Part shown: piece by piece, positions 1 to 64,000 of the stretch | How the letters are laid out: each line of letters opens with the position of its first letter | Numbering within the stretch: the first letter of the stretch is position 1 | Origin: Dictyostelium discoideum | Taxonomy: Eukaryota | NCBI GenBank assembly: GCA_000004695.1 | Contig: CM000153.2 | Location: 4,672,001-4,736,000 of the forward strand | Direction of reading: 5' to 3' | Length of the DNA stretch: 64,000 nucleotides | Program-made: the position numbers and the translations under genes | Notes under the pieces: generated by a model | Seen by the model: only the letters and a program-made list of their open reading frames with translations | Databases searched by the model: none | What the model was told of the DNA's origin: nothing

Positions 1-99
1 ATTATTATTAAAATAATAATTAAATAACATTAATATTAATATGATTTTTTTAATAATAAATTTATTATTTAAAAATTGAAAATAGTATACAATTTTTAG

Positions 100-491
100 T
101 ACAAAGAACATTACCAGAAATATTAAGAAGTTCAGTATTTTTAGGAACATATGCAGGTGTATATGCAGGAGCGATTTGTTTAATTAGACGTATTGTAGGT
201 AGAGATTTAAAATCAATGGCAGCAATTAGTGGTTTCTTTGCAGGTTTATTATCGATTTTAATAGAGAAAAAGAGTAGAAGATCAGAATTGGCTTTATATT
301 GTTTAAATCAAGCTATTGAAGTAGTTTGGAAAATGGCTGCTGCCAGAAAATTAGTTCCATTATTTAAGAATGGTGAAGTTTTAGTCTATATGATTGCAAG
401 TTCAATCTTATTGTATTTCTATCAAAATGAACCTGATAGTTTAAGAAGTAATATGAATGGTTTATTAAAATTCTTTATTGGTAAAAATTAA
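100..491 (+). CDS. 3'-terminal exon of a membrane protein; Tim17/PXMP4 (PMP24)-like or TMEM135-like C-terminus. The 5' part of the gene lies outside the window.
   Basis: Acceptor ttttag at about 94-99 precedes a reading frame that joins ORF 216..491 (…TLPEILRSSVFLGTYAGVYAGAICLIRR…SMAAISGFFAGLL…stop TAA at 489-491). The hydrophobic/Gly-rich pattern resembles peroxisomal PMP24/Tim17-fold proteins. Identity is tentative. Confidence 0.4.
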
Positions 492-736
492 TAATAATAA
501 AAGTAGTAATAATAAAATAAATAAAAAAATTTAAAAAATAAAATTTAAAAAAAAAAAAAAAAAAAAAAAGATATACTTTATTATATTCATATATATATAT
601 ATTGTTAAATTATATAAATATTTAAAACTTAATTTATTTATTTTATTTATTTATTTCTAATGTTAAAATTTTATTATCATTTTTATTAGTATTATTATTT
701 ACAAGTGGTTTATATTTATATTGGGGGTTAACATTT

Positions 737-1728
737 TTAATGTTGGTTATAAAATCTTTTATTTGAAGTGAAACCATTACTATTATTATTATTTTTATTA
801 TTAAATCTTGTTGGTTGGTCTTCTAAATCAATTATTTCAAGTTCTTGATCAGTATTATTTCCTTTACCATTATGATAGTGATGATGAGTATGATTATGAA
901 TTGGTACAGCATTTGGTGGTATTGGGAAACCCATTTGTTTATTACTACCACTATTATTAAAAAGTTGATTATTATTATTATGATGATGATTAAAATTTGA
1001 ATTCATACTATTCATTATATGTGTACTTCTTGGTGTATAAAATAATGAGTTACTATTATTACTTTGATCATCATCACCATCACTATTACCATTATTATGA
1101 AAAGTATGAGTTAAATGACTAGCACCACCAGTACTAGCACCAAAACTTGTGGAGTTAAAATTACTCATACCAAAACTTGAATTACCCATACTACCCAAAT
1201 TAAAATTACTTTTATCAAAAATCTTTTTTGAATTATTACTAATATTACTAAAACCTTTACTATTATTAGAAGAGGTTGAATATTTTAATGAACTTCCACT
1301 TGTGTCAACTGTATCATTAAATTCTAATGGTGTTGATGATAAAAATGATGGATTTATATCTTTATAATTTATTGATTGATTCATACTATTATTACTTTGT
1401 TGTTGTTGTTGTTGTTGTTGTTGTTGATAGTATTGATTTTGAGATTGTTGTTGAGATTGTTCATTAAAGTTTATATTTGGCATTGAAGTATTATTTAAAA
1501 ATGGGGATTTTTGATTTTGATTTCTATCGAAATTTACAGATTTGCTAATTTGTTCATTTGTAGTTGTTGGATTTAAATTTAAATTCTTTAAAGGTGAAGA
1601 AATTACTTTATAATTTAAACTTGTAGTAATATTATTATTGTTATTGTTTTGATTCGTACTTGCACTATTATAGAATAATGATGATTGATTATTACCATTA
1701 TTTATAGATGAATTTCTATTACTACTAC

Positions 1729-1777
<49 letters not shown>

Positions 1778-2548
1778 GTTATTATTTTTATTATTATTGT
1801 TATTATTACTACTATTATTACTCTTTAGCATTGATTCATCTAAAAATTGGCTATTGTTGTTTTGATCACCATTTTGGTGTTGTTGAAATTGAAACTCTTG
1901 ATATAAATGATTAATTGGTTGACCATTTTTATCATAAAATATTTCCACTTGAGTTGCTGATTCATTATATATACTACTATTATTATTATTATTATTCTCA
2001 AATATTAAATCACTATTATTACTACTACTTGTATCACCTCTACTATAAATTGAATATTGATTTCTATCTTCATTAAATTCAACTTTTGATTCTCTACCAC
2101 TTAATTTATTTATACTATTATTATAGTTATTATTATTATTATTGATATTGGTGTTATTACTGTCAATACTATTATTATTATTATTAATTTTCTTTGATTT
2201 GGTTGATGAGGAGAATGTTAAATTATTACTATTTATATCATTTTCATCATTTATTTCGTCATTATTATCGCCATCATCATCATCAATAAATAAAGTACTA
2301 TTATGTGTATTGTTATTATTATTACTACTACTATCGTTTCTATTTATATCCCCACCATCATTATTGTTATTATTATTACCGTTATTTATATTTTTATTAT
2401 TATTATTATTATTTTCAGAAGAGGTACTACTTGTGAAAAATGCAAATTTTGAAGGTGTATTCTTTAAAGAAGAACGTAGTTGTTTTGATGAGGATGTGGA
2501 AATAGAATTTTGATGATTTTTATGAATTGGTGTAATTGTTGAAAATGG

Positions 2549-2597
<49 letters not shown>

Positions 2598-3106
2598 GTT
2601 TTATTATTGCTTTTTATTGAAAAAGATGTAGACGATGTTTGTGATGTTTGTGATGTTTGTGGTGGTGGTGGTGGTGATGGTGTTTTTATTGGTGTTGTTA
2701 TTTTATTTATAATTTCATTTTGTTTCTGTTGTTGTTCTTGTTCTTGTTCTTGTTCATCATCAGTATTATTATTTTCATCTTGTTGATATTTAAAATTATG
2801 ATTATGTTGATGATTAATTTTATTATTAAAGTTTTGATTATTATTAATTATATTATTTTTTAAAGGTGTTTTAGTTAATATTGAATCTAATGGTGAAGAT
2901 TCTGGGTGTATTATAATATTTCTTAATTGGTCGATTCTGGGTGTTGAAAGTGCAAAATGTTCTTGTATACAATCAATACCAAATAATAAGGTTATCTTTA
3001 TCACTTCATTCCATTGTTGTTCTGGAAATAATTGAAGATATGAATTTATTGCTTTTGATGCTTTAGAAATACTAAAAGATGTTGAATTAATATTCTTATC
3101 TTTCAT
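737..3106 (-). CDS. Hypothetical protein, 789 aa, with long poly-Asn, poly-Gln and Ser/Thr tracts. Its N-terminal about 90 aa are non-repetitive.
   Basis: Single uninterrupted 2.37 kb ORF in 80% A+T DNA, starting at ATG 3104-3106 directly after an A/T-rich promoter region. The codon-structured AAT/CAA repeats are typical of Dictyostelium low-complexity proteins. No recognisable catalytic domain. Confidence 0.6.
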
Positions 3107-3218
3107 TTTCTTTTTCTTTTTTATTATTTATTTTTTTTTTTATATTTTTATTTTTTTTTTTCTATAAATTATTATTAATTTTTATTTTTATTTCTTTAAT
3201 ATATTTGTTTTAATCAAT

Positions 3219-3261
<43 letters not shown>

Positions 3262-3754
3262 AAAATTTGGAAAAGATTTAAATTGAAAAAAAAAAAAAAG
3301 CGCCAAAAAAAACACTTTTTCTTTTTTTTTTTTTTTTATTTTTATTTATTTTATTTTTTAATTTTTTTATTTTGAATGTTAGCATAAAAAATTGACGTGA
3401 ACTTATTATTAGAATTTTTATTAATTATTTCAAATAATATTACAACTTCAAAACACACATTAAAAAAAAAAATAAAAAATTAAAAAATTAAAAAATAATA
3501 ATAAAAAAAAAAAAATTAATTTAAAAAATAATAAATTAATAAAAAACAAAATGAATAAAAATTTGGGTCAAAATAAAATTTTCATATATATTAAAACAAA
3601 CAAATACATACATAAATAAACAAATACATAAATAAAAAAAATAAAAAATAAAAAATAAATAATAAAAAAAAATAAAAAAAAAAAAAAAAATAAAAAAAAA
3701 TAAATAAAAAAAATAAATAAATTAAAAATTAAAAATTAAAAATTAAAAATTAAA

Positions 3755-4272
3755 ATGGAAATACCAAATTTATCAGGATATTGTATTGATATAAATAAAA
3801 AAGAATATAATTCATTTGGTAAAGGAAGTAAAAGTGAAGGTGGTAATTGTTATCAATTAAACATTTATAAAGAAGTTGTATTAAAAGATCAAAAGAGATT
3901 AGAGGATGCACCAAAAAGTTTAAAGAATATTGATGTTTATGGTGGAGAGATTGGTGATTCAGAATATGAACCCATTGGATATAGAATAGGTGATTTAAAA
4001 AATAATATAAATGCAATCACCTTTTCAAATTTAACTATTGGTAAAAATTTAAATTCAACAACCATTGATTTATATCAAAATCAATATGGTATAATTTTTG
4101 AACCAAATGATATTCCAACTAAAATTTCAATTAATCCATTATCAAACTCTAATGATAATGATCCGACAAGTAAATTATTTTATCAAAATTTTCAAGATAT
4201 TCAATTTGAATTAAATCAACATTTTTGTTTATCAATTGGTTCTGTAATTTTTAAAATTATAAATAATAATAA

Positions 4273-4308
<36 letters not shown>

Positions 4309-5179
4309 TTCATCGTCATCATTTTCTTCTTCTTGCTCAACAATTGGAGAATTTTGTCAAATACCTGGTATTGAAAATGAATCAATTTATAAATTATTAG
4401 AACAAGATCCAATTAAATTTGTAAATAATTATTGTAATGCAAGTAATAAAGATTATTTAGATTTAAAAAAGTTTATTCAAAGATTACATTCAATATTTAA
4501 TCTCGTAAATTGGTCAATAGATTTTCAAAATTATCCAGCTTTATTATTTTTAATTTCAAATATCTATAGAGAAATTAATGAACAACATAAAGAATATCAA
4601 TTAGGAGTTGCAAAAAGATTAGAATATATCATTGAATTACCATTGATTTTACCATCAAATGAAATAAATCAATCATTTTCAAATCAATTATTAAATTTAT
4701 TTAAAGAAAATAATCAATTTCAAAAACCATTATTATTAAATTTATCTTTATTAATAAATAATAATATTAATAATAATAATAATAATAATAATAAATCAAA
4801 TAATGATGATATTTTTAAATTAATAATTAATAATGATAAATTTTTAAATTTATTTAAATCATTATTATCAAAAAATAATGAACAAGAAATTAAAAAACAA
4901 TATTATTTTACAACTAATATTAATCAATTTGAACCAATTTCAAAACAAATTATTAATGAAGAATTCATTTTAAAATTAGTTTCAATTATTAAATCTAATG
5001 GTATAAATGGTTTAATATTAAATAAAGATAGATCACCTTATTTAATTTTACCATCATCAAATTGTTTAATTGAACCATCAACTATTAAATTTGATGATTC
5101 ATTAACAAATCTTTATTCAAAAGAAAATCAAAACAAAACAATTAAATTTTTAGAAAAATTAAATAATATTAAAAAATAA
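3755..5179 (+). CDS. Hypothetical protein, 474 aa, Dictyostelium-type, with poly-Ser and poly-Asn tracts.
   Basis: Long ATG-initiated ORF that diverges from the 737..3106 gene, suggesting a shared bidirectional A/T-rich promoter at 3107-3754. No domain recognised. Confidence 0.55.
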
Positions 5180-5267
5180 TAAAAATTTAAAAATAAAGCG
5201 AAAGCAATCATGATGTTTTTTTTTTAAAAAAATAATAATACACAATATTTTATTTATTTATTTATTT

Positions 5268-7169
5268 TTAATCATTACCTAATTTTTTTAATTTATTTAA
5301 ACCAACTTTAATATTTGTTTGATTTCTTTTATATAATATAAAACCAACAATTATGAAAATTGTAGAACCAACAACACCAACAACTACACCTATAGTAATT
5401 TTTACCCATTCCCTTGATTTTTCATTATTACATCCTTGTTCATTTGTTGATGAAGTATGATCAATAAAAATACTAAAAGATGGATCCATTTGAATTAAAT
5501 TTTCATAATGTGGTATATTAATTGCTATTGATAAATTTGTTGAATTCGTAAATAAATATGAATTTGATAATGTTGTTATTGTACCATCAACAATACCTCT
5601 TTTTATAAAATTACAATTTAATGATCTATCATTTAATTTAATTTTAAAATTATCTAAATTATTATATATATTGATTGAATTAGTTGGACAATCATTTTCA
5701 ATTTGACTATCAACTTGACTTTGAATTATTAATTTCAAAGTATTTAAATCACTTTCAAATGAATAACTTGAAATTTCTATATTAAATTTTAAAGAATATG
5801 GTTCAATTTTAATTTCTTGGTTTGCAAATTTAATTTTATTATTAACATTTGAATCAATATCTTTATACCAATTAAATAATACTTTAATTTCTGTAGATTT
5901 ATTTAATGATTTTGAAATTGATGTTGAATTAATAGTTGTATTATAAAAATAGGTTTCAATTTGTTTGGTATCATTAATGGTTTGATTATTATATGACCAT
6001 AATATTGATTCTAAATTATATTGTTTTATAATTTTATCTTGAAAATCAAGTTCATTTAATGATTTAATTATAATTAATGATTTAAATTTTGAATTTTCAA
6101 ATAATTCTGTATTTGGACTTTTTAAATTAAATGATGTAGTTGAATTTTTGGATGGTTCTAAATTTGGAAAAGTGGGAGTTATTATTATACAATTCGTATT
6201 ATTATTAGTAAGAGTGAATGGACAATCACAACTATATGTACCAATTTTATTATTACAAATAAAATTTATTGGACAAGTATAATTATTAAAATCGCCATCT
6301 GAAATTAAACATTCATCAATATCAATACAATCACCTTTAGCATTTAATTTAAAACCTGGACTACAATAACAATCTGCATTGACTCTATCACATGTTCTAT
6401 TACCAACACATGGATTAATTGGTTGATCACAAAAATTAATTCTACAAAATTCATCAATTTGATATGCTTTATCACATAAACATTTACTATTATTTACACA
6501 TTTTCCATAATTACAATTTGGACATTTAAATTCTGCATACCAAAAAGTTGAATAATATGAATTTATTGCACCAAATTGTTTACAATAACCATTTCCATTT
6601 GTTTCATTTAAAACCAATAATGATGAATTAAAATTTGGTATGAAATATGTGATATTATTTGAACAACTTTGAATAATTAAATCTTTTTCAATTTTATAAT
6701 TAACTGTTTTAATAAAGGAATCACTTGAATTTAAACAATTTTTTCCAAAATTATAAATATTTGTAGTATAAAAATTTGAGTAACAATTTGTAACTGGTAA
6801 ATTACCATTTTCAATTGTATAATAATTTGTTCTACCTATTTCTGCGTATCTAATTTTAATTAATTAATATTTAGAGAAAAAAAAAAAAAAAAAAAATGAA
6901 AAAAAAAAAAAAAAAAAATTATCTTACATTGGAGGTGAAGTAGGTGTTATAATAGGACATTTAGGTTGAATTGTAAAGACATAGCTATTTGAATAACCAA
7001 TAGATTTACACATGACTCCTTGAATTTGTTCATTTTTTATATTAGAACAACCATAATTTGTATAATTTGAAACTGATGAGCATTGTGAAAAAACAAAATT
7101 ATTTTTGTTTAAGTGAACTATAAATAATAATATTAATATTATTTTGATATTACCAAATATTTTAACCAT
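5268..7169 (-). CDS. Type-I membrane protein with a signal peptide, calcium-binding EGF-like (cbEGF) domains and a C-terminal TM helix. Two exons: 7169..6928 and 6849..5268.
   Basis: Exon 1 (ORF 6924..7169) encodes the signal peptide MVKIFGNIKIILILLFIVHL and ends at donor GTAAGA (6927-6922). A 78-nt A/T intron ends in ttag. Exon 2 continues in frame as …PPIYAEIGRTNYYTIENGNLPVTNCY…LVLNETNGNGYCK… through the ORF at 5268..6617. Motif CIDIDECLISDGDFNNYTCP…GTYSCDCP indicates cbEGF. C-terminal TM ITIGVVVGVVGSTIFIIVGFILY is followed by a KRNQ cytoplasmic tail. Confidence 0.65.
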
Positions 7170-7455
7170 TTTATATCATTTAATAATAAAATAAATTAAA
7201 TGATTTATAAAAAAAAAAAAAAAAAAAAAAAAATTTCGTTAAAACTTGATCTATCTAAAAAAAAAACAATTTGGTTAAAACTTGATTTATAATATTTTCA
7301 GAAAAAAAAGTTTTTTTTTGTCAAAATTGTTGTCCTATTAAAATTTATAAAACATAAGGAGTCTCATATAAATTTTTTTAATTTTTTTTTTTGTCTAATA
7401 CATATATATTTTATCTTTACTAATTTCAGTCATTTTTAAACTTTCACCAATAGTT

Positions 7456-8028
7456 GTGCCATGTAAAATATGTGGCCAAAAGGTATCACTTTCTGATATA
7501 AAAAATCATATTTTAGATGAATGTATACCAGTTTTTTTAGACATTTATGGTTTAAGGCATCAATTACCAAATCAAAATGAATATAAATCCCTATTGGAAG
7601 AAAACAATAAATTAAAACATGAAGTTTACATTTTAAAAGAAGAAAATTCTAAACTAAGATATATATCATCCTCAAACTCAACAATTTCATCAAGATCAAG
7701 CGATGTATATCCAGTAGTATCAAATGAAAATAATGATAGCGAATTAGTAAAAAAGGAACCAATAGAATATAAAGAGTCAGAAATTAAATTTTATGATGAA
7801 TTTATAGATGTAGATTTAAATAATGATGCTTCAACATGCTTTTTAGCACAAACTTTTAAAGAAAAAAGTGAAGATGATAAAATAATTAATGTAATACATT
7901 GTCCTAAACCAGCAAGGGGGAGTTTAATAATTGATGTAATCCATGGTAATTATTCTATCACAGTGTGTAAATTTACACATTTTACAGAAATGAAATCATT
8001 GGAGGCGATTAGAAAAATATTTATGTAG
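7456..8028 (+). CDS. Small protein with an N-terminal C2HC zinc finger resembling the Rad18/UBZ4 type (CKICGQKVSLSDIKNHILDEC), followed by a coiled-coil segment. Start codon uncertain.
   Basis: ORF begins at a non-ATG codon. The frame stays open back to a ttcag acceptor at about 7423-7427, so a short 5' exon may exist. Stop TAG at 8026-8028. Motif C-x2-C-x12-H-x4-C matches UBZ4-like fingers. Confidence 0.35.
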   Translation: MPCKICGQKVSLSDIKNHILDECIPVFLDIYGLRHQLPNQNEYKSLLEENNKLKHEVYILKEENSKLRYISSSNSTISSRSSDVYPVVSNENNDSELVKKEPIEYKESEIKFYDEFIDVDLNNDASTCFLAQTFKEKSEDDKIINVIHCPKPARGSLIIDVIHGNYSITVCKFTHFTEMKSLEAIRKIFM

Positions 8029-8134
8029 TTTCCAAAAGGTGTTGGAAACTACATAAATATTGAAATTCATATTGGTTATTGGTAATCCAGATGATTTTAT
8101 TTTTAAATGATCTGTACATTTAAAACCACATACA

Positions 8135-9317
8135 ATGCATTTTCCAATTCTTAATGGATCAGCTTTATTTACATCTTCTTTTTTTGAATCTAAAGTCATT
8201 GGAGCTCTTAGAATTTTTAATAATACTAGTTTAAAAGTGTGGAAAAATTATCATGAAAGTAAGTATTTTTATATTAATTTAAAAATTTTAATTTTAATAT
8301 TTATTAATATTTTGATATATTAGTTTTAGAAGAAAAAAATAATAAATTAGTAAATCATACACAACATAAAATAAACAACATTGCCACAGAAGAAACAATT
8401 GATGATACAACTTCAAGTAATCAAAGTGAGCCAAGTAAGCCAAGCAAGCCAAGTAAGCCAAGTGAGCCAAGTGAACCAAGTGAGCCAAGTGAACCTGTTA
8501 ATGCAACTACAACAATAGAAGGTAAAAAAAGAAAATACACAAAAAAAAAATAAAAAAAAAATAGTAGTTTATTAAATAATTTATAAATTAATTAAGACTT
8601 CTATTGTTTTTTAATTTTATTATTATTTTTTCATACTAATATTAGTATATTTGTTTTTAAAAAGGATTAAATGATAAAGATTTTAAATCGTTAATTGGGA
8701 TTACTAAGATTCAATTTCAAGATTTATTAAATAAAATTTCACAAAAAACAAAAAAAAAGAGATAACAGGGGGAGATCAAGTATTTATAATGTAAAAGGTA
8801 AACTTATTATAACTATGATTTGGCTTCGTCATTATCTCAAACCGATTATTTTTAAAATTTTATTTAAAGTGAGAATGTTATAAGAAATTATACAGATCAA
8901 ATAGTTGAAATTTTATATTTATTATCTTTTGATAGTTTTAATTATCACACAATTAATAGGATTAATCAAAAAGCAGTTTTTATTAATGAATTAAATGAGC
9001 AATGTATTGTTACATCCATTGTGGATAGATCAGAGCAAAGATCAGTAGTTGCATTGGATAAAATAGCTAAAATTAACAACTTCAGTGCTAAAAAAGGATA
9101 TCCTACATTAACCAAATTCGTTTTTTGTAGCCCTGATGGTAAAATACAATATTTATCGAAAAGTAGAAATGGATCAAGGAATGACCAATCCATGATGTAT
9201 GAAGTTAGTGAATTTATTAATAAATTCGATGACTCTTGTGAACATATAATGGGCGATAAAGGCTTTCAAGGATCCGATAAATTATATTCTAAATTTTTAG
9301 TAATTTCGAGAAAAACC

Positions 9318-9369
<52 letters not shown>

Positions 9370-9665
9370 TAATAATAATAATAATAATAATAAAAATAAT
9401 AATGATGGTGATATAAATGGAGAATGTTTTGAACCAGAATATTATATAAGCGATGAAAAAGAATCAGAAGCAAGGTTTAAATCGATTAGAATAATAATTG
9501 AAAATGTTTTTGCTCATTAAAAAATATTCAATTACCTGTCTCACTTTTAGATTTAAGAATAAGATTGAATCAACAACTTTATTGGACTATCATCATAAAA
9601 TTTGGTGTGTTGTTGCATTTTTGGTTAACTTGTATGTTGAAATTAGAAAGAAAGAATAAACTCTC
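8135..9665 (+). mobile_element. Degenerate Harbinger/PIF-like DNA-transposon transposase gene (DDE_Tnp_4 / HARBI1-like) with host-type introns, broken by frameshifts and stops.
   Basis: Three exons splice in frame through canonical GTAAGT…TAG and GTAAAA…AAAG introns: 8135-8257 (MHFPILNG…VWKNYHE), 8325-8520 (…SEPSKPSKPSKPSEPSEPSEPSEPVNATTTIEG) and 8669- (GLNDKDFKSLIGITKIQFQDLLNKISQKTKKKR). An A9 homopolymer then shifts the frame into …NRGRSSIYNVKGKLIITMIWLRHYLKPIIFKILFKV (an HTH typical of Harbinger transposases). Downstream pieces retain …FCSPDGKIQYLSKSRNGSRNDQSMMYEVSEF…HIMGDKGFQGS (GS-x-hD and LGDkGF catalytic-core motifs). A C-terminal piece RFKSIRIIIENVFAH…HKIWCVVAFLVNLYVE is also recognisable. 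Confidence 0.55.
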
Positions 9666-10195
9666 ATATTAATTTAATATGAAAAAAACATTTTCATTTC
9701 AAAAAAAAAACTTTTTTTTCTGAATATATTATAATATGAATAAAATAAAATTTAATTTACCCCAAAAATATCTTACACAAAGGATTTAATTTTTATTTTA
9801 AAAAGATTTTTCGGCATTATATTTTAATCAAAGGGGCTGCCAGGAATGAAAATATCTTAAGCCTATAGAATTTTCTAAATTTTTTTTTTTTTTGAGACCA
9901 CCTTTTCCATATCACTCACCTTGGAATTTCTTTTTTTTTTTTTTTTTATTTTTTTTTAATATTGATTAATCATAGTTTATACTTAAAGGAAATACACAAT
10001 AACTAATAGTTTTATTTAGAAATTTTTTTACTTCATTTTATAATTTAGTTTTTCGATTTTGGTTTGAATTTTAAAATAGTGTTGTTGGTTTTGTTATTAT
10101 TATATTATATTATTTTTTTTTTTTTTTTATATTTTATTTATATGAATTGGTTGAATGAGATGAGATTTGGTCGCACAAAGTGTTTTCCGAGACGA

Positions 10196-10731
10196 TTTTT
10201 TTTTTTTTTTTTTGATATAAATAAACTATTGTAGTATACAATTAGTATGTTATTTTTATTTATTTATTTTAGGTTTTTTAGTTTTTGTGAATTTAAAATG
10301 GTATGTTATTTTAGATTAGGTAATTAATAATTAATTGGTGGTGTAATTGTTGGAATTGGTTCATAAGTGTTTATGCTCCATTCTTTTTTAAATTTTTTGA
10401 TTGTTTCGGACCATTGGGTTTCTTTTTGAGTTTTTGTGAGGTTGTTTTTAATTGAGTAATGGTTGAAGTTTGATAATGTTCTTGAATATTCCAATCTTAT
10501 TAGCTTGTGCCATTTTGATTTTAATATATCATAATCTAGTGTTGTGTTGTTTATTTGGTTGTTCCAATTATCAATTGATTGAGTTATATTGATGTCAAAT
10601 AATGATTTGCATAACCATATCCATATTTGGTGAATAACTAATGAGATTATGTTCCAATATGCATGTGTTCTGACTAGATCAAGATTTGTGTTTATATAAT
10701 TCCAGTTGAACCTGTATTTTTTATATTGTGC
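10196..10731 (-). mobile_element. 5'-truncated non-LTR retrotransposon fragment of TRE3 type (tRNA-gene-targeted, downstream-inserting), with oligo(A) tail and 14-bp target-site duplication.
   Basis: The direct repeats GTTTTCCGAGACGA at 10182-10195 and 10732-10745 bracket the element. Its 3' end is a T18 run on the plus strand (10196-10213), which is oligo(A) on the minus strand. It sits about 40 bp downstream of the tRNA-Ala 3' end, immediately after an ex-B-box-like GGTCGAGTGTTCGATTCTCG. ORF 10324..10764 is a C-terminal retroelement ORF fragment. Confidence 0.55.
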
Positions 10732-10764
10732 GTTTTCCGAGACGAGAATCGAACACTCGACCAA
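10324..10764 (-). CDS. C-terminal fragment of the retrotransposon ORF inside the TRE3-like element.
   Basis: 146-aa ORF with no ATG context, ending shortly before the element's oligo(A). It lies wholly within the TSD-bounded insertion. Confidence 0.4.
   Translation of the reverse strand: MVECSILVSENAQYKKYRFNWNYINTNLDLVRTHAYWNIISLVIHQIWIWLCKSLFDINITQSIDNWNNQINNTTLDYDILKSKWHKLIRLEYSRTLSNFNHYSIKNNLTKTQKETQWSETIKKFKKEWSINTYEPIPTITPPINY
10743..10762 (-). promoter_or_regulatory. External B-box-like pol III element (GGTCGAGTGTTCGATTCTCG) downstream of tRNA-Ala.
   Basis: GTTCGAnTC B-box consensus about 30 nt past the tRNA terminator T-run. Dictyostelium tRNA genes commonly carry such ex-B boxes, which are the landmark for TRE3 integration. 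Confidence 0.4.
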
Positions 10765-10788
10765 TTTCCCCTGTAAAAAAAAAAAAAT

Positions 10789-10884
10789 TGGAGAAGAAGG
10801 GTATCGATCCCTTTACCTTATGGAAATCTGATTATCGTTGCTGTTTATGCAAACCATACGCTCTACCATATGAGCTACATCCCC
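10789..10884 (-). tRNA. tRNA-Ala (anticodon UGC) with an apparent 23-nt intron 3' of the anticodon.
   Basis: Minus-strand sequence GGGGATGTAGCTCATATGGTAGAGCG-TATGG-TTTGCA-[TAAACAGCAACGATAATCAGATT]-T-CCATA-AGGTA-AAGGGATCGATACCCTT-CTTCTCCA. Features are the G3:U70 Ala identity pair, D-arm GCTC/GAGC, anticodon stem TATGG/CCATA, T-arm AAGGG/CCCTT with loop ATCGATA, and discriminator A, followed by a T13 pol-III terminator (10775-10788). Confidence 0.7.
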
Positions 10885-10930
10885 ATTGACGAAAAAATTT
10901 AATTAATAGCAGTTACCATATTAATAGTGT

Positions 10931-11768
10931 AATCAGAAACAACAACAACAACAAAACAACAACAAAACAAAATCAACTACAACTACAACTACACTGGCAA
11001 TGCAAGCAAGCATGGACCCAATTAAAAACTCCACAAAATAAACAAACACACTACGAACACCTCCCAAAATTAAAAAAAATATACGAGGATATGATGACAA
11101 CTCAATCTCCAGAACACAACAAATTCATACCAACTCCTGGCCAAAAAGAAATAATGACCAAAATTAATAGCAAACACCTTCCATTTAAAGAAATCAAAAA
11201 AATAATAAACATGAAAGGTAGAGATCTATTATGGAGATACACACTGAAAGCATTACCAAAAATATACAACATGCCATGCCAACAGTGTGGGGAAGATGAG
11301 ACTTCAGAACATATATTCTTCAACTGCAAAGCCCACATCAAAAACACACAAGAAATATTCAACTACACCCTAACTAAGTGTGGACACACCACTCACACCT
11401 GGAATGTGAAGATTTTAAACCATCTACAAATCGCACTAGTAGCCAATTTAATAGCTATTATATTCGAAAGAATCTGGCACAAAAGAAATAAACTCATTCA
11501 CGATGAAAAAGAAATAATAATTCACAGACAACAAGTCATACGTGAACTGATTAAAACACAAAGAGCTGCATGGGACAGGACACAAGCGGTTATAAACAAA
11601 ACATTAAGAATCAAATCAAAGCAACGGCCAGAAGAACAAAATAAATTAGACTCCTTAATTTCGGTAAAGCTATTCCAATTTAGCAGACAAGGGAACTCCC
11701 CTTTTTCCCCAAAAAAAATTTCCGAAACATTTCAAAAAAAAAAAAAATTCCCCCGGGCTTTTTTTTAA

Positions 11769-11844
<76 letters not shown>

Positions 11845-12138
11845 TGGGAACCCAAGTTAATCAGAAAATTTCCAGATTTTTAACTTTTTAAAGAAAAATA
11901 AAAAAAATAGAAAGAAAATAAAATGAAAATCACAAACAACACCACAAATATTAAGCAACACAAATGCCTACAAAAAATAAGCGAAATTGTGGATAAAACT
12001 CAATTAAAAAAAAAACAATTCAAATACGTCATAAACATCAATCACGAACCAGACGATAAAATAAAAAAAGATTTAGAAAAAAGTTTGGACAAAAAAGATG
12101 TTTTAATCAAAAGTAATAATACAATTCAAAATTCGAAA

Positions 12139-12184
<46 letters not shown>

Positions 12185-12285
12185 CCAACCCCTCTTTTAG
12201 AGACCCTGTAAAAAAAAAAAAAAAATAAAATAAAATGAGATCTAGCATCTCAAGGAGAAGCAAATAATAATTGCGTTATCCAATT

Positions 12286-12315
<30 letters not shown>
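10931..12315 (+). mobile_element. TRE5-like tRNA-gene-targeted non-LTR retrotransposon copy (short, 5'-truncated or internally deleted) with 16-bp target-site duplication. Its 5' end lies 46 bp upstream of tRNA-Ala.
   Basis: Identical ACCATATTAATAGTGT at 10915-10930 and 12316-12331 flanks the element. It is oriented head-to-head with the tRNA at the characteristic ~48 bp TRE5 distance. It contains the ORF2 C-terminus (11091..11768) with the CCHC-like CQQCGEDETSEHIFFNC. There are three oligo(A) runs (11768-11840, 12140-12178, 12286-12315), the last abutting the TSD. Confidence 0.65.
11091..11768 (+). CDS. Non-LTR retrotransposon ORF2 C-terminal domain fragment (Cys-rich CCHC motif) within the TRE5-like element.
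   Basis: 225-aa ORF ending in oligo(A). The C-x2-C-x8-H-x4-C motif is typical of the ORF2 C-terminal domain of LINE-like elements. Confidence 0.55.
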   Translation: MMTTQSPEHNKFIPTPGQKEIMTKINSKHLPFKEIKKIINMKGRDLLWRYTLKALPKIYNMPCQQCGEDETSEHIFFNCKAHIKNTQEIFNYTLTKCGHTTHTWNVKILNHLQIALVANLIAIIFERIWHKRNKLIHDEKEIIIHRQQVIRELIKTQRAAWDRTQAVINKTLRIKSKQRPEEQNKLDSLISVKLFQFSRQGNSPFSPKKISETFQKKKKFPRAFF

Positions 12316-12318
<3 letters not shown>

Positions 12319-12749
12319 ATATTAATAGTGTTACAATTCAAAAAAAAAAAAAAAACATATTAAGATGGTTATTAAGGAAGAATTATATTAGTAATTCTAG
12401 AGAAAAAGTAACGAATAATTTAGTGATTTTGCGAGGTGAGATTTGATTAAGAAAATTAAACTATCTTGTTCAATCCTTATAAATAAAATTTAATAGCTCT
12501 ATTTATCGCCTTTTTTATCCTAACTTTGTGTAAAAGAATATCCACAATTTCATCAAAAACCTAGATCCTTAAAAATAAATTTAATTTAAATTATTATATA
12601 ATTGTTTAAAATCAAATAAAGAAAAATCTTGATAAGGTCATAAAAGGCAAAAGAATGTTTAATTAATATAAAAAAGTCAATAATATATTAATATCTAAAA
12701 ATAAAAAAAAATGGGTAACACTTTTTTATAATTATTTAATTAATTTATT

Positions 12750-13012
12750 TTATTTTATTTTTGAAATCAAATCATTTTTGAAATAGAATGAATAATCAAT
12801 ATCACTATCTTTTATAAAATCAAGCAATTCCAAGTCATTAGCTAACAATGCTCTTTTGTTAATTTCTTCAAAATCCCAAACGAAAAAGTCTTTGTGATTC
12901 TTGAAAATATAGATAAACAAATCTTTATTTTGAACAAATATTGAAGCAGATAAATAATCATCTTTAATGAATGAATTATCTCTATTTAAAATTTTAATAT
13001 CAACATTATATC

Positions 13013-13043
<31 letters not shown>

Positions 13044-14825
13044 ACTATTACTATTATCATCTTTTTCAGGTTGATTAAAATTACTATAAATAATATTAAC
13101 TATTTTTAATATTTTATTTATATTGGGTAATAGGATTTGAAAATCATTATGAACTAAAATATGATGAAGTATAATTGTTGAATGAATTGGATAGTTAATA
13201 TTATTTTCAACCAATAATTTCATATAACATAATTGATCTTCAATTCTAACTTTTTTTGTATTGAATAAACTTTTGGTAGTTTGAGGTGCATAACTATCTC
13301 TTAATGAAAGTGCTTTTGAAATTTCTTTTGTTTTATAACATTTATTAACTATTTCAACTATATTATAATCACTATAATAATTTGCAATTCCTAATAAAAT
13401 ATTACAAGTTGTATTTAAAGTTGACAATGGTGATAAAATTTTCGACAAATATGATGATAATGAACTATATTCACCACATTCTCTAGTGAAATCAGTGATA
13501 ACTCTAATTAAAGTATTTGTATTTGTAATATTTTTAGTTGTTACTAAAAAATCAAATATAAAAATTCTTTTAATTTCAATTTCTTGGGAAACTTTTTTTT
13601 CTTTTTTAAATTTTAATTTATTTTTTAAAATTGATAAAGTACCTTGTTGTTCATTATTATTACTATTATCATTATTAGGTGAAGAATTAATATTTAAAGT
13701 TGTTGTTGTTGTTGTTGTTGTTGTAGTTGTAGTTGTTGTTATATCATTATTTTCTAATCTTTCAATTTTTGATAATAATATATTATAATAATTACTATTA
13801 GATTCAGTTGAAATAAAACCTAAACTTGCAACATAAATTGAAGATTTAATAAATGGAAGATATTCTTTTTTAAAATTAACTTTTTCTGAAGAAAATGTAT
13901 CATTTAATTTATTATCTAATAAATAAGTAAAAGATCTATCAGAATATAATAATGGTGAACCCATTTGATAAAGACGTTTAAATACTTTTAAATCTAATAA
14001 AAGTAAATTTGAAAAATAATTATCAAATGAACCTGTATGTTTTTTTGGTGGATCGTAATTTAATTCATCTAATAAATATTTAACTACAAATGATCTATTG
14101 ATTGACATTAATGAATAATGTAATGCTTTTTGATGATCTTGTAAGCTTAAACCCATATGTTTATGAACATATTTTATAATTTCTAAATTTCCATATTTTA
14201 ATGCAACATCTAATAAATCTTCATCTTTTGAATAGGTTATTGAGTTTCTATCAGTTTCATGAAATAAACAATTACTACCATTACTAAATTTATTAGGATC
14301 TTCATTTACCATTTTAAAAAATTCAAAACAATTCATATGAATTGCAAATTTAATCAATGAAATATTTCTATAATGTGTAAATATTGGATGATGTAATTCA
14401 CTTTGAAATAAATTTTCTGAATTTGTTTTAAAAAATTCTTTTAAAACTTTTAAACCATTTTTACCAATTAAATTATTTTTATAATTTTTTTGATTTTGAT
14501 CATTTTTATCTTCATTACCATTATCATCATTATTATTATTATTATTATTACAATAATCGTTATTATCTAATTCTTTAAGATATTCAAATAAAAACATTAA
14601 ACCATTATATGATAAATCACTCTTTTTAAAATGATAATTTGATTTAAGTTTATCTTTTAATAATGAATAATTATTATTTTTTGATATCCATTCAAGTGTT
14701 ATTTTATCATATCTTGAAACTGAAATTTTAAATTTTGAATTAATTTCATAAACATAATTAAAAATAATATTTGATATATATTTATTTCTAAATACTAATT
14801 TATATAATCTATATTGATTTTCCAT
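12750..14825 (-). CDS. Hypothetical protein, 691 aa, with poly-Asn and poly-Thr tracts and possibly degenerate ankyrin-like helices in the middle.
   Basis: Uninterrupted ATG-initiated ORF (ATG at 14823-14825). No confident domain. Motif GNLEIIKYVHKHMGLSLQDHQKALHYSL is weakly ankyrin-like. Confidence 0.55.
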
Positions 14826-15511
14826 TATATTTTATATTATATTATCTATATTATTTATATTATTTATTTATATTATTTATTTATATTATTAATTAATTTA
14901 TTTATTTTTTTTTTTTTTTTTTTTTTTTAATTAATAAAAAAAAGGTCCAAAAGAATTTGTTTTATTGATTGAAAAAAAAAAAAAAAAAAAAAAAATCTTT
15001 TTTTTTAATTTCTCAAAAAAAAAAAAAATTAAAAATAAAAAAAAATAATTAAAATTAGATTTTAAAAAGAAATTCAGAGAATAACACCAAAATTTTCAAT
15101 TGTGAAAACACTGAAATTGTGTTGGTTAAAATCAATATTTTTTTTTTTTTTTTTTATTTATTTATTTATAATACTGATGATACTAAATGTGTTTATTGAA
15201 TCTTCTAATAATGTGTTGTTGATAATAATGTATAATCTAATGTTTTTTGTAATCAGTAATAATATTATACATAAATTTTTTTTTTTTTATTTATTTATTA
15301 TTTTTTTATATTAGTTTAAAAATAAAAAATATAATAGGATTTTTAAAAAGAAATTCAGAGAATAACACCAAATTTTAAATTGTTTACAACAACACTGAGA
15401 TTGTGTTGTTTAAAATGAATTTTTTTTTTTTTTTTTTTTTTTTATTTATTTATTTTTATTATAAAAAACATGAAACTCCAACCTAATGTGTTGATTCTAA
15501 TAATGTATAAT

Positions 15512-16323
15512 CTAATGTTTTTTGTTATCAGTAATTATATCAGGCATTATTCTTAGAATTTTTAAATATTCTTCGATATCAACTAATGATGGATATTGTT
15601 CTGGAATAAGTGGTATTGAATCTGGCCATTGTAAACCCATAACATCACAAATTAAAAATTTAGAATATGTATGACAATTTACATCTCTATTCCATTGAAC
15701 TGGTAAAATACTAGAATGTTGATGTTTTTCAATGAAACTATCAAATGATTCTTCTGCAAACTTAAGTAACTCCCAACCTCTTTTAAACTGATGATTAAAC
15801 TTTCCAGCCAAAGCGACCTTTTTAACATATTTTGATTGCTGTTTTCTATAAAAGCTAGCAGAGATGATATTTAAAAGAGGGTTATCTTCCTTTACTAATG
15901 TAAGGTGCATATCATATCCAGCGATATTTATTGGTTTATCAGCATCACCTTCTGAAGCACCAAGAAAATCAAGTTCAACAGACATATGACCTGAGCTTGT
16001 ACCAATCAATGCATCTGATTCATTTGAAATTACACCCTTTGGATGACATAATACCTAAATTAATTTTAAAGATTGAAACAATCCAATGGGGGAACAATTA
16101 GATTATCTCTATGTTATTTTCATATATTTATAATAATAGTACTGCTACGAATATTTTAAAAATAAAATAAATCCGAAAAAAATAATCATCCTATGTTAAT
16201 TTAATAGTAGATACATACAACGTAGACATTGTTTTTCTTTTCTTCATCAACAACATTGTCTGGTAATGGTATATAGTCCATATCTTCAATTTGTTTTTGA
16301 GAAGTAAATATATAATAGACCAT
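15512..16323 (-). CDS. Conserved hypothetical protein of about 200 aa. Two exons: 16323..16219 and 16054..15512.
   Basis: Exon 1 MVYYIFTSQKQIEDMDYIPLPDNVVDEEKKNNVYV ends at donor GTATGT. A 164-nt A/T intron ends in taatttag. Exon 2 VLCHPKGVISNESDALIGTSSGHMSVELDFLG… joins ORF 15512..16009 in phase 0. Cys/His-containing, possibly hydrolase-like, but family not recognised. Confidence 0.5.
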
Positions 16324-16791
16324 TTTTTAAAAAACTTTGTGCTTTTTATAACAAAAAAAATAATATTTTATTTTATTTTAAAATAAATATATGAAATAAT
16401 ATACAAAAATAAAAAAAAAAATTAAATTAAAATTAGTTAAAATTAACAAACGTGTGCCAAATTAAACTTTTTTTTATTTTTTTTTTTATTCCAATTTTTT
16501 AAATTTATAGAATAATTGAAATAAAACAGTTGTTTAAAAAGGAAAAAAAATCCCATATTCAATATTTATGATCTCTATTTAAGTAATCTTTAATGATTTC
16601 AAGATTTTTTTTATTTTAGGTAATGTTTTCAAGTTTAAGGTAAAATTGCCAATTGATTCATTGGGTAAATTTAAAATAAAAAAAAAAAAAAAAAAAAAAA
16701 TAATAAAAAAAAAATACAAGTTTATCATTAATCTCAATTTATACCAAATAATGAATTATCAATTTTTTAAAAATTCAGATTAAACCATTCA

Positions 16792-16824
<33 letters not shown>

Positions 16825-17076
16825 GGCCTTATTCATACCAAATAAAGATTCCAATAGAAATATGTATCATCAATTTTTAAAAAAATTCAGATTAAACCAT
16901 TCAATAATATTATCAAAAAAAAAAAATTAAATAAAATAAAATAAAACCTTTATTTTTTTATTTTTAATAAAATTTTTTTATTTGTTTTGTTTTGTTTTTT
17001 TTACGCTTTTAATAATACTTGTCTTTAAACTTTTTTTTTTTTTTTTTTTTTTAAAGGATCGATCGATCGAAACAAT

Positions 17077-17117
<41 letters not shown>

Positions 17118-17122
<5 letters not shown>

Positions 17123-18587
17123 CAGTTGTTACAGTTTTGGCTAAATTTTTTGGACGATCTGGGTCAATATTTTTACAAATTGCCATTTCATAAGCTAATA
17201 ATTGTAATGGAATTGCAGCTAAAAGTGCAGTTAAAATACCATTACTTGGAATTAAAATGGTATCATGAGCGATATGTTTAGCCAAAGTTGAATTATTTGT
17301 AATGACGATAGTATGAGCACCTCTTGCTTTTACTTCTTCAGCGGCGACTCTCATTAATGGAGAATTACTATCATCTAAAATGATCAAGATAATTGGTGTA
17401 TCTTGTTCAATGAGAGCGAATGGACCATGTTTAAGAGCACCACCACTATAACCTTCAGCATGACAATAGGTGATTTCTTTAATTTTCAAAGCACCTTCAA
17501 ATGCGATTGGTTCAGCGAAACCTTTACCCAAAACAAAGATTGAATTCTTTTTATAAATTTTTTGAGCGATTGCTTTACATTGTTCACGAACACGTAATGC
17601 CATACCCAAATTTGTTGGTAAACGATGAAGAGAATCGATTAACTGACGTCTTTTACCCTCTTCGATGCCTCTATGTTGAGCGAACCAATTTGCAACCAAT
17701 GATAATACTGTAACTTGTGATGAGAATGCTTTGGTTGAAGCTACAGCATGTTCACGACCTGCATTTAAATAGACACCACAAATTGAACTTCTTGCAATCA
17801 ATGAACCAACGGCATTTACAATTGAGAATCTTGGAATACCCGACTCTTCAGCCAATGTTAGGATACGTGCAACATCTTTAGTTTCACCACTTTGTGAAAT
17901 CATTAAAACACCGGCATGATTATGTGGGAGGGTATCTCTAATGATTTCAGCGGCATCAAAAACTTGAACTGTATCGAATGCACCTAAATATCTCATAATT
18001 CTTGCACCGAATTGAGCAGCAAAGAAACTTGTACCACAACCTGTAATAATTAAATTTTTAATTGGTAACAATAAATCTTTTGCATCTTCAAGACCACCCA
18101 ATTTAACACGAGACTCATCAGAGATACGACCACCATAATTCAATGCTCTTGAGATTGACATTGGTTGCTCCATAATCTCCTTAATGGTCCAATGTGGATA
18201 TGGTTCAGGTGATAAAGCAATGGTTTCATGTGCTGCCATTTCAATTCTACTTAAATCCAATGAATGTCCATCAGCTTTCAATACTGCAATCTCACCATTT
18301 TCCATTGAAATAAACTCTTTGGTATGTCTTGAAAATGCACCTGGTTCACTTGCAATAAACATACGATCCTTTCCAATACCAATTAATAATGGACTACCAT
18401 TTCTTGCTGCTACAATTTGATCAGGATTATCCTTACAAACTACTGCAATACCCCATGTACCTTGTAATTTCTTTTGTGTTTCTTTAATTGCATCAACAAT
18501 TTGTAATCCTTGATCTAAAAATAAACCAATCTAAAATTGAAAATATATTAATATTTATATATAAAAAGAATACAAAATAAAATACAA

Positions 18588-18661
<74 letters not shown>

Positions 18662-19291
18662 CATACTAATTGTGCAATAACTTCAGTATCAGTTTCTGAT
18701 CTAAAAACAATACCTTTCTTTTCAAGTTCTTCTTTTAATATAATATTATTTTCAATTACACCATTATGAATAACTGCAACTCTATCTTTATAATCAAGAT
18801 GTGGATGTGCATTTTTATCAGTTTTACCACCATGAGTTGCCCATCTTGTATGTGCAATACCAATAACATGACCTTTATGTAACTTTTTTTTTTTTTTAAA
18901 AAAATTTAAAAAAAAAATTAAAAAATTTAGTATTTGTATAGATTTAATTTATAATAAAAAAAAAACATACATGTGCTACAGATTTTAATCTTGTAATTGC
19001 ATCACTAGTTGTATTTAAACTTGCATATTTTGAAGTAACTAAATCATTATCTGATGAAATAGTTGTAACACCAGCAGAATCATAACCTCTATTCTCTAAA
19101 ATTGCTAAACCTTCTAATAAATAATTAATTGCTTCCTCTTTACCAACAAAACCAATGATACCACATGTATCTGATGATTCTAATCCATCAAATGAATCTG
19201 AACTATTATGTTGATATTGTTGTTGTTCTTGTTGTTGCTCTAATAAATGTCTTTGAGTAACCTGTAATCTTCTAATTGTATTTTGATTCAT
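17118..19291 (-). CDS. Glutamine-fructose-6-phosphate amidotransferase (GFAT/GlmS, isomerising). Three exons: 19291..18971, 18882..18667 and 18529..17118.
   Basis: Class-II glutaminase start CGIIGFVG…[10 protein letters not shown]. Motifs …[18 protein letters not shown]…HNGVIEN…SETDTEV. Two SIS domains are present. C-terminal …[13 protein letters not shown] corresponds to the GlmS signature DRPRNLAKSVTVE. Donors are GTATGT; intron 2 carries an (ATA)n microsatellite. Confidence 0.85.
18590..18657. repeat. (ATA)n trinucleotide microsatellite inside GFAT intron 2.
   Basis: About 23 perfect ATA units. Confidence 0.9.
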
Positions 19292-19734
19292 TCTTTATAA
19301 TATACAATTTAATTTTATATGTTTTTTTATTTCTTTTTTTTTTTTTTTTTATTTTCTTTTTTTTAATTGGATTGATAATATCTTTTTTGAATAAAAATAA
19401 TAATTCTTTATAAATTAATAAATAGGAAAAAAAAAAGTCTAAATTTTAAAATTATAGAAATTAGTTTTTGAATTATAATAAATGTATTTTATTTATAATT
19501 AAAAAAAATAAAAAAAAAAAAAAAAAATTGAAAAAATAAAAAAATAAAAAAATAAAAAAACATAATTTATGTTGTTGGAAATAAATAATTACGATAGTAT
19601 TTGATTTAAATAAACCCAATAATGGTTAGTTAATAATATATTTTAAAAAAATAAACAAAAAAAAACCACAAAAATTCAATGAGAATTTGATATCTTTCTA
19701 AATTAATCCAGTAATTAATTAGTTAATGAATTTA

Positions 19735-19774
<40 letters not shown>

Positions 19775-20421
19775 CCTTGGTTTCCTCCTTAAGAAATTTA
19801 TTTTTTGAAATGTTTTTTATTTCTATAGTAAGTTATATATTATTATTATTATTTTTTTTTTTCTATATTTGATAATTTGTAAGAAGAATAATAAATGTAA
19901 ATTAAAATGTACAAATAAATATTTAAATTTTAATTATTTTTATTATTATTAATATTATTTTTTTATTATTATTATTTTTATTATTATTATTATTATTATA
20001 TTTTTTAACACACATAAAATTTAAAAAAAATAAAAAAAAATACCCCTTATTTGTAGAGTGATTATCACCACACCTTTTTTTTTTTTATTATTGTTCTTTA
20101 ATTTTCATTTAATGTTATATTGTTGTTGAAATGAATAAAATAAAATAAAATAAATAAAAAATAAAAAATTAAAACAAAAGATGAACAGATAATCAAAAAA
20201 CAGAATAGCTTTTACAACACTTACAATTTGAATAATAATAATAATAAGTGTTTAATTTTAAATTTTATTTTATTTTATTTTTTTATTTTTTTTTTAAAAA
20301 ATACAAAATCTTTTTTTTTTTTTTTTTTTTTTTTTTTAGGGCTATGACAAGGCTTTGATTTGATAAAAACACGTCGGTTGGATTGTTCAACTGTTTTTAA
20401 TTTTCAAAATAAAAATAAGCG

Positions 20422-20462
<41 letters not shown>

Positions 20463-20606
20463 ATTTTTAATTTTATTTTTGATTAAGCGACACTATTTAA
20501 TATTGAAAAAATAGGTAAAATTTTCTTTGTTCCAATTTTTCACTATTATTTTTTTTTTTTTTTAAAAATATAAATTATAATTTTAAAAATTATATAAAAT
20601 CTTTTT

Positions 20607-20650
<44 letters not shown>

Positions 20651-20758
20651 CCCATATAATTTTAAAAATTTTTTTTTTTTTTATTTTATTTTATTTATAC
20701 AAATTTTTATTATTATTATTTTTTAATTTTTAATTTTTAATTATTAATTATTAAAAAT

Positions 20759-23030
20759 TTATTTTTTAAACCAACCTTTTGAAGAACTTTTTAATTTTTC
20801 CATTTCTTTTTCATAATCCTCAACTGCTCTGAGGTAATGAATTGGTGGCCATTGATTATCTTCAATATGTTTTTTAGTTTTATCATCTAATAAAGCAAAT
20901 TCTTTACGTCTACGCATTGGTTGATAATTTGAAGAGATGAAATGAAGACAAAACTTTTCTAATTGAGGAGCGTTATGTCTTTGAGCACAAATTAATAAAC
21001 CGATAATATCCAACTCCGATCTGAAAATACCAATTGTAGTAGCACGTTCAATCTCTTTTGAAATGTAAAGTTCACATAAGGAAACTAATCTACGTAAATC
21101 GAAACGATTGCCTAATACCAAAATACCAACACTATCACCCTCTTCAATTGGAGCATGAGCAGTGTACAAATATTCTAAAATCGCCATGAATGAATCAAAA
21201 GTTACATCATCAGACATTTCAACCTTGCCTTCTCTTTCAATGAAATTTCTACCAATTAGCGCATTTACAACATTTGAACGTGAGAAAATCAATGCTTTAT
21301 GTGCAAAAATTGATCTGCCTTCAACGATGAATTGAATATCAGATAGAATCTTTTTAGTAAAGAATAGCTCTTTACTAGTTTCACCCAATTGGTCATTTAA
21401 GAAAGTGCCAATCGATGGATTCAAATCTTCATTACCACCCAACACATTCTTACAAGCACTTGCTAAATACTTGAAGCCGACACTCTCTGCCAATGCAATT
21501 GTCTCTTGAAGTTGGTCATTCTTATCAAGGTAATTCAACACACCAGTGTAAAGAAACTCAATGAATCTATTGAAAACACGACGATTTATTGAACTGTCGA
21601 TTGAGATCTCGACAAATTCACCACTTGATTTAGTGCCGTCATCATTCTTTTCGTTTGGTTTAATTGTAACACTACGAATATTTTTAACCTTACCCTCATT
21701 TAAATCATCCAATTTGAACTCAGCTTGGTCAGAGGATAATGTGTATCCAAATACCCTTCTAAAGAATTCAGATGCTGAGCATAATATAACACGATGTGCA
21801 TAAACTGGTCTCTCTTCAAAAAATGTAAATTTAACATCACTAAATGATTCACTATTTAATGTTTCTCTCATCTCTTTATCATAAGAACTTGTAATAATAT
21901 CAATCCATGGTGCTTTACCTGCTGGTGGCATAACTGGTGGAATTGGTACTGATTTCTCTGATGATTTTGATGAAGATGATGATGATGAAGATGAAGAAGA
22001 TGAAAAGAATCCACCCTTTTTTTTAGCTGATGCTGATTTTGGACTTGTTGCTGTTCTAATTGCTAAACTAAATAATTCTCTTAAATTTGTTTGTAAAAGT
22101 GCACTAGTTTCAACATATCCTGAAAATCCTAATTCTCTAACTAAATTATTTGCTTCTGCTGCACTAACTTCTGGTCTCTTTAAATCATGATGTCCTCTTA
22201 AATCATTCTTTGTACCAACTAATACAATTGGTATATTTGGTGCATGATGTAAAATTTCTTTTTTTTTAAAATAAATAAATAAATAAATAAATAAAAAATA
22301 TTAATAAAACTAAATTATATTATATTATATTAAAAAAAAAAAACTTACCAGGATACCATTTTGCTCTAATATTTTCAAATGATGCTCTTGAAACAATTGA
22401 AAAACAAATTAAGAAAACATCAGTTTGTGGATATGAAAGTGGACGTAAACGATCATAATCTTCTTGACCTGCAGTATCCCACTATTTAAAAAAAAAAAAA
22501 AAAAAATAAAAAAAAAAAAAAATTGTAAATTAAAATTAATGAAATTGAAAAGATATTTTTAATTTTTTATACATACAAGACCAAGATTGAATGGTTTACC
22601 ATCAATCATTACATTGGCGCTATAATTACTATAATAATTTTAATAATATAATTAAATATAATTTTTAGTGTGAGAAAAGGACATGATCTAGTTTTTGATA
22701 TCCAATTTGGATTTTTTTTTTTTTTTTTATATATATTTATTATTTATATATATTATTTATTTTATTTTTATTTTAATTAGGTTATGCTTACTCAAAAACT
22801 GTTGGTACATATTCTCCTGGAAATGCATTGGTTGTATATGCAATTAATAAACAACTTTTACTATAATAATTTTCATTTTAGGTATATATTTTTGGTGTGA
22901 GAAAAGGTAATTTGGAATTTTTTTTTTTTTTATATTTTATTATTATTTTTTATTTTTTTTTTTAATTTTAATTAACTTATGCTTACCCTACAGCACCATC
23001 ACCTACTACTACTAATTTAATTGCTTGCAT
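20759..23030 (-). CDS. racA: RhoBTB-type atypical Rho GTPase (Rac-like GTPase domain plus two BTB/POZ domains), RacA-like. Five exons: 23030..22987, 22860..22792, 22629..22577, 22480..22348 and 22257..20759.
   Basis: Exon 1 [15 protein letters not shown]. Exon 2 [23 protein letters not shown]. Exon 3 [17 protein letters not shown]. Exon 4 [44 protein letters not shown]. Exon 5 [20 protein letters not shown]…, then poly-Ser and two BTB domains (…[15 protein letters not shown]… and …[12 protein letters not shown]…). All donors are GTAAGY/GTATGT. Confidence 0.85.
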
Positions 23031-23307
23031 GATTATTATATTTTTTTATATGTATGAAAAAAAAAAAAAAAAAAAAAAAATGGTTTGTTGATTGTTTTTT
23101 CAAATCAAAAAAAATCTTGATTAAAAAAAAAAAAATAAAAAAAAAAAAATAAAAAAAAAAATAAAAATAAAAATTGTGAAATTTTTTAATCGAATATTTT
23201 TATTTGAAATCATTCTCTAATAATAGACCATAAAAAAAAAAAAATTTAGTTTTTTATTTTAAAAAGTTTCAAATTTGATTTTTCTTTTATTTATTTCATT
23301 TATTTAA

Positions 23308-23342
<35 letters not shown>

Positions 23343-23788
23343 TTTTTTTATTTTCTTTTTTCTTTCTATTTTTTTTTATTTTTTCAAAGGCCATTGAAAA
23401 ATTTTTCACCCTTCTTTTTTTTTCTGACCACATTTTTTTTATGTGGGAAAAAATTTATTTAGTTTTTAACTAATTATATACTTTTTTGGAGTATTAATAA
23501 AATGTATTGGCCAAATTTGATAATATAGTTTAATATAAAAAAAAAAAAAAATAAGCATACTAAAAATTATAAATTTTTTTTTTTTTTTATTTAAATTAAG
23601 GGTGAAAAAATGAGTTAGTAATGATATAATTTTATTTATTTTTAATATAAATTTAGTTTATAAAAATAATGCATTAAAAAATACACAAAATGATATAAAA
23701 TATATAAAAAAAAAAAAAAAAAAGTTGCCATTCTGTTTTTTGAATTATTTTAATTAATTTTTTTATTTTTTTTTATTTTTATTTTTTA

Positions 23789-24839
23789 TTAATCAAGTTT
23801 ATAATTAATTTTTTTTAAATATTCTTCAAAACTTGTTAATTTTTTAATATTATGGGCAATTGAACGATCACCACCGTAAATATTAAAACCACCATATTCA
23901 TTAAAAAAAGCAAGCATCAATGAAACTTCTAAATCGTATGATTTTCCATATTCCACTGGATCAATAAATTGATAGGAAACTTTTTTATTTGTAACTTTGG
24001 ATATAATTTCAACGATTTGAATTGGTGTTAAAATTTCTGAAGAGAAAGGTACTGTTTCACCAGAGAATTTAATTGGATTTTTAAAGATTTCTCTTACCAG
24101 TAAACCCAATTCATCAATATCGCCATAATCCAATGACACTTTTGGATCACATGCCCATTTTAAAATGTATTTATCACTGGTACTACTTTCTTTTTCAGGT
24201 TGATAATAGTTTATAAAATTTTGAAAATACCAAGGTGCAATAACAAATGATGAAATAAATTCTGGATTTGATTTTGATAATTGTCTGATATGTTGTTCAA
24301 TTTCAACTTTGTTATCTAAATCTGGTGATTTAAATTTACCATTTGATAATTTATTTGGACCTGGTACAGTACTAAATATAAAATGTTTAACCCCACATTT
24401 CAATGCCACATCTGCTACCTTTATACCATATTCAATTTCTTTTTCACAATATCCTTGCGAGTTTGTAACAAGATATACACAATCACAACCTTTCATTACT
24501 TTTTCAATTTCTTCCTTTGGTTGTGATTCATCACATTTAATTACATCTGCTCCTAATTTCTTTAATTCTTTACATTTTTCTGATTCTGGATTTCTACTTA
24601 ATGTAATTACTTTAAATGAATCATCTTTTAATAATTCTCTTACAACTGATCCACCCTTTTTTTTTATTAATTATAAATATTATAAAAATAATAATAAAAA
24701 GAAGAATAATAATAATTTATTTTAATAATTTATTTTAATAATTGATTTAAAATTAAATAAAATTAATAAAAAAAATAAAAATAAAAATAAAACACACCTG
24801 ATATCCAGTCCCGCCAAAAACTAAAACTTTTTTACTCAT
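23789..24839 (-). CDS. NmrA-like family NAD(P)-binding protein (NMRAL1/HSCARG-like). Two exons: 24839..24798 and 24655..23789.
   Basis: Exon 1 MSKKVLVFGGTGYQ ends at donor GTGTGT. Exon 2 GGSVVRELLKDDSFKVITLSRNPESEKCKELKKLGADVIKCD… continues into ORF 23789..24496. Rossmann GxxGxxG and the overall pattern match NmrA-like proteins. Confidence 0.8.
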
Positions 24840-25071
24840 TTTTTATAATAATATTTAAAAATTGAAAAAAAAAAATATAGATTTTTTGAAAAAAAAAAAA
24901 TATAATAACATTTTGTAAAAAATAAAATATATACTTTTATTCCAAATAAAAGAAATTATTTTTTTGGGGTGAAAAATTAATTAATTATTTATTTTTTATT
25001 TATTTTTGAAATTTGTGTGTGTGTGGAAATTAAATAATTTTTATTTATTATTATTTTTTTATTTTTTTATT

Positions 25072-26683
25072 TTAATTTTCTCCAAGTGTATCATTAATAG
25101 GTATATCATTTGTAGTATCAATTGATGGTGGTGGTGGTGATAATTTTGACATTCTAATTTTGGATTGTCTTTTTTCACTACCACTACCACTACTACCACT
25201 AGTATTAGTTGTACTAGTTGTTTCTGAACCTAATTTAATGAAATCATTTAAACCACATTTTTTTAAAATCCATTTCAATTTTTCACTTTCTTTCCAAATT
25301 TGAATAACGATTGGATCTAAACCATAACCAATGAAAATACAAAAACCTAAAATACTTACTACTACAACATTTAATGCTTTCAATTCGTAACCTGGTGCAT
25401 GTAATTCACATTGTGATGGATCACCTTTACTAATACATTCTGCCCAAACTGCAATTGCATCAAAATAAGTATCCATTTTATCTTCCATATAAAATTTTAA
25501 TGATGATGCAAACGTTAAATTAAATAATAAAATTAAACTTGTTATAATTATTTTAATCTATACAAATTTAAAATTATTGTTAAGAAAATAATAAAAATAA
25601 TAATAATAATTAAAATTATAATTAAAATTTACATTAAAAAATAAAATTCTTCTATTTGGTGATTTCATATACATTTTTGAAACATTAATAACAGATAAAA
25701 TTGAAAATAAACAAAGTAAACCCATTGCACACCATGATGGTATATAAAATGATATATATTGCCAAGCTGATCCATCATCTGAATTTATCCAACAACTTGT
25801 TGCAACTGTTGCACTATATTTTCCTCCGAATGCTGGTAATGCTGTTAAAACAAATATTAATGACCAAATACCAATTCTATATAAACCAAATTTTCTAATT
25901 TTACCTAAATTTTTTACAAAAAAAAATATTAAATTAATTAATTTTATAATATTTTATATTATATTAATTTTTTTTAATTTTTTTTATTAATTATTTTAAA
26001 ATATATACATACTTAATCTTGAAGTTATATAAAAATCATATGCAATCATTGGAGCCCAAAATATTGAAGTAATCGCACCAAATTGGAAAATTAAACCAGT
26101 TAATAAACATAAATAGTCTGATTGCGATTTGAATCTACCTGGATCTGAACTACAATTAAAATTATCTTGTCTTGATTGAATGAATAACGATAATGCTGTA
26201 ATACAACCACCACACGCAAATGATAGAATAGATTCCATACGATGAGTTATTTTATTTGGTAAAACACCAAATGTTAAAATCATGAAAAAACAAGTTATAA
26301 ATGATATACTTGTTAATGTATAATTTGTTTTATCCAATATTTTAGTTTTACCTGGATAAATTTCAAATGGACAATCTAAAATACAACTATCAGTAATATA
26401 ATAATAAGTTGTTTTACCTGGTATAACATGATCTTTGGAATTTAATAATGGTGCAGGACAATTTATAACTGATGACGAATTATCATAAATTATATTATCA
26501 TTACACTCAACATTAAAATTGAAATCAAAATTACCACTCTCTTTAAATTCAAAATCAGTCGAATTTATTGGAAACATTGGTACACCATTTGAAAATTTTG
26601 AGCTACATGATAAATCTTTTAAAAAATTATCAATAAATATTTTACATGGTGTTTCTGCAATTACTATTATTTTTTATTATTAT

Positions 26684-26741
<58 letters not shown>

Positions 26742-27136
26742 TACTAATTATAATAATAATAGTTAATTTAATTTTACTTACAACATATTGAATTACATGG
26801 TAGTGATGGTAAATTAAATATAATATTTGTATTATTTGATAATGTTTCGTTATGTGTTTCACATTTTGGATATGATTTTAAACAAATTAAATTAATTGCA
26901 TTTGGTTTACATTCTGGTGTTGTAAATTCTAACATTCGAATAATATCTGAAACATTTTTATTTAATTGAGTGATTGAATCACCTGGTTGTAAATAAAAGT
27001 CTGTATAATTTAATTTTGAAAAACATGGTGAATTTGAATCAATTAATTCACAACTACCACCAAGTTTTAAATCTTGTGAATTTACAAATAAAAATAAAAT
27101 ATTTATAATACATATTAAAAAATTTAATTTTTTCAT
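25072..27136 (-). CDS. Frizzled/smoothened-like 7TM receptor (fsl family) with N-terminal Fz-type cysteine-rich domain, copy 1. Four exons: 27136..26782, 26663..26013, 25904..25633 and 25557..25072 (588 aa).
   Basis: Signal peptide [20 protein letters not shown] plus Cys-rich CRD (…[14 protein letters not shown]…[20 protein letters not shown]…LPCNSIC). The 7TM core follows across three further exons, each joined by GTAAGT/GTATGT/GTAAAT…TAG introns that keep the frame. The total is divisible by 3. Confidence 0.8.
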
Positions 27137-27814
27137 TTCTTCTTTTTTTAAAAGGAGATATATAATAAAAATAAAGTAAAAAAAGTAAAAAGTAAAAAGT
27201 AAAAAGAAAAAAAAAGTGTTTATGACCACAAATATATATAACTAAAAAAAATTTTTTGGCCGCTTGATAAATTAAGACTTTGTAATTTGATTATATTTTT
27301 TTTATTTTTTATTTTTTATTTTTTATTTTTATTTTTTTTTATTCAAAAAATCTGAATTTTTATGAAAAGAATGAAAATGGGGCTTCTATCGAGATTTTTT
27401 TTTTATTTTTTTTAATGGTATTTTATAAAAAAAAAAAAAATCAAATCGTATTTTATAAAAGTCTTTCGAATTTTATTTTTATTTTACATTTTTTTTTTTT
27501 ATCAAAAAATTAAATAATTACTTTGAAAATTAAAAAAAGAAATCTAAAATTTTTTTTTTTTTAACAATAAAACAAAAATTATGTAAAAAATTATTTCATT
27601 TTATTCTATGTGTTTTGCTTTACTAAAAAAAAAAAAAAAGAATAAAAAAAAAAAAAAAAAGTTTAAAAAAAAACAATAAACTTTACAACTAGGTTATTCA
27701 ATTTACTGTATATATTTAATAATATTAATTAATTTAAATGAAATATTATTTATTATTACATAAAAACTAAGATTAAATAGTTTTTTTTTTTTTTTTTAAA
27801 GTTTTTAATTTACA

Positions 27815-29830
27815 TTATGGTTGTTGATTTATTTCAGTAGACTTTAAATTTGACATTTTTACAGTTGTTTGTTTTCTTTCATTACCAGATGATGTTGAAG
27901 CAGTTTCGTTGTTATTATTATTGCTATTATTAATAGAATTATTTAATTTTATTATTTTATCCAATCTACATTTCTTTAAAACCCACTGGAATTTTTTACT
28001 TTCCATCCAAATATGAATAACAATTGGATCTAAACCATAACCAATGAAAACTGTAAAACCTAAAATACCAATAACAACTATATTCAATGCTTTTAAATCA
28101 TAACCTGGTGCATGTAATTCACATTGTGATGGATCACCTTTACCAATACATTCTACCCAAACTGCAATCGCATCAAAATAAGTATCCATTCTTTCTTCCA
28201 TGTAAAATTTTAATGATGATGCAAATGTTAAAACAAATAAAAATAATAAAAGTGTAATTAAAATTTTAATCTGTACAAAAATTAAAAATAAATATTAAAT
28301 ATTAATATGTTTGTCTGAAAAAAAAAAAAAAAAAAAAAAAAAAAATTAAATGAAATGATTTAATACTTTACATTAAAAAATAAAATTCTATTATTTGGTG
28401 TTTGAATATACATTTTTGAAACATTAATAACAGATAAAATTGAAAATAAACAAATTAAACCCATTGCACACCATGATGGTATATAAAATGAAACGTATTG
28501 CCAAGCTGATCCATCATCTGAATTTATCCAACAATTTGTTGCAACTGTTGCACTATATTTACCTCCGAATGCTGGTAATGCTGTTAGAACAAAAATGAAT
28601 GACCATAATACAATTCTATATAAACCAAATTTTCTAATTTTACCTGTTTTTTTTTAAAAAAAAAAAATTAAACATTAATTAATTTAGTTTTTTTTAAAAA
28701 AAAAATAATAAAAATAAAATATATATATAATTACCTAATGTTGAAGTTATATAAAAATCATATGCAATCATTGGTGACCAAAATATTGAAGTAATTGCAC
28801 CAAATTGGAAAATTAAACCAGTTAATAAACATAAATAGTCTGATTGCGATTTGAATCTACCTGGATCTGAACTACAATTAAAATTATCTTGTCTTGATTG
28901 AATGAATAACGATAATGCTGTAATACAACCACCACACGCAAATGATAGAATAGATTCCATACGATGAGTTATTTTATTTGGTAAAACACCAAATGTTAAA
29001 ATCATGAAAATACAAGTTATAAATGATATACTTGTTAATGTATAATTTGTTCTATCCAATATTTTAGTTTTACCTGGATAAATTTCAAATGGACAATCTA
29101 AAATACAACTATCAGTAATATAATAATAAGTTGTTTTACCTGGTATAACATGATCTTTGGAATTTAATAATGGTGCAGGACAATTTATAACTGATGACGA
29201 ATTATCATAAATTATATTATCATTACACTCAACATTAAAATTAAAATTACCACTCTCTTTAAATTCATAATCTGTGGAATTTATTGGAAACATTGGTGCT
29301 CCATTTGAAAAATTTGAATTACACGATAAATCTTTTATAAAATTATCAATAAATATTTTACATGGTGTTTCTGCTTTTACTATAATTATTTTTAAAAAAA
29401 AAAAAAAAAAAAAAAAATTAACATTTAAACAAAACATTAATTATAAAAAAATTATTTAATTTTACTTACAACATATTGAATTACATGGTAATGATGGTAA
29501 ATTAAATATAATATTTGTATTATTTGATAATGTCTCATTATAAGTTTCACATTTTGGATATGATTTTAAACACATTATATTAATTGCATTTGGTTTACAT
29601 TCTGGTGTTGTAAATTCTAACATTCGAATAATATCTGAAACATTTTTATTTAATTGAGTGATTGAATCACCTGGTTGTAAATAAAAGTTTGTATAATTTA
29701 ATTTTGAAAAACATGGTGAATTTGAATCAATTAATTCACAACTACCACCAAGTTTTAAATCTTGTGAATTTACAAATAAAATTATAAATAAATAATAAAT
29801 TATTAAAATATTTATTAAAAATGAATTTTT

Positions 29831-29833
<3 letters not shown>
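27815..29833 (-). CDS. Frizzled/smoothened-like 7TM receptor (fsl family), tandem paralogue copy 2. Four exons: 29833..29470, 29379..28735, 28643..28372 and 28270..27815 (579 aa).
   Basis: Same exon structure and intron positions as copy 1. CRD and TM exons are near-identical at DNA level; the cytoplasmic tail (exon 4) diverges. Confidence 0.8.
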
Positions 29834-29875
<42 letters not shown>

Positions 29876-29925
29876 TTTTTTTTAAAACAATGCAATGAAA
29901 AATTCTATTTTTAAATTGAATTGCA

Positions 29926-29965
<40 letters not shown>

Positions 29966-31128
29966 AAAAAATATTTAAAAAAAGTGTCTTCTTGTCTCGG
30001 AAAAAAGAAAAAAATTTGAAAAAAAAAAATTAATACCAATAAAGTGTGATTGTAAAATATCTGATATTTTAAAAAAAAAAAAATATCTTTTTTTTTTTTT
30101 TTTTTTTTTTTCCACCAAAAATCCGTTTCACTGGTAGTTTTTTTTATTATTATTATAATTTTATAATAATTTAAAAAAAAATAAAAAAAAAATAAAAAAT
30201 TTAAAACAACATGTTCGAATTTTTAAAAATAAAACATGTCCAAATATTTTCATTTTTTTTTTTATTTTTTTTTTTTTTTTTTTTTTTCAAAACAAATTCA
30301 TTTTTTTTAAAAATTTTAACATGATTAAAAATTAATTTAAATAATACAATATTTTTAAATACTAATAAAAAAAAAATTATTTGATTTTTTGATTTTTTTT
30401 TTTTATATTTAAAAAAAAGTCAGCCCAATCTGATTTAGTCATATAATAAAAAAAAAAAAAAAAAATGAAAAAAAATGGAATTAAAGTTAGAACCAGCACA
30501 CATAAAAAAGTCCGTCCTTTTTCGACAATTAAAATAAATGAATAAATAAATAAATAAATAAATAAATAAATTAATCACACACTTTTATTAAATAAAAGAG
30601 ATGCTATAGATAAGTGAAAATAGATAGTGTGGAGATAATAATTAAACAAATGATAGATCAATATTACTGATGTCTTGGTTGTTTAGTTCTGATTTAAATA
30701 AAATCAATTTTTGGAATTAAAAAAAAAAAAATAAAAATAAAGTTTAAATAATTTATAAATTTTTTATTGGTAATCGCATTAGGTGATTTTTTTTATTTTA
30801 AGAAAAAAAAAAGTTGGTTGAAAAAAAAAAAAAAAAAAAAAAGTAATAAATTAATTTAACTATTATAATTATTATTATTAGATTTTATATTGATTTGGGC
30901 CGTCATCTTCTTCAATACTTGGTCCATTTTCATTTTGTTCAGTAATTGAGGAAGTATCAATTAAACAAAAAGAAAAATGTGAATTAAAAAAAAAAAAAAA
31001 AAAAATTTTTTTTTAATTTTTTGTTGTTCACAAAAAAAAAAAAAAAAAAAAAAAACAGAAATGTATTGATTTTAATTAAAATACAAAGGGTTTATTATTT
31101 TTAGTTTTATTTTAAATTTTTTATATAA

Positions 31129-32067
31129 TCAAGGTATAATAAAAAATGAATTTCCTCCACCCGCTTTAACTAAACTTTTATCATTTCCTTTGATTGAAGG
31201 TAATAGTTGTGGAAATGATTTATTATCACCATCTTTACCAATTATAATTGGTTCACAAAGACCTAATTGATAATGTTCATTCCAACCAAATGAATATATA
31301 TTATTATTATTATTATTATTATTAATATCATTTGAATAAACTTGAATTAAGATATGCTCAGAACCAATTGAAAAGTTTTTAATTTTATTTCCATTAAAAG
31401 ATTCGCTATTTAATAGTTTAAATTGATTTGAATTACTATTATCAAGTGATAGATCTCTATTATCACCTAAAATACCATACTCACCACGACCACATATATA
31501 TAATTTATCTTGGTTCGTCAATAAACAACTATTACTCCAACCACATTGTATCTCTTTTATTTTAATATGATTTTGATGTAGAAGTTGGTAATATAAATGA
31601 TGAAATATCAATCACACAAGGATTTGATTGATCAATGAAATTACCATTACCTAATTGTCCGAATTTATTTTGACCAAATGATAATACATTTTTAAAATTA
31701 ATATCCAATAAAAGAGTATGCTGAAATCCACATGAAATTTGAATGATTTTAATTTCATTTTTAAAATTAATTAGTTTTGGTGAATCTTGAACCATTGGAT
31801 CAGCAATATCATTGATATTATTATTATTATTATTACTCTTTAAACTATTTCCATCAATTAAATTTGATAATTGACCAAATTTATTACAACCCCAACCGTA
31901 TACATCATTTTCACTTGATAAAGCAATTGAATGTCTCATTCCACATGATACACTAACTATTCTAATTTTATTATTAAATAAAATTTCAATTAACTTTGGT
32001 TCATTTAAATTCTTTCTTTCAACTTTCTTTTTCTTTAATACAATTCTTTTTTTAATAACTCCACCAC

Positions 32068-32110
<43 letters not shown>

Positions 32111-32288
32111 TTTATTATTTGATGTTGATAAAGTTGAATTTAAGGAACAAGTTGTATCTATACCCAATTGACCACGACTATTTGAACCCCATGAATAAAT
32201 ATTTCCATTATTATCACATGCTAAACTATGTGCCCATCCTCCTGAACAATTTTTTATTTTAATTGAGTTTATTTTAAAGTAATTTAAT

Positions 32289-32354
<66 letters not shown>

Positions 32355-32357
32355 CAT
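31129..32357 (-). CDS. RCC1-repeat (regulator of chromosome condensation-like β-propeller) protein. The reading frame is disrupted near 31590-31610 by a frameshift or an atypical short intron.
   Basis: Start MNNNNN(Q/N-rich)…ILNYFKINSIKIKNCSGGWAHSLACDNNGNIYSWGSNSRGQLGI. RCC1 signatures YGWGCNKFGQLSN, FGQNKFGQLGNGN, YICGRGEYGILGDN, YSFGWNEHYQLGL. ORFs 31562..32167 and 31129..31611 overlap by about 50 nt in different frames. Confidence 0.55.
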
Positions 32358-32483
32358 TTGAAAATAAATAAATTAATTAAATAAATAAATAAATAAATAT
32401 ATTATTTATTATTTTATTATTATTATTATTATTTTTTTTTTTACTATTACACAGAGTCTTGTATACAAATTATTTAAAATTTA

Positions 32484-32749
32484 TTATAAAGATTCATTTG
32501 GCTTTTCTTCAAATGCCGAGTTTTCGTCATTTGAAGTAATACCTTTTTTAGGTTGTAGTTTCTCTTGTTTCTTTTTTATTGATTGTAATAAGGCCTCTTC
32601 ACCTTGAATAATTGCATAATTAATTTCACAAATCTTATCATGATTATAATTCTTCCAACGTGTATGGAAAAATTTCTGATGGAATCGGTAAACATTCATA
32701 TGATCTTTGAAATTAATAAATGCATAACCACGACTTACTTTTGTCTATT

Positions 32750-32786
<37 letters not shown>

Positions 32787-33221
32787 ATTAATAAAATAGG
32801 ATTATAATTAAAAAATGTGTTAAGAAGAAAAACTTACATGAGGATCTAATGGCATATTTAAAAAATCATAAGTATCTTTAAACTCTTCATCAATAAGGGC
32901 AGTAAGATTTTGTTGAGTTAATCTATTTGGAATATTTCTAATCATTAAAGATGTTCTTGTATCAACTCCACTAATTATATTCTCTGGAATTAAAATACAA
33001 GTTGGATCTACAGGTTCTTTTGGTTCCTTTGGTTCTTTTAATTCTTTCTTTCCTTTGGAATTGGTTGAATTTCTTAATGTTCCATTGTTTTGATTCTTTT
33101 GTTGTGCCTTTTGCTGTTGAATCTCTGATTCCAATTCTTTTCTTCTTCTTTCAAGTTGTTCAAGTTCTTGTTCATTTTCAAGTATACTAACTTCATAAGC
33201 TGTTTGATTATATTGATGTTT

Positions 33222-33265
<44 letters not shown>

Positions 33266-33266
33266 G

Positions 33267-33308
<42 letters not shown>

Positions 33309-33390
33309 TATACTATTATTCATATTATTATTATTATTATTAATATTTGAACTATTATTGTTATTATTATTATTATTATTATTATTAGTA

Positions 33391-33467
<77 letters not shown>

Positions 33468-33747
33468 GTTATCATTATTATTATTATCTAATATAGAACT
33501 ATATTGTGATTCTGCAAATAAATTAAGAGATGAATTTGTTGGTGAATTATTGTTACTATAATTTAATAGATTTGGAGTATTACAACCACTGTTATTATTA
33601 CTATTATTATTACTATTATTATTACTATTATTATTACTATTATTCTTATTGCTATAAACATATGAAGAGTAAGAAAAACTATTTCTAAAATTATTATTAT
33701 TATTATCATTATTATTATTATTATTTATATTATCATTGTTATTATTA

Positions 33748-33829
<82 letters not shown>

Positions 33830-36242
33830 TTATATTATTTAATTGATTATAACTACGATTTAAAAATAAATTTGTAGTTTTAATTTTATTAACAGCATCA
33901 TTTGTTGAAGAAAAGAAAGAATCAGGACCAATTAAATCAATGAAACCAGCACGAATAAAATTTTTCTTATGAGAATCACGTAATTTAACAAAACAAACTT
34001 GAATCATTCTTTTTTTATATTGAGATACCATTTCGTATAGGATTTGAATTGAAGAAGCATCGATTACAGGTATATTACGCATATCGAAAACTATACCATA
34101 TAAAGAGGATCTTTGATTAATTGGTAAATTTAACATTTCTGAAGGATGAGCTAATGCACTACCAATATTTTCAATTCTAAATAGGATTTCTTTAACTTGA
34201 CCGATATTTGCAAAATAAAGGGATTCTTCAAATCTAATGACCAAAACACCATCAACTTGTTGAGCCTCTGGGAAAATAATGATATCTTTAAATTTCGAAG
34301 TTGGAGCATCACCAGGTAATTTACCCAACACAGTGAAATGTGGTGCAGAAGATTGTCTAATAACCAATAGAATCGAAGCACCAATACTAACGACTAAACC
34401 AACCTCGACACTGAAAATAAAGGTACAAACAAAGGTGGCAGAGAATAATAGTAAATCTTTCCAAGCCCTTAGCTTCCAAAGGAAAATAATATCATGAACT
34501 TCAAATAAACCCAATGCGGCCACGAAAATGATAGAGCTCATAATTACTCTTGGTAAATATTGGAAAATTGGCATTAAAAACAATAGGGTGAATAATACTA
34601 CAATAAAAGTGACAGCACCAGCCAATTGAGTTTTTGCACCAGCTTTATCATTTACAGCGGATCTTGTCATTGATGCATAGATTGGATATGCTAAAAATAT
34701 TGAACCAAATATATTACTTGCACCAATTGCCACCAATTCTCTATTTGTTGAAACTTGATAATTATGTTTGGTTGCGAAATTCTTACTAACCGCCATTGAC
34801 TCAACGAAACCCACAATACTAATGAACAAAGCTGGACCAATCAATTGATTGACCATATCCCATCTATTTAATTTTGGTAATGTTGGTATTGGGAAACTTG
34901 TAGAATAATAACCCAACACAGCAATGCCTTTCTCTTTTAAATGAAAGCCAGCTGAAACTGAAATCCCCACCACTACCACCACCAAAATTGAAGGTATAAA
35001 AAAGATTATATGATGTATTATTTTAGTTCTAACCTCTGGACAACATCTCTTTTTAATTTGACCCATAATTAATAATGCTATAATTGAAACGACACTAATG
35101 ATCAATGATAGCTCATTGACTAAATCGAATTTCTTAAATATTAAAGGTATTTTACGCCAACCACTATCCGCAACTGATATGCCTAACAATGTATCCATTT
35201 GATCGAATAGAATTGTAAAAGCCACTGCATTAATGAAACCTCTAATCAAGGGACGTGATAAAACCTCTGAAAGGAACCCAAATCTAAGTAAACCTAAAAT
35301 CAATGAAATCACACCAACCAAAAATGCCAATATATTTGCAGATGCTATCATTTCATCAGTTGTAAGTGGTACATCAGCAGACTCACTTATCTCTTTCAAT
35401 GTTGTACCAACGATTAAACTAACCAATGCTTCAGGACCAACTGATAATTGTCTTGATGTGCCCAACACTGCATACATCAATAATGGCATTAAACCAGTGT
35501 ATAAACCATAGATTGGTGGTAATCCAACCAATAATGCATATGCTAAACTTTGTGGTACCAACATAATTGATGTTGTAACTCCTGCCGTTAAATCATTAAT
35601 TGCATTGGCTCTATAATCATATTTAGGTAACCATCCTAAAATTGGTATATAATATTTAACTTTATTCTTTAATCTTTTAATCTTTTCTTCTTTATTTTCA
35701 ACTTTTTTACCATAATTTTCTTCAAAATTTAAATCTAAATCTAAATTATTATTATTATTATTATTATTACTATTATTATTATTATTATTATTACTATTAC
35801 TATTAGCACTAATTAAAGAAGGTGAAACTATTGGTGATAATGATGGTGAAGATGAACTATCACTTTCAATATTACTATTATTTTGTAAATTCTTTTTATT
35901 TAATTTTGTTAAGAAACTACTAAATGTAAGTGGTGTTTCTTCAATTAATGGTCCTGATTTCAATGTACTATTGATTGCATCCATTGATTGACTTAATGGC
36001 ATACCATTATTATCAAGTAATATTGCATTGTTATTATTATTATTATTATTTTGTCTATTTCTTAAATGACCAGAAGAACTAATTGATAATGGTACACCAT
36101 TATACCTTCCATCTATTTCTATATTCTCTTCTCTTTGTTGTTCTTGTTGTTCTTGTGGTTGATAAGGTTGTTGTTGATTTGAAAGTAATGGTGATGATTC
36201 ATTCTTATCATTAGATGAACTCCAAAATTTCCAATTTACCAT
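32484..36242 (-). CDS. SLC26/SulP-family anion (sulfate) transporter with a STAS domain, fused through a ~330-aa poly-Asn/Gln region to a C-terminal Mei2-type RNA-recognition motif (RRM_2). Two exons: 36242..32838 and 32744..32484.
   Basis: SulP core …YYIPILGWLPKYDYRANAINDLTAGVTTSIMLVPQSLAYALLVGLPPIYGLY… and STAS …VLVIRFEESLYFANI…. After the low-complexity spacer comes …TSLMIRNIPNRLTQQNLTALIDEEFKDTYDFLNMPLDPH. Donor GTAAGT, 93-nt intron, acceptor atag. The final exon TKVSRGYAFINFKDHMNVYRFHQKFFHTRWKNYNHDKICEINYAIIQGEEALLQS… matches the PF04059-like RRM_2 of Mei2 proteins. The single ORF stays open throughout, and the spacer lacks the poly(A)/poly(T) tracts found in every intergenic region here. 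Confidence 0.65.
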
Positions 36243-36290
36243 TTATTTATATATTAATTATTATAATTGAAAAAAATATTCCTATTATAT

Positions 36291-36369
<79 letters not shown>

Positions 36370-36372
36370 TTA
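36291..36372. repeat. (ATTT)n tetranucleotide microsatellite, about 20 units, in the intergenic/promoter region.
   Basis: Perfect tandem tttatttatttattt… run between the transporter gene start and the PARP4-like gene end. Confidence 0.9.
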
Positions 36373-36743
36373 TTATATATTAATGAATTATTACAAAAAA
36401 AAAGTATTATATTTTATGTTTTAAAAAATTAAGAGAAATGGTGCGTTATTTTTTTCTAATTTATAGTTTTATTTTAAAATTTTCAAAAAAATAAAAAGCA
36501 AATGAAAATATGTTGTTTTCATCAAAAAAAAAAAAAATATAAAAATAAAATAAAAAAAAATAAAAAAAATAAAATAAAAAAAATTAAAAAATTCACCCAG
36601 GAAAGAAAAAAAAAAACAAAAAAAATAAAATAAAAATTAAAAACAAGAAATCAATTTAAAAATTCACTGAAACGACGCTTGAATAAAAAGTATTATTTTT
36701 TAATTATTTTAATTTTAATTTTATTTTTAATTATTATTTTTAT

Positions 36744-39700
36744 TTATTTAAATAAATGAGATTTCTTGGAAAGTTTTACAATACCAGTGATAACATCATC
36801 TTTAATACCAAAAGATTTCAAAACTGATCCACCAGTTGTAGAATTACATTTTGAAATGATAACCTCGAATGAAACTGTAGTAGAAGGTTTGAGGAGTTTA
36901 ACGAATATCTTGATAAGTTCTAAAATAAAGAATCTAAAGTTATCAGATAATTGACCTCCAAGAGTTGAATCGAATTTAATTAAAGAACTTCTTGAGACAC
37001 CCAATGCTAAAGAAACCTTTTTAACAGTTTCATAACTTGTTGGTGAATTTACAATCATCAACAAATCTGAATATAAAGTAACTATTTCTTTTTCAAATAA
37101 TTGTTGTTGTTTTTGTTTCATTATATCATTTGATTTATCTTCTTTTTTAGATTTTTTCTTTTTTTCTTTTTCCTCTTTTTCTGTTTCCAATGCCCAACTT
37201 TTTCCAATGATTGATGATGATGAGTTAAAGATATCTTCATTTTTGGATTTTGATAATTTTGATCTTGATCCATCTTTTGACAATGATAAAGAGGATGACG
37301 ATGAAGACGATGATGATAAATACTTTGGTGGTGGTGATACGTAATCTTCATTATCGTCAAATAAACCAAAACCACAATATTCTTCTTCATCAGACTCTTC
37401 TTGTTCTTTTTCTTTTCTTTCTTGTTGCTTTTGAGATTGTAGCTGTGGTTGTGGTTGTGACTTTGGTGGTGGTGGACAATAATCATCGTATTCGCCAAAT
37501 AATCCAAAACCACAATCCCCTTCTCCATCAGACTCTTCTTGTTCTTTTTGTGGTCCTGATTTTGGTTGTTGTGGTTGTATTTGTTTTGATTCATATAAGG
37601 ATTGAGACAATACCCTTTGTAATTGATAATCTTCTTCATCACCAAAAAGACCAAATCCCATGTCTTCATCTTCATCATATGATTCCTTTTTTTTAGGTAA
37701 CGATGTTGGCTTTGAAACTGTTGTTGTTGCTGCTGCTTTTGTTGTTGTTGTTGATGATGTTGGATAGTCACCAAAAAGATCAAAACCCATATCTTCATCA
37801 CCCCACTCTTCTTCTTCGTCTTTTGGTTGAGATTTGGCTGCTAAATAGGAAGCAGGAGTAGAAGAAGCTGTAACAAGAGAAGTAATAGCATTGGGTACAC
37901 CTCCAAAAGAGTATGAACTTCCACTACCGCCGCCACCACTTCCTCCTTTCTTTACTGGTTCGTCTGACCAAGCATCATCGTCGTCGTCGTCTTCGTCATT
38001 TTCAATACAATCAATAGCTACTCTTCTACGACTTAGAGAATTTATTAATTGTGCAGAAAGATTATCAATAGTTTTGGCTTCTTCTTTTAATTTCTCTGGA
38101 ACTGCTTTTAATGAATATCCTCGTTTTATTGAATTCAAAAGAGAACCTTCATCACTTTTCAAAGAGTTTGCCTCTATCGAATTATTTTTTGAAGTTGATG
38201 ATGATGGTGGTGGTGGTGGTGGTGGACCAGATGATGATGGTTGTGGTGGTAAAGTAGTTCGTTTAAACCTTGGCATTCCATCTGATTTCTTTGAAATATT
38301 TCTTTCTTCTTGTAGATTTTCTTTTTCAGGACTATAACCAATATGAGCCGAAGATCTTCTCATCATTCCTCCAAATACTTGTGGAGCTGGTGGTGCTGGA
38401 CTAAAGACATTAGTGGATACACTTGGTCTTGGAGCATTTGGCAATGGTGGTGGTGTTGGTGTTGGTGTTGGTGTTGGAGTTGATGAGAAAGAAACTGTAC
38501 TCATTCTGGAATATCCAGCAACCATTGGTTTACTTGGTAAATTTATTTCAGAGAGGGTACTTTCTTCTTTGGCTTTAGATTTTGAAAATGATGGTGATGA
38601 TGGGGAATATGATGTTAAAACTGGTAATTTGGATGGTTTTGTTGGTGCATAAGATGGTGATACTGGAGAATAGGATGGTATTGTTGGTGCATATAGTAGT
38701 GATGTTGGAGTATATGATGGTGATACTGGAGAATATGATTGCGAAGTGGAAGCATATAGTGGAGAAGTTGAATAAGATGGTGATGTTGGGGAATAAGATG
38801 GTGATGTTGGGGAATAGGATGGTGATGTTGGGGAATAGGATGGTGATGTTGGGGAATAGGATGGTGATGTTGGGATATAGAATGGTGATGTTGGGGAATA
38901 AGGTTGAGAAGCTTGGAAAAATAATGATGGTGGTGGTGCACCACGTCCAAGTGATGTTGATGGTGGTGGTGGTGGTTGTGGTGGTGGTGGAGCACCACGT
39001 CCAAAAGCGGTACCAATATTTCCTCCCCTTCCACCTCTTGATGATCCTATACTTCCACCTCTTGATGATCCTCCTCTACCTCTACTACTATTGTTTGAAC
39101 GAATATTTCCTTCAGGAGATGGAGATCTAGATCTAGTTACACATCTATATTTATCAATTGATATTCCTCTTAAACTTACTTCACCTCTACTACTATTGTT
39201 TGAACGAATATTTCCTTCAGGAGATGGAGATCTAGATCTAGTTACACATCTATATTTATCAAATGATATTCCTCTTAAACTTACTTCATTACTAAAACTA
39301 TCAGATTCACTATCACTTCCACTTTCACTTTGATTTTCACTAACTCCTCCTTCATAATCTATATCAGTATTATTATTATTTGATACAATTTGATTAACAA
39401 CAATTGGTTTATAAGTTGTTGTTGCTTTTTTAATACCAAGTTTTTTAGGAGTTATTGACCATTGTTTAGAAGAAATAGTTGATTCAATTTGTGGTTCATC
39501 TTTTGGTTCATTATCAACATTATTTTCAGGTTGATGTTGATGACGTTGATCAAGGTTAAATTCATTAATTTCTTGTTCATCTTCAATAAATTGTAAACAT
39601 TCAGTTGTAGAATCACGAATTAATTGAAGTAAAAGTGTTGTATCTTTATAAGAATCTTCAGATAAGGTATCCAATTCAGAGATTGCTTTGTCAAATGTAT

Positions 39701-42432
39701 TCTTTGAAATTTGAATTGATTTTTCAAAATCACCATTCTCTTTATAATAGTTTGCAGATAATAATGATAATTGTAATAAAATCGGATTGGTTGGTGATAA
39801 TGAATTTTCTGAACGTTGTAAAGCAGACTTTAAAGTTGATTCAAACTTTTCACACCATTGTTTCTTTGAATATTTATTATCATCACAATTTAATAAACTT
39901 TTATAAACTGTACATTGATTATTCATTAAACTAATAATTGCCTCTTCATTATTTGAATGATTTGTTGATGATTCTAATAATCTTAATAAACCTTTACCTT
40001 GATAAATTATATCCTCTTTTAATTTCTTTTTCTCTCTTAATAATTTACTTGGTGTTGTTGGTGTAGTAGTAGTTGTTGTTGTTGAATCATCATTAATTGA
40101 TAATTTATCAACTCTTTTTGAAATTAAATTATTAATTGTATCTGAAAGTAAATTTAATTCTTTCATTGAAAATTCACCAAATGTATCTGAAATTTGATGA
40201 AATACATTAATTGTATCAGAGAACTTGCTATTTGAATGATATTGTTCAATTAATTTGGATAATTGATCACGTTTATTCAATAGAATTGGATCATTTGGAT
40301 CTTGATCAATACCTTGAGATTTATCTTCCCATGCAATGTATGGTAGAGAATCAACAATAGTTTGAGAGATAATCGATTGAATTGGTGGTAATTTTGAGAA
40401 TGTTTCATGTTTTTCCCTCTTTTCAACTGCAACAAAACTTGTGAATGGTGTTACAATCGAGTATTTAATGGATAGGTCGATGACATCATTCTTTTTCTTT
40501 AATTTAATTAAATCATGTTCATGTTTATTTTGACTATAGGTACCATCTTGATATTCTCTAATCATTGAACGAGCAGCTAAACGATGAATTAAATTACCCT
40601 TTATGAAACCAATCTCTGGTGTATGAACAACGTTGGTGATTAAACCACCACCAGGTGCTTGGCAAATCAATGTTGCACGAGTACAAATACCAGAGAAAGC
40701 ATACATAACTTGACGTTCTTTCTTAAATATTGAAGTTATAGTAGCAGGTGATTGAACTATGGAATTGGTATCACTTGAATCGAATTTCACTGAAATATTC
40801 GACATTGCGGGTTGAGTTAACCGTTGAAGTTGATCAATGATTTTCTTTGGATTTGGACGTTTATTTGTTTGAATAAACTCTGGATAACCACCACCTAAAC
40901 GGCAAATACTCTTTACGAAATGTCTACTACAATGCTCACCAATACCAAATGCAAACATTCTACAATAGGGTGATGCTTTTTTAACCAACATTTGAACCAA
41001 TTCTTCATTGGCTACATTACCATCTGTGAATAGTAAAATATTATGTGGATTGGTTGGTTTAGCTTTCTCTGCCAACAAATAAAGTGATTGTAATGGTTGA
41101 TGTAATAATGTACCACCATAGGATGTTTTTAAATGATTGATATGGCTCCAAGCAATTTGTAAATTTGATTCAGTCGGTGGTACACCAATACCGAAAAGCC
41201 AGTCAAAGGTATCACCAAAACAAACCACATCGAATAACACCTTTTGCATACCACGTAAATTTGAAATAGTGATACGAACTGCACGTAATAAATCCTCAAA
41301 TGCATCACCAGCCATCGAAGATGATAAATCAATTAATAAAGTAACCATAGTATGGCTATCCTTCATAGTATTATCAATATCCAATTTTGGATAAAATGCC
41401 AACATACTTGCATGATGACCTTTCTCATCAACCTCAACCCACATTCTTGGTGAATAAGGCTCCTCCAAACCAATCAATAATTGGAAATTCTTATCTAAAT
41501 ATTGATTATCTTGATTATTTAATTCAATGGTTGCTTTTGTATGAGTACGTTTTATACGAACGTCATGAGTTGGTGAAATTAATTTTACAATATTATAAGG
41601 CATTTCAATACCGACCGAAATGGATAAATCAGATTGTTTTTGTGCCAATTCTGTCACTTGAACAGTTGATGTTACCGATTGAGTATTACTACTTGAGGAT
41701 TGCAATCTTTGCTTTGGTGTGATTGAACGTGGTAATACAAAACTAATATCTAAACCATCGATTGATAGCTCAGTAACATAAACTATCTTAATTAAAACAT
41801 CACAATTTGGTGGTAAATTACCAACTGAAACTGTGAAAACATCAGGTTTATCCTCATCCATTAAATATGCACCATGACCAGCTGCAACTGCTTCACGATA
41901 CTCTCTTTGTGCTTTCTCCTTCTCTTTACATTCACCAATTATATGTTTACCATTTACATAAGCTTCGAAACCACAAACTGCTCCCATTTCATCCAATGGA
42001 AAAACATACTTTGCTTCAATCATATTCTTTGAATTATTTTGATAATGTTGATAAATTGTAACTTCACCAATTAAATCTAAAATTTTACCTTTAACATGAA
42101 CAGATTTTAATGGTATAGCATTATCACCACCACCATTCTTTGAAATTAAACCAATTTCTTGATTATCATCATCATCATTACTATCATCAATTAATGATTT
42201 TTGAGGTAGTGAATTTGGAACTTTCTCAGATTCAATAGTTGGTTTAACTGATTCTTTTGAAATTTCAAGTAATTTATCATTATTTGATGATAATGATGAT
42301 TTTAATATTGGTGGTATTGTTAATGAATTTAAATCATCAAATTCAATTAGGTATTGAATTTTTTGTTGTTTTGAATCATAAATTACAATTTCATCATCAA
42401 TAAAATCAGATTGTTTAACTGTATTATTTGAC

Positions 42433-42466
<34 letters not shown>

Positions 42467-44594
42467 CAACACCTTGAACACTATCAAAACCTTTTGGTGG
42501 TTTTGATAATTGAGTTTGATGAGTTGTATATTTTTTAATTTGACCTAATGCAACTGAACAAATAAACATATACTTTGAAAGTGTTTTTGTTGATGCTTTA
42601 CAATATTGAATTGAAGTGGATGGTTTAACACCAAAATAAATACCACTACCCAAATAACCAATATCTCTTCTACCAGCACCAATTGATGTTGATACATTTG
42701 GTGTTAATAAACCTCTACTTAGTATACCCAATATATTCGATGGATTACTACCATGATAAAGTGTTTTCAAATTACCAACTTCAAAATTATAATTATCTTC
42801 TTCTTTTCTTATAATTTTAAAAATATTTTTAATTTTTATTAAATTATTATTATTATTATTATTATCTATACAATTTTCATTATTATTATTATTATCATTA
42901 CCATTACTTTTTTTAATTGATTGTTGTGGTTGTGTTAAACCTTCAATTTTTGTACCACCTTTAATTTGATCAGTTATACGTTTAAAATCTTTTGAAGATT
43001 TATCTAATTGATTAATTTGACAACGTAATGCACGATATTTTGCCATTTCACCACTACTTGCAGAAGTTAATGTTTTTGAAACACCACTTAATGATTCACC
43101 AACTGATAAAATATCTTTCATTAATTGTACAGATTCTTGAATATCATTTAATAGTTCATATGAATTATTAAATTTACCACCTGGTGGTTTCAATTGTGGT
43201 AATGATCTAAAGATTTCATCGATTAAATCGGTTGATTCTTTACTATCAATTTTACCACCATTACCTCTTAACACTGTTGATAATTGAAATAATGATAATT
43301 CAGCTTTATCAACTTGCATTAATGTAATGTCACCCATTGATGTTTTAATTGAACCTTCAGGTGAAAGGTGAAGTTTACTACCATTACCAAACTTATTACC
43401 CAATGTTGATATAGCTTCATCATATAATATTTTAATTAATTCATGAATTGGTTTTGGAATTTCATTATTAATGTTATTACTATCATCAATATTATTGGTG
43501 GTGGTTATTGTTGTATCATCAAATAATTTATTATAACATAATTCTTGTAATTTATTAGAACCAATTAATGTTGAACCTAATTGAAATTTTGAATATTTTT
43601 TATTTATTAAATGATCTTTAAATATCTCATTATATTGGTCCAATGAATTCTCCAAATTTGTAAATGGTATCCATTCTTTAACTGAATCATTTATTTTATT
43701 TGCATCTAAACTACCATAATTTAAAAATACTCTATAATATGATTGTGTTTGGTCACCACTACCACCACTATTATCACTATTACCAGTTTTAATTAATTCT
43801 AAAATTTTACCTGCAACATGTAATTCCAAACAAATAAAACTTTCAGCTTTTGGTGATATTAAAACATTATGTTTAACAACATGATATTTAGATTCTGTTG
43901 GAAATTTATCGTTTTCAACTTTATTATTATATTTAATTCTTTCATATTGCTGTTGTTGCTGCTCACCATTAGTTGATGATGATGATGATGATGATGGATC
44001 TTCTAATAAATTTGAAAAATCCAATGATTTATAATGATATTCTTTAATATTATATAATGAAACTAATGAATATTCATTTGGTGATAATAAATTACCATTT
44101 GAAATTGAATCTTCTAAATATCTTTTTGACACAATTGGAATATTCAATTTAATTGCCTTTTTAATATTGGATGATAAAGTTTCTAAATTTATATTCTTTT
44201 TTTCTTCTTCATCTTGATAACTATTATTATTATTATTCTTTTCATCAACTTTTATTAAATCATTAAAATCACCACTAAAAATATAATAGTTAATCTAAAA
44301 ATAATTTTTATATAAAAAAAAAATAAAAATAAAAAAATAAAAATAAAATTAAATGTTTCACAAATAATTATTATATGTGTGTTAATAGTTGAATGATTTA
44401 AATTTTTTTTTTTTTTAATTTTTTTAAATAAATAATAAAAATAACAAACTTACTTTTTGATTTAAAATCATTGAGACATTACCACCATGTGATTCTACAT
44501 ATGATTGTAAAACCTTTTTTGATTTTAAGCCACTATTTCCACAATCCAAATAAAATGTAAGATTATTTAACACAGAGTTTTTATTTACAACCAT
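36744..44594 (-). CDS. PARP4/vault-PARP-like poly(ADP-ribose) polymerase: BRCT, PARP catalytic, VIT and vWA domains, followed by a very long low-complexity C-terminal region (about 2560 aa). Two exons: 44594..44454 and 44294..36744.
   Basis: Exon 1 [47 protein letters not shown] (BRCT-like) ends at donor GTAAGT. A 159-nt intron precedes exon 2, which starts [19 protein letters not shown]… in phase 0. PARP catalytic region …[18 protein letters not shown]…GSGIYFG…YLIEF. VIT domain …[42 protein letters not shown]. vWA domain …[11 protein letters not shown]…. The C-terminal tail carries YSPTSPS heptads, a tandem duplication and four DDDMGFGLFD-like motifs. Confidence 0.85.
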
Positions 44595-44607
44595 TTTTTT
44601 GTTTTTG

Positions 44608-44642
<35 letters not shown>

Positions 44643-45095
44643 ATTTATTGTTTTTCTTTTTTTTTTTTTTTTATTTATTATTTATTTATTATATATAATT
44701 TATTTATTTTTTATTTTTTTTTTATTATTATTATTTTTAGTAATACACCTGAAAATTAAAAAATTAAAAAAAATTCTAATACTAGGAAATGATAAAATCT
44801 AATAAGCACAATGATAAAATAGTGTGTGCAATGTATTTTTTAAGAATTTTTTTTTTTAATATAAATCACTAAACTGAAATGTGAAAAAATAAAGAAAAAA
44901 AAAAATAAAAAAAAAATAAAAAATAAAGAAAAAAATAGTGTTCGTTGAAAAATTAAATAATGAAAAAAAAATAGGAAAAAAAAATCAAAATATCTTTACA
45001 TTTGAAAAAATTAGAAAAAAAAAAAAAAAAAAAGATCAAAATATCTTTGTTTTTGGGTGGGCATTTTAAAAAAAAAAAAAAAAAACTTATATTAT

Positions 45096-46707
45096 TTATT
45101 TAGAAAAATATTGTTGTTGATTGTATTGTTGACGTTGTGGTGAATTTTGTTGTTGTTGTTGTTGTTGTAGTTGTTGTTGATTTTGTCTAATTATAAATTG
45201 AACTTTTTTAACTGTTGCTCTAATAATGAATTGATCTCTACTTAGTGATCTAACATTTTTAAGGTATTCTTCCAAAGATATTCTATTTGAATGTAATGCT
45301 TTATCTAAGTAGTAGAGTAAATCTTCGATGGTTGAATCATCAGAGACCAATTTTAACAATTGTTTTGAGAGTGAATCTTTAGGACCCAATATTTGATCGA
45401 TATCAATATTTGAATCTGATTTATCATTTTCGTTTATCCATTTCTCCAATTGTTCAATGTTTTCATTCAATTGATCGATTTGACTATTGTAAGTTGCCAA
45501 TTGATTCGATAACTCCTCCTTCTCAAGTAATTTTTTCTTTGATAACTCTTCCAATGATTTGTTATGAGCTTCGAAATCCTTAATCTCTAATGATGTAGTG
45601 TCATAAAATTTCGATAATAATTCTTGCAATTTAATTGTACATTGATCAACCATTTCACTTTTTTTATCAATAACTGGTTGTGGTGGTAAAGGTGGTAATG
45701 GTTTAACTGATGGTGATGTTTGTTGTTGTTGCTGTTTTGCTGCTGTTGGTTCTGTATATGCTGGTGGTGGTGATGGTTGTTGTGGTGGTGGTATTATATT
45801 ATTATTTTGTTGTTGTTGTTGTTGTTGAGTTGGTGGTGGGGGTGGTGATGTTTGTGGTTGTTTTGGTGGGGGTAAAGATGATGTATTATTAGTTTTATTT
45901 TTAATTGAATCGTACGATGGTGGTGGTTGTGTATATGATGAGGAATTTGAAGTACTTGGTGATGAACCATATGGTGGTGGTGGTTGTTGTTGTTGTGCTG
46001 CCACATTATTATTGGTTGGTGATGAACCATAAGGTGGTGGTGATATATTATTTTGTGGTGGTTGTGGTTGTTGTTGTTGTGATACTCTTGTCTCTAATGG
46101 TGGTTTAAAACTAAATGCATCACATAACATTTTTTAACAATGACCCATCGTTGAATTGGAACTCCAACTTGATATATATGGATGATAAACTAATCCCTGT
46201 AAATTTACATGGTGATGATTTTTTACAATCCTCATCTCTGGTGTTGGATCTAAAACCATTGTTGGGAATTCTTGTGGATAGTTTAATGGTACCCAAACTA
46301 TAATTGGTAAATAATAATTAATACCTTTAAAACAAATTGGAATTGTACCTTTTATACATATTAAATTAACTCTATCTTTAATAATAATTTTTAAAAATAA
46401 AATAGTGAAAAAAAAAAAAAAAAAAAATAATATAAATTATAAAATTAATAATAAATTTTTTTATTTTTTTTTTATTTTTTTTTCTTTTTTTTTACTTACT
46501 TGGTATATTTTCATAAAACGGTGATAAATTTGGGAATAAATGAAATGTTTCTTTTAAATCTTTACTTATTCTTAGTGGATCTCTATAAGCTCTAATATAA
46601 TTAAGAAAAGTTGATAGAGTATGCATTTTATTATCCACTATGGCTAAAGTTGGATTAACCATTTGTTGTTGATGTGCATGCATTGGGTATCCATGATGAC
46701 CATACAT
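45096..46707 (-). CDS. tsg101: TSG101/Vps23 (ESCRT-I) homologue: UEV domain, Pro/Gln-rich linker, coiled coil and steadiness box. Exons 46707..46500 and 46375..46137, with an in-frame TAA at 46136..46134, then 46130..45096.
   Basis: UEV exon 2: carried codon N, then …RVNLICIKGTIPICFKGINYYLPIIVWVPLNYPQEFPTMVLDPTPEMRIVKNHHHVNLQGLVYHPYISSW…. C-terminus …LLKLVSDDSTIEDLLYYLDKALHSNRISLEEYLKNVRSLSRDQFIIRATVKKVQ matches the TSG101 steadiness box. The two parts are co-linear and in the same frame but separated by TAA (…STMGHC*KMLCDAFSFKPPL). Confidence 0.6.
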
Positions 46708-46899
46708 TCTATATATCTATTGATTGGTGTAGTTTATTGAATTTATTTTATATGGTGGTAGTGGCTGTGTTAAAAAAAAAAAAAAAAAATAAATAATACA
46801 ATTTTTTGAGGGTAAAATAAAAAATGAAAAAAAAAAATTATGATTTTATATTTATATATGACCTTTTAAAAGGAACTATATATATATATTCACCTGTTT

Positions 46900-46942
<43 letters not shown>

Positions 46943-47145
46943 GCCAAAAAAAAAAAAAAAAAAAAATTAAAAAAAAAAAAAATTATTAAAATTTATTTTA
47001 TTTTATTTTTAATTTTTTTTAACTCAAAAATTTGAAATTATTATTATTTAATTTTATTTTTTATGTTTTTATTTTTTTTTTTTTTTATTCCATTAAAGCT
47101 TATCTCTTTTATTCAATAATTCTTCTTAATTAATAGCTCTTATTT

Positions 47146-47179
<34 letters not shown>

Positions 47180-48691
47180 GTTCAATATCCTTCCTCTTTT
47201 GAAGATAAAGATTATTTTTATTTTTATATCCAAAAAAAAAAAAAAAAAAAAAAAAGAATTATTATAAACGAGTCATTAATTATATTTTTTTTATTTTTTA
47301 AATTTTTTTTAAAATAAAAATATTAATAGAAATTAATTTTTTAATTGATAATAACATTTATGATGTACAGTATCAAAACTATATTTGTGTATGTATTAAA
47401 TTTAATTTGAATTTAATTAATTAATAGACTTTCCAGAGTTGCAAAATTATTTGAAAAATAATAATAATAATAAAAACAAAACAAAAATAAAATAAAATAA
47501 AATAATAAATGTGAAATATATTAAATTTAAAATGTTTTTTGGATAAAATAAAATATATTTTATTTTATTTTATTTGTTATTATTATATGTTAATTAATAT
47601 AATCAAATCCAAATATCAATATTGGTTTAAAACCACTCACTAAAACAGTAGTTTTTAGGTTGTCTTTGGGTTTGATTCGCTCAGTATTTTATAAGGTTAG
47701 TAGTACACATTATAATATTTTATAAGTTTTTATGTTTGGGAAATAAATCAATTTATTTTAATATAAATTCTCAATCTCTCATTTTTTAATTGATTTAATC
47801 AATTTTTAATTAAACATTCCTTAAAATATCAAATCGAGGAGTTTTATTTTTAAAATTTGTTAATTTCTTTTTTAAGTGGTCTGCGTAGTTTCTATGGTGG
47901 TCTTTGGGTTTGGTTCTCTCACTTTTAAGTTTATAACAACCAATAGCAATGACCACAACCAATAACAGCAACAACAACTAAATGATTATTATATTAAAGA
48001 AACTTCAATTGTTTTCTTGACTTTACTAAGGTCTATGAAATCAATTTACATCACTAATGAAAGTTATATAAATTTTTAAATAAACTTGAATCTGATTTCT
48101 TTTCAAAATTCATTAACCTTATTTAACAAAAATGATGAGTTTCAATTTATAATCATAATCTTTAATATTAATAAATTTATCTAAATTAGATAAAATAAAA
48201 ATAAAAATAAAAATAAAAATATTTTTCATCATTAAACAAAATTAAAGAATTGAAAATATTTATTGTTTTTAATTAAACAAAATTAAAGTTTTATTAATAC
48301 ATAAATTTAAAATACAACAATGTTGAAAATTATAATTAATATTTTGTACAGGGCTGTTAATTATAATTATTTAAATAATTATTTAATAAAAATTAATTTG
48401 TGGACGAGTATAAAATGCATGAGTACTTGTTTTATAAACAGTAATTGTACGAGCTACAGAATTTGTATCTTTAGAATCGTTGGAATAACATAAATTACAA
48501 GTATTAATATTTGATTTAATTTCATTTTTTGAAACAAATGATGAGCTTAATGATTCTATAATAATAAATAAAAATAAAGTTAGTTAGCACAATGAAATTC
48601 CAAATCTTGATTTATAATTTTTGTTTTGTTTTTGTTTTATTACATACTGAATAACATTTTTAATTAATTTGTTTTAATTGTACTTTTTAAA

Positions 48692-48722
<31 letters not shown>

Positions 48723-49349
48723 AAATAGTTTTTATAGTGATTTTTTTATTTTTGATTTAAATAAAATTGATGTTTTAAATGATCACAAAAAAAAAAAAAT
48801 TAAAAAACTATTTATATAAAAAAAAAATTAACAATTTTAAGATCTTACAAGTAAAATCATAATGGTGAATTAAGATGTCATCACATTTAAATTTTATAAA
48901 ATTTGTTGTTGTCATATCAATCCCATCAAATATATAATATTTTAAGATCAGTTTTATAATAATAATCAAAAAATATTATACCCATTAAAAAATATAAAAA
49001 AAAAAAAAAAAAAAGAAATTTATTAACCAAACACACACACAAATTCATCTAAAATCAAAACAAACTATTTGTTAATTTTTATATATGAGTTACATCATAC
49101 TGGTATAAATAAATAAATAAAAAAAACAATAATTATAGATGAAAAAAAAAAAAAAAAAAAAAAAAACCCATCCCTGGTTTAAAATATATGTAAATATTAT
49201 AAACTGTCCCTGGTTTAATATAAATACATATAATTAATATTATTTTTTATTAACTTTTTTTTTTTTTGTTCCTATACTCTTTTTTTTTTTAAAAAAATAA
49301 ATATTAACTTTATTTTGTATTTTTAAAAAAAAAATACAAATGATTGATT

Positions 49350-49912
49350 TTAATTTGTAAGATTTAATCCTAATTGAGAGGGAGTATGACGATTTTGTTT
49401 TAATTCAAATTGTCTTGGATTATTTCTATTTGGCCAAGAAATAATTAAAGTATTTCCTTGAATTGATGACACTGAATAATTTCTTTCAGTAACACGTTCT
49501 AATAAACCAAAATTTCTTGCTTTCCAAAATGAAAATAAAATATTTGGTCTTGTATCATCAATTTCAAAACTAACTTGATTATATTTTGTACCACCACCTC
49601 TAAATGGTATTCCATTTCTATAACCACAATAAACTGTATAGACTCTATCTTTATTTACATGGATTGTTAAATTTTTGGTATAGCTATTAACATTTGTTAC
49701 AATCACAACTCTAACCATATTTGGAGGTTGATCCTTTTTGTTATGTAATTTTTTTTTTTTTTTTTTTTTAATAAATAAATTATTAGTTTTGGAATTCTGA
49801 TTTTAATTTTAAAATAAATTAAATTATATTAATTATAACTTACTGGAAACTTTTCAATAACTACACCACTTATATCCTCATTACCAACAAATGTATCTAT
49901 AATACTTGACAT
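49350..49912 (-). CDS. Small hypothetical protein of about 150 aa. Two exons: 49912..49844 and 49733..49350.
   Basis: Exon 1 MSSIIDTFVGNEDISGVVIEKFP ends at donor GTAAGT. A 110-nt A/T intron ends in aaaaag. Exon 2 DQPPNMVRVVIVTNVNSYTKNLTIHVNKDRVYTVYCGYRNGIPFRGGG… is in phase 0. No domain recognised. Confidence 0.45.
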
Positions 49913-50386
49913 TATTATTTTAAGCTAACTGATAATTTAAAAAAAAAAAAAAAAAAGAAAGAAAAATAATAATGTATTATTTTTAACATAAATAAAAAAA
50001 AAAAAAAAAAAATAATAAAAAATAAAAATATAAATAAAATTAAAAAAACACACACACAAAAACAATGAATATATTTTAAAAAATATTATTATTTATTTAT
50101 TAATGTGTTAAATATAAATAAAAAAAAAAAATAAAAAATTGTTTTTTTTTTTTTTTTTTGGGTTTGTTAAAAAATATTAATTGATATTTGGGATTAAAAA
50201 AAAAAAATTTTGGAATGATTTAAAATAAATAAAGGGTTAGGTGATGGAATTTGTAAAACACTAAATATTTTTTTTTTCTTTTTTTTTCTTTTCGTTTAAA
50301 GGCAGTTTTTGTTTTTTTTTTATTGGGTAATTTTTTTTTTTCCTTTTTTTTTCCTTTCCGGTTTAATTCTTTTTTTTTTTGGTTTT

Positions 50387-50421
<35 letters not shown>

Positions 50422-50524
50422 TTTTATTTATTTGTTATTTATTATTTGTTATTTTTTTTATTTTATTTTTTTTGTTTCTTATTTTTTTTATTTTTTTTTT
50501 AAAAAAAGAGATTGCATACAGATT

Positions 50525-51189
50525 TTAATTTGATACAGAGGCTCTATTTGGTGATGGTGATCTTGATAATGATCGTTTGTTACTATTACTATGATGAGTT
50601 GATTTATATGGAGAATAACGGTGATCGCTATTCCTATTTGAAGGTTTTGAAGATGTCGGTGAGATATGATGTGAAATGCTATTTGCGGTTGTAGCTGATA
50701 ATGATTTATTTGGTGTTTTATTAATATCACCAGATTCATTTAATGATGGTTGTTTTTCATTTGCTGATGATGATGTTGATGTTGTTGTTATTGTGTTTGA
50801 AGATGTTGATGTTGATGTGGTTGTTGTATTATTGTTGCTGTTGTTACTATTATTACTATTTTCATTTTGTTGTGGTGGTAGTGGTTGTGGTTGAGATGGA
50901 TTTGGTGATGGTGATGAAGTTGAAGTAGTTGTAGAAGTTGAAGTAGGAGTTGAAGAAGAAGAAGATGGTATTGTTGCAGTTTGTTGTAAAGGATTTGCTT
51001 CATAAAGATCTAAAATCTGTTTACTAATATCCTCTAAAACTTCAAATTTAATTCCCAACATTTCCCACCACTCTTTTTTATTTTCAGTTATTAATTGATA
51101 ATTTAAAAATCTAGTTGCTAAATAAATTGATGCATATGATATTAAATCTGGAGGATAATGCAGACAAAGACTTGTTCTTAAACTACAAT

Positions 51190-51226
<37 letters not shown>

Positions 51227-51958
51227 AATATGAATATGTATAGAATAAAAAAAAAAGAAGATAATGAATCAACAAAATCTATCAATCTATCTAATCTATT
51301 TATAATTTATCTATCAATTTATACACACACACAAACGCAAATACACCCTCTTATGTAACATTTGTGAGGGCGTATAATAATTAATTATTGTATATGTGCG
51401 AAAATATGAATGTGGAAAGATAATAATAAAAAATAATAATCTTACCTATCATTTACAAAATTCCAAGCGACTTGACAAAGATTTTTGCTACCTTGTATTG
51501 ATTTCATATATTCTAATAAATATTTGTAAGGGTGTTCAACAGCCAATTCAAAGGCTATTGTTGTTAAGATTAAATGTTCGTTTTGTAAAATCTTATTCTT
51601 TAAATTATTATGTTCTTGTTGTGAGATTGCAACCATTTTATCACCATCTTTCTTTTTATTCTTTATCATATATGAAACCTTTATAACATCATCTAATTTT
51701 CTTGGAGTTTCTTCGACTTTACCTGCTAAAAATAAACATGCTGTTGCTACAACCTATTTTTTTTTTAAACAAAAAAAAAAAAAAAAAAAAAAAAACATAT
51801 TATTATTTTTAGTATTAATCATTATCATTACAGGGGAATCAATATTAATACATACAAATCTATCATGATCCTTTAATTGGTGACGAATAAAGAATCTATG
51901 AAAATATGATATTGCTGTTGCAATTGTAAGTTGTGGCCTTTATAATCATTATTATAAA

Positions 51959-52046
<88 letters not shown>

Positions 52047-52281
52047 GTTATGTTAGTAAAGAAATATATTCGCCATTATGTAATTAAAATAAATAAATAA
52101 ATAAATAAATGATCTATTGTATATTGATAAAATACATTTTTAACTTTATTCCAACATCTTGTATAAATGCTGCTGATGCTCTTCGATATGCAACCTCTAA
52201 TTTAAGTTCAATACCAAGTGAGTAATGTTTTAATACTTGTTCTTTTGAAAAAAACCAATGGGAATTTGATTTATAATTCAT
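50525..52281 (-). CDS. Cyclin of the L/K/T (transcriptional CDK-partner) group with an Ser/Thr/Asn-rich C-terminal tail. Four exons: 52281..52136, 51937..51856, 51753..51446 and 51182..50525.
   Basis: Exon 1 MNYKSNSHWFFSKEQVLKHYSLGIELKLEVAYRRASAAFIQDVGIKLK. Exon 2 (M)PQLTIATAISYFHRFFIRHQLKDHDRF. Exon 3 VVATACLFLAGKVEETPRKLDDVIKVSYMIKNKKK…CQVAWNFVNDR. Exon 4 SLRTSLCLHYPPDLISYASIYLATRFLNYQ…. Both cyclin-box folds are present. Introns carry (ATT)n and (TA)n microsatellites. Confidence 0.75.
51958..52044. repeat. (ATT)n microsatellite in cyclin intron 1.
   Basis: About 28 tandem ATT units. Confidence 0.9.
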
Positions 52282-52308
52282 TGTATATCTATGTGGTGTT
52301 GTGTGTAT

Positions 52309-52361
52309 GTGATGTGATGTGATGTGATGTGATGTGATGTGATGTGATGTGATGTGATGTG
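52309..52361. repeat. (GATGT)n pentanucleotide microsatellite, about 10 units, in the cyclin 5' region.
   Basis: gatgtgatgtgatgt… run, followed by GT-rich sequence. Confidence 0.85.
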
Positions 52362-52852
52362 TGTTTTGGGTGATGTAGGTGTATGTGTATGTATTGGGTG
52401 TATGAGTGTATATGTATAGTATTGTGTGTGTTTTTTTTTTTTATTTTTTTTTTTTGGTCTTTTTAAGTGTATATAATGAGTTGGTGATAATAATAGGTGA
52501 TAAATTATATGAAACTTTATACTGGCTAAATAAAAAGCTTTATAAATTATTACTGTTTTTATCAATAAATAGAGTTTATTCTTTTTTAAAAAAAGAAAGG
52601 AAAAGAAATGAGGGAAAAAAAAAAAAGCTGTTTTTAATGTATTTATTTATATGAATTTAAACCTTTAAGGTTTTATTTTTTATTGTTATTTTGTTTTTAT
52701 TTTCTTTTTTTTTTTTTTTTTTTTTTTGAATGAAAACCTGTTTTTACTGCTACTGCTACTGCTACTACTATTATTATAATAAATATTCCTCTAAAAAAAA
52801 AAATTTTATATTATTCTAATTGATTCCGCACAGTGAGCGAGTATTACTGTGG

Positions 52853-52905
<53 letters not shown>

Positions 52906-53490
52906 AAAAAAATTAAAAGAAAATTTTTTTTTATTTTTTTTTTTTTATTTTTATTTTTTATTTTTTTGTTTATATTTTTATTTTTTTTTTTTTTTTGGAT
53001 GAATGTTGATGTTAATAAACTTAAAAAAATAAAAATGAAAAAAATATATATATATATATACAAAGGAATAATTAATAATAACATCTCATTATGTATATTT
53101 TTTTTTTTTTTTCACTTAAATACCTTTAAAATGATTTCAGAAATAATAGTCTAATTTATTTCTTAAAATTTTATCAAACTGTTCAAAAAATTAAAAAAAA
53201 AATGAAAAAATAAAATTGAAAATAAAAAAAGGAAAAATAAAAAAAAAAATGAAAATTACTTAATTAAAATATTGAAACAATACAATGATTACATTGAAGT
53301 GGACAATTATAATAATATCCAAAAGATTTAAAAATATTTGTAAAATAATGTCCAACAGATAAAATTAAAAATTTGTACAATGGTAATAGGAAAAAAAAAT
53401 AAAAGTCTTTAGAACATATTTTTTATAATAATCATCTTTTTTTCAATAATATCCAATTATTTTTTGGTTCATTTTATTTATCTTTTTTTA

Positions 53491-53533
<43 letters not shown>

Positions 53534-53712
53534 TTTACTCGATTTACTTTCACACCAGTATTTAAATTTTTAATTTCGCTTTGACTTTCAATTTTTTTTT
53601 TTTCTTTTCTTCATTGAATAATTAATATAAATCTATTACCATATATAAGATATTCTTTTTAAATTGGCAAGTATTAAAAGATAAATGATTTTAAATTATT
53701 TTAAATAAAAAG

Positions 53713-53748
<36 letters not shown>

Positions 53749-53802
53749 TAAAATGGTAATTTTAAATTTCATATTTGTTAAGAAAAAAAAAAAAAAAAAA
53801 TA

Positions 53803-55293
53803 ATGAAAATGAAAAAAATAATACTAACATTGTTAGTATTATTATTTATATTAAATTTAATTAGAGGTGATAGCACTGCCACAACAACAACAACATGTAA
53901 TAGAGATTATGAATGTGGGAATTACCCATATGCAGCATGTAATGGTGGTTTGAATTTAGGCTATGGTATTGTATATAATTCAAATATTGATAAATTAATA
54001 GTATCTGGTAAATACAATTCAAGTGATTCAGGTCCATTTGGGTATCCATATATATTCAATTTAGATACTAAATCAACGAATGGTAGTGGTAGTGGAGAAG
54101 CAACAATTGAAATTAAAAATAAAATCTATGGTGAAATTTTAAATAATGGTGGAGGTTTTACAACATTTTATAAAATTTATCAATATGCACCAATTCATAA
54201 TTATTTATACATTACATTCTATCAAAGTGGTAGTAACATTTTTGCAATTTATGATCAAACTACATCAAGTATTAAACAAGTGTTAAATATTTGGGGTGTC
54301 CCATTCACTATTGGTTTTAATAAAGATGAAAGTAAAACTGTTTATGGTGAATATGGAATTTTCTTAATTAATGGTATTCCAAGCCAAAAATCTGATTTCT
54401 CAAATTCAACACTCCTCTACAAGAATCAAATTACCAATGCAATTATATTGCAAGATAATGATATCTACATATCAACTTATGATGGTAAATTTTATTTAGG
54501 TTCAACTAATTGTAGAAATTGTTCAAGTGATAAATTAAAATTATTATTCACTGATAATAATTCCACAACAAATAGTGGATTCTTTAAAATTAATGATATG
54601 ATTTATTATTCAAATGAAAATGGTATTAGAGCATTCTCAATTAATAATTCATCATCAACAATGGCACCAATAATTTTAACAAATGATAGTATTTCATCGA
54701 TGACAACTGATGGTAAAAATATTTATTATATTATTACTGGTTCAACAGGTTCATCATTTACAAATAATGCAGTAGTTAAATCAATTTCAATTTTAAAAGG
54801 TAGCGGTGGTAGTGGTAGTGGTAGTGGTAGTGGTAGTGGTAGTGGTAGTGGTAGTGGTAGTGGTAGTGGTAGTGGTAGTGGTAGTGGTAGTGGTAGTGGT
54901 AGTGGTAGTGGTAGTGGTAGTGGTAGTGGTAGTGGTAGTGGTAGTGGTAGTGGTAGTGGTGGTAATTCAAAACCAATGGTTATATATACCCCAAAATCAA
55001 ATAATCAATGTCAATGTGCAGTTGGTTTCAAAGGTGATAAATGTGAAACTTGTGATGGTAAAACACTATGGAATAATGGTATTCCTTTATGCACTCCAAT
55101 TGATAATGAAACAGGTTATCCTAAAACATGTTTCACCCCTCAAGATTGCTCAACTAGTCAATTTGTATTCTGTAATGGTACATGTAGTTGTTTGCCTGGC
55201 TTTACTCAATCAAAGAATGATTGTATTTGTTCAAACCCTGGTTCAGTTATTTGGACAAATGGTTATCCAACTTGTTTTGTTGATCCAAATTAA
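53803..55293 (+). CDS. Secreted protein: signal peptide, β-rich N-terminal region, a perfect (Gly-Ser)n linker and C-terminal EGF-like Cys-rich modules.
   Basis: Signal peptide MKMKKIILTLLVLLFILNLIRG. A (GS)26 tract is encoded by (GGTAGT)n at about 54806-54960. The C-terminal module is …CQCAVGFKGDKCETCDG…CSCLPGFTQSKNDC…. Single exon. Confidence 0.7.
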   Translation: MKMKKIILTLLVLLFILNLIRGDSTATTTTTCNRDYECGNYPYAACNGGLNLGYGIVYNSNIDKLIVSGKYNSSDSGPFGYPYIFNLDTKSTNGSGSGEATIEIKNKIYGEILNNGGGFTTFYKIYQYAPIHNYLYITFYQSGSNIFAIYDQTTSSIKQVLNIWGVPFTIGFNKDESKTVYGEYGIFLINGIPSQKSDFSNSTLLYKNQITNAIILQDNDIYISTYDGKFYLGSTNCRNCSSDKLKLLFTDNNSTTNSGFFKINDMIYYSNENGIRAFSINNSSSTMAPIILTNDSISSMTTDGKNIYYIITGSTGSSFTNNAVVKSISILKGSGGSGSGSGSGSGSGSGSGSGSGSGSGSGSGSGSGSGSGSGSGSGSGSGSGSGGNSKPMVIYTPKSNNQCQCAVGFKGDKCETCDGKTLWNNGIPLCTPIDNETGYPKTCFTPQDCSTSQFVFCNGTCSCLPGFTQSKNDCICSNPGSVIWTNGYPTCFVDPN

Positions 55294-55395
55294 ACACCCC
55301 TCCTCCCCTTTATATATTAAATAAATAAATAGTTTACACCCAAATAATAGTTATAAAATTAATTTTCTTTATAATATTTCTATTTTATTTCTATT

Positions 55396-56781
55396 TTATT
55401 TAAAATTATATTTTGAACTTTGACGGAATGTTAAAGCTTCTTTTACACTAACTTTCATCAAAACATGAGTATCAGCAGGTATTTTACGATTATGGCTAGT
55501 GGATTGAACGAATAAACGGGTATCTGGTGGGAGGTCAGTTGGTTTTAGGGTTATTCTTTTATTGGCTGGTTGATTTAATGCTTGACAAACATCGTTGTGG
55601 CCAATGATAAAGGTATCGGATTTTGTGTTGTGTAAGACCATGTCTTTGATTTCACTAATTTCTTCTTTTTTTTTTAGTGCATAATAACCTTCGCCTTGGG
55701 AATAGGATACTCTATTCTTTTCACATAGTTCTTTGAATGTTGAAGGAACGTTATTTGGTGGCAAAACTACGAATGAACCAACAGCACCACTACCTTTAAG
55801 ATTGAATTCGAAACATGTTACATTTTTATTTGGTGCAACTGTGCCTTGGAACCATTGGGTGGCACCCTCTTTAATGAGTCTGACTCTGAACGGAACGGAT
55901 CTAGTTGACGATTGGAAACGTGGGTCACTGCTAGTATGACATCTGAAATGGTTGACATAGATTTTATACTTACCAGATGGTGCTGATGCCCAAAATATAT
56001 TTTCAATAGGATGTTCAGAATGTTGAGAAACTGTTACATTCATATCCTTATCTAACCAACCACCACAACGTGATTCTTTATGACCATAATATAAATGTTC
56101 ACCTGATGGTGTTATAACATGTAAATCTAAATCTGCAATATCATTCCAAATTAAACTTGCATGTAACTCACCAGTATTACATCCTTCACGATTCATACGA
56201 AGTGATATAACCTCATTATCTGGATCACCATCATGTTTAAATTCTTTTGTTGCTGTTGCTGTTGATGATGTAATTTCTGGTGTAATAGCAGTAGTAGTTG
56301 ATGCTGTTGTTGTTGTTGTTGGTGGTGCACTTTCACTTGTGGTTGCACTTGATGGTACTTCAGGTGTTATTGAATTATTTGTAATTGTTGGTGCTGCTTC
56401 AGGTGTAGTGGTAGTAGTAGCTGCGGTTGTTGTTGTTGTTGTTGTTGTTGTTGGTTGAACTGCTGCTGGTTTCTTTGATGATTTAGCTTTTGGTTTTGAA
56501 ACTTTTGGTGCTGGTTTTGAAGCTATTTTAGTTTTTGATTTTTTATTTGTTGTGGTTGTGGTAGTTGATTTGGTTTTTGGTGTTTTAGTTGTAGTAGGTT
56601 TTGATTTTGTTTTTGTAACTTTAGTTTTAGAATTATCAGGGTTTTGGAAATTTAAAATTGTTTTAATTAAATGAGGTTTGACACCTGATGATTTTAAACC
56701 TAGTTGTTTACAAATTTTGGAAACTTCTGAACCAAGTAAACCTTCAAGATATGTTCTTGAATATTCTGAATCTGTTGACAT
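55396..56781 (-). CDS. SAP-domain protein with a Lys/Thr-rich linker and a conserved C-terminal domain of unknown function, rich in Cys and His.
   Basis: N-terminal SAP motif …EVSKICKQLGLKSSGVKPHLIKTIL…. C-terminal region …GCNTGELHASLIWNDIADLDLHVITPSGEHLYYGHKESRCGGWLDKDMN…HSEHPIENIFWASAPSGKYKIYVNHF… is not assignable to a named family from sequence alone. Confidence 0.65.
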   Translation of the reverse strand: MSTDSEYSRTYLEGLLGSEVSKICKQLGLKSSGVKPHLIKTILNFQNPDNSKTKVTKTKSKPTTTKTPKTKSTTTTTTNKKSKTKIASKPAPKVSKPKAKSSKKPAAVQPTTTTTTTTTAATTTTTPEAAPTITNNSITPEVPSSATTSESAPPTTTTTASTTTAITPEITSSTATATKEFKHDGDPDNEVISLRMNREGCNTGELHASLIWNDIADLDLHVITPSGEHLYYGHKESRCGGWLDKDMNVTVSQHSEHPIENIFWASAPSGKYKIYVNHFRCHTSSDPRFQSSTRSVPFRVRLIKEGATQWFQGTVAPNKNVTCFEFNLKGSGAVGSFVVLPPNNVPSTFKELCEKNRVSYSQGEGYYALKKKEEISEIKDMVLHNTKSDTFIIGHNDVCQALNQPANKRITLKPTDLPPDTRLFVQSTSHNRKIPADTHVLMKVSVKEALTFRQSSKYNFK

Positions 56782-57554
56782 ATTGATAATAATTTTATTT
56801 GTTGTTTTTATTTTTATTTTTTTGTTTTGTCTTTTTTTTTAAAATTTTGGACGAAAAATAAAAATTGATGCAAATGATATTTTTTTTTTTTATTTTTTTT
56901 TTTTTTTTAGTGGTTTTTTTTTTTTACAGAATTTCTTGGTTTTCTAAAAAAAATAAAAAAAATATCTTAAAATCTCAGGACCAGTTCTAAAATATTTTTA
57001 GAATTAATTTTTTTTTTTTTAGAAAAAAAATAAAAGTTAGAAATAAAAAAAAAAATTTGTGTAATAAATTAATACTTTAATCTTAGATAATTATTTTTTT
57101 TAATTTTTTTTGTTTAAAATAAATAAAAATAAGGTGTTACGAGATAACTCTTTTACTAAAAAAAAAAAAAAAAAAAAAAAAATAAAATAAAAATAAAAAT
57201 AAAAAAAAAAATAAAATAAAATAAAATTAATTTTTGTCGATGTAAAATTAATTTTTTTAACTATAAAATATAAAAAATTAAAAGTAAATGAAAATTTTTT
57301 TTTTTTTTTTTTTCTTTTCTTTTTTTTTTTTTTAAAATACTATATTTAAAAAAGTTGGGTTCCAATAAAAATACCATACCAAAAATTATTCAAAGGCGCC
57401 CGAATAATGTGAATGAAAAAATAAAAATAAAAATAAAAATAAAAATAAAATTAAAACTTTTCGTTATTTTTTTTTTTTTTTTTTTTTTTCCTGTTTTTTT
57501 TTTTTCAGTGTTTTGTTAATTAATGAATTAATTAATGAATTGATACAAATTTCA

Positions 57555-60500
57555 ATGAGTAGTAATAATAATAATCCACCACCAAAAAAAGTGTTTTCGC
57601 TTAGTTTGTTAAAACCTTCTCCTAGAGTTAGTGGATCATCATTACCTTCATCACAATCATCACAATCTTCACAATCATCACAACATTCACAATCATCACA
57701 ACCGCCACCATCAATTCTTTCATTTTTCAAAGCAAAACCAATTACATCTTCATCACAATCGTCACAAACACCAGCAACCACTACAACAACCACTACAACA
57801 ACAACAACAACAACAAAAACATCAACTACAATCGGAGTAAAAAGACCAATATCGGATATTATGGATAGTGGAGATGATTTCAATTATTTAGAGAATGAAC
57901 CTGATGATTACTATAATACACCATTCGATTATTTTAATAATTCAAATATAAATAATAATAATAATATAAATAATAATAACAATAATAGTGTAAATAAAAA
58001 TACAAATACTAATAGTAATATTAATACCAATATAAATGGAAGTATTATTAATAATAATAATAATAAAATTAATGTTAAAGATGATGCTTCATATGAAAAA
58101 TATGAAGAATTAGGAAATGGTGTATACAAAATTGGTAATTATAAAGTTAAATTCCCATTCAAACCATATGCATGTCAAGCATCAATGATGTCTAGAATTT
58201 TAGAAGGTTTAGATAGTAAAGAGAATTGTATATTAGAATCACCAACTGGCACTGGTAAAACTTTATCTCTACTATGTTCATCATTAGCATGGCAAGAAGA
58301 AAATAAAAAAAAAAATCAAAGAGATTTAGAAGAAAAAAGAAAATTAGCTTTAGATTCAAAACAAAGAATGATTGAAAAAAAGCAATTAATTGATGCTGCC
58401 GCTGCTGCTTCTGCTGCTTCCAATACTACTTCAAATTTACCATCTATAACTTCAACTTCAACTTCTAATTCAACTTCAACTTCAACTTCCACGTCACCAA
58501 TAAAACAAGAAGCAACTGCAACCACAGCTACAACAAATTCAATTTCACCAATAAAACAAGAGACAACAAAAACAACAACAACAATGACAACGACACCATC
58601 AACATCACCAATTAAAAGTGAAGAATTAAATTTAGATTCATATAAATATGAAAAAGGTTTACAATGTGATTATAATGGTACAGGAGTTGGTAAATTTGAA
58701 CCAAAGAAAATACCAAAAATAATAAATAAAAAACCAAAATATGGATCAATGACAACCACAACGACAATACAAAATAATGAATTAATTGATTATGATAATG
58801 ATGGTACACAAAAATTTATAAAAAAGAAATCTCCAACTATATTCTTTTGTTCAAGAACTCATTCACAAATTAAACAATTAACAGGTGAATTAAAAAAGAC
58901 ACCCTATAGACCAAATATGGTTGTATTAGCATCACGTGATCAATATTGTATTAATCCATTATTAAAGGATGTACCAAAGAAACTTGAAAAATGTAAAAAA
59001 CTATTATTAGATCATGGTTGTCGTTTTAAAAAAACTGAACAACAAACATCATTGGCAAAATCATCAGACTTTTTAGGGGGTGGTAAAAAAGAAGTTTGGG
59101 ATATTGAAGATTTAATGGAAGCAGGTCAAGCACACAGTGAATGTCCTTATTTCGCATCAAGAGATATGATTGAAAAAGCAGATTTAATATTTTGTCCTTA
59201 TAATTACTTAATTGATCCACAAATCCGAAAAAGTTTTGCAGATAAAGTTGCAGGTTCAATTGTAATCTTTGATGAAGCTCATAATATTGAAGATGCCTTA
59301 ATGGAGACGAGTAGTTTCGATTCATCATTAGAGGAATTGAATGAACATTGTTATCAGAATTTTAAAGATTGTATAATGAATTCAAGAACTATGAGTATGC
59401 TATCCAATGAAAAAGCATTAGCCATTCATTATTGTTATAAACTATTGGAATCAATTATCGCTTGGATTAATAAAAAAGTTCAAACTTTAAAACCAATAGA
59501 TTTTGAAAAACATCAAAACGTTTGGAAAGGTGAAAAGATTTTAAATATTTTTGAAGAGTTTGGTTTAAATGAAACAAATTATTTCAGCTTTCGTGATCAT
59601 CTTGCAACATTATTTGATGAAGGTGATGGTACTTCTGATAATGGTAAAGAAGGTGGTGGTGGTTCACTTTCATTTCCATCAAAAGGTAAAGGTGGTATTG
59701 GTGTTGGTAGTAATAAACAAAAAATTGATCCAGTACCACAAAGAGCATTAGTATTATTAGAATCATTTGAAAAAGTTACAGCAATGATTTATCAAAACAA
59801 AGGTTGGATTGAAGATTATAGATTGGTTTTACAAAAAGCATCAGCATTTCAAACAAATGGTGGTAAGAAAAGTAATCAAGGTACAAAATGGAATTATCAA
59901 TTTGGTATTTGGGCAATGAGTCCAAGAATTGCATTTTCATCATTGGTTCAAGCAACTCGTTCTGTTGTATTAACATCTGGTACATTATCACCATTGTATT
60001 CATTTCCAATGGAATTGGCAGCGAAATTCCCAATTTCAGCAGAGATGGGTAATTTACCAGATATTGCACAACGTGCTTGGATTGGTACATTATCACATGG
60101 AGTAAAGGGTACAAAATTAATTTGTACACATGGTCCATCAGAGGGATTAGATTTTCAAGATTCATTAGGTGAAACTATTTTACAACATATCGAATTAATA
60201 CCGAGCGGTGTACTTTGTTTCTTTCCTTCGTATGGATTTTTAGAGAAATTGTTAAGTCGTTGGGATGAAACTGGTATTCTAAAGAAAATCAATGCAAAGA
60301 AGAGATATTTTTATGAACCAAAGAATCAAAGAGAATTCATTGAAACCCTAGATAATTATCGTGAAGAAATTAAACAACGTCCAAATAAAGGTGCAATCTT
60401 ATTCGCAGTTTGTCGTGGTAAAGTTAGCGAAGGTATTGATTTCAGTGATGAATATGCTAGAGGTGTTATAGTCGTTGGTATCCCCTATCCATCTTTAGTA

Positions 60501-60791
60501 GATCTTCGTATCGTTTTAAAGAAAGAACATAACGATACAAATAAAAAAGGTATAAGTGGTGGCGATTGGTATAAATTACAAGCTTATCGTGCCTTAAATC
60601 AAGCTCTAGGTAGATGTATTAGACACAAAAATGATTATGGTTCCATTTTATTAATAGATGAAAGATTCACCCAAATGGGTAATTGGAATTCACTTTCAAA
60701 ATGGACACGTTCATGTATAAAAAATAATAGAAATTTAAATACCTCACTTTCATCTTTAAAATTATTTTATGATTCAAAAAATAAACAATAA
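57555..60791 (+). CDS. fncJ: FANCJ/BRIP1-like Rad3-family Fe-S DNA helicase (DEAD_2 plus Helicase_C_2).
   Basis: …VKFPFKPYACQASMMSRILEGLDSKENCILESPTGTGKTLSLLCSSLAWQ… is near-identical in pattern to FANCJ motif I. Fe-S cysteines sit in FCSRTHSQ…DQYCINP…CPYFASRD. DEAH box IVIFDEAHNIED. C-terminal motifs …VGIPYPSLVDL… and …GRCIRHKNDYGSILLIDERF. The ATG at 57555-57557 is chosen over the upstream TTG of the ORF track. The gene symbol is a best guess. Confidence 0.8.
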   Translation: MSSNNNNPPPKKVFSLSLLKPSPRVSGSSLPSSQSSQSSQSSQHSQSSQPPPSILSFFKAKPITSSSQSSQTPATTTTTTTTTTTTTKTSTTIGVKRPISDIMDSGDDFNYLENEPDDYYNTPFDYFNNSNINNNNNINNNNNNSVNKNTNTNSNINTNINGSIINNNNNKINVKDDASYEKYEELGNGVYKIGNYKVKFPFKPYACQASMMSRILEGLDSKENCILESPTGTGKTLSLLCSSLAWQEENKKKNQRDLEEKRKLALDSKQRMIEKKQLIDAAAAASAASNTTSNLPSITSTSTSNSTSTSTSTSPIKQEATATTATTNSISPIKQETTKTTTTMTTTPSTSPIKSEELNLDSYKYEKGLQCDYNGTGVGKFEPKKIPKIINKKPKYGSMTTTTTIQNNELIDYDNDGTQKFIKKKSPTIFFCSRTHSQIKQLTGELKKTPYRPNMVVLASRDQYCINPLLKDVPKKLEKCKKLLLDHGCRFKKTEQQTSLAKSSDFLGGGKKEVWDIEDLMEAGQAHSECPYFASRDMIEKADLIFCPYNYLIDPQIRKSFADKVAGSIVIFDEAHNIEDALMETSSFDSSLEELNEHCYQNFKDCIMNSRTMSMLSNEKALAIHYCYKLLESIIAWINKKVQTLKPIDFEKHQNVWKGEKILNIFEEFGLNETNYFSFRDHLATLFDEGDGTSDNGKEGGGGSLSFPSKGKGGIGVGSNKQKIDPVPQRALVLLESFEKVTAMIYQNKGWIEDYRLVLQKASAFQTNGGKKSNQGTKWNYQFGIWAMSPRIAFSSLVQATRSVVLTSGTLSPLYSFPMELAAKFPISAEMGNLPDIAQRAWIGTLSHGVKGTKLICTHGPSEGLDFQDSLGETILQHIELIPSGVLCFFPSYGFLEKLLSRWDETGILKKINAKKRYFYEPKNQREFIETLDNYREEIKQRPNKGAILFAVCRGKVSEGIDFSDEYARGVIVVGIPYPSLVDLRIVLKKEHNDTNKKGISGGDWYKLQAYRALNQALGRCIRHKNDYGSILLIDERFTQMGNWNSLSKWTRSCIKNNRNLNTSLSSLKLFYDSKNKQ

Positions 60792-61205
60792 ACATTTAAA
60801 AATAATCAATAAAAAAAAATAAAATAAAAAATAAAAATAAATAAAAAAAAATGGAATATATTTAAATCAAAAAATCTTTTGTTTATTTTATTTAATACCT
60901 TTTACCAAAAAAAAAAAAAAATTTAAAAATTAAAAAAATAAAAAAAATAAAAAAATAAAAAAAAAATTTGGAACCACTTAGAATCATTTTTTATCAACAA
61001 ATCTGAAAATGAAAAATTCAAATAAAAAAAATGATTCTATGTGGAAGGTTCCAAATTTTCAATTTAAAAAATTTGTTATAAATATTTTTTTTATTTTTTA
61101 TATTTTTATTTTAAAATATTATAAAAAAATATATACTTATAAATAAATTAAATAAATAAAAAAAAAGATTAAAAAAAAAAAAAAAAAAAAATTAAATTAT
61201 AAAAA

Positions 61206-61487
61206 ATGGAAAATCATCAATACCGTACACTTGAAGCAACCGATAATGGTGATTCAATAAATGTTTTTCAAAGTTCAAATAGCTCTGCTCAAGATAATAT
61301 TATACAACAAAATCAAAATAATATAGATAGTAATCAAAATTGTAATAATAAAGAAAATAACTATATTCAAAGTAATTATCTTGAAGAAGATTACCGTGAT
61401 GTAAAAAAGAATAAAAAAACTGGCACCAAAATATTTTTAAATATATTATCTAGTGTCCTCGGAAGTTTTGGAGATGATTTTCTTTGA
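61206..61487 (+). CDS. Small Asn/Gln-rich hypothetical ORF (93 aa); may be spurious.
   Basis: ATG-initiated ORF in the intergenic region between the helicase and PTEN genes. No similarity recognised. Confidence 0.2.
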   Translation: MENHQYRTLEATDNGDSINVFQSSNSSAQDNIIQQNQNNIDSNQNCNNKENNYIQSNYLEEDYRDVKKNKKTGTKIFLNILSSVLGSFGDDFL

Positions 61488-61761
61488 AAAAAAAAAACTA
61501 AAAAAAAAATTGATTCCAATAATTTTGTATTATATTATAAAAAAAAAAATTGTATTTAAATAAACTATAAAAACCAATAAAACCAAAATTAAATTAAGAA
61601 ATAATCATTTAAATATTTATTTTTTATTTTATTTTTTTTTTTCTGATTTTTTTTTTTTTTTTTTTTTTTTGATTTTCATAAAACTTATTTTACAGTGTCA
61701 TTATAAAAGGGAGTAATAGATTTAAATTGTAAGATTTTTTTTTATTATTATTATTATTATA

Positions 61762-61803
<42 letters not shown>

Positions 61804-61889
61804 TTGAATTATTTATTTTTTTTATTTTTTTTTATTTTTTTTAAACCATTTTTTTTTCCAGAATTGAAAAATAAATAGAATAGTTTAAA

Positions 61890-63420
61890 TTAACTTGAGC
61901 TATTTGAAGAAGTTTCACTGTCATTTGCGCTTGCATTACTATTTTCAATTTTTTCTGCTTCAACCTTTGGAGCTGAATTTTCTTCTGATACTTGTGTAGT
62001 TGTTGATGGGTTTGATTCTTGTTGTACAGGGTTTGATTGAGATGATGCTAAAGATATATTATTTTTGGTGGTGGTAGTTGTGGCGTTATTACTATTACTA
62101 CTATTTAAATTATTATTGTTATTATTATTTTGTGGTGCGTCTGATGCTACAACTGTAATATTATCGTGATGAGAGGAAGATGTTGCTACATTATTTGAGG
62201 ATTGTGGATAATGTTGATTGTTTGTTTGTTCTTCAGCAGAAGCAACAACGGTTGTATGGGATTGTTGTTGATCAAGTTGATCAAATGTTAATTCGACATG
62301 GAAATCCTCTGGGAAAGCTTTATGGTTCTTATCTTTGTGTGCTTTATCGAGACCACTCTTTGGAATAATTTCGAGTTGTTGTACGAATGAAGTGTTTACC
62401 CAAAACATAAACATACGATCATCTTGTTTGTTTGTAAATTCGATTCTAATATCACCAGCCAATGACAAAGCTCCAATCTCAAAGGAGATATATTCATCAT
62501 TACCAATTGTATTACCATCAGCTAAATCACTTAAACTAAATTGACTTCCACCTAATTGATGAAGTGTATTACCATTAACTGTACCAACATTACTACCACT
62601 ACTAATTGTACCACTAGCACTTAATGATTGCATATTTGGTGATGATTGTCCTTGTTGTGATTGTGAAAGTGATGATTGTGATTGTTGTTGTTGTTGACTA
62701 TCTATATTTTTTTCACTATTTTCTTTTGTTAATTTTTTCTTTGGATCCTTTTTATTTTTATCTACAACTGTTTTCTTTTTCTTTGAGATTACAACGTTCA
62801 TATTATGTTCTTTACTATTGAATACACAATTCTTACCAACGGATATATTGAATTGAACTTCTGATAAATTAATTTCTTTTGGTAATGGTCTTAATACAAT
62901 TTTCTTTAGAGTGACATTACGTGGTACATATTTGATTGACTCTCTAATGGATCTGCCAAAGTAACCTACATATCTAATTTGAGATGGAATTGTAACACCC
63001 TTTTGATTGTATGTACGTAATGCTGCATAAAATCTTAAGGAATCCTCTGTATTCTTCCACATACCACAATACATTAACCAACAACAAATCATAAGACCTG
63101 TACGACCTTTACCTGCTTTACAATGAATTACTGCAATGTTCTTTGAATCCTCCTTCATCCATGCATCTACATCCCTACAAAATGCATCGATCATTTCAAA
63201 TTGTGGTGCATTATGATCATCGAATGGGTAATATCCAACACGACCATAAAACTTTGAATGGTCATAAACACGTTCTGAACATAAATTATATACTTTGAAA
63301 TGATCTTTATGATATTGATCTAAAAATCTTTGTACATCTTTCATTGGATTTCTAAAAACACCTTCAACTTTTTCACTTGGAAATCCCATTGCAACAATAT
63401 TATCAGTAATATCTATATTA

Positions 63421-63476
<56 letters not shown>

Positions 63477-63608
63477 TATATATTAGTAATTATAAATACA
63501 TTATGAAAAAAAAAAAAAAAAAATACTTACATGCTAAATCTAAATCGTAACCATTTTTTTGATATCTTCTCTTTTGTTTAGAGACTGCAACTCTTAATAA
63601 ATTACTCA
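61890..63608 (-). CDS. pten: PTEN phosphatidylinositol-3,4,5-trisphosphate 3-phosphatase (phosphatase plus C2 domain, Gln/Asn/Ser-rich tail). Two exons: 63608..63530 and 63412..61890.
   Basis: Exon 1 MSNLLRVAVSKQKRRYQKNGYDLDLAY ends at donor GTAAGT. Exon 2 ITDNIVAMGFPSEKVEGVFRNPMKDVQRFLDQYHKDHFKVYNLCSERVYD…FDDHNAPQFEMI…IHCKAGKGRTGLMICCWLMY… carries the HCKAGKGRTG P-loop. TIPSQIRYVGYF and the C2 region follow. Confidence 0.9.
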
Positions 63609-64000
63609 TTTCTATTTGTTTTCCCTACTTTTTTCTTTTTTTTTTTTATTCTGTTATTATTTTAATTTCTTTTTTATTTTTATTTTTATTTTTATTTTTA
63701 TTTTTATTTTTATTTTTATTTTTTTTTTTTGAGGGGCAAAAAAAAAAAAAAAAGTAATGTTAGAAAATTTATTTGATTTTTTATATTATACAAAGAAATA
63801 AATAATAAAAAAATAAAATAAAAGTAATAATATAATATAAACAACAAATAATATGATAGTGTGTTGATGTTAATATTGGAGAGAAATAAAAAATTTAAAA
63901 TAAAAAAAAAAAAAATTGAAAAAAAAAATAATAAAAAAATATTTTAGTGTGTGGTGTATATGGCAAAAGATATAATATTATTTTAAATAAATAAATATAA

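Follow-up and report, generated by a model that had tools for sequence, protein, structure and literature searches.

A probable PIF/Harbinger-superfamily transposon fossil in Dictyostelium discoideum AX4, with relatives whose zinc fingers are fused to the transposase

The target-site duplication (TSD) of PIF/Harbinger transposons is 3 bp long and typically reads TTA/TAA. In vertebrates, a Harbinger transposase and its Myb-like partner have been domesticated as HARBI1 and NAIF1, of which HARBI1 is single-copy and without terminal inverted repeats (TIRs). Canonical Harbingers require a second protein (PMC9179366). Spy elements are single-ORF, Harbinger-like transposons known only from invertebrates, with an HTH, a DDE domain and TIRs; they insert at AAA|TTT without a TSD, have the spacing D(79-80)D(44-62)E, and are without zinc fingers (PMC4122938, Han et al. 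2014). The ISL2EU elements have a THAP finger, an ORF for a YqaJ exonuclease, and a 2-bp TSD (PMC4122938). For Dictyostelium discoideum itself a review lists only the DNA transposon families Tdd, DDT and thug, and states that their transposases resemble none known (PMC5633606).

The D. discoideum AX4 genome carries, at 7287-9734 of a 64,000-nucleotide stretch of DNA (hereafter the window; Table 1), a dead DDE_Tnp_4 transposon, ~2.44 kb long and bounded by TIRs. Judged by its sequence and that of its relatives, this unit is very probably a single, immobile fossil of a dictyostelid family of cut-and-paste elements within the PIF/Harbinger superfamily. A sequence-only reading of the same DNA had already pointed to a Harbinger relic, bounded at 7456-9665. 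Those bounds were wrong: the ends are set by an inverted repeat of 33 nt and 97% identity (7287-7319 and 9702-9734, a figure that takes in 3 flank bases), and the TIRs fall within the places then proposed, near 7.2-7.45 and 9.66-10.18 kb. No other non-homopolymer inverted repeat with 1.5-4 kb between its arms is as long anywhere in the window, the runner-up being 22 nt and the maximum over 20 simulations 23 nt. The subterminal motif YCTCATATWAA occurs just twice in the 64 kb, both times within the element and ~70 bp from an end, and variants of it lie upstream of the genes in two relatives (L005 and L003). ARAGORN detected no tRNA in the window, and Rfam places one at 10789-10884.

Table 1. 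Features of the AX4 element, in window positions.
Feature	Positions	Strand	Remark
Left flank trinucleotide TTA, candidate target-site duplication	7287..7289	.	Right flank TAA, imperfect pair
Left TIR, TAATATTTTCAGAAAAAAAAGTTTTTTTTT	7290..7319	+	Longest complex inverted repeat of the window
Subterminal motif TCTCATATAAA (YCTCATATWAA), copy 1	7362..7372	+	
Micro-inversion of ~20 bp; the ancestral start codon lies in it and reads CAT today (7431-7433)	7421..7440	.	
Exon 1 part A: C2HC finger (7462-7524), coiled-coil/low-complexity stretch, conserved module	7423..8018	+	
Left 11-bp inverted repeat ATTAGAAAAAT, inversion junction	8008..8018	.	
Inverted segment of 194 bp, coding for ..LRAPMTLDSKKED..GKCIVCGFKCTDHLKIKSSGLP..NIYVVSNTFWKLHKY; second Cys finger without its distal cysteines	8019..8212	-	
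Right inverted repeat ATTTTTAAT, reverse-complementary to the left repeat but 2 bp (CT) shorter	8213..8221	.	
Exon 1 part C (NNTSLKVWKNYHE)	8222..8258	+	
Intron 1, GTAAGT..TTAG, 65 nt	8259..8323	+	P0006/L005 intron at same position
Exon 2: low-complexity linker, 9-bp (SxP) tandem repeats at 8396-8512	8324..8521	+	
Intron 2, 143 nt	8522..8664	+	P0003, P0006 and P0001 intron at equivalent position
Exon 3: HTH_Tnp_4-like region (~8788-8920) and DDE_Tnp_4 catalytic domain (~9009-9650)	8665..9659	+	
Subterminal motif CTCTCATATTAA, copy 2, orientation as copy 1	9662..9672	+	
Right TIR	9702..9731	-	Inverted-repeat search
Right flank trinucleotide TAA	9732..9734	.	

The DDE_Tnp_4 assignment made in that first reading stands without any repair of the frame. 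A single-frame piece taken as it is (8868-9317) matches Pfam DDE_Tnp_4 (PF13359) with 39.9 bits (E 4.3e-10; cutoff 24.8), the frame-repaired conceptual AX4 protein with 51.5 bits, and the proteins of relatives with 44-82 bits. The core motifs quoted at the time, GSRNDQSMM and IMGDKGFQGS, are indeed present in frame 0, with RIIIENVFAH in frame 2. The D, D and E motifs are kept in AX4 as SIVDRSEQ, GSRNDQ and IIIENVF, and the DRSEQ, RNDQ and IIIENVF residues would make up the catalytic triad; their spacing is D(52)D(102)E, the relatives having D(52-53)D(64-72)E, and the AX4 copy has an expanded poly-Asn microsatellite between its second D and its E. HTH_Tnp_4 (PF13613; cutoff 27) is matched at 27.1-39.1 bits by P0001, P0003, P0004 and P0006 among the relatives' proteins. 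AX4 alone is sub-threshold for this profile (14.9 bits), its sequence being colinear with the relatives' HTH at 39-49% identity. A search of PDB with the sequence of P0003 found no transposase relative.

Three exons separated by canonical introns had been proposed for the AX4 gene. Both introns do splice in frame, and both coincide with intron positions in the computational gene models of relatives, the first after KTWKSFYE in P0006 and the second just upstream of the HTH in P0003, P0006 and P0001. The proposed first exon, by contrast, is for the most part antisense: its 5' two-thirds (8135 to ~8212) are the antisense of an inverted coding segment, and only ~8222-8258 is genuine exon sequence.

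That inverted segment is one of at least seven disabling lesions in the AX4 copy. The minus strand of 8019-8212 is matched in tblastn by P0001 (aa169-222) and P0005 (aa40-111), and a single relative protein maps colinearly onto plus 7423-8022, minus 8226-8068 and plus 8667-9278. No open frame came out of a scan of de-inversions that keep the length unchanged, which calls for an extra indel; we located it as a loss of 2 bp (CT) in the right repeat (8213-8221), and it is this loss that causes a frameshift. When the segment is flipped back and the 2 bp are restored, no stop remains from 7423 through both introns to the A9 run, as against four stops when it is flipped back without restoration, and the de-inverted AX4 DNA is collinear with L001. 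A smaller inversion lies at the start of the gene, where the reverse complement of 7421-7440 matches L003 (7994-8013) at 18 of 20 positions and the forward alignment is poor. The two inversions, each between short inverted repeats, constitute a clean small case of inverted-repeat-mediated inversion in an AT-rich genome. Downstream, the frame is broken at A9 (8750-8758), as had been noted from the letters alone, and then three more times in exon 3, at ~8866-8870, within (AAT)n at ~9318-9403, and at A6 (9519-9524). With an inverted start, a 194-bp inversion plus 2-bp loss, and four frameshifts, the AX4 copy cannot make the transposase.

Two of these four frameshifts sit in homopolymer runs (A9 and A6), as would be the case if the gene were intact and its frameshifts were sequencing errors. 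We find this barely conceivable, however, since the 194-bp and 20-bp inversions, the 2-bp deletion, and the frameshifts at ~8868 and in (AAT)n all lie outside homopolymers. Moreover, a second assembly (L010, GCA_054883475.1) is identical to the window over 3470-11653, all frameshifts included, so that read errors in a single assembly do not account for the lesions. We also considered, and rejected, slippage during transcription or programmed frameshifting at A9: in the relatives the frame runs through this point uninterrupted, and AX4 has three other frameshifts.

Immediately upstream of the proposed transposase exons, a 190-aa ORF with an N-terminal zinc finger had been singled out. The ORF is present at 7456-8028, within exon 1 part A, its finger has the spacing C-x2-C-x11-H-x4-C, and the same exon part contains the conserved module CFL..RG.LRIDI..CK..H..IR; what it is not is a separate gene. 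Relatives in Heterostelium, Cavenderia and other genomes of Dictyostelium combine on a single protein (640-690 aa in full-length cases) the finger, a second Cys finger set in a conserved module, and the HTH_Tnp_4 and DDE_Tnp_4 domains; alignments show these modules to be shared, and finger and transposase form one polypeptide in P0001, P0003, P0006 and P0017. It had been suggested that the finger ORF is the separate DNA-binding partner in a two-gene Harbinger, in keeping with the canonical need for a second protein (PMC9179366) and with the stop at 8026-8028, which makes the AX4 ORF appear separate. This is almost certainly not so: the stop arises from the inversion junction, de-inversion joins the ORF to the transposase exons, the colinear tblastn mapping spans both, and the relatives encode finger and transposase in one ORF or gene. 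Nor do the complete elements hold a second gene: in L004 and L007 no further ORF of at least 125 aa lies beyond the transposase exons, and Pfam scans of the AX4 ORFs and the relatives gave no Myb/SANT match. The dictyostelid family differs from PIF/Harbinger both in being without the second, Myb/SANT-like ORF and in its N-terminal extension of ~330 aa, which has two zinc-finger-like motifs and a module without a Pfam or PDB match.

The typing of the finger as UBZ4 goes no further than a resemblance. It is like the Rad18-type UBZ4 in spacing and in local sequence, CKICGQKVSLSDIKNHILDEC being the counterpart of CPVCGVNIPESHINKHLDSC in RAD18. It is unlike UBZ4 in falling below the Pfam cutoffs at E 0.1-0.2 (zf_C2HC_14, E 0.098 in AX4; zf_UBZ, E 0.19 in P0001), in giving a non-significant structural match, and in sitting at the N-terminus of a transposase. 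The structural match in question, RAD18 UBZ (5vf0), was the top Foldseek result for a model of the whole N-terminus (332 aa, pLDDT 58.9), with E = 3.6, and nothing in PDB had a lower E. Similarly, no significant Pfam family or PDB fold match was found for the N-terminal module, and a profile search with the N-terminal alignment matched Dictyostelium proteins alone. At this position in a transposase, DNA binding by the finger is more likely than ubiquitin binding, and a DNA-binding role may be presumed for the N-terminal module.

Complete elements in other social amoebae measure 2.26-2.4 kb, contain one intron-containing gene each, and have TIRs of 29-45 nt that start TAATAA, the tip also seen in AX4 (~45 nt in L004, 45 nt in L009, 29 nt in L007). 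The longer tip TAATAWWKTCA of the AX4 left TIR is common to L004, L009, L002 and L001. In L009, 1.46 kb long, part of the interior is deleted and the TIRs are near-perfect. On different contigs, L001 and L002 are 96-99.6% identical, and paralogues at ≥90% identity number three, on three contigs. Comparison of the window with L001-L003 by tblastx and targeted alignments revealed no flank synteny, which disqualifies these loci as orthologous or empty sites; L003 is a non-syntenic fragment. In a divergent subfamily (L011, L012) the TIR search gave just low-complexity repeats. The number and dispersal of the relatives' copies, together with the deletion derivative among them, point to a family that is mobile in other social amoebae.

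These relatives also bear on the alternative, raised in the sequence-only reading, that the locus is a decayed domesticated gene of the host, akin to HARBI1, and not a transposon. Host-type introns, homologues across Dictyostelia, and the annotation of the N-terminal part as an AX4 gene are all in its favor. It nevertheless seems extremely improbable, as TIRs bracket the gene in AX4, L004, L007 and L009, copies are non-syntenic, multi-copy and near-identical within genomes, and the internal-deletion derivative retains its TIRs. The likeness to HARBI1 lies in the DDE_Tnp_4 fold family; the dictyostelid genes depart from HARBI1 in lying between TIRs and in occurring as multiple, dispersed copies, and in AX4 the copy is a pseudogene. 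The significant DDE_Tnp_4 match, the TIRs, and the dispersed, TIR-bounded, multi-copy relatives instead bear out the other half of that reading, a decayed Harbinger-superfamily copy with host-type introns.

With PIF/Harbinger elements the family shares HTH_Tnp_4 ahead of DDE_Tnp_4, TIRs, introns in the transposase gene, and a 3-bp direct repeat in complete relatives. The flanking trinucleotide of relatives, however, is TGA, as opposed to the TTA/TAA usual in PIF/Harbinger. TGA...TGA flanks are perfect in all three complete relatives, L004, L009 and L007 (CATTG[TGA]..[TGA]GGAAA, GAGTC[TGA]..[TGA]CCTCG and TTAAA[TGA]..[TGA]GTTTT), versus TTA...TAA with one mismatch in AX4 (TTGAT[TTA]..[TAA]TATGA), where the pair is a candidate 3-bp TSD. 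TGA stands at all five left ends of relatives (L004, L009, L007, L002, L001) and at all three right ends, and its orientation relative to the gene is constant throughout. Because the orientation is the same at every left end, the invariant TGA could be part of the element rather than a TSD.

Taken further, this would make TGA the outermost bases of a Spy-like element that inserts without duplicating its target. The AX4 flanks TTA and TAA are inverted-complementary, as expected of a TIR extension, and, like Spy (PMC4122938), the dictyostelid family has a single ORF with HTH and DDE domains, and TIRs. We nonetheless consider a Spy-like mode unlikely. Read as an extension of the TIRs, TGA/TCA would mismatch every time; read as a direct repeat, TGA matches perfectly in three of three complete elements. 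No AAA|TTT target is present, and the D(52-53)D(64-72)E spacing departs from that of Spy. The fingers and an amoebozoan host further set the family apart from Spy. To ISL2EU it is similar in having a Harbinger-like DDE transposase with a fused N-terminal zinc finger; a search of AX4 and relatives for the other traits of ISL2EU produced no THAP or YqaJ match in Pfam, no second ORF, and no matching 2-bp flanks.

From N to C terminus, the product of intact members comprises the C2HC finger, a conserved beta-rich module that contains the second Cys finger (FCS/MYM/TRASH-like), an acidic linker, and then the HTH_Tnp_4 and DDE_Tnp_4 domains. In the mechanism that we propose, the fused N-terminal fingers and the HTH would bind the element ends, the DDE domain would excise the element and reinsert it with a 3-bp staggered cut, and a separate Myb-like partner would be unnecessary. 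The family is a ready-made case for testing whether fused DNA-binding fingers allow a Harbinger transposase to work with no separate Myb-like protein. The L004 element, 2.4 kb long, apparently intact and from another Dictyostelium assembly, might serve as an endogenous cut-and-paste tool in a model organism whose laboratory strain, AX4, seems to be without the transposase.

The family does not appear among the D. discoideum DNA transposon families listed in the review, Tdd, DDT and thug (PMC5633606), and literature searches on Harbinger in Dictyostelium and in Amoebozoa turned up no account of it. The D. discoideum transposable element catalogue would gain a bona fide PIF/Harbinger-type element beside the three DNA transposon families described in the literature searched. 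A broader proposal, for and against which we give about equal weight, is that these elements represent an uncatalogued dictyostelid PIF/Harbinger lineage in which a fused dual-finger module has replaced the Myb-like partner, with TAATAA tips kept in members ranging from Heterostelium to Dictyostelium, and TGA unchanging at both ends. Such a lineage would have been recently active in wild Dictyostelium and would be extinct in AX4, with this fossil as its sole detectable trace.

The N-terminal part of the element is annotated in AX4 as DDB_G0286597, for which a literature search found no prior description. The gene model combines an out-of-frame ATG at 7470 with a 34-nt 'intron' that joins 7482 to 7517 and deletes the histidine ligand of the finger, and is a prediction artefact on the still-open N-terminal remnant of the dead transposase. 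It might be argued that this remnant was exapted to serve as a small functional protein and that only the rest of the gene decayed, given that ~200 codons are open versus four frameshifts in the C-terminal half and that gene callers annotate the remnant in two assemblies. We regard exaptation as quite unlikely: the ancestral ATG is inverted, the model depends on the out-of-frame ATG and on an intron that removes a zinc ligand, and no syntenic orthologue was seen, L003 being a non-syntenic fragment. In addition, ~0.6 kb would escape by chance with a probability of ~0.17, an estimate from ~3 indels/kb in the rest of the gene. The 292-aa gene model of the newer assembly is the frameshifted remainder of the transposase.

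The locus in the D. discoideum AX4 window is a transposon and not a host gene, a decayed copy of a Harbinger-superfamily element as first proposed from the sequence alone; this is supported by a DDE_Tnp_4 match, by terminal inverted repeats (TIRs) and by mobile relatives. The core motifs quoted earlier (GSRNDQSMM, IMGDKGFQGS and RIIIENVFAH) are present, and Pfam detects DDE_Tnp_4 with no repair in the single-frame piece 8868-9317 (39.9 bits against a cutoff of 24.8, E 4.3e-10) and, at 51.5 bits, in the frame-repaired conceptual protein, with HTH_Tnp_4 in AX4 at 14.9 bits only, under its cutoff. An inverted repeat of 33 nt (97%, 7287-7319 / 9702-9734) encloses the whole gene; it is the longest non-homopolymeric one in the window at 1.5-4 kb spacing (runner-up 22 nt), and 20 first-order Markov simulations gave a maximum of 23 nt. 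The terminal tip TAATAWWKTCA is common to the AX4 element and its relatives (Table). TWA flanks are typical of PIF/Harbinger; those of AX4 are both TWA, yet mutually non-identical. The relatives' TGA, which also precedes the left ends of loci L002 and L001, always has the same orientation and so could be part of the element. It had also been suggested that the locus might be a decayed domesticated gene. Against this count the TIR bracket, the absence of flanking genes common to the window and the related loci L001-L003, and near-identical dispersed copies: L001 and L002 are 96-99.6% identical, on different contigs and with different damage in each, and one cluster at at least 90% identity has three members on three contigs.

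The 190-aa zinc-finger ORF upstream (7456-8028), which the sequence-only reading had offered as a possible separate Harbinger partner, is instead the front of the transposase gene. It is 100% identical across 89% of its length to the annotated AX4 protein DDB_G0286597, which marks the window as nuclear DNA of AX4. A protein search with the repaired transposase returned no AX4 protein, and returned proteins of 37-58% identity from other Dictyostelium assemblies (ACTFIY, ACTFIW and ACTFIR locus tags), Cavenderia fasciculata (DFA_06849) and Heterostelium album (PPL_01171). One such relative, P0001, begins MSELINFSPISVPCKICGKNISLSDIKEHILDECIP…, the same finger as in the AX4 ORF, and continues into HTH_Tnp_4 and DDE_Tnp_4; P0003 (687 aa) and P0006 (641 aa) have an equivalent region, with a more divergent finger, before the same two domains. 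Finger and transposase are thus predicted to form one polypeptide in the relatives. The plus/minus/plus tblastn map of P0001 (Table) places the AX4 ORF at the transposase N-terminus and reveals an inversion in the central part of the gene; together with the fused relatives and the de-inverted frame, it refutes a separate partner. A metagenomic relative, P0021, likewise carries a CPFC…H…C finger ahead of HTH and DDE, making the fusion a family trait.

The AX4 locus holds two previously unrecognised inversions. In the first, minus-strand homology spans 8220 down to 8008, with an 11-bp inverted repeat at the junctions: the left copy is ATTAGAAAAAT (8008-8018), and the right, ATTTTTAAT (8213-8221), is its reverse complement without 'CT'. 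When 8019-8212 is flipped and these 2 bp are restored, one frame without a stop runs through 7423-8258 and both introns as far as the A9 tract (about 376 codons). If the 2 bp are left out, four stops interrupt it; flips that preserve length opened no frame in a scan, which revealed an extra indel. Once de-inverted, the AX4 sequence is collinear with L001; in L001 and L002 the corresponding segment is forward, so the inverted state is derived in AX4. It follows that the proposed 'exon 1' (8135-8258) is true coding sequence from about 8222 and antisense of the inverted segment to about 8212. In the second, 7421-7440 fails to align forward with the start-codon region of locus L003 but, once reverse-complemented, matches it at 18/20 positions; the ancestral ATG is now on the opposite strand. 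A perfect palindrome also lies in the segment of the first inversion, its 20-bp arms 6 nt apart (8016-8035 / 8042-8061). On the minus strand it codes NIYVVSN-TF-WKLHKY where finger 2 would have its distal FFCCxxC cysteines, and it may be a further fold-back rearrangement. The original observation was largely right as to relic, introns and motifs, and wrong as to the partner ORF and most of 'exon 1'.

Both proposed introns, 8259-8323 (GTAAGT…TTAG) and 8522-8664, join their pieces in frame. The first follows KVWKNYHE directly, matching an intron of P0006 directly behind KTWKSFYE, and the second matches an intron 12-15 codons upstream of the HTH in P0003, P0006 and P0001. The broken frame was borne out, the first shift falling at an A9 run (Table). 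A second assembly of the locus (L010, GCA_054883475.1) is base-for-base identical across 3470-11653 and differs only beyond this stretch, on its downstream side; errors in a single assembly therefore do not account for the lesions. The linker exon contains about 10 imperfect 9-bp tandem repeats, (CCAAGTRAG)n, coding SEPSKPSKPSEPSEP (8396-8512), and in the catalytic domain the long (AAT)n tract codes a poly-Asn run that separates the second D from the E.

Table. Elements, frame changes, tblastn matches and N-terminal module
Feature	Source	Position or size	Details
Element	D. discoideum AX4, window	2,442 bp	TIR 33 nt; flanks TTA / TAA
Element	ACTFIW, L004	2,401 bp	TIR about 45 nt; flanks TGA / TGA
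Element, internally deleted	ACTFIR, L009	1,463 bp	TIR 45 nt, near-perfect; flanks TGA / TGA
Element	Heterostelium album, L007	2,263 bp	TIR 29 nt; flanks TGA / TGA
Frame change	Window	8750-8758	A9 run
Frame change	Window	near 8866-8870	
Frame change	Window	about 9318-9403	within (AAT)n tract
Frame change	Window	9519-9524	A6 run
P0001 aa 1-174	Window	7423-8022	plus; tblastn
P0001 aa 169-222	Window	8226→8068	minus; tblastn
P0001 aa 327-532	Window	8667-9278	plus; tblastn
Module part 1	Alignments A1, A3		C-x2-C-x11/12-H-x4-C finger
Module part 2	Alignments A1, A3		variable coiled-coil or low-complexity stretch
Module part 3	Alignments A1, A3		conserved CFL.Q…C..P.RG.LRIDI.NG…CK..H…IR..L
Module part 4	Alignments A1, A3		KC-x2-C-x3-C…[FY]C-x3-C-x3-[FY] cluster, cysteines nearly invariant

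The gene model of DDB_G0286597 starts at an out-of-frame ATG (7470) and enters the ORF via a 34-nt 'intron' (7483-7516) that deletes the histidine ligand of the finger; we regard it as a prediction artefact. Similarly, the L002 model splices out the first finger as an in-frame 42-nt GT…AG segment of coding sequence (6052-6093). This removal thus recurs in L002 and AX4, while the near-identical L001 model retains the finger; the cause is either a predictor artefact that recurs or a genuine exitron. The newer assembly annotates a 292-aa protein over the frameshifted transposase region (L010 4666-6190, window 8135-9659), which must span the frameshifts by artificial introns. In the family member P0160 (ACTFIR_002183, 786 aa), the gene model runs on past GDRGF into a C-terminal tail that is unrelated and has a CCHC knuckle at its end (CLNCGKSNHKVATCG), which suggests a chimera with a gag-like piece of a retroelement.

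Among 637 related proteins from an exhaustive HMMER search, the N-terminal module is covered by dictyostelid ones only. No Pfam family scored above threshold in this module, in AX4 or relatives, and Foldseek, run on the full N-terminus, ranked the RAD18 UBZ first but without significance (E 3.6). The cysteine spacing of part 4 is reminiscent of FCS/MYM/TRASH fingers; AX4 has lost the distal cysteines (NIYVVSN versus FFCCxxC in relatives). We hypothesize that the module would recognise the element ends, replacing a Myb-like partner. A more divergent subfamily (L011 and L012), whose proteins P0017 and P0018 are about 32% identical to P0003, shares the finger-module-HTH-DDE order and has a canonical FCSxxC second finger; no recognisable TIRs were found around these two loci, examined as single copies.

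Complete elements carry the transposase gene alone: L004 has besides it only small overlapping ORFs, and the coding pieces of L007 are all on one strand and from one protein. They consequently lack the Myb-like second ORF, a defining trait of canonical Harbingers (PMC9179366, PMC4122938). The single-ORF HTH+DDE design is shared with Spy, which differs in its target (AAA|TTT, no target-site duplication (TSD), versus TGA / TGA flanks), its catalytic spacing (D(79-80)D(44-62)E versus D(52-53)D(64-72)E) and its lack of fingers, while none of the three ISL2EU traits (THAP finger, YqaJ ORF, 2-bp TSD) is seen in the dictyostelid family (PMC9179366, PMC4122938). The AX4 copy as such is dead and, as a transposon, ordinary; the family it belongs to is a PIF/Harbinger-like lineage across Dictyostelia, TIR-bounded and with a single gene that fuses zinc fingers to the transposase. 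A review of D. discoideum DNA transposons lists only Tdd, DDT and thug (PMC5633606), and our literature search found no paper on Harbinger elements in Dictyostelium or Amoebozoa, though Repbase may still hold an entry.

The motif YCTCATATWAA occurs just twice in the 64 kb (7362-7372 and 9662-9672); each copy is internal to the element, some 70 bp from one of its ends, and both point the same way. Variants precede the genes in loci L005 (4885) and L003 (7945), and the motif is a candidate for a subterminal binding site or a promoter element. In L001 an insertion of about 1.5 kb, containing another gene model, lies between the left TIR tip (4357) and the remainder of the element (5898), and directly behind the truncated C-terminus of this ACTFIY copy there is a palindromic, MITE-like insert about 170 bp long (CACAGCTTTGAATATAGTTCGAAAC…GTTATGAACTATATTCAAAGCTGT, about 8085-8260). 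The internally deleted ACTFIR element sits between tandem WD40-repeat gene models (L009 2776-3906 and 5513-6709).

The start codon of a ComC-like gene in the window (5268-7169, minus strand; ComC_SSD 68.8 bits, EGF-like repeats) is at about 7169, which puts the element's left end only about 120 bp upstream, in the promoter region. On the other side, a 96-nt tRNA gene (10789-10884, minus strand; Rfam RF00005, 49.1 bits), missed by ARAGORN, probably contains an intron. It adjoins a GC-richer block (about 10600-11800, about 34% versus about 20% for the window) with a 225-aa plus-strand ORF (11091-11768) that has no Pfam match and contains QQCGEDETSEHIFFNCK, which resembles a C-terminal zinc knuckle from a fragment of a tRNA-targeted non-LTR (TRE-type) retrotransposon. 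From 11654 onward the two assemblies diverge by an indel.

Follow-up and report, generated by a model that had tools for sequence, protein, structure and literature searches.

An SLC26/SulP anion transporter joined in frame to a Mei2-type RRM in Dictyostelium discoideum: a probable lineage-specific gene fusion

INTRODUCTION

SLC26/SulP anion transporters such as AtSULTR4;1 (7LHV), prestin (7V73) and SLC26A9 (6RTC) have a membrane core and a STAS domain, and the protein described here has the same full-length core and STAS. Fusions of such transporters to further domains are known. Carbonic-anhydrase fusions of SulP exist in bacteria, and an FHA domain fused to a SulP protein was seen among the SulP relatives that we retrieved with BLASTP. 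These fusions add enzymatic or signalling domains, whereas the protein studied here carries an RNA-binding domain. The RNA-binding part resembles Mei2, which in fission yeast is a nutrient-gated switch into meiosis. Canonical Mei2-like proteins (S. pombe Mei2, plant AML/TEL, dictyostelid DFA_10084/P0131) are soluble and carry a pair of RRM_1 domains at the N-terminus, with RRM3 after them. Plant MCT proteins ('Mei2 C-terminal RRM only') are likewise stand-alone and soluble; like the protein described here they have a single RRM_2 after low-complexity sequence, but in the latter the domain does not stand alone.

Here we analyse a gene within a 64-kb stretch of D. discoideum DNA (hereafter the window; all positions refer to it) in which an SLC26/SulP transporter and a Mei2-type RRM lie in one reading frame. 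No paper on this SLC26–RRM fusion was found in literature searches. The best explanation of the locus, and on balance a probable one, is a real, lineage-specific fusion producing one SLC26–RRM3 membrane protein.

RESULTS AND DISCUSSION

Gene model and splicing

The gene occupies 32484..36242 on the reverse strand, as do all its features given below, and consists of two exons encoding a 1221-aa product of 137.6 kDa. Exon 1 (32838..36242) encodes aa 1–1135, and exon 2 (32484–32744) ends at the TAA codon at 32486–32484. The 93-nt, phase-0 intron between them (32745..32837; 9.7% GC) has the pattern GTAAGT...T28...A9TAG. Without splicing, the ORF (32820–36242) spans 1140 aa with no stop in frame, in agreement with the earlier note, which had claimed one continuous ORF, and contains Sulfate_transp (aa 216–599), STAS (aa 658–783) and positions 1–38 only of the 97 positions of RRM_2 (Pfam). 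Removal of the intron joins ...MPLDPH|TKVSRGYAFINF... and yields the 1221-aa protein, with 0 in-frame stops over 1221 codons. It is only after splicing that RRM_2 (PF04059) becomes full length (positions 1–96/97, 89.3 bits versus a cut-off of 25, E 2e-25), and this profile check of the C-terminus bears out the earlier proposal that a Mei2-type RRM_2 is completed by a spliced 3' exon. The alignment with S. pombe Mei2 RRM3 has no gap over the splice junction, and thus the intron call is exact. The C-terminal tail together with the stop codon (32484..32576) has low model confidence, suggesting that the tail is probably disordered. According to a sequence scan, an AATAAA signal overlaps the stop codon (32480..32485) and is the first after position 33890, leaving aside one within exon 2 (32580).

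The SLC26/SulP transporter half

Both transporter domains named in the earlier note are present at full length and far above their curated Pfam cut-offs. The Sulfate_transp membrane core (PF00916; 34446..35597, aa 216–599, E 3e-99) scores 332.7 bits versus a cut-off of 23.2 and covers profile positions 3–376/380, and the STAS domain (PF01740; 33894..34271, aa 658–783, E 3e-14) scores 53.2 bits versus 22.6 and covers positions 2–106/106. Solved SLC26 structures match this half at about E 1e-103 to 1e-44, among them prestin (7V73, E 2e-103) and AtSULTR4;1 (7LHV, E 3e-97), the latter match covering both the core and STAS. SulP orthologues are found in T. lacteum, A. subglobosum, C. fasciculata and H. 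album, with 58–73% identity over the aligned tblastn segments. By BLASTP the identity of the transporter to dictyostelid SulP orthologues is 59–71%, and the T. lacteum orthologue is 71% identical over 612 aa. The D. discoideum protein is predicted to carry an anion (sulfate, chloride or bicarbonate).

The dictyostelid orthologues (P0003, P0004, P0006 and P0007) have both their N-terminus and a post-STAS SSY motif in common with the window protein. At the N-terminus, MVNWKFW... is found in the window protein and in the T. lacteum orthologue. The tail motif, SFSYSSYV (33657..33680, aa 855–862), recurs as an exact 8-mer in T. lacteum and as its SSY core in the other three orthologues. In the window protein it lies in frame after a poly-Asn insertion of ~50 aa, within what is otherwise a low-complexity spacer, implying that the transporter tail itself extends into this part of the spacer; indeed, the first ~80 aa of the spacer still belong to that tail. 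The two lines part further downstream: the dictyostelid SulP orthologues stop ~50 aa past SSY, whereas the window protein runs ~360 residues further, into the RNA-binding domain.

The Mei2-type RRM

RRM_2 is encoded in two parts, the first (32838..32957, aa 1096–1135) including RNP2 (LMIRNIPN) and the second (32577..32744, aa 1136–1191) including RNP1 (RGYAFINF). In the AlphaFold2 model of the domain (pLDDT 83), helices at residues 12–16 and 110–124 flank a beta-alpha-beta-beta-alpha-beta core. The top PDB matches of this model are all Mei2 RRM3 structures (7DUS, 6YYM, 6YYL and 7EIU; TM 0.71–0.80, rmsd 1.1–1.8 A), the best being the crystal structure of S. pombe Mei2 RRM3, 7DUS (TM 0.73/0.80, rmsd 1.2 A). 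With Mei2 and Mei2-like proteins the window protein thus shares the domain, the helices, RNP1, RNP2 and the F644/I681 pocket: F1144 in RNP1 aligns with Mei2 F644, and Y1178 and I1181 correspond to Y678 and I681. In Mei2, F644 and I681 form the U4 pocket required for RNA binding, and their double mutation abolishes binding (PMC9486875). It differs from canonical Mei2-like proteins in that these are soluble and have two RRM_1 domains ahead of RRM3, whereas here a lone RRM3 sits on a polytopic membrane protein. Pfam detects no RRM_1 in the 1221-aa protein, and tblastn with RRM1/2 of C. fasciculata finds no RRM1/2 in the 64-kb window, although the same query finds the A. subglobosum locus (57% identity). 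Hence, the predicted protein carries a Mei2-type RRM3 without being a canonical Mei2-like protein. The lack of RRM1 and RRM2 in the window suggests that a 3' gene fragment arrived without its ancestral 5' end, which fits its expression via the upstream gene.

The domain is divergent. It is 36–46% identical to other dictyostelid RRM3 domains, departs from many nearly invariant columns and scores 89 bits versus 102–162 in the relatives scanned. Several Mei2 RNA-contact residues are replaced (Y629N, R631P, F634P, S677N, N680I and K690S), of which Y629, R631, S677, N680 and K690 are contacts described for Mei2 (PMC9486875), and F634 contacts RNA in the 6YYM complex. These changes, together with the absence of both partner RRMs of canonical Mei2-like proteins, would be expected if the fusion protein were made but RRM3 no longer bound RNA, serving the STAS tail instead as an appendage for protein interaction or regulation, or being carried along almost neutrally. 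We consider this quite unlikely. RNP1, RNP2 and the F644/I681 pocket, the very residues whose double mutation abolishes Mei2 binding, are intact, and the fold is predicted with high confidence. Moreover, the domain, its intron and its frame have been kept although the genome is so rich in AT that stops soon arise in unconstrained sequence. Furthermore, R631P and F634P are common to other dictyostelid Mei2-like proteins; the replaced contact residues set the specificity of S. pombe Mei2, not membership of the family. RNA binding by the window RRM is a prediction from sequence and modelled fold.

Ancestry and lineage specificity

The combination of a transporter with an RNA-binding module was described in the earlier note as unusual, and surveys of both halves agree: PF04059 is present in 0 of the best 120 SulP relatives, and a SulP domain in 0 of the best 150 RRM_2 relatives. 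The same holds for 80 metagenomic RRM_2 loci related to the window RRM (0/80 with a SulP domain), none of which is >48% identical to it. The orthologue check proposed in the same note gave a negative answer, the fusion being absent from T. lacteum, A. subglobosum, C. fasciculata and H. album, with no RRM_2 within 10 kb downstream of their SulP orthologues, and A. subglobosum, C. fasciculata and P. violaceum encode RRM3 in genes without SulP. On this genomic evidence the fusion is young or lineage-specific, since it is missing in four other dictyostelid genera and RRM3 genes occur separately.

For the window C-terminus a word-indexed search gave two weak matches only, and an exhaustive HMMER search and a profile search were used. 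In a neighbour-joining tree, the window RRM groups with the RRM3 domains of dictyostelid Mei2-like proteins, which are stand-alone genes, and the position and phase of the intron are common to the window RRM and the dictyostelid Mei2-like genes. Its nearest neighbour in the tree is KAF2076568.1 of P. violaceum (P0223), which consists of RRM3 only, preceded by a low-complexity, Asn-rich N-terminus. P0223 has a single RRM_2, as does the window protein; unlike the latter, it is a stand-alone soluble protein, with no SulP domain within 10 kb in P. violaceum. Given this protein, a short separate RRM3 product would be viable. A further candidate, P0139 of A. subglobosum, was considered as a stand-alone 258-aa RRM-only orthologue and rejected, as its ORF is open to the contig end and contains RRM1 and RRM2. 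By tblastx, no flanking genes are common to the window and the orthologous SulP or RRM loci, and thus no synteny argument is possible; an RCC1 gene does lie downstream of the H. album SulP gene, as one does in the window, but the two have no detectable similarity.

These relationships suggest how the gene may have arisen. A dictyostelid Mei2-like gene would have contributed its 3' end, comprising RRM3, its phase-0 intron and the C-terminal tail, and this piece would have been linked in frame to an SLC26/SulP gene at the 3' end of the latter. The transporter stop and the intergenic DNA would have disappeared, their interval now being filled by an (AAT)n/(CAA)n coding repeat. If so, the locus offers a clean, datable case of triplet-repeat expansion in an AT-rich genome erasing a gene boundary and creating a new architecture, and many unusual multidomain proteins of this group may owe their origin to the same repeat mechanism.

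The spacer and the fusion junction

Between STAS and RRM_2 lies a low-complexity spacer (32958..33893, aa 784–1095) without an in-frame stop; the coding frame contains 0 stops, and the other two sense frames 13 and 144. Its Asn/Gln-rich character, claimed in the earlier note, holds (55% Asn+Gln), whereas its length is 312 aa rather than the 330 aa given there. The fusion junction within it (33318..33500, aa 915–975) is 183 nt of imperfect, nearly pure (AAT)n with 6% GC, and the ancestral transporter stop, along with the intergenic DNA, must have disappeared somewhere within it. The junction shows no codon-position periodicity and has 2 and 47 stops in its other two frames; across these ~180 nt it is solely the absence of stops that argues for the reading frame. 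At its end lies an internal ATG, M974 (MNNSINN...; 33321..33323), the candidate start of an RRM-only product of 248 aa and 29.3 kDa. Farther downstream, a charged heptad-like segment AYEVSILENEQELEQLERRRKELESEIQQQKAQQK (33096..33200, aa 1015–1049) is, from its composition, a probable helix or coiled coil, and clear codon periodicity is back from this segment onward. The codon-position GC of aa 975–1095 (0.48/0.22/0.09) indicates that this stretch is coding.

We scanned the spacer for boundary signals, defined by consensus features only (donor, AATAAA and T/A runs). No consensus donor, GTAAGT or GTATGT, was found in it; donor candidates are non-consensus only, with several GTAATA or GTATAA in the transporter tail. 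There is no AATAAA between 33889 and 32581, and no T or A homopolymer run in the spacer like the 8–14 nt runs upstream of the gene or the T28 of the intron. Since the conserved transporter needs a stop, the first one available to it in frame lies past the RRM and the linker shows none of these consensus signals, we infer one transcript and, as its fairly probable and most likely product, a single polypeptide. The earlier note had argued that a two-gene arrangement would leave the transporter without a stop; the position of the first in-frame stop agrees with this and disfavours two genes, although the RRM could still start at M974.

Such a start is central to the view that one ORF contains two expression units, with an internal promoter in or near (AAT)n driving the 248-aa RRM3-only protein from M974, instead of or beside the fusion protein, and with the transporter mRNA brought to an end within the tail by either a non-consensus intron or a cryptic poly(A) site. 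The in-frame ATG at 33323–33321 sits at the end of the repeat junction, the junction lacks coding periodicity, P0223 has RRM3 alone, behind an Asn-rich N-terminus, in a protein of its own, and the tail contains the non-consensus GTAATA and GTATAA donors. Nearby gene spacing is also short: the coding sequence of the downstream RCC1 gene starts at most ~230 nt after the stop at 32484, and thus intergenic spacers can be short here. Nevertheless, we regard two units as unlikely. An unspliced transporter-only mRNA would be stop-less, and the spacer has neither a GTAAGT or GTATGT donor nor AATAAA nor the T/A runs typical of the real upstream region. By our own reading of the sequence, the first candidate donor, if used, would break the conserved SFSYSSYV. 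Moreover, an added short isoform would leave the fusion protein in place. Should the halves be expressed separately, the finding would shrink to a gene-model question.

The repeat itself raises another concern, namely that the ORF is continuous only through an artefact or through a lesion of this strain: collapse or mis-calling of (AAT)n could have hidden a stop and short intergenic DNA, or shifted the frame, at what are really two tandem genes. In 183 nt of imperfect AAT with 2 and 47 stops in the other frames, a one-base error would change everything. Indeed, the ATG(AAC)22 of the neighbouring RCC1 gene, with the (AAC)22 at 32354–32290, is offset by +1 from its coding frame, reflecting either an unsettled 5' end or a triplet-repeat indel, and triplet repeats in this region could thus contain errors or indels. 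Yet the interruptions of the junction repeat (GAT, AAC, ACT, AGT TCA, ATT and ATG) are all in-frame substitutions, the frame is held over four separate repeat tracts and the unique sequence on either side, and there is no direct evidence of error. In addition, in three other species SulP orthologues without an RRM bear the name 'RNA recognition motif-containing protein RRM', suggesting that the reference annotation of the window gene is already the fused model and that curators took it as such. An artefact or lesion thus seems highly improbable, and a genuine fusion yielding one polypeptide is the reading followed below.

Predicted product and possible function

The single polypeptide would comprise the SLC26 core, cytosolic STAS, a disordered Asn/Gln linker of ~310 aa, a short charged helix and the Mei2-type RRM3. 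No hydrophobic segments are found after the membrane core, which places the RRM on the cytosolic side. The transporter part would be a normal, presumably dimeric, anion carrier, with the predicted RNA-binding module tethered at the membrane by a long flexible leash. Through its F644/I681-type uridine pocket, the RRM might capture certain U-containing RNAs or RNPs at the membrane or sequester them there; alternatively, anchoring to the membrane might keep a Mei2-like activity in check.

Provided that the fusion protein is produced and binds RNA, it would be a natural rarity: a polytopic solute carrier with a sequence-specific RNA-binding domain. It would also provide a simple, genetically tractable system for studying membrane tethering versus RNA fate, in which one could ask whether the state of the transporter and RNA regulation are coupled, a putative link. 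The boldest form of this link, which we consider very doubtful, is a membrane 'transceptor' in which STAS senses nutrient status and RRM3, on its prion-like Asn/Gln leash, captures, releases or condenses specific RNAs. Anion or sulfur availability would then be tied directly to the post-transcriptional switch from growth to development induced by starvation, echoing the nutrient-gated entry into meiosis controlled by Mei2 in fission yeast.

Structure of the fused reading frame

The window is extremely AT-rich and its ORFs are full of Asn/Gln repeats, which, on sequence grounds, is typical of a dictyostelid social amoeba. The fusion gene (minus strand) comprises a 1140-aa ORF (36242–32820) and a last exon of 261 nt ending in TAA (32486–32484), which are joined across a phase-0 intron of 93 nt (32837–32745) with the 3'-end reading CCT CAT / GTAAGT...(T)28(A)9TAG / ACA AAA GTA AGT CGT GGT TAT GCA. 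In agreement with the earlier note, which had proposed a single ORF joining an SLC26 transporter and its STAS domain to RRM_2, the spliced product (1221 aa, 137.6 kDa) has Pfam matches to Sulfate_transp (aa 216–599, E 3e-99), STAS (aa 658–783, E 3e-14) and RRM_2 (PF04059; aa 1096–1191, 89.3 bits, E 2e-25, profile positions 1–96 of 97). Completion of RRM_2 by a spliced 3' exon was also borne out, the match of the unspliced ORF being limited to 38 of the 97 profile positions. Furthermore, the alignment to crystal structures of S. pombe Mei2 RRM3 (7EIU, 7EIO, 7DUS, 6YYL; E 2e-25) runs over the exon junction without a gap and thus independently confirms the splice sites. The Asn/Gln spacer is present, but the inter-domain stretch measures 312 aa and not the 330 aa first stated; its composition suggests a charged helix of ~35 aa (aa 1015–1049).

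The transporter half

Judged by its sequence, the transporter half is an ordinary conserved SLC26/SulP protein, in which every family feature that could be tested was found. Its nearest protein relatives are exclusively dictyostelid: the Tieghemostelium lacteum orthologue is 71% identical over 612 aa, and those of Acytostelium subglobosum, Cavenderia fasciculata and Heterostelium album are 58–73% identical over the segments aligned by tblastn. Solved SLC26 structures, e.g. prestin (7V73) and AtSULTR4;1 (7LHV), were matched as well (E 1e-103 to 1e-97). In the established SLC26 topology STAS and everything after it are cytosolic, and the fusion protein has no hydrophobic segments C-terminal of the membrane core. 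The four orthologues end 36–79 aa past STAS, just beyond a conserved Ser/Tyr motif. An exact 8-mer common to the T. lacteum and window proteins, SFSYSSYV, lies in frame at window aa 855–862, preceded by a poly-Asn insertion of ~50 aa, implying that the initial stretch of the spacer belongs to a genuine, translated transporter tail. The T. lacteum, C. fasciculata and H. album orthologues (P0003, P0006 and P0007) are publicly named ‘RNA recognition motif-containing protein RRM’ and contain only Sulfate_transp and STAS; this misleading name was apparently inherited through orthology-based transfer from the reference species, whose gene is fused. Directly upstream of the fusion gene ATG, following a typical T-run-rich promoter region, are ~20 tandem ATAA/TAAA copies (36250–36345, sense strand).

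The putative RNA-binding half

Exhaustive searching with HMMER returned 7085 RRM_2 proteins, the top single-domain matches being dictyostelid Mei2-like proteins with 44–49% identity (P0130 of Synstelium polycarpum, DFA_10084 (P0131) of C. fasciculata, P0133 from EukProt and P0139 of A. subglobosum). In a neighbour-joining tree, the window RRM_2 falls within the dictyostelid Mei2-like clade, which has the signature RTSLMI.N.PNR.TQ and LP.DP..KV, beside the Polysphondylium violaceum protein P0223. The A. subglobosum Mei2-like gene has a phase-0 intron at the identical site (PMDPV/QKGNLGYAFINF versus PLDPH/TKVSRGYAFINF in the window), and the alignment to the C. fasciculata and P. violaceum genes breaks there. 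In canonical clade members, RRM3 comes after a pair of RRM_1 domains. Neither RRM1 nor RRM2 is present in the window or at the P. violaceum locus, indicating that the domain behind the transporter is an RRM3-only derivative. The AlphaFold2 model of aa 1075–1221 (pLDDT 83, core blocks averaging >90) is an RRM with additional N- and C-terminal helices, and all five of its top PDB matches are Mei2 RRM3 (TM 0.71–0.80, rmsd 1.1–1.8 Å). According to the Mei2 RRM3–meiRNA structure (PMC9486875), F644 is the stacking Phe and F644/I681 form the U4 pocket. F644, I681 and Y678 are conserved as F1144, I1181 and Y1178, whereas Y629, R631, F634, S677, N680 and K690 are all replaced, and many nearly invariant family columns are not matched. 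As modeled, the domain is a divergent yet structurally intact RRM3. Thus, domain, fold and core pocket are those of a Mei2-type RRM3, but the canonical three-RRM architecture is missing, and the fusion protein is therefore not, strictly speaking, a Mei2-like protein. The ‘partial, 258-aa’ A. subglobosum model SAMD00019534_126170 (RRM_2 only; locus L005, DF837626.1, 1–2326) was rejected as an RRM-only protein: it is the 3' end of a far longer ORF, open to the contig end, in which RRM1 and RRM2 of the canonical Mei2-like kind, 57% identical to C. fasciculata DFA_10084, are present.

One gene or two

The transporter, which is clearly under selection, must have a stop codon. Its first in-frame stop is at 32484 if spliced, beyond the RRM, or at 32820 if the intron is retained, inside the RRM, so that a separate transporter would indeed, as initially argued, end without one. 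The spacer contains no stop in the coding frame, whereas the other two sense frames have 13 and 144, and it lacks a GTAAGT or GTATGT donor; use of its first weak donor would remove the conserved SFSYSSYV. AATAAA does not occur between 33889 and 32581 (one overlaps the real stop codon), and T/A homopolymer runs are absent from the spacer, compared with runs such as T14, T11 and T9 in the true upstream region and T28 in the intron. From aa 975 onward the spacer is plainly coding (codon-position GC 0.48/0.22/0.09). Moreover, the RRM piece derives from the 3' part of its ancestral gene and lacks the 5' half, and the RRM names of the three RRM-less SulP orthologues would best be explained by transfer from a one-gene reference annotation. 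The missing boundary signals, the coding GC, the 3'-fragment RRM and the orthologue names each argue for one gene, and a single fused polypeptide is the probable product. The junction at aa 915–975 (~180 nt), however, is almost pure (AAT)n without coding periodicity, and at its end an in-frame ATG (M974) would yield a 29-kDa RRM-only protein similar in design to that of P. violaceum; short intergenic distances also occur near the fusion gene. Such an internal-start product, additional or alternative to the fusion, seems rather unlikely. A sequence artefact behind the fused reading frame is more improbable still, although the +1 discrepancy at the (AAC)22 repeat of the neighbouring RCC1 gene makes indels or errors at triplet repeats a real concern.

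Distribution of the fusion

The combination of SulP and RRM_2 is as unusual as the earlier note supposed: the 120 best SulP relatives all lack a listed PF04059, and no SulP domain was found among the 150 best RRM_2 relatives (of 7085) or near any of 80 metagenomic RRM_2 loci. The proposed comparison with other Amoebozoa did not recover the fusion at four orthologous dictyostelid SulP loci, where tblastn detected no RRM_2 within 10 kb downstream. The SulP and RRM_2 genes of A. subglobosum are on different scaffolds, and the P. violaceum RRM3-only gene stands alone. Given its absence from the relatives and loci examined, the juxtaposition is derived and lineage-specific. On C. fasciculata GL883026.1, the SulP orthologue (322–345 kb) and the Mei2-like gene (679–702 kb) have the same orientation and are ~350 kb apart, a loose linkage that could be a forerunner of the window arrangement. 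In bacteria, carbonic anhydrase is fused to SulP carriers, and FHA is seen among relatives of the window transporter; by contrast, the accessory domain here is RNA-binding, and we know of no other such case. Our literature search found no paper on this SulP–RRM_2 fusion. The gene model is probably already public. As an architecture predicted from the sequence, the fusion is surprising.

In a separate observation, the Mei2-like protein is joined to a superfamily-1 helicase (AAA_11/AAA_12) in gene models P0130 and P0133, and in C. fasciculata (locus L087, 3638–6620 and 10001–13534) the helicase and Mei2-like genes are adjacent and separate. This points to conserved synteny, plus either model merging or another fusion.

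Proposed origin and function

In the most economical history, an RRM3-only derivative of a dictyostelid Mei2-like gene would first have been placed directly behind the SulP gene; the SulP stop codon and the short intergenic interval would then have been lost, an in-frame AAT/CAA repeat now spanning that interval. By orthologue tail lengths, the ancestral stop may have been around aa 900–925. The product would be an SLC26 carrier, dimeric as such carriers presumably are, with a cytosolic tail consisting of STAS, ~310 disordered Asn/Gln-rich residues, the charged helix and RRM3. Holding this putative uridine-recognising RNA-binding module at the membrane would be the likeliest role, and could localise RNAs, sequester them or restrain a Mei2-like activity. 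Considering the divergence of the domain, a purely protein-binding or vestigial RRM is a serious alternative.

Neighbouring genes

The upstream neighbour (36744–44147, minus strand) is one 2467-aa ORF with PARP catalytic (aa 435–603), VIT (680–790) and vWA (935–1091) domains, a combination shared with vault PARP/PARP4. Further along the ORF are a 14-3-3-like domain (aa 1304–1514, E 9e-20, profile positions 6–219 of 223) and, near the C-terminus, several acidic ‘EDMGFGLFG’ tails similar to those at the C-terminus of ribosomal P-stalk proteins (PF00428, E 5e-12), and its architecture is unusual in its own right. In the downstream RCC1-repeat gene (32100–32360, minus strand), the ATG followed by (AAC)22 at 32357 encodes Met-Asn22 and then a stop, while the RCC1 frame (...NCSGGWAHSLACDNNGN...) begins at the same repeat in the +1 frame as poly-Thr, with no GT-AG intron between the two frames. 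This discrepancy would stem from a 5' end that is not fully resolved or from a frameshift/sequence error at the triplet repeat, and it bears on trust in repeat tracts across the window. Finally, 25996–29833 (minus strand) holds two near-identical tandem gene copies, each with a Cys-rich signal-peptide exon and a membrane exon that is Frizzled/Smoothened-like by eye; the single ORF put through Pfam had no match, and the pair looks like a recent tandem duplication.

Follow-up and report, generated by a model that had tools for sequence, protein, structure and literature searches.

We found that the disordered C-terminal tail of a Dictyostelium discoideum protein, which we identify from its sequence as PARP4 (vault PARP), carries RNA polymerase II CTD-type heptads, a WASP-family polyPro-WH2-C-A (VCA) module and four motifs resembling the ribosomal P-stalk tail, and that these elements recur in PARP4 proteins of other organisms. 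In the reading that we favour, to which we give a probability of about 0.55, the tail would be a conserved multivalent array of docking motifs, recruiting the partners of the copied peptides to an ADP-ribosyltransferase, probably at vaults. The gene lies on the minus strand of a window of 64,000 nucleotides, this being the whole stretch of DNA that was analysed, and its features are listed in Table 1.

Table 1 Features of the PARP4 gene and its encoded protein, with positions in the window.
Feature	Position	Strand	Evidence or remark
Exon 1	44454..44594	-	47 codons, BRCT start; ATG at 44594, GTAAGT donor at 44453
Intron	44295..44453	-	159 nt, GTAAGT...TTTAG
Exon 2	36744..44294	-	stop codon included
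PARP catalytic domain	42339..42845	-	PF00644, E 1.7e-29
VIT domain	41778..42110	-	PF08487, E 1.3e-35
vWA domain	40875..41345	-	PF13768 and PF00092
14-3-3-like domain	39606..40238	-	PF00244, E 9e-20
Two 35-aa units, VSLRGIS(F/I)...	39075..39284	-	tandem duplication
RGG/SRGG box	39000..39080	-	read from translation
CTD-type heptad array	38589..38900	-	13 contiguous units and 1 separate; translation, TRF, Pfam
Poly-proline run (P7)	38205..38225	-	upstream of WH2 motif
WH2 (V) motif	38097..38156	-	profile of 7 orthologues against N-WASP/WAVE1 VCA
Central (C) region	37998..38060	-	aligned to C region of N-WASP and WAVE1
Acidic (A) region with tryptophan	37962..37997	-	alignments; W invariant
P-stalk-tail-like motif 1	37767..37826	-	PF00428, motif search
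P-stalk-tail-like motif 2	37638..37697	-	PF00428; PDB alignment to uL10/P0 C-terminus
P-stalk-tail-like motif 3	37491..37550	-	PF00428, motif search
P-stalk-tail-like motif 4	37353..37412	-	PF00428, motif search
Folded all-helical C-terminal domain	36747..37130	-	AF2 model, pLDDT 92.7; at the position of the MVP-interaction (MINT) domain, putative MINT

Gene structure and domain architecture

The spliced protein is 2563 aa long, with its C-terminal tail encoded at 36744-39300, and full-length residue numbers are those of the ORF plus 96. The TTTAG acceptor used for the intron is the only one which keeps the frame open. Pfam domains were found in the order BRCT, PARP, VIT, vWA and 14-3-3-like, followed by the tail. 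An earlier reading of the letters alone (hereafter the sequence-only reading) had described a PARP4-like protein with the first four of these domains, and all four were recovered by Pfam; the BRCT match bridges the splice and is visible once the 159-nt intron is taken out. The H-Y-E triad of the PARP domain is intact when the protein is aligned to PARP4 of rat and Acanthamoeba. Its best homologues carry the annotation PARP4, the closest orthologue being that of D. purpureum (61% identity), and these comparisons make it a PARP4 orthologue. The 14-3-3-like domain, present in 7/7 amoebozoan orthologues, has already been remarked on in other amoebae (Perina 2014). We rejected a gene fusion or mis-assembly artefact because the ORF runs unbroken for 7.5 kb and the same architecture is found in orthologues of comparable length.

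The protein ends in a domain that occupies the position of MINT, the AF2 model of which had no match among PDB structures. A metazoan MINT profile found the C-termini of Acanthamoeba (E 2.4e-11) and Balamuthia (E 2.3e-7), and did not find dictyostelid C-termini; as a control, the model of the Acanthamoeba C-terminus matched 9bw6_B with a probability of 0.99 and a TM of 0.64. A homology search with the region after the vWA and 14-3-3-like domains yielded no more than 3 proteins and gave no further information.

Motifs of the tail

The sequence-only reading had placed three features in the tail, namely an array of Pol II CTD-consensus heptads, four spaced acidic motifs like the ribosomal P tail and a perfect tandem duplication of about 105 bp. 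All three were found where it had put them, the duplication being near-perfect rather than perfect; the VCA module, the 14-3-3-like domain and the vault context had been left out.

The acidic motifs are four copies of (E/D)n-[MC]GF[GD]LF. They scored 46.7 bits on PF00428 (cut-off 28.1), in 3 stretches covering profile positions 55-88, and their PDB matches were to the C-termini of P0, P1 and P2 only. The likeness to the P tail extends over ~13 residues, the CK2 serine included, and follows the consensus (E/D)n-S-D-x-D-MGFGLF-D/G that is shared with the tails of P1, P2 and uL10; the CK2 site reads SEESDDD in P proteins and EESD in PARP4 (PMC11624264). Unlike those tails, the PARP4 copies are internal, number up to four and are followed by G/D-D/E-Y; they are borne by an ADP-ribosyltransferase which has no N-terminal domain for P1/P2 dimerisation and uL10 binding. 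Since only roughly the last third of the PF00428 profile was matched and the motifs lie 200-360 residues from the C-terminus, the protein is to be regarded as a mimic and not as a member of the stalk. A homology search with the four-motif region gave nothing at E ≤ 0.001, because motifs this short cannot reach significance against 5.8 billion sequences. A conserved copy of the P-stalk tail outside the ribosome appears to be unreported.

The heptads number ~14 in all, of which 4, and not 5, are perfect YSPTSPS; one unit has 6 residues and the separate unit is YSPSSPS. TRF reported a 21-bp period at 38584-38900 (15.2 copies, 73% matches). The heptads scored 36.5 bits on PF05001 (cut-off 20.3) and, when used as a PDB query, matched RPB1 only, so far as profiles can tell being indistinguishable from the Pol II CTD consensus. 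They share with the CTD of RPB1 the exact YSPTSPS in tandem, but there are just ~14 units, set in a PARP4 tail, degenerate distally and without the RPB1 core; a Pfam scan of the whole protein found no RNA polymerase domains. Codons are identical in the first six heptads, which points to recent amplification or homogenisation.

Between the heptads and the P motifs sits a canonical polyPro-WH2-C-A module. A profile built from the 7 orthologous modules and run against the PDB matched N-WASP (6uhc_H, E 3e-9) over the whole V-C-A and WAVE1 with E 2.7e-7; the Pfam WH2 domain was detected in 4/7 of these modules. In common with N-WASP and SCAR/WAVE there is a poly-proline stretch, a WH2 motif (LLxxIxxGxxLK), a C helix in which L and R are conserved, both being invariant among the orthologues, and an acidic stretch whose Trp is invariant, and the PARP4 module aligns end to end with the VCA of N-WASP and WAVE1. 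In contrast to the WASP family, it is not C-terminal and is set inside a PARP protein, and the Pfam scan of the whole protein found no WH1, SHD or WAHD regulatory heads. The module is kept in 7/7 amoebozoan orthologues; in H. album PARP4 the heptads interrupt it between V and C. Previously, merely "actin or actin-binding domains" had been noted in some PARP4-like proteins (Perina 2014).

For the tandem duplication, TRF gave a period of 105 with 2.0 copies and 99% matches at 39078-39288. Comparison at an offset of 105 showed agreement at 105/106 positions, the lone mismatch being TTT/ATT, which encodes F/I. The 35-aa unit is not duplicated in orthologues; H. album has a single RRSRSRSPSPP and then RGG, in a run similar to that of D. 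discoideum. Judged from this comparison, the duplication is recent and species-specific, and is the sole lineage-specific feature among the three of the sequence-only reading. Neutral slippage remains the best account of it.

Conservation across orthologues

The sequence-only reading had considered that orthologues might be without the motifs, which would leave chance low-complexity composition as their source. We found instead the P motif in 7/7 amoebozoan orthologues, with a copy number of 1 to 4, and YSPTSPS arrays in 5/7. From the composition of the protein itself, ~3e-4 occurrences of the hexamer core and ~5e-5 of a perfect heptad are expected, and chance does not account for the motifs. 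The P motif was also found in PARP4 of Euglena, a millipede, lungfish, clownfish, Aplysia, other fishes and a frog, and its strict core in 18/216 family members against 0.29 occurrences expected; heptads were also present in PARP4 of a sponge, Nucella and Dreissena. On these sequence comparisons, both the P motif and the heptads belong to the PARP4 family at large and are not peculiar to Dictyostelium; of all elements of the tail, the P-stalk-like motif is the oldest and has the widest distribution. The linkers between the motifs are otherwise unalignable among the amoebozoan orthologues and the order of the modules varies between species, as would be expected of independent short linear motifs.

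It is for the heptads, VCA module and P motifs that a neutral origin, as functionless repeats that slippage during replication would have produced in a genome rich in AT and prone to repeats, is largely refuted and in our view very improbable: the recent 105-bp duplication, the identical heptad codons and a window full of simple repeats (TRF) would fit it, but the motifs are conserved in all amoebozoan orthologues, recur in distant phyla and have a composition expectation of ≤ 3e-4 per protein.

Vertebrate PARP4 shares the order BRCT, PARP (H-Y-E), VIT, vWA, long disordered region and C-terminal helical domain, the disordered region being placed as is vertebrate exon 30, and the P-stalk-like motif is still there in some fishes, lungfish and frog. 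Amoebozoan PARP4 has in addition the 14-3-3-like domain, VCA, CTD heptads and 1-4 strong P motifs, whereas none of these additions is recognisable in mammalian PARP4; the dictyostelid C-terminal domain, unlike that of vertebrates, is not detectably MINT. A motif comparison of PARP4s showed that those of mammals have lost the P motif in recognisable form, and some lineages can therefore do without it. Our literature searches found no paper linking PARP4 to P-stalk motifs, YSPTSPS or VCA.

A proposed multivalent docking tail

The ribosomal P-stalk tail recruits the translational GTPases eEF1A, eEF2, eRF3 and eIF5B and binds GCN2, CTD kinases, phosphatases and readers dock on the CTD heptads, and the polyPro-WH2-C-A of the WASP family binds profilin-actin, G-actin and Arp2/3. 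From the identity of the motifs, their conservation and the architecture which carries them, we infer that the short linear motifs of the tail are under selection, and that each is a copy of a docking peptide belonging to one of the major machines of the cell: the Pol II CTD, the WASP-family module or the ribosomal P-stalk tail. They would bring the partners which these peptides naturally bind close to an ADP-ribosyltransferase that is competent for catalysis, probably on vaults or within them, where the partners might be modified, sequestered or tethered. The genuine stalk tail is C-terminal, and some of its partners, such as the ricin A chain, use the terminal carboxylate; in PARP4 the acidic residues after LF (G/D-D/E) may replace it. 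It counts against this reading that CTD kinases are mostly nuclear and vaults mostly cytoplasmic. The internal position of the copies, as opposed to the C-terminal stalk tail, the loss of the P motif in mammals and, in the vault proteome described below, the weak enrichment of eEF2 and the mixed values of the Arp2/3 subunits were also counted against it.

Alternatively, the tail could be an integrated decoy which mimics those host peptides (P-stalk tail, CTD, handles of actin and Arp2/3) at which toxins and viral or bacterial effectors aim, and lures such agents to the ADP-ribosyltransferase or the vault cage as an innate-defence trap. Ricin, Shiga toxin and trichosanthin are known to use the P-stalk tail as their handle, and conserved motifs within fast-changing linkers are the expected look of mimicry decoys. 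The PDB matches included, for the heptads, the CTD peptide chain 5m3h_X, which we take to be in complex with influenza polymerase, and, for the VCA profile, VPA1370 (3m1f_V), presumably a Vibrio WH2 effector. The disordered region of vertebrate PARP4 that corresponds to human exon 30 is under strong recurrent positive selection, and a direct contact of this region with pathogen proteins was proposed by Daugherty et al. (PMC4038475). This selection was, however, measured in mammals, which are without the P motif, and conservation over > 1 billion years in free-living amoebae suits a housekeeping role equally. We consider a decoy unlikely as an explanation of the tail.

We consider it similarly doubtful that the motifs act within the protein or particle, with the acidic-hydrophobic repeats, heptads and SR/RGG segments driving self-association or condensation, or binding the protein's own 14-3-3-like or vWA domain, MVP or vault RNA, and with a convergent likeness to the P stalk and CTD. 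The 14-3-3-like domain does adjoin candidate phospho-motifs of the RSRSPSP type, the RGG and poly-Pro segments are of a kind typical for tails that form condensates, and the module copy number ranges from 1 to 4. However, the P-tail match of ~13 residues with its CK2 serine is more than a hydrophobic patch, exact YSPTSPS is retained from sponge to dictyostelids, and the VCA aligns with both N-WASP and WAVE1 over its full length.

Vaults and ribosomes

Cryo-ET has recently shown that 80S ribosomes sit in a fixed orientation inside vaults of D. discoideum, and the proteins most enriched in the neighbourhood of vaults include PARPs; proximity labelling recovered several PARPs, one of them annotated as PARP4, an accession to which the present gene could not be matched (PMC13100048). 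Roughly 8% of the vaults contain ribosomes. In the supplement of the vault proximity proteome, eEF2 is weakly enriched (log2FC 0.45), while ArpC4 is up by 1.05, Arp3 is down by 0.59 and Arp2 is not significant. These values neither support nor refute recruitment of eEF2 and Arp2/3.

Stalk mimicry could, as a tentative and rather improbable extension of the docking reading, be the missing link between vault and ribosome, with the motifs of vault-bound PARP4 capturing translational GTPases, or 80S ribosomes along with them. If true, this would account for the ordered way in which 80S ribosomes are packed into Dictyostelium vaults and would put eEF2-type factors, actin and Arp2/3 and CTD-binding enzymes within reach of the ADP-ribosyltransferase; as the motif occurs in PARP4 of Amoebozoa, Metazoa and Euglena, the ancestral vault PARP would then already have had such a function.

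What the vault does has been asked since 1986 without a settled answer and, to our knowledge, PARP4 is the sole enzyme of the particle. The recurring CTD arrays in PARP4 represent a rare case of genuine Pol II CTD consensus outside RPB1, and in Amoebozoa the VCA module would mark PARP4 as a candidate activator of Arp2/3. The copy of the P-stalk tail offers a concrete, mutable handle on how vaults may engage with ribosomes or translation factors. What has been seen as a "variable linker" of PARP4 may thus be recast as a motif-display platform, the conserved docking peptides of which would tie the vault in a testable way to ribosomes, actin and enzymes that bind the CTD.

Gene structure and domains of the PARP4 orthologue

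In the window, which has a G+C content of ~22%, the minus-strand gene encodes a spliced product of 2563 aa. Its two-exon model is supported by the Pfam BRCT match, which crosses the exon junction. Pfam also identified PARP (E = 1.7e-29), VIT (E = 1.3e-35), vWA and 14-3-3-like domains. The closest homologues were PARP4 orthologues, namely that of D. purpureum (61% identity) and those of Heterostelium, Cavenderia, Synstelium, Balamuthia and Acanthamoeba; metazoan PARP4 ranked next. Together, domains and homologues confirm the sequence-only reading of a PARP4-like protein with BRCT, PARP, VIT and vWA domains. The catalytic H-Y-E triad aligns with that of PARP4 from rat and Acanthamoeba.

Features of the gene, its tail and neighbouring ORFs (window positions)
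Feature	Position	Strand	Details
Exon 1	44594-44454	-	47 codons
Intron	between exon 1 and large exon starting 44294	-	159 nt, GTAAGT...TTTAG
ORF	44147-36744	-	7.4 kb
14-3-3-like domain	39606-40238	-	PF00244, E = 9e-20
105-bp repeat	39078-39288		2.0 copies, 99% matches (Tandem Repeats Finder)
Duplicated RSRSPSP segments	39075-39284	-
21-bp array	38584-38900		15.2 copies, 73% matches (Tandem Repeats Finder)
Heptads 1-6	38772-38900	-	TAT TCC CCA ACA TCA CCA TCY
Acidic-tryptophan element	37797-37826	-	precedes P motif 1
Neighbouring ORF	32820-36242	-	1140 aa; by eye, candidate SulP/STAS-type anion transporter; very long Asn/Gln runs
Neighbouring ORF	45096-46130	-	by eye, candidate C-terminal half of Tsg101/Vps23-like protein; Pro/Gln-rich, then coiled coil and steadiness box
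Neighbouring ORF	31129-32167	-	by eye, candidate RCC1-type repeats

The C-terminal stretch of the candidate anion transporter, MIRNIPNRLTQQNL...DFLNMPLD, resembles a Mei2-type RRM by eye, and this ORF probably extends into another exon.

Motifs of the tail

Translation of the tail gave four acidic [MC]GF[GD]LF motifs, as the sequence-only reading had proposed, where the protein's own composition predicts ~3e-4 occurrences of the hexamer core. Their likeness to the P0/P1/P2 tail is borne out by Ribosomal_60s (PF00428), which matched three stretches (46.7 bits vs a cut-off of 28.1), and by PDB matches of the four-motif region, which were only to the C-terminal tails of uL10/P0, P1 and P2. The likeness extends over ~13 residues (EESD-x-D-MGFGLF-D/G) and includes a serine matching the CK2 site within SEESDDD of the ribosomal stalk (PMC11624264). 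The PARP4 copies are internal, with LF followed by G/D and then D/E; these acidic residues could take the place of the carboxylate that ends the true tail.

The heptad array consists of 13 contiguous CTD-type units and one separate unit. Four of these, corrected from five, are perfect YSPTSPS (~5e-5 expected from composition). Pfam RNA_pol_Rpb1_R matched the region (36.5 bits vs a cut-off of 20.3), and its PDB matches were exclusively to RPB1 CTDs and CTD peptides (E down to 1e-74). The first six heptads have almost identical codons, indicating recent amplification or homogenisation. Units further along are divergent, a pattern that suggests continuing expansion or gene conversion at the 5′ end of the array.

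The stretch that separates the heptads from the P motifs holds a poly-proline run with a WH2-C-A sequence, a module that had been overlooked. A profile built from seven orthologous modules matched the VCA of N-WASP across V, C and A (6uhc_H, E = 3e-9), the VCA of WAVE1 (3p8c_D, E = 2.7e-7) and several WH2 peptides; Pfam detected WH2 in 4 of the 7. By sequence, the module is of the canonical WASP-family polyPro-WH2-C-A type. The separate acidic-tryptophan element resembles another Arp2/3-binding "A" motif.

The tandem duplication is present but is not perfect as had been described: its two 35-aa units differ by one F/I substitution. It is limited to this species, H. album having a single RRSRSRSPSPP followed by RGG. 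The 14-3-3-like domain sits just upstream of the RSRSPSP segments, and RSPSPP in H. album fits the 14-3-3 mode-1 motif RSxpSxP; domain and segments could form an intramolecular phospho-switch.

Conservation of the tail motifs

Absence from orthologues had been named as evidence against the motifs; among seven amoebozoan orthologues, we found P-stalk-like motifs in all (1-4 per protein), YSPTSPS arrays in five and the VCA in all, with the WH2 part undetected in one (P0002). The inter-motif linkers are unalignable and module order varies, with heptads between V and C in H. album and after the P motif in Balamuthia, and the P motif before the VCA in Acanthamoeba, as would be expected if each short linear motif were selected independently.

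Beyond Amoebozoa, P-stalk mimicry and CTD heptads recur in other eukaryotic groups. Aplysia PARP4 has two P-stalk-like motifs, and such motifs are also found in PARP4 of several teleosts, frog, lungfish, millipede and Euglena gracilis; 18 of the 216 family members contain the strict core (0.29 occurrences expected). YSPTSPS arrays are found in PARP4 of Sycon ciliatum (a sponge; 7 perfect units), Nucella and Dreissena. Mammalian PARP4 has at most decayed P-motif remnants.

A ubiquitin domain adjoins the motifs in PARP4 of Aplysia (P0010, residues 1364-1505) and Acanthamoeba (P0007, residues 1839-1910). In Aplysia it ends in LRGG directly before the two P-stalk-like motifs, so deubiquitinase cleavage could free a P-tail-bearing fragment. 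Dreissena PARP4 (P0011) has precomputed actin (PF00022) and ubiquitin domains besides its heptads, and in Pelomyxa schiedti PARP4 (P0200, residues 1354-1380) a proline run is followed by a WH2-like motif, NLLQQIQNGKQLKK; an actin-PARP4 link thus recurs outside dictyostelids.

Interpretation

Three kinds of docking peptide, each matching its prototype by profile, are conserved on a PARP4 with an intact catalytic triad. We give a probability of about 0.55 to a general docking array, in which these peptides would recruit the prototypes' partners to PARP4, probably at vaults: translational GTPases and GCN2 by the P-stalk-like motifs, G-actin and Arp2/3 by the VCA, and CTD kinases, phosphatases and readers by the heptads. 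eEF2 and actin are classic targets of ADP-ribosylating toxins, which makes it mechanistically coherent for an endogenous ADP-ribosyltransferase to carry a docking tail.

It is unlikely that the tail is instead an integrated decoy against toxins and effectors, a reading favoured by each copied peptide being a known pathogen handle and by recurrent positive selection on the disordered region of exon 30 in vertebrate PARP4 (Daugherty et al., PMC4038475). We consider intraparticle or condensate roles without mimicry equally improbable. Neutral low complexity is tenable for the 35-aa duplication only, and is very improbable for the tail as a whole. The vault proteome (eEF2 up 0.45 log2, ArpC4 up 1.05, Arp3 down 0.59; PMC13100048) does not discriminate between the docking, decoy, intraparticle and neutral readings.

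The protein family is already known. The clade was described by Citarelli et al. (PMC2964712), some PARP4-like proteins were reported by Perina et al. to contain a 14-3-3 domain and "actin or actin-binding domains" (PMC4245714), and Lodwick et al. solved the interface of MVP with MINT, the MVP-interaction domain (PMC12280208). In the literature searched, we found no paper linking PARP4 with P-stalk motifs, YSPTSPS or VCA. The tail grammar appears new, bringing together P-stalk mimicry on a non-ribosomal protein, genuine CTD heptads on a protein other than RPB1 and a complete VCA on a PARP. In D. discoideum, cryo-ET published in 2026 found an 80S ribosome in fixed orientation inside ~8% of cytosolic vaults, and the vault-proximal proteins include PARPs as well as 69 of 79 ribosomal proteins (PMC13100048). 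The tail grammar is directly relevant to the question of vault function.

Follow-up and report, generated by a model that had tools for sequence, protein, structure and literature searches.

The window analysed here, 64,000 nucleotides of Dictyostelium discoideum DNA, carries the gene for the ESCRT-I protein Tsg101 on its minus strand, and the reading frame of this gene is interrupted by a TAA codon at positions 46134..46136. The TAA is one stop inside an otherwise collinear gene, and a chance pattern was ruled out. The reference annotation avoids the stop by treating 51 nucleotides around it (46144..46094) as an intron. We judge that these 51 nucleotides are coding and specify 17 residues of the UEV domain, its last helix and PP motif, broken by one stop. 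The best explanation, which we hold with moderate confidence, is that this is the one tsg101 gene of D. discoideum AX4, that the gene is functional, and that a base-call error in its reference sequence was bridged by gene prediction. A one-base error or a private mutation combined with an annotation workaround, and not new biology, is the likeliest account of the site.

The tsg101 locus and its in-frame stop

The locus was identified as D. discoideum tsg101 (DDB_G0286797) because the published knockout primers match the window exactly. All four primers match at 100%, with L_F and L_R at 46707..46680 and 46534..46501 in exon 1 and R_R at 45995..45970 in annotated exon 3; the primers R_F and R_R are GATCCAACACCAGAGATGAGGATTGTAAAAAATC and TATGGTGGTGGTGGTTGTTGTTGTTG. 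A preliminary description made from the sequence alone had assigned the gene to TSG101/Vps23 and given its exon coordinates and frame, and the translation, the Pfam matches and the primer matches all agree with that assignment. Exon 1 (46500..46707, minus strand) begins at Met1, ends with the first base of codon 70 and encodes the N-terminal helices of the UEV domain, as determined from its translation and its identity with UniProt Q54LJ3. It is followed by a genuine intron (intron 1, 46376..46499, minus strand) of 124 nt with GTAAGT...AAG sequence, 4.8% G+C and phase 1. Exon 2 as annotated (46145..46375, minus strand) encodes the UEV core and ends with ...SSWSSNSTM plus a G, and a search with its 79-aa stretch found 1396 homologues. 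Exon 3 as annotated (45096..46093, minus strand) encodes a Pro/Gln-rich linker, a coiled-coil stalk and the Vps23 core or steadiness box (about 45392..45204, minus strand), and closes with the terminal stop TAA at 45098..45096 on the minus strand. A tRNA scan found no tRNA genes in the window.

The segments 46707..46500 and 46375..46137 join in frame to give a 149-aa product that matches Pfam UEV (PF05743) with 104.3 bits, a score that rises to 110.9 bits once the segment 3' of the TAA is included. Past the stop this frame is open from 46133 as far as the terminal stop at 45098..45096 and contains a 344-aa open reading frame starting at 46130, residues 247-309 of which match Vps23_core (PF09454) with 88.7 bits. 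The N-terminal UEV domain and the C-terminal Vps23 core after a Pro-rich linker and coiled coil that mark the TSG101/Vps23 family are both present, and AlphaFold models predict a long helix in the C-terminal part of the product. The TAA parts the UEV domain from the remainder of Tsg101, and both halves are collinear with the orthologues.

The minus-strand codons around the stop read ACG ATG GGT CAT TGT TAA AAA ATG TTA TGT GAT, which bears out the earlier report of an in-frame TAA at 46136..46134. The stop is followed by an A and lies where two T residues meet a run of six A residues (TGTT, then AAAAAATG). In alignments it falls on the Ile of the human TSG101 sequence GLIQVM, in keeping with its earlier placement against LIQVM, and on Val132 (GTA) of the Cavenderia orthologue. 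Among the homologues this column is occupied by V (30%), L (19%), I (18%) and C (16%), and of the codons one base away from TAA, only TTA (Leu) suits such a hydrophobic column. This one stop is the only lesion in about 1.5 kb of tsg101, and the coding sequence and domains are otherwise intact.

The annotated 51-nt intron

The annotated intron (46094..46144, minus strand) has 51 nt, GTCATT...CATTAG, and its frame 0 reads G-H-C-(stop)-K-M-L-C-D-A-F-S-F-K-P-P-L. Splicing out 46499..46376 together with 46144..46094 gives exactly the 478-aa protein deposited as EAL64154.1, XP_637568.1 and UniProt Q54LJ3. Since the AX4 protein equals the spliced product of the window and the model must skip the site, the TAA is evidently present, and masked, in the reference as well. 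The comparison with AX4 proposed in the preliminary description therefore has an outcome other than the expected one. In a search for in-frame GT..AG intervals with a floor of 30 nt, 46144..46094 was the only one of 51 nt across the TAA and the shortest in-frame option found, which makes it the choice expected of a gene finder that maximises coding length. In-frame GT..AG intervals of 54 and 60 nt were rejected as their products match nothing in the databases, and longer ones as they remove even more of the UEV domain. The two readings predict different peptides: the tryptic peptide MLCDAFSFKPPLETR (or ...GHCLK) for the disputed segment and NHHHVNLQGLVYHPYISSWSSNSTMETR for the spliced junction.

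It had been claimed that no plausible intron removes the TAA. The AX4 model does excise one, but the interval itself proved implausible as an intron. It has GT...AG ends and its removal restores the frame; in its donor, its A+T content and length, its coding character and its absence from the orthologue it departs from an intron. Its length of 51 nt compares with 65-136 nt in the eight confident introns of the window, its G+C content of 27.5% with 5.8 +/- 1.9% (range 4-10%; z = 11.7), and its A+T content of 72.5% with 90-96%. Genome-wide, D. discoideum introns have 89.1% A+T and a median length of 103 nt (PMC2483917). The donor, GTCATT, has a C at +3, whereas all eight confident introns have GTA at +1..+3 (GTAAGT, GTATGT or GTAATT). 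Direct reading of 46144..46094 found no WCTRAY branch motif. The coding-versus-intron log-likelihood ratio of the interval is +27.5 bits, against a mean of +34.6 for coding sequence and a maximum of -12.7 for introns. An intron at 46144..46094 is very probably not real.

The comparison with homologous proteins points in the same direction. Because Pfam UEV alone barely separates the variants (110.9 vs 109.3 bits), a family-specific profile was built from 152 homologues, and it gives 157.6-159.0 bits with the segment and 135.6 bits for the spliced form, a gain of 22-23 bits. The segment deleted by the annotation is kept in 122 of 134 homologues, and F139, P143 and P144 (Cavenderia numbering) each occur in 90% or more of the 36 aligned sequences. 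Frame 0 encodes M..C.KMLC.AFS..PPL, which fits the homologue columns for the last UEV helix and the F-x3-PP motif; in the reference the TAA interrupts this element, and the annotated model lacks it. The annotation behind Q54LJ3 treats as an intron what the present analysis reads as 17 coded UEV residues.

Tsg101 of Cavenderia fasciculata (XP_004354981.1, GL883023.1) has the same domain order as the D. discoideum protein, with an identity of about 45% overall and 51% over the UEV core. The sole intron of its gene (135 nt, GTATGT..TTTTAG) shares position and phase with D. discoideum intron 1, and at the disputed site there is no intron, with GTA (Val) opposite the TAA. The alignment is gapless in frame 0 through the segment (K-x-LCD, S and PPL; 13 of 32 amino acids), and 33 of the 51 nt within 46144..46094 agree with the coding DNA of Cavenderia. 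AlphaFold models the segment in the Cavenderia protein as helix 128-141 with a pLDDT of about 97, whereas its model of the annotated D. discoideum protein shows no more than a short helix at 146-153, where block-mean pLDDT falls to 71-50, and a lower confidence across the UEV domain.

The closest known systems include the UEV domain of human TSG101, with which yeast Vps23 is grouped. The human structures (PDB 1KPP, 3P9G, 3OBQ and others) were matched with an E-value of about 5e-13, in an alignment that covers the crystallised domain up to its final residues. About residues 125-141 of human TSG101 (...LLGLIQVMIVVFGDEPPV) are the counterpart of the disputed segment; the human protein has no interruption there, and this stretch reportedly contributes to the PTAP pocket, as described by Pornillos et al. 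in 2002. The D. discoideum linker, a Gln/Pro-rich tract, is much longer than the human one.

Possible origins of the TAA

Under the best explanation, that of a bridged reference error, 46144..46094 would be ordinary coding sequence for the last UEV alpha-helix and the conserved F-x3-PP motif, in which one helix codon reads TAA where a hydrophobic residue belongs. The original codon would most likely be TTA (Leu), altered by one T/A change at the homopolymer boundary, and the TAA would be an error and not a real allele. Gene prediction would then have bridged the stop through the shortest in-frame GT..AG interval (51 nt), leading to the 478-aa model in GenBank, RefSeq and Swiss-Prot, and the true protein would have about 495 aa and a complete UEV domain. 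Knockouts of tsg101 in Ax2 abolish the recruitment of GFP-Vps32 and Vps4-GFP (PMC6329560, PMC7226253), so the laboratory strains make a working Tsg101 including its C-terminal core. An assembly error or a strain-specific nonsense mutation had been the leading option of the preliminary description, and it holds up. Some points count against an error. Substitution errors are rare in finished Sanger sequence. Two laboratories report using 'tsg101 cDNA' and mention no mismatch with the database CDS. The Pfam UEV model by itself hardly tells the variants apart. Additionally, the strongest local RNA structure of the mRNA lies directly 3' of the TAA, which an error does not predict.

This structure is a stem-loop at 46072..46129 (minus strand) with an 8-bp core stem (46124..46117 paired with 46085..46078) that starts 9 nt past the TAA. 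Its predicted energy is -13.6 kcal/mol (z = -3.8; one of 300 shuffles was equally stable), and when the mRNA was divided into 50 windows, the 112-nt one just 3' of the TAA had the lowest z. The edge of the loop carries the annotated intron's 3' splice site. In a by-eye comparison with one orthologue, that of Cavenderia, the arms of the hairpin were not conserved.

It is unlikely that the annotated model is right, with a real TAA and 51 nt truly spliced from the transcript to give a Tsg101 that has neither the last UEV helix nor the PP motif. Since the segment is still coding-like, real splicing would mean the recent 'intronization' of a piece of exon with a nonsense mutation. The termini are GT..AG and in frame, the model is carried by GenBank, RefSeq and Swiss-Prot, and tsg101 is functional in laboratory strains. 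The hairpin has the 3' splice site at the edge of its loop and might possibly help weak splice signals. The accession EAL64154.1 presumably dates from the original genome submission, so that the model probably comes from gene prediction and not from transcript evidence. The numbering of a cDNA-derived knockout arm fits the spliced CDS (PMC7226253): the range given is 334-563, 51 nt less than the 334-614 obtained from the window by removing intron 1 alone. This numbering may simply come from the database CDS. Against splicing stand the interval itself, an outlier in length, composition and donor that has no WCTRAY motif, the loss of a helix and PP motif kept in 122 of 134 homologues, and the lack of an intron at the site in Cavenderia. 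Catania and Lynch, as well as Irimia et al., are said to have put forward the hypothesis that exonic sequence is intronized after a premature stop. The tsg101 segment resembles such a case in being coding-like, with a premature stop and in-frame GT..AG bounds; it differs in that its splice signals are weak and a conserved structural element would go.

It is likewise improbable that the TAA is a recent, real nonsense mutation that is private to the AX4 stock or lineage and unrescued, with the intron as an annotation artefact. The products in AX4 would then be a UEV fragment of 149 aa and, through reinitiation, a small amount of a C-terminal fragment at most. A very young mutation fits the single lesion in an intact, codon-optimal coding sequence, and tsg101 nulls are viable (PMC6329560, PMC7226253), but knockout phenotypes have been reported in several axenic backgrounds. 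An ATG in a good A-rich context (AAAAAATG) lies directly past the TAA, at 46128..46130 on the minus strand, 3 nt beyond the stop, and opens the 344-aa open reading frame (46130..45096). In the collinear protein this ATG is an internal Met in a V/I column of the homologues, and only a real stop would give it a role, as a possible site of reinitiation. Reinitiation after a 149-codon open reading frame is generally inefficient, which counts against the private allele. Blanc et al. reportedly described a tsg101 knockout phenotype in 2009 in DH1-10, an AX3 derivative related to AX4.

Programmed readthrough, in which the UAA would be real, conserved in the species and aided by the hairpin to give full-length Tsg101 alongside a free UEV domain, is very unlikely. 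The frame 3' of the TAA is open and homologous, and the stem-loop, in the most structured of the 50 windows, has about the spacing of readthrough stimulators. Stem-loop-stimulated readthrough of the alphavirus and coltivirus type was reportedly described by Firth et al. in 2011. The likeness to tsg101 consists of a stop, a stable hairpin after about 8-9 nt and an open functional frame downstream; however, the viral cases use UGA or UAG in leaky contexts and are phylogenetically conserved, whereas tsg101 has UAA-A inside a conserved helix, absent from the nearest available relative. Of all stop contexts, UAA before a purine is the least leaky; leaky stops are UGA or UAG with CARYYA or CUAG. The context UAA AAA AUG is accordingly unfavourable, and neither a CARYYA nor a CUAG motif is found there. 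The TAA also stands at a buried hydrophobic position of the helix, where the usual insertions of Gln, Tyr or Lys fit poorly, and Cavenderia has the sense codon GTA (Val) and no conserved hairpin arms. A literature search found no Dictyostelium readthrough cases.

Two compensating frameshifts, a base missing near 46153 and an extra one near 46122, would give SNS-NDGSLLKNVM-DAFSFKPPL through the -1 frame, and we regard this reading as barely credible. The -1 frame is open exactly between the two points, its NDGSLLKNVM resembles human SDLLGLIQVM, and it beats frame 0 against human TSG101 alone (57.2 vs 52.7 bits). Two indels would be needed instead of one substitution, however; frame 0 scores slightly higher with the 152-homologue profile (157.6-159.0 vs 155.2-156.3 bits), and Cavenderia clearly prefers it (BLOSUM62 score 90 vs 79 or 69, with LCD conserved). 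Across all homologues there is no frame preference (mean difference -0.8), which makes the -1-frame resemblance a matter of chance, and the reading was rejected on the profile, the Cavenderia orthologue and parsimony. A programmed ribosomal frameshift was also rejected, as only frame 0 stays open into the downstream domain; beyond the TAA the +1 frame runs for 14 codons before a TAG and the -1 frame for 5 codons before a TGA. The earlier suggestion of a pseudogene with a functional paralogue finds no support, and a decaying pseudogene was dismissed with it: there is one lesion in ~1.5 kb, the domains are intact apart from this stop, and the known knockouts lose ESCRT-III/Vps4 recruitment (PMC6329560, PMC7226253).

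Independent copies of the site were sought in several collections. Exact look-ups of 20 conceivable products returned the annotated protein only; a 71-aa control open reading frame from exon 1 was also absent, which makes those negatives uninformative. No independent copy was found among contigs encoding the 344-aa open reading frame or the AX4 protein, in a metagenome protein scan, in exact DNA pattern scans of metagenomes and prokaryote genomes, or in two homologous-protein searches, which missed the AX4 and Cavenderia proteins themselves. A literature search found no paper on reference-sequence errors at tsg101, and the PLoS Pathogens paper contains no Tsg101 blot (PMC6329560).

Consequences for Dictyostelium Tsg101

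If the reading as a bridged reference error is true, the reviewed Swiss-Prot entry and the RefSeq model of Tsg101, a widely used ESCRT-I protein, are short by 17 UEV residues that comprise the last helix and the F…PP motif. In human TSG101 this motif helps to form the PTAP-binding pocket. Constructs made from the database CDS, such as GFP-Tsg101, antigens and interaction domains, would then carry a damaged UEV domain, and a construct made from the genomic fragment would terminate at codon 150. A construct without the 17 residues might, speculatively, fit the weak and short-lived GFP-Tsg101 foci that have been published. Recombinant antibodies have been reported as failing to detect Tsg101, in a report that does not state the immunogen.

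The finding would be a curation matter for one gene, with no new mechanism, and it would gain wider interest only if one of the minority scenarios, real intronization or UAA readthrough, were true. In the case of intronization, the ESCRT-I complex of D. discoideum would run on a Tsg101 without the last UEV helix and the PP motif.

The in-frame stop codon and the reference annotation

The tsg101 coding sequence is interrupted by a TAA at 46136..46134 on the minus strand (codons ...TCA ACG ATG GGT CAT TGT TAA AAA ATG TTA TGT GAT GCA TTT...). Exons 46707..46500 and 46375..46137 joined in frame encode 149 residues that match the Pfam UEV domain (104 bits), and the same reading frame (frame 0) is open downstream of the TAA as far as 45096, with a Vps23_core domain inside (88.7 bits). 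Judged against solved UEV structures, the TAA is aligned with the Ile of GLIQVM in human TSG101. The preliminary description of the stop position, exons, frame and human alignment is borne out. T and A homopolymer runs of up to ~40 nt flank the gene (46760..47000 and 44900..45090; G+C 6-13%), as is typical of Dictyostelium intergenic DNA, and ARAGORN found no tRNA genes in the whole 64-kb window.

A study of wound repair (PMC7226253) lists four cDNA-numbered primers for the arms of the tsg101 knockout, and all four match the window exactly (46707..46680, 46534..46501, 46250..46217 and 45995..45970). The right arm spans cDNA 334-563 in that paper versus 334-614 in the window when intron 1 (46499..46376) alone is removed, so the database CDS is 51 nt shorter between 46250 and 45970. 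Enumeration of all GT..AG pairs that span the stop and restore an open frame (intervals of at least 30 nt) gave a sole 51-nt candidate, 46144..46094 (minus strand; GTCATT...CATTAG), which is also the shortest option. Its 478-aa product was identified by exact-sequence look-up as D. discoideum AX4 EAL64154.1/XP_637568.1/UniProt Q54LJ3 ("ESCRT-I complex subunit tsg101", encoded on a 5,450,249-bp contig). The reference annotation bypasses the TAA through this intron, and as the spliced product of the window is identical to the annotated AX4 protein, the same TAA is very probably in the reference; this answers the comparison with AX4 that had been proposed. The earlier claim that no plausible intron removes the stop needs amending, as the annotated GT..AG pair does remove it, but the interval is coding-like in every test run.

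Exact look-ups of 20 conceivable products (read-through with each one-step amino acid, 387-aa genomic ORFs, 149-, 344-, 71- and 41-aa ORFs, and other splice variants) matched the annotated protein alone; the 71-aa exon-1 control ORF was likewise absent, so the negatives for the other products are uninformative. A word-indexed protein search gave no match for either Tsg101 half, yet the AX4 and Cavenderia proteins are present in the clustered collection. The Cavenderia orthologue and the query have long exact words in common, and the orthologue was still missed, so word-indexed negatives for eukaryotic queries are untrustworthy. Metagenome and prokaryote-genome scans returned zero matches to the tsg101 site, and no report of Tsg101 protein size or cDNA sequence was found in the literature searched.

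Properties of the 51-nt interval

A scan that required long open, coding-like flanks yielded eight confident introns in the window. These are 65-136 nt long with a G+C of 3.7-9.7% and the donors GTAAGT (4), GTATGT (3) and GTAATT (1). The 17,300 introns of the D. discoideum genome are 89.1% A+T with a median length of 103 nt (PMC2483917). The candidate at 46144..46094 is 51 nt long with a G+C of 27.5% (z = 11.7 versus the confident introns) and the donor GTCATT, and contains no WCTRAY branch motif. When a codon-usage model and an intron Markov model, each trained on sequence of the window, are compared, its 16 sense codons score +27.5 bits in favour of coding, which is within the coding distribution (+34.6 +/- 14.2) and well above the maximum for intron 48-mers (-12.7). 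Every property testable here speaks against an intron.

The exon-2 peptide has 1396 relatives in an exhaustive HMMER search, the nearest distinct one being Cavenderia fasciculata XP_004354981.1. The two align without gaps in frame 0, D. discoideum YISSWSSNSTMGHC*KMLCDAFSFKPPLETRV versus Cavenderia YLSSWTWQSNISQAVKYLCDVYSGYPPLVSKS, with 13 of 32 residues identical and 33 of 51 nt identical within the "intron". The Cavenderia gene (on the DNA segment L001) has one intron of 135 nt (GTATGT...TTTTAG) and none at the disputed site. Intron 1 interrupts the same Asn codon in the same phase in D. discoideum (46376..46499) and Cavenderia (L001 2142..2279), which dates it to before these dictyostelid groups diverged. 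A family profile built from 152 homologues scores frame 0 at 159.0 bits with Leu at the stop and 157.6 bits with X, the annotated spliced product at 135.6 bits and the 149-aa truncation at 135.5 bits. Among homologues long enough to judge, 122 of 134 align through the PP motif, and F139, P143 and P144 (Cavenderia numbering) each occur in at least 90% of 36 aligned sequences. AlphaFold models the segment in Cavenderia as a helix (128-141, pLDDT ~97) with the PP turn after it. For the annotated D. discoideum protein it gives only a short helix (146-153), where the block-mean pLDDT falls to 71-50, and confidence in its UEV domain is lower than in the Cavenderia model. A true intron here, arising by recent intronization, is unlikely.

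Alternative explanations of the stop

A real nonsense allele private to this strain, carrying the same annotation artefact, is rather improbable. If the stop were real, the ATG of the AAA ATG directly 3' of it (46128..46133, minus strand), which opens a 344-aa C-terminal ORF, would serve as a reinitiation site. The A-rich surroundings of this ATG are those typical of start codons in Dictyostelium; homologues have V or I at this Met, an ordinary internal position, so the start-like context is probably coincidental.

Readthrough of the UAA is very unlikely. A stem-loop (46072..46129, minus strand) begins 9 nt 3' of the TAA, with an 8-bp core UGUGAUGC/GUAUCACA (46124..46117 paired with 46085..46078) plus extensions. 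Its energy is -13.6 kcal/mol (z = -3.8; 1 of 300 shuffles equally stable), and of 50 windows along the tsg101 mRNA none has a z as low as the 112-nt one immediately 3' of the stop. However, the stop is followed by A, and UAA plus A is the least favourable readthrough context; Cavenderia has a sense codon at the site, and the stem-loop arms are not conserved there. The annotated 3' splice site falls at the loop edge. With low probability, the stem-loop could promote readthrough or influence splicing.

A double frameshift is highly improbable. The -1 frame at ~46153-46122 (minus strand) reads NDGSLLKNVM, like human SDLLGLIQVM, and scores 57.2 versus 52.7 bits for frame 0 against human TSG101. 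However, the 152-homologue profile favours frame 0, Cavenderia clearly does so (90 versus 79 or 69), and all homologues together prefer neither frame. The double frameshift was rejected on these grounds and because two indels are needed versus one substitution; the resemblance to the human helix is due to chance and could mislead frameshift searches. Ribosomal frameshifting cannot help, as neither of the other frames stays open for more than 14 codons past the TAA. The suggestion of a pseudogene does not fit a single lesion in 1.5 kb, and tsg101 knockouts in Ax2 lose recruitment of GFP-Vps32 and Vps4-GFP (PMC6329560, PMC7226253).

The replaced residue and the Tsg101 protein

The TAA is present in the reference, and the annotation masks it with an interval that is coding-like in every test run. 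The homologue column at the stop holds hydrophobic residues (V 30%, L 19%, I 18%, C 16%), and of the amino acids one base change away from TAA (Leu, Gln, Lys, Glu, Ser and Tyr) Leu (TTA) alone fits it. The change TGTTTAAAAATG to TGTTAAAAAATG is a single T/A difference where a T run meets an A run. The leading explanation, with about an even chance of being right, is that a base-call error turned a hydrophobic codon, probably TTA, into TAA in the reference; gene prediction would then have made 46144..46094 an intron.

Downstream, four PPxY-like motifs lie in the Gln/Pro-rich linker (~45750..46045, minus strand): SPPPYGSSP in two near-repeat copies, PPPSY and PPPAY. They are possible docking sites for WW-domain (Nedd4-type) ligases, and no PTAP motif was seen in it by eye. 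For the protein itself, the practical outcome is that 17 UEV-domain residues are probably missing from the reviewed 478-aa sequence.
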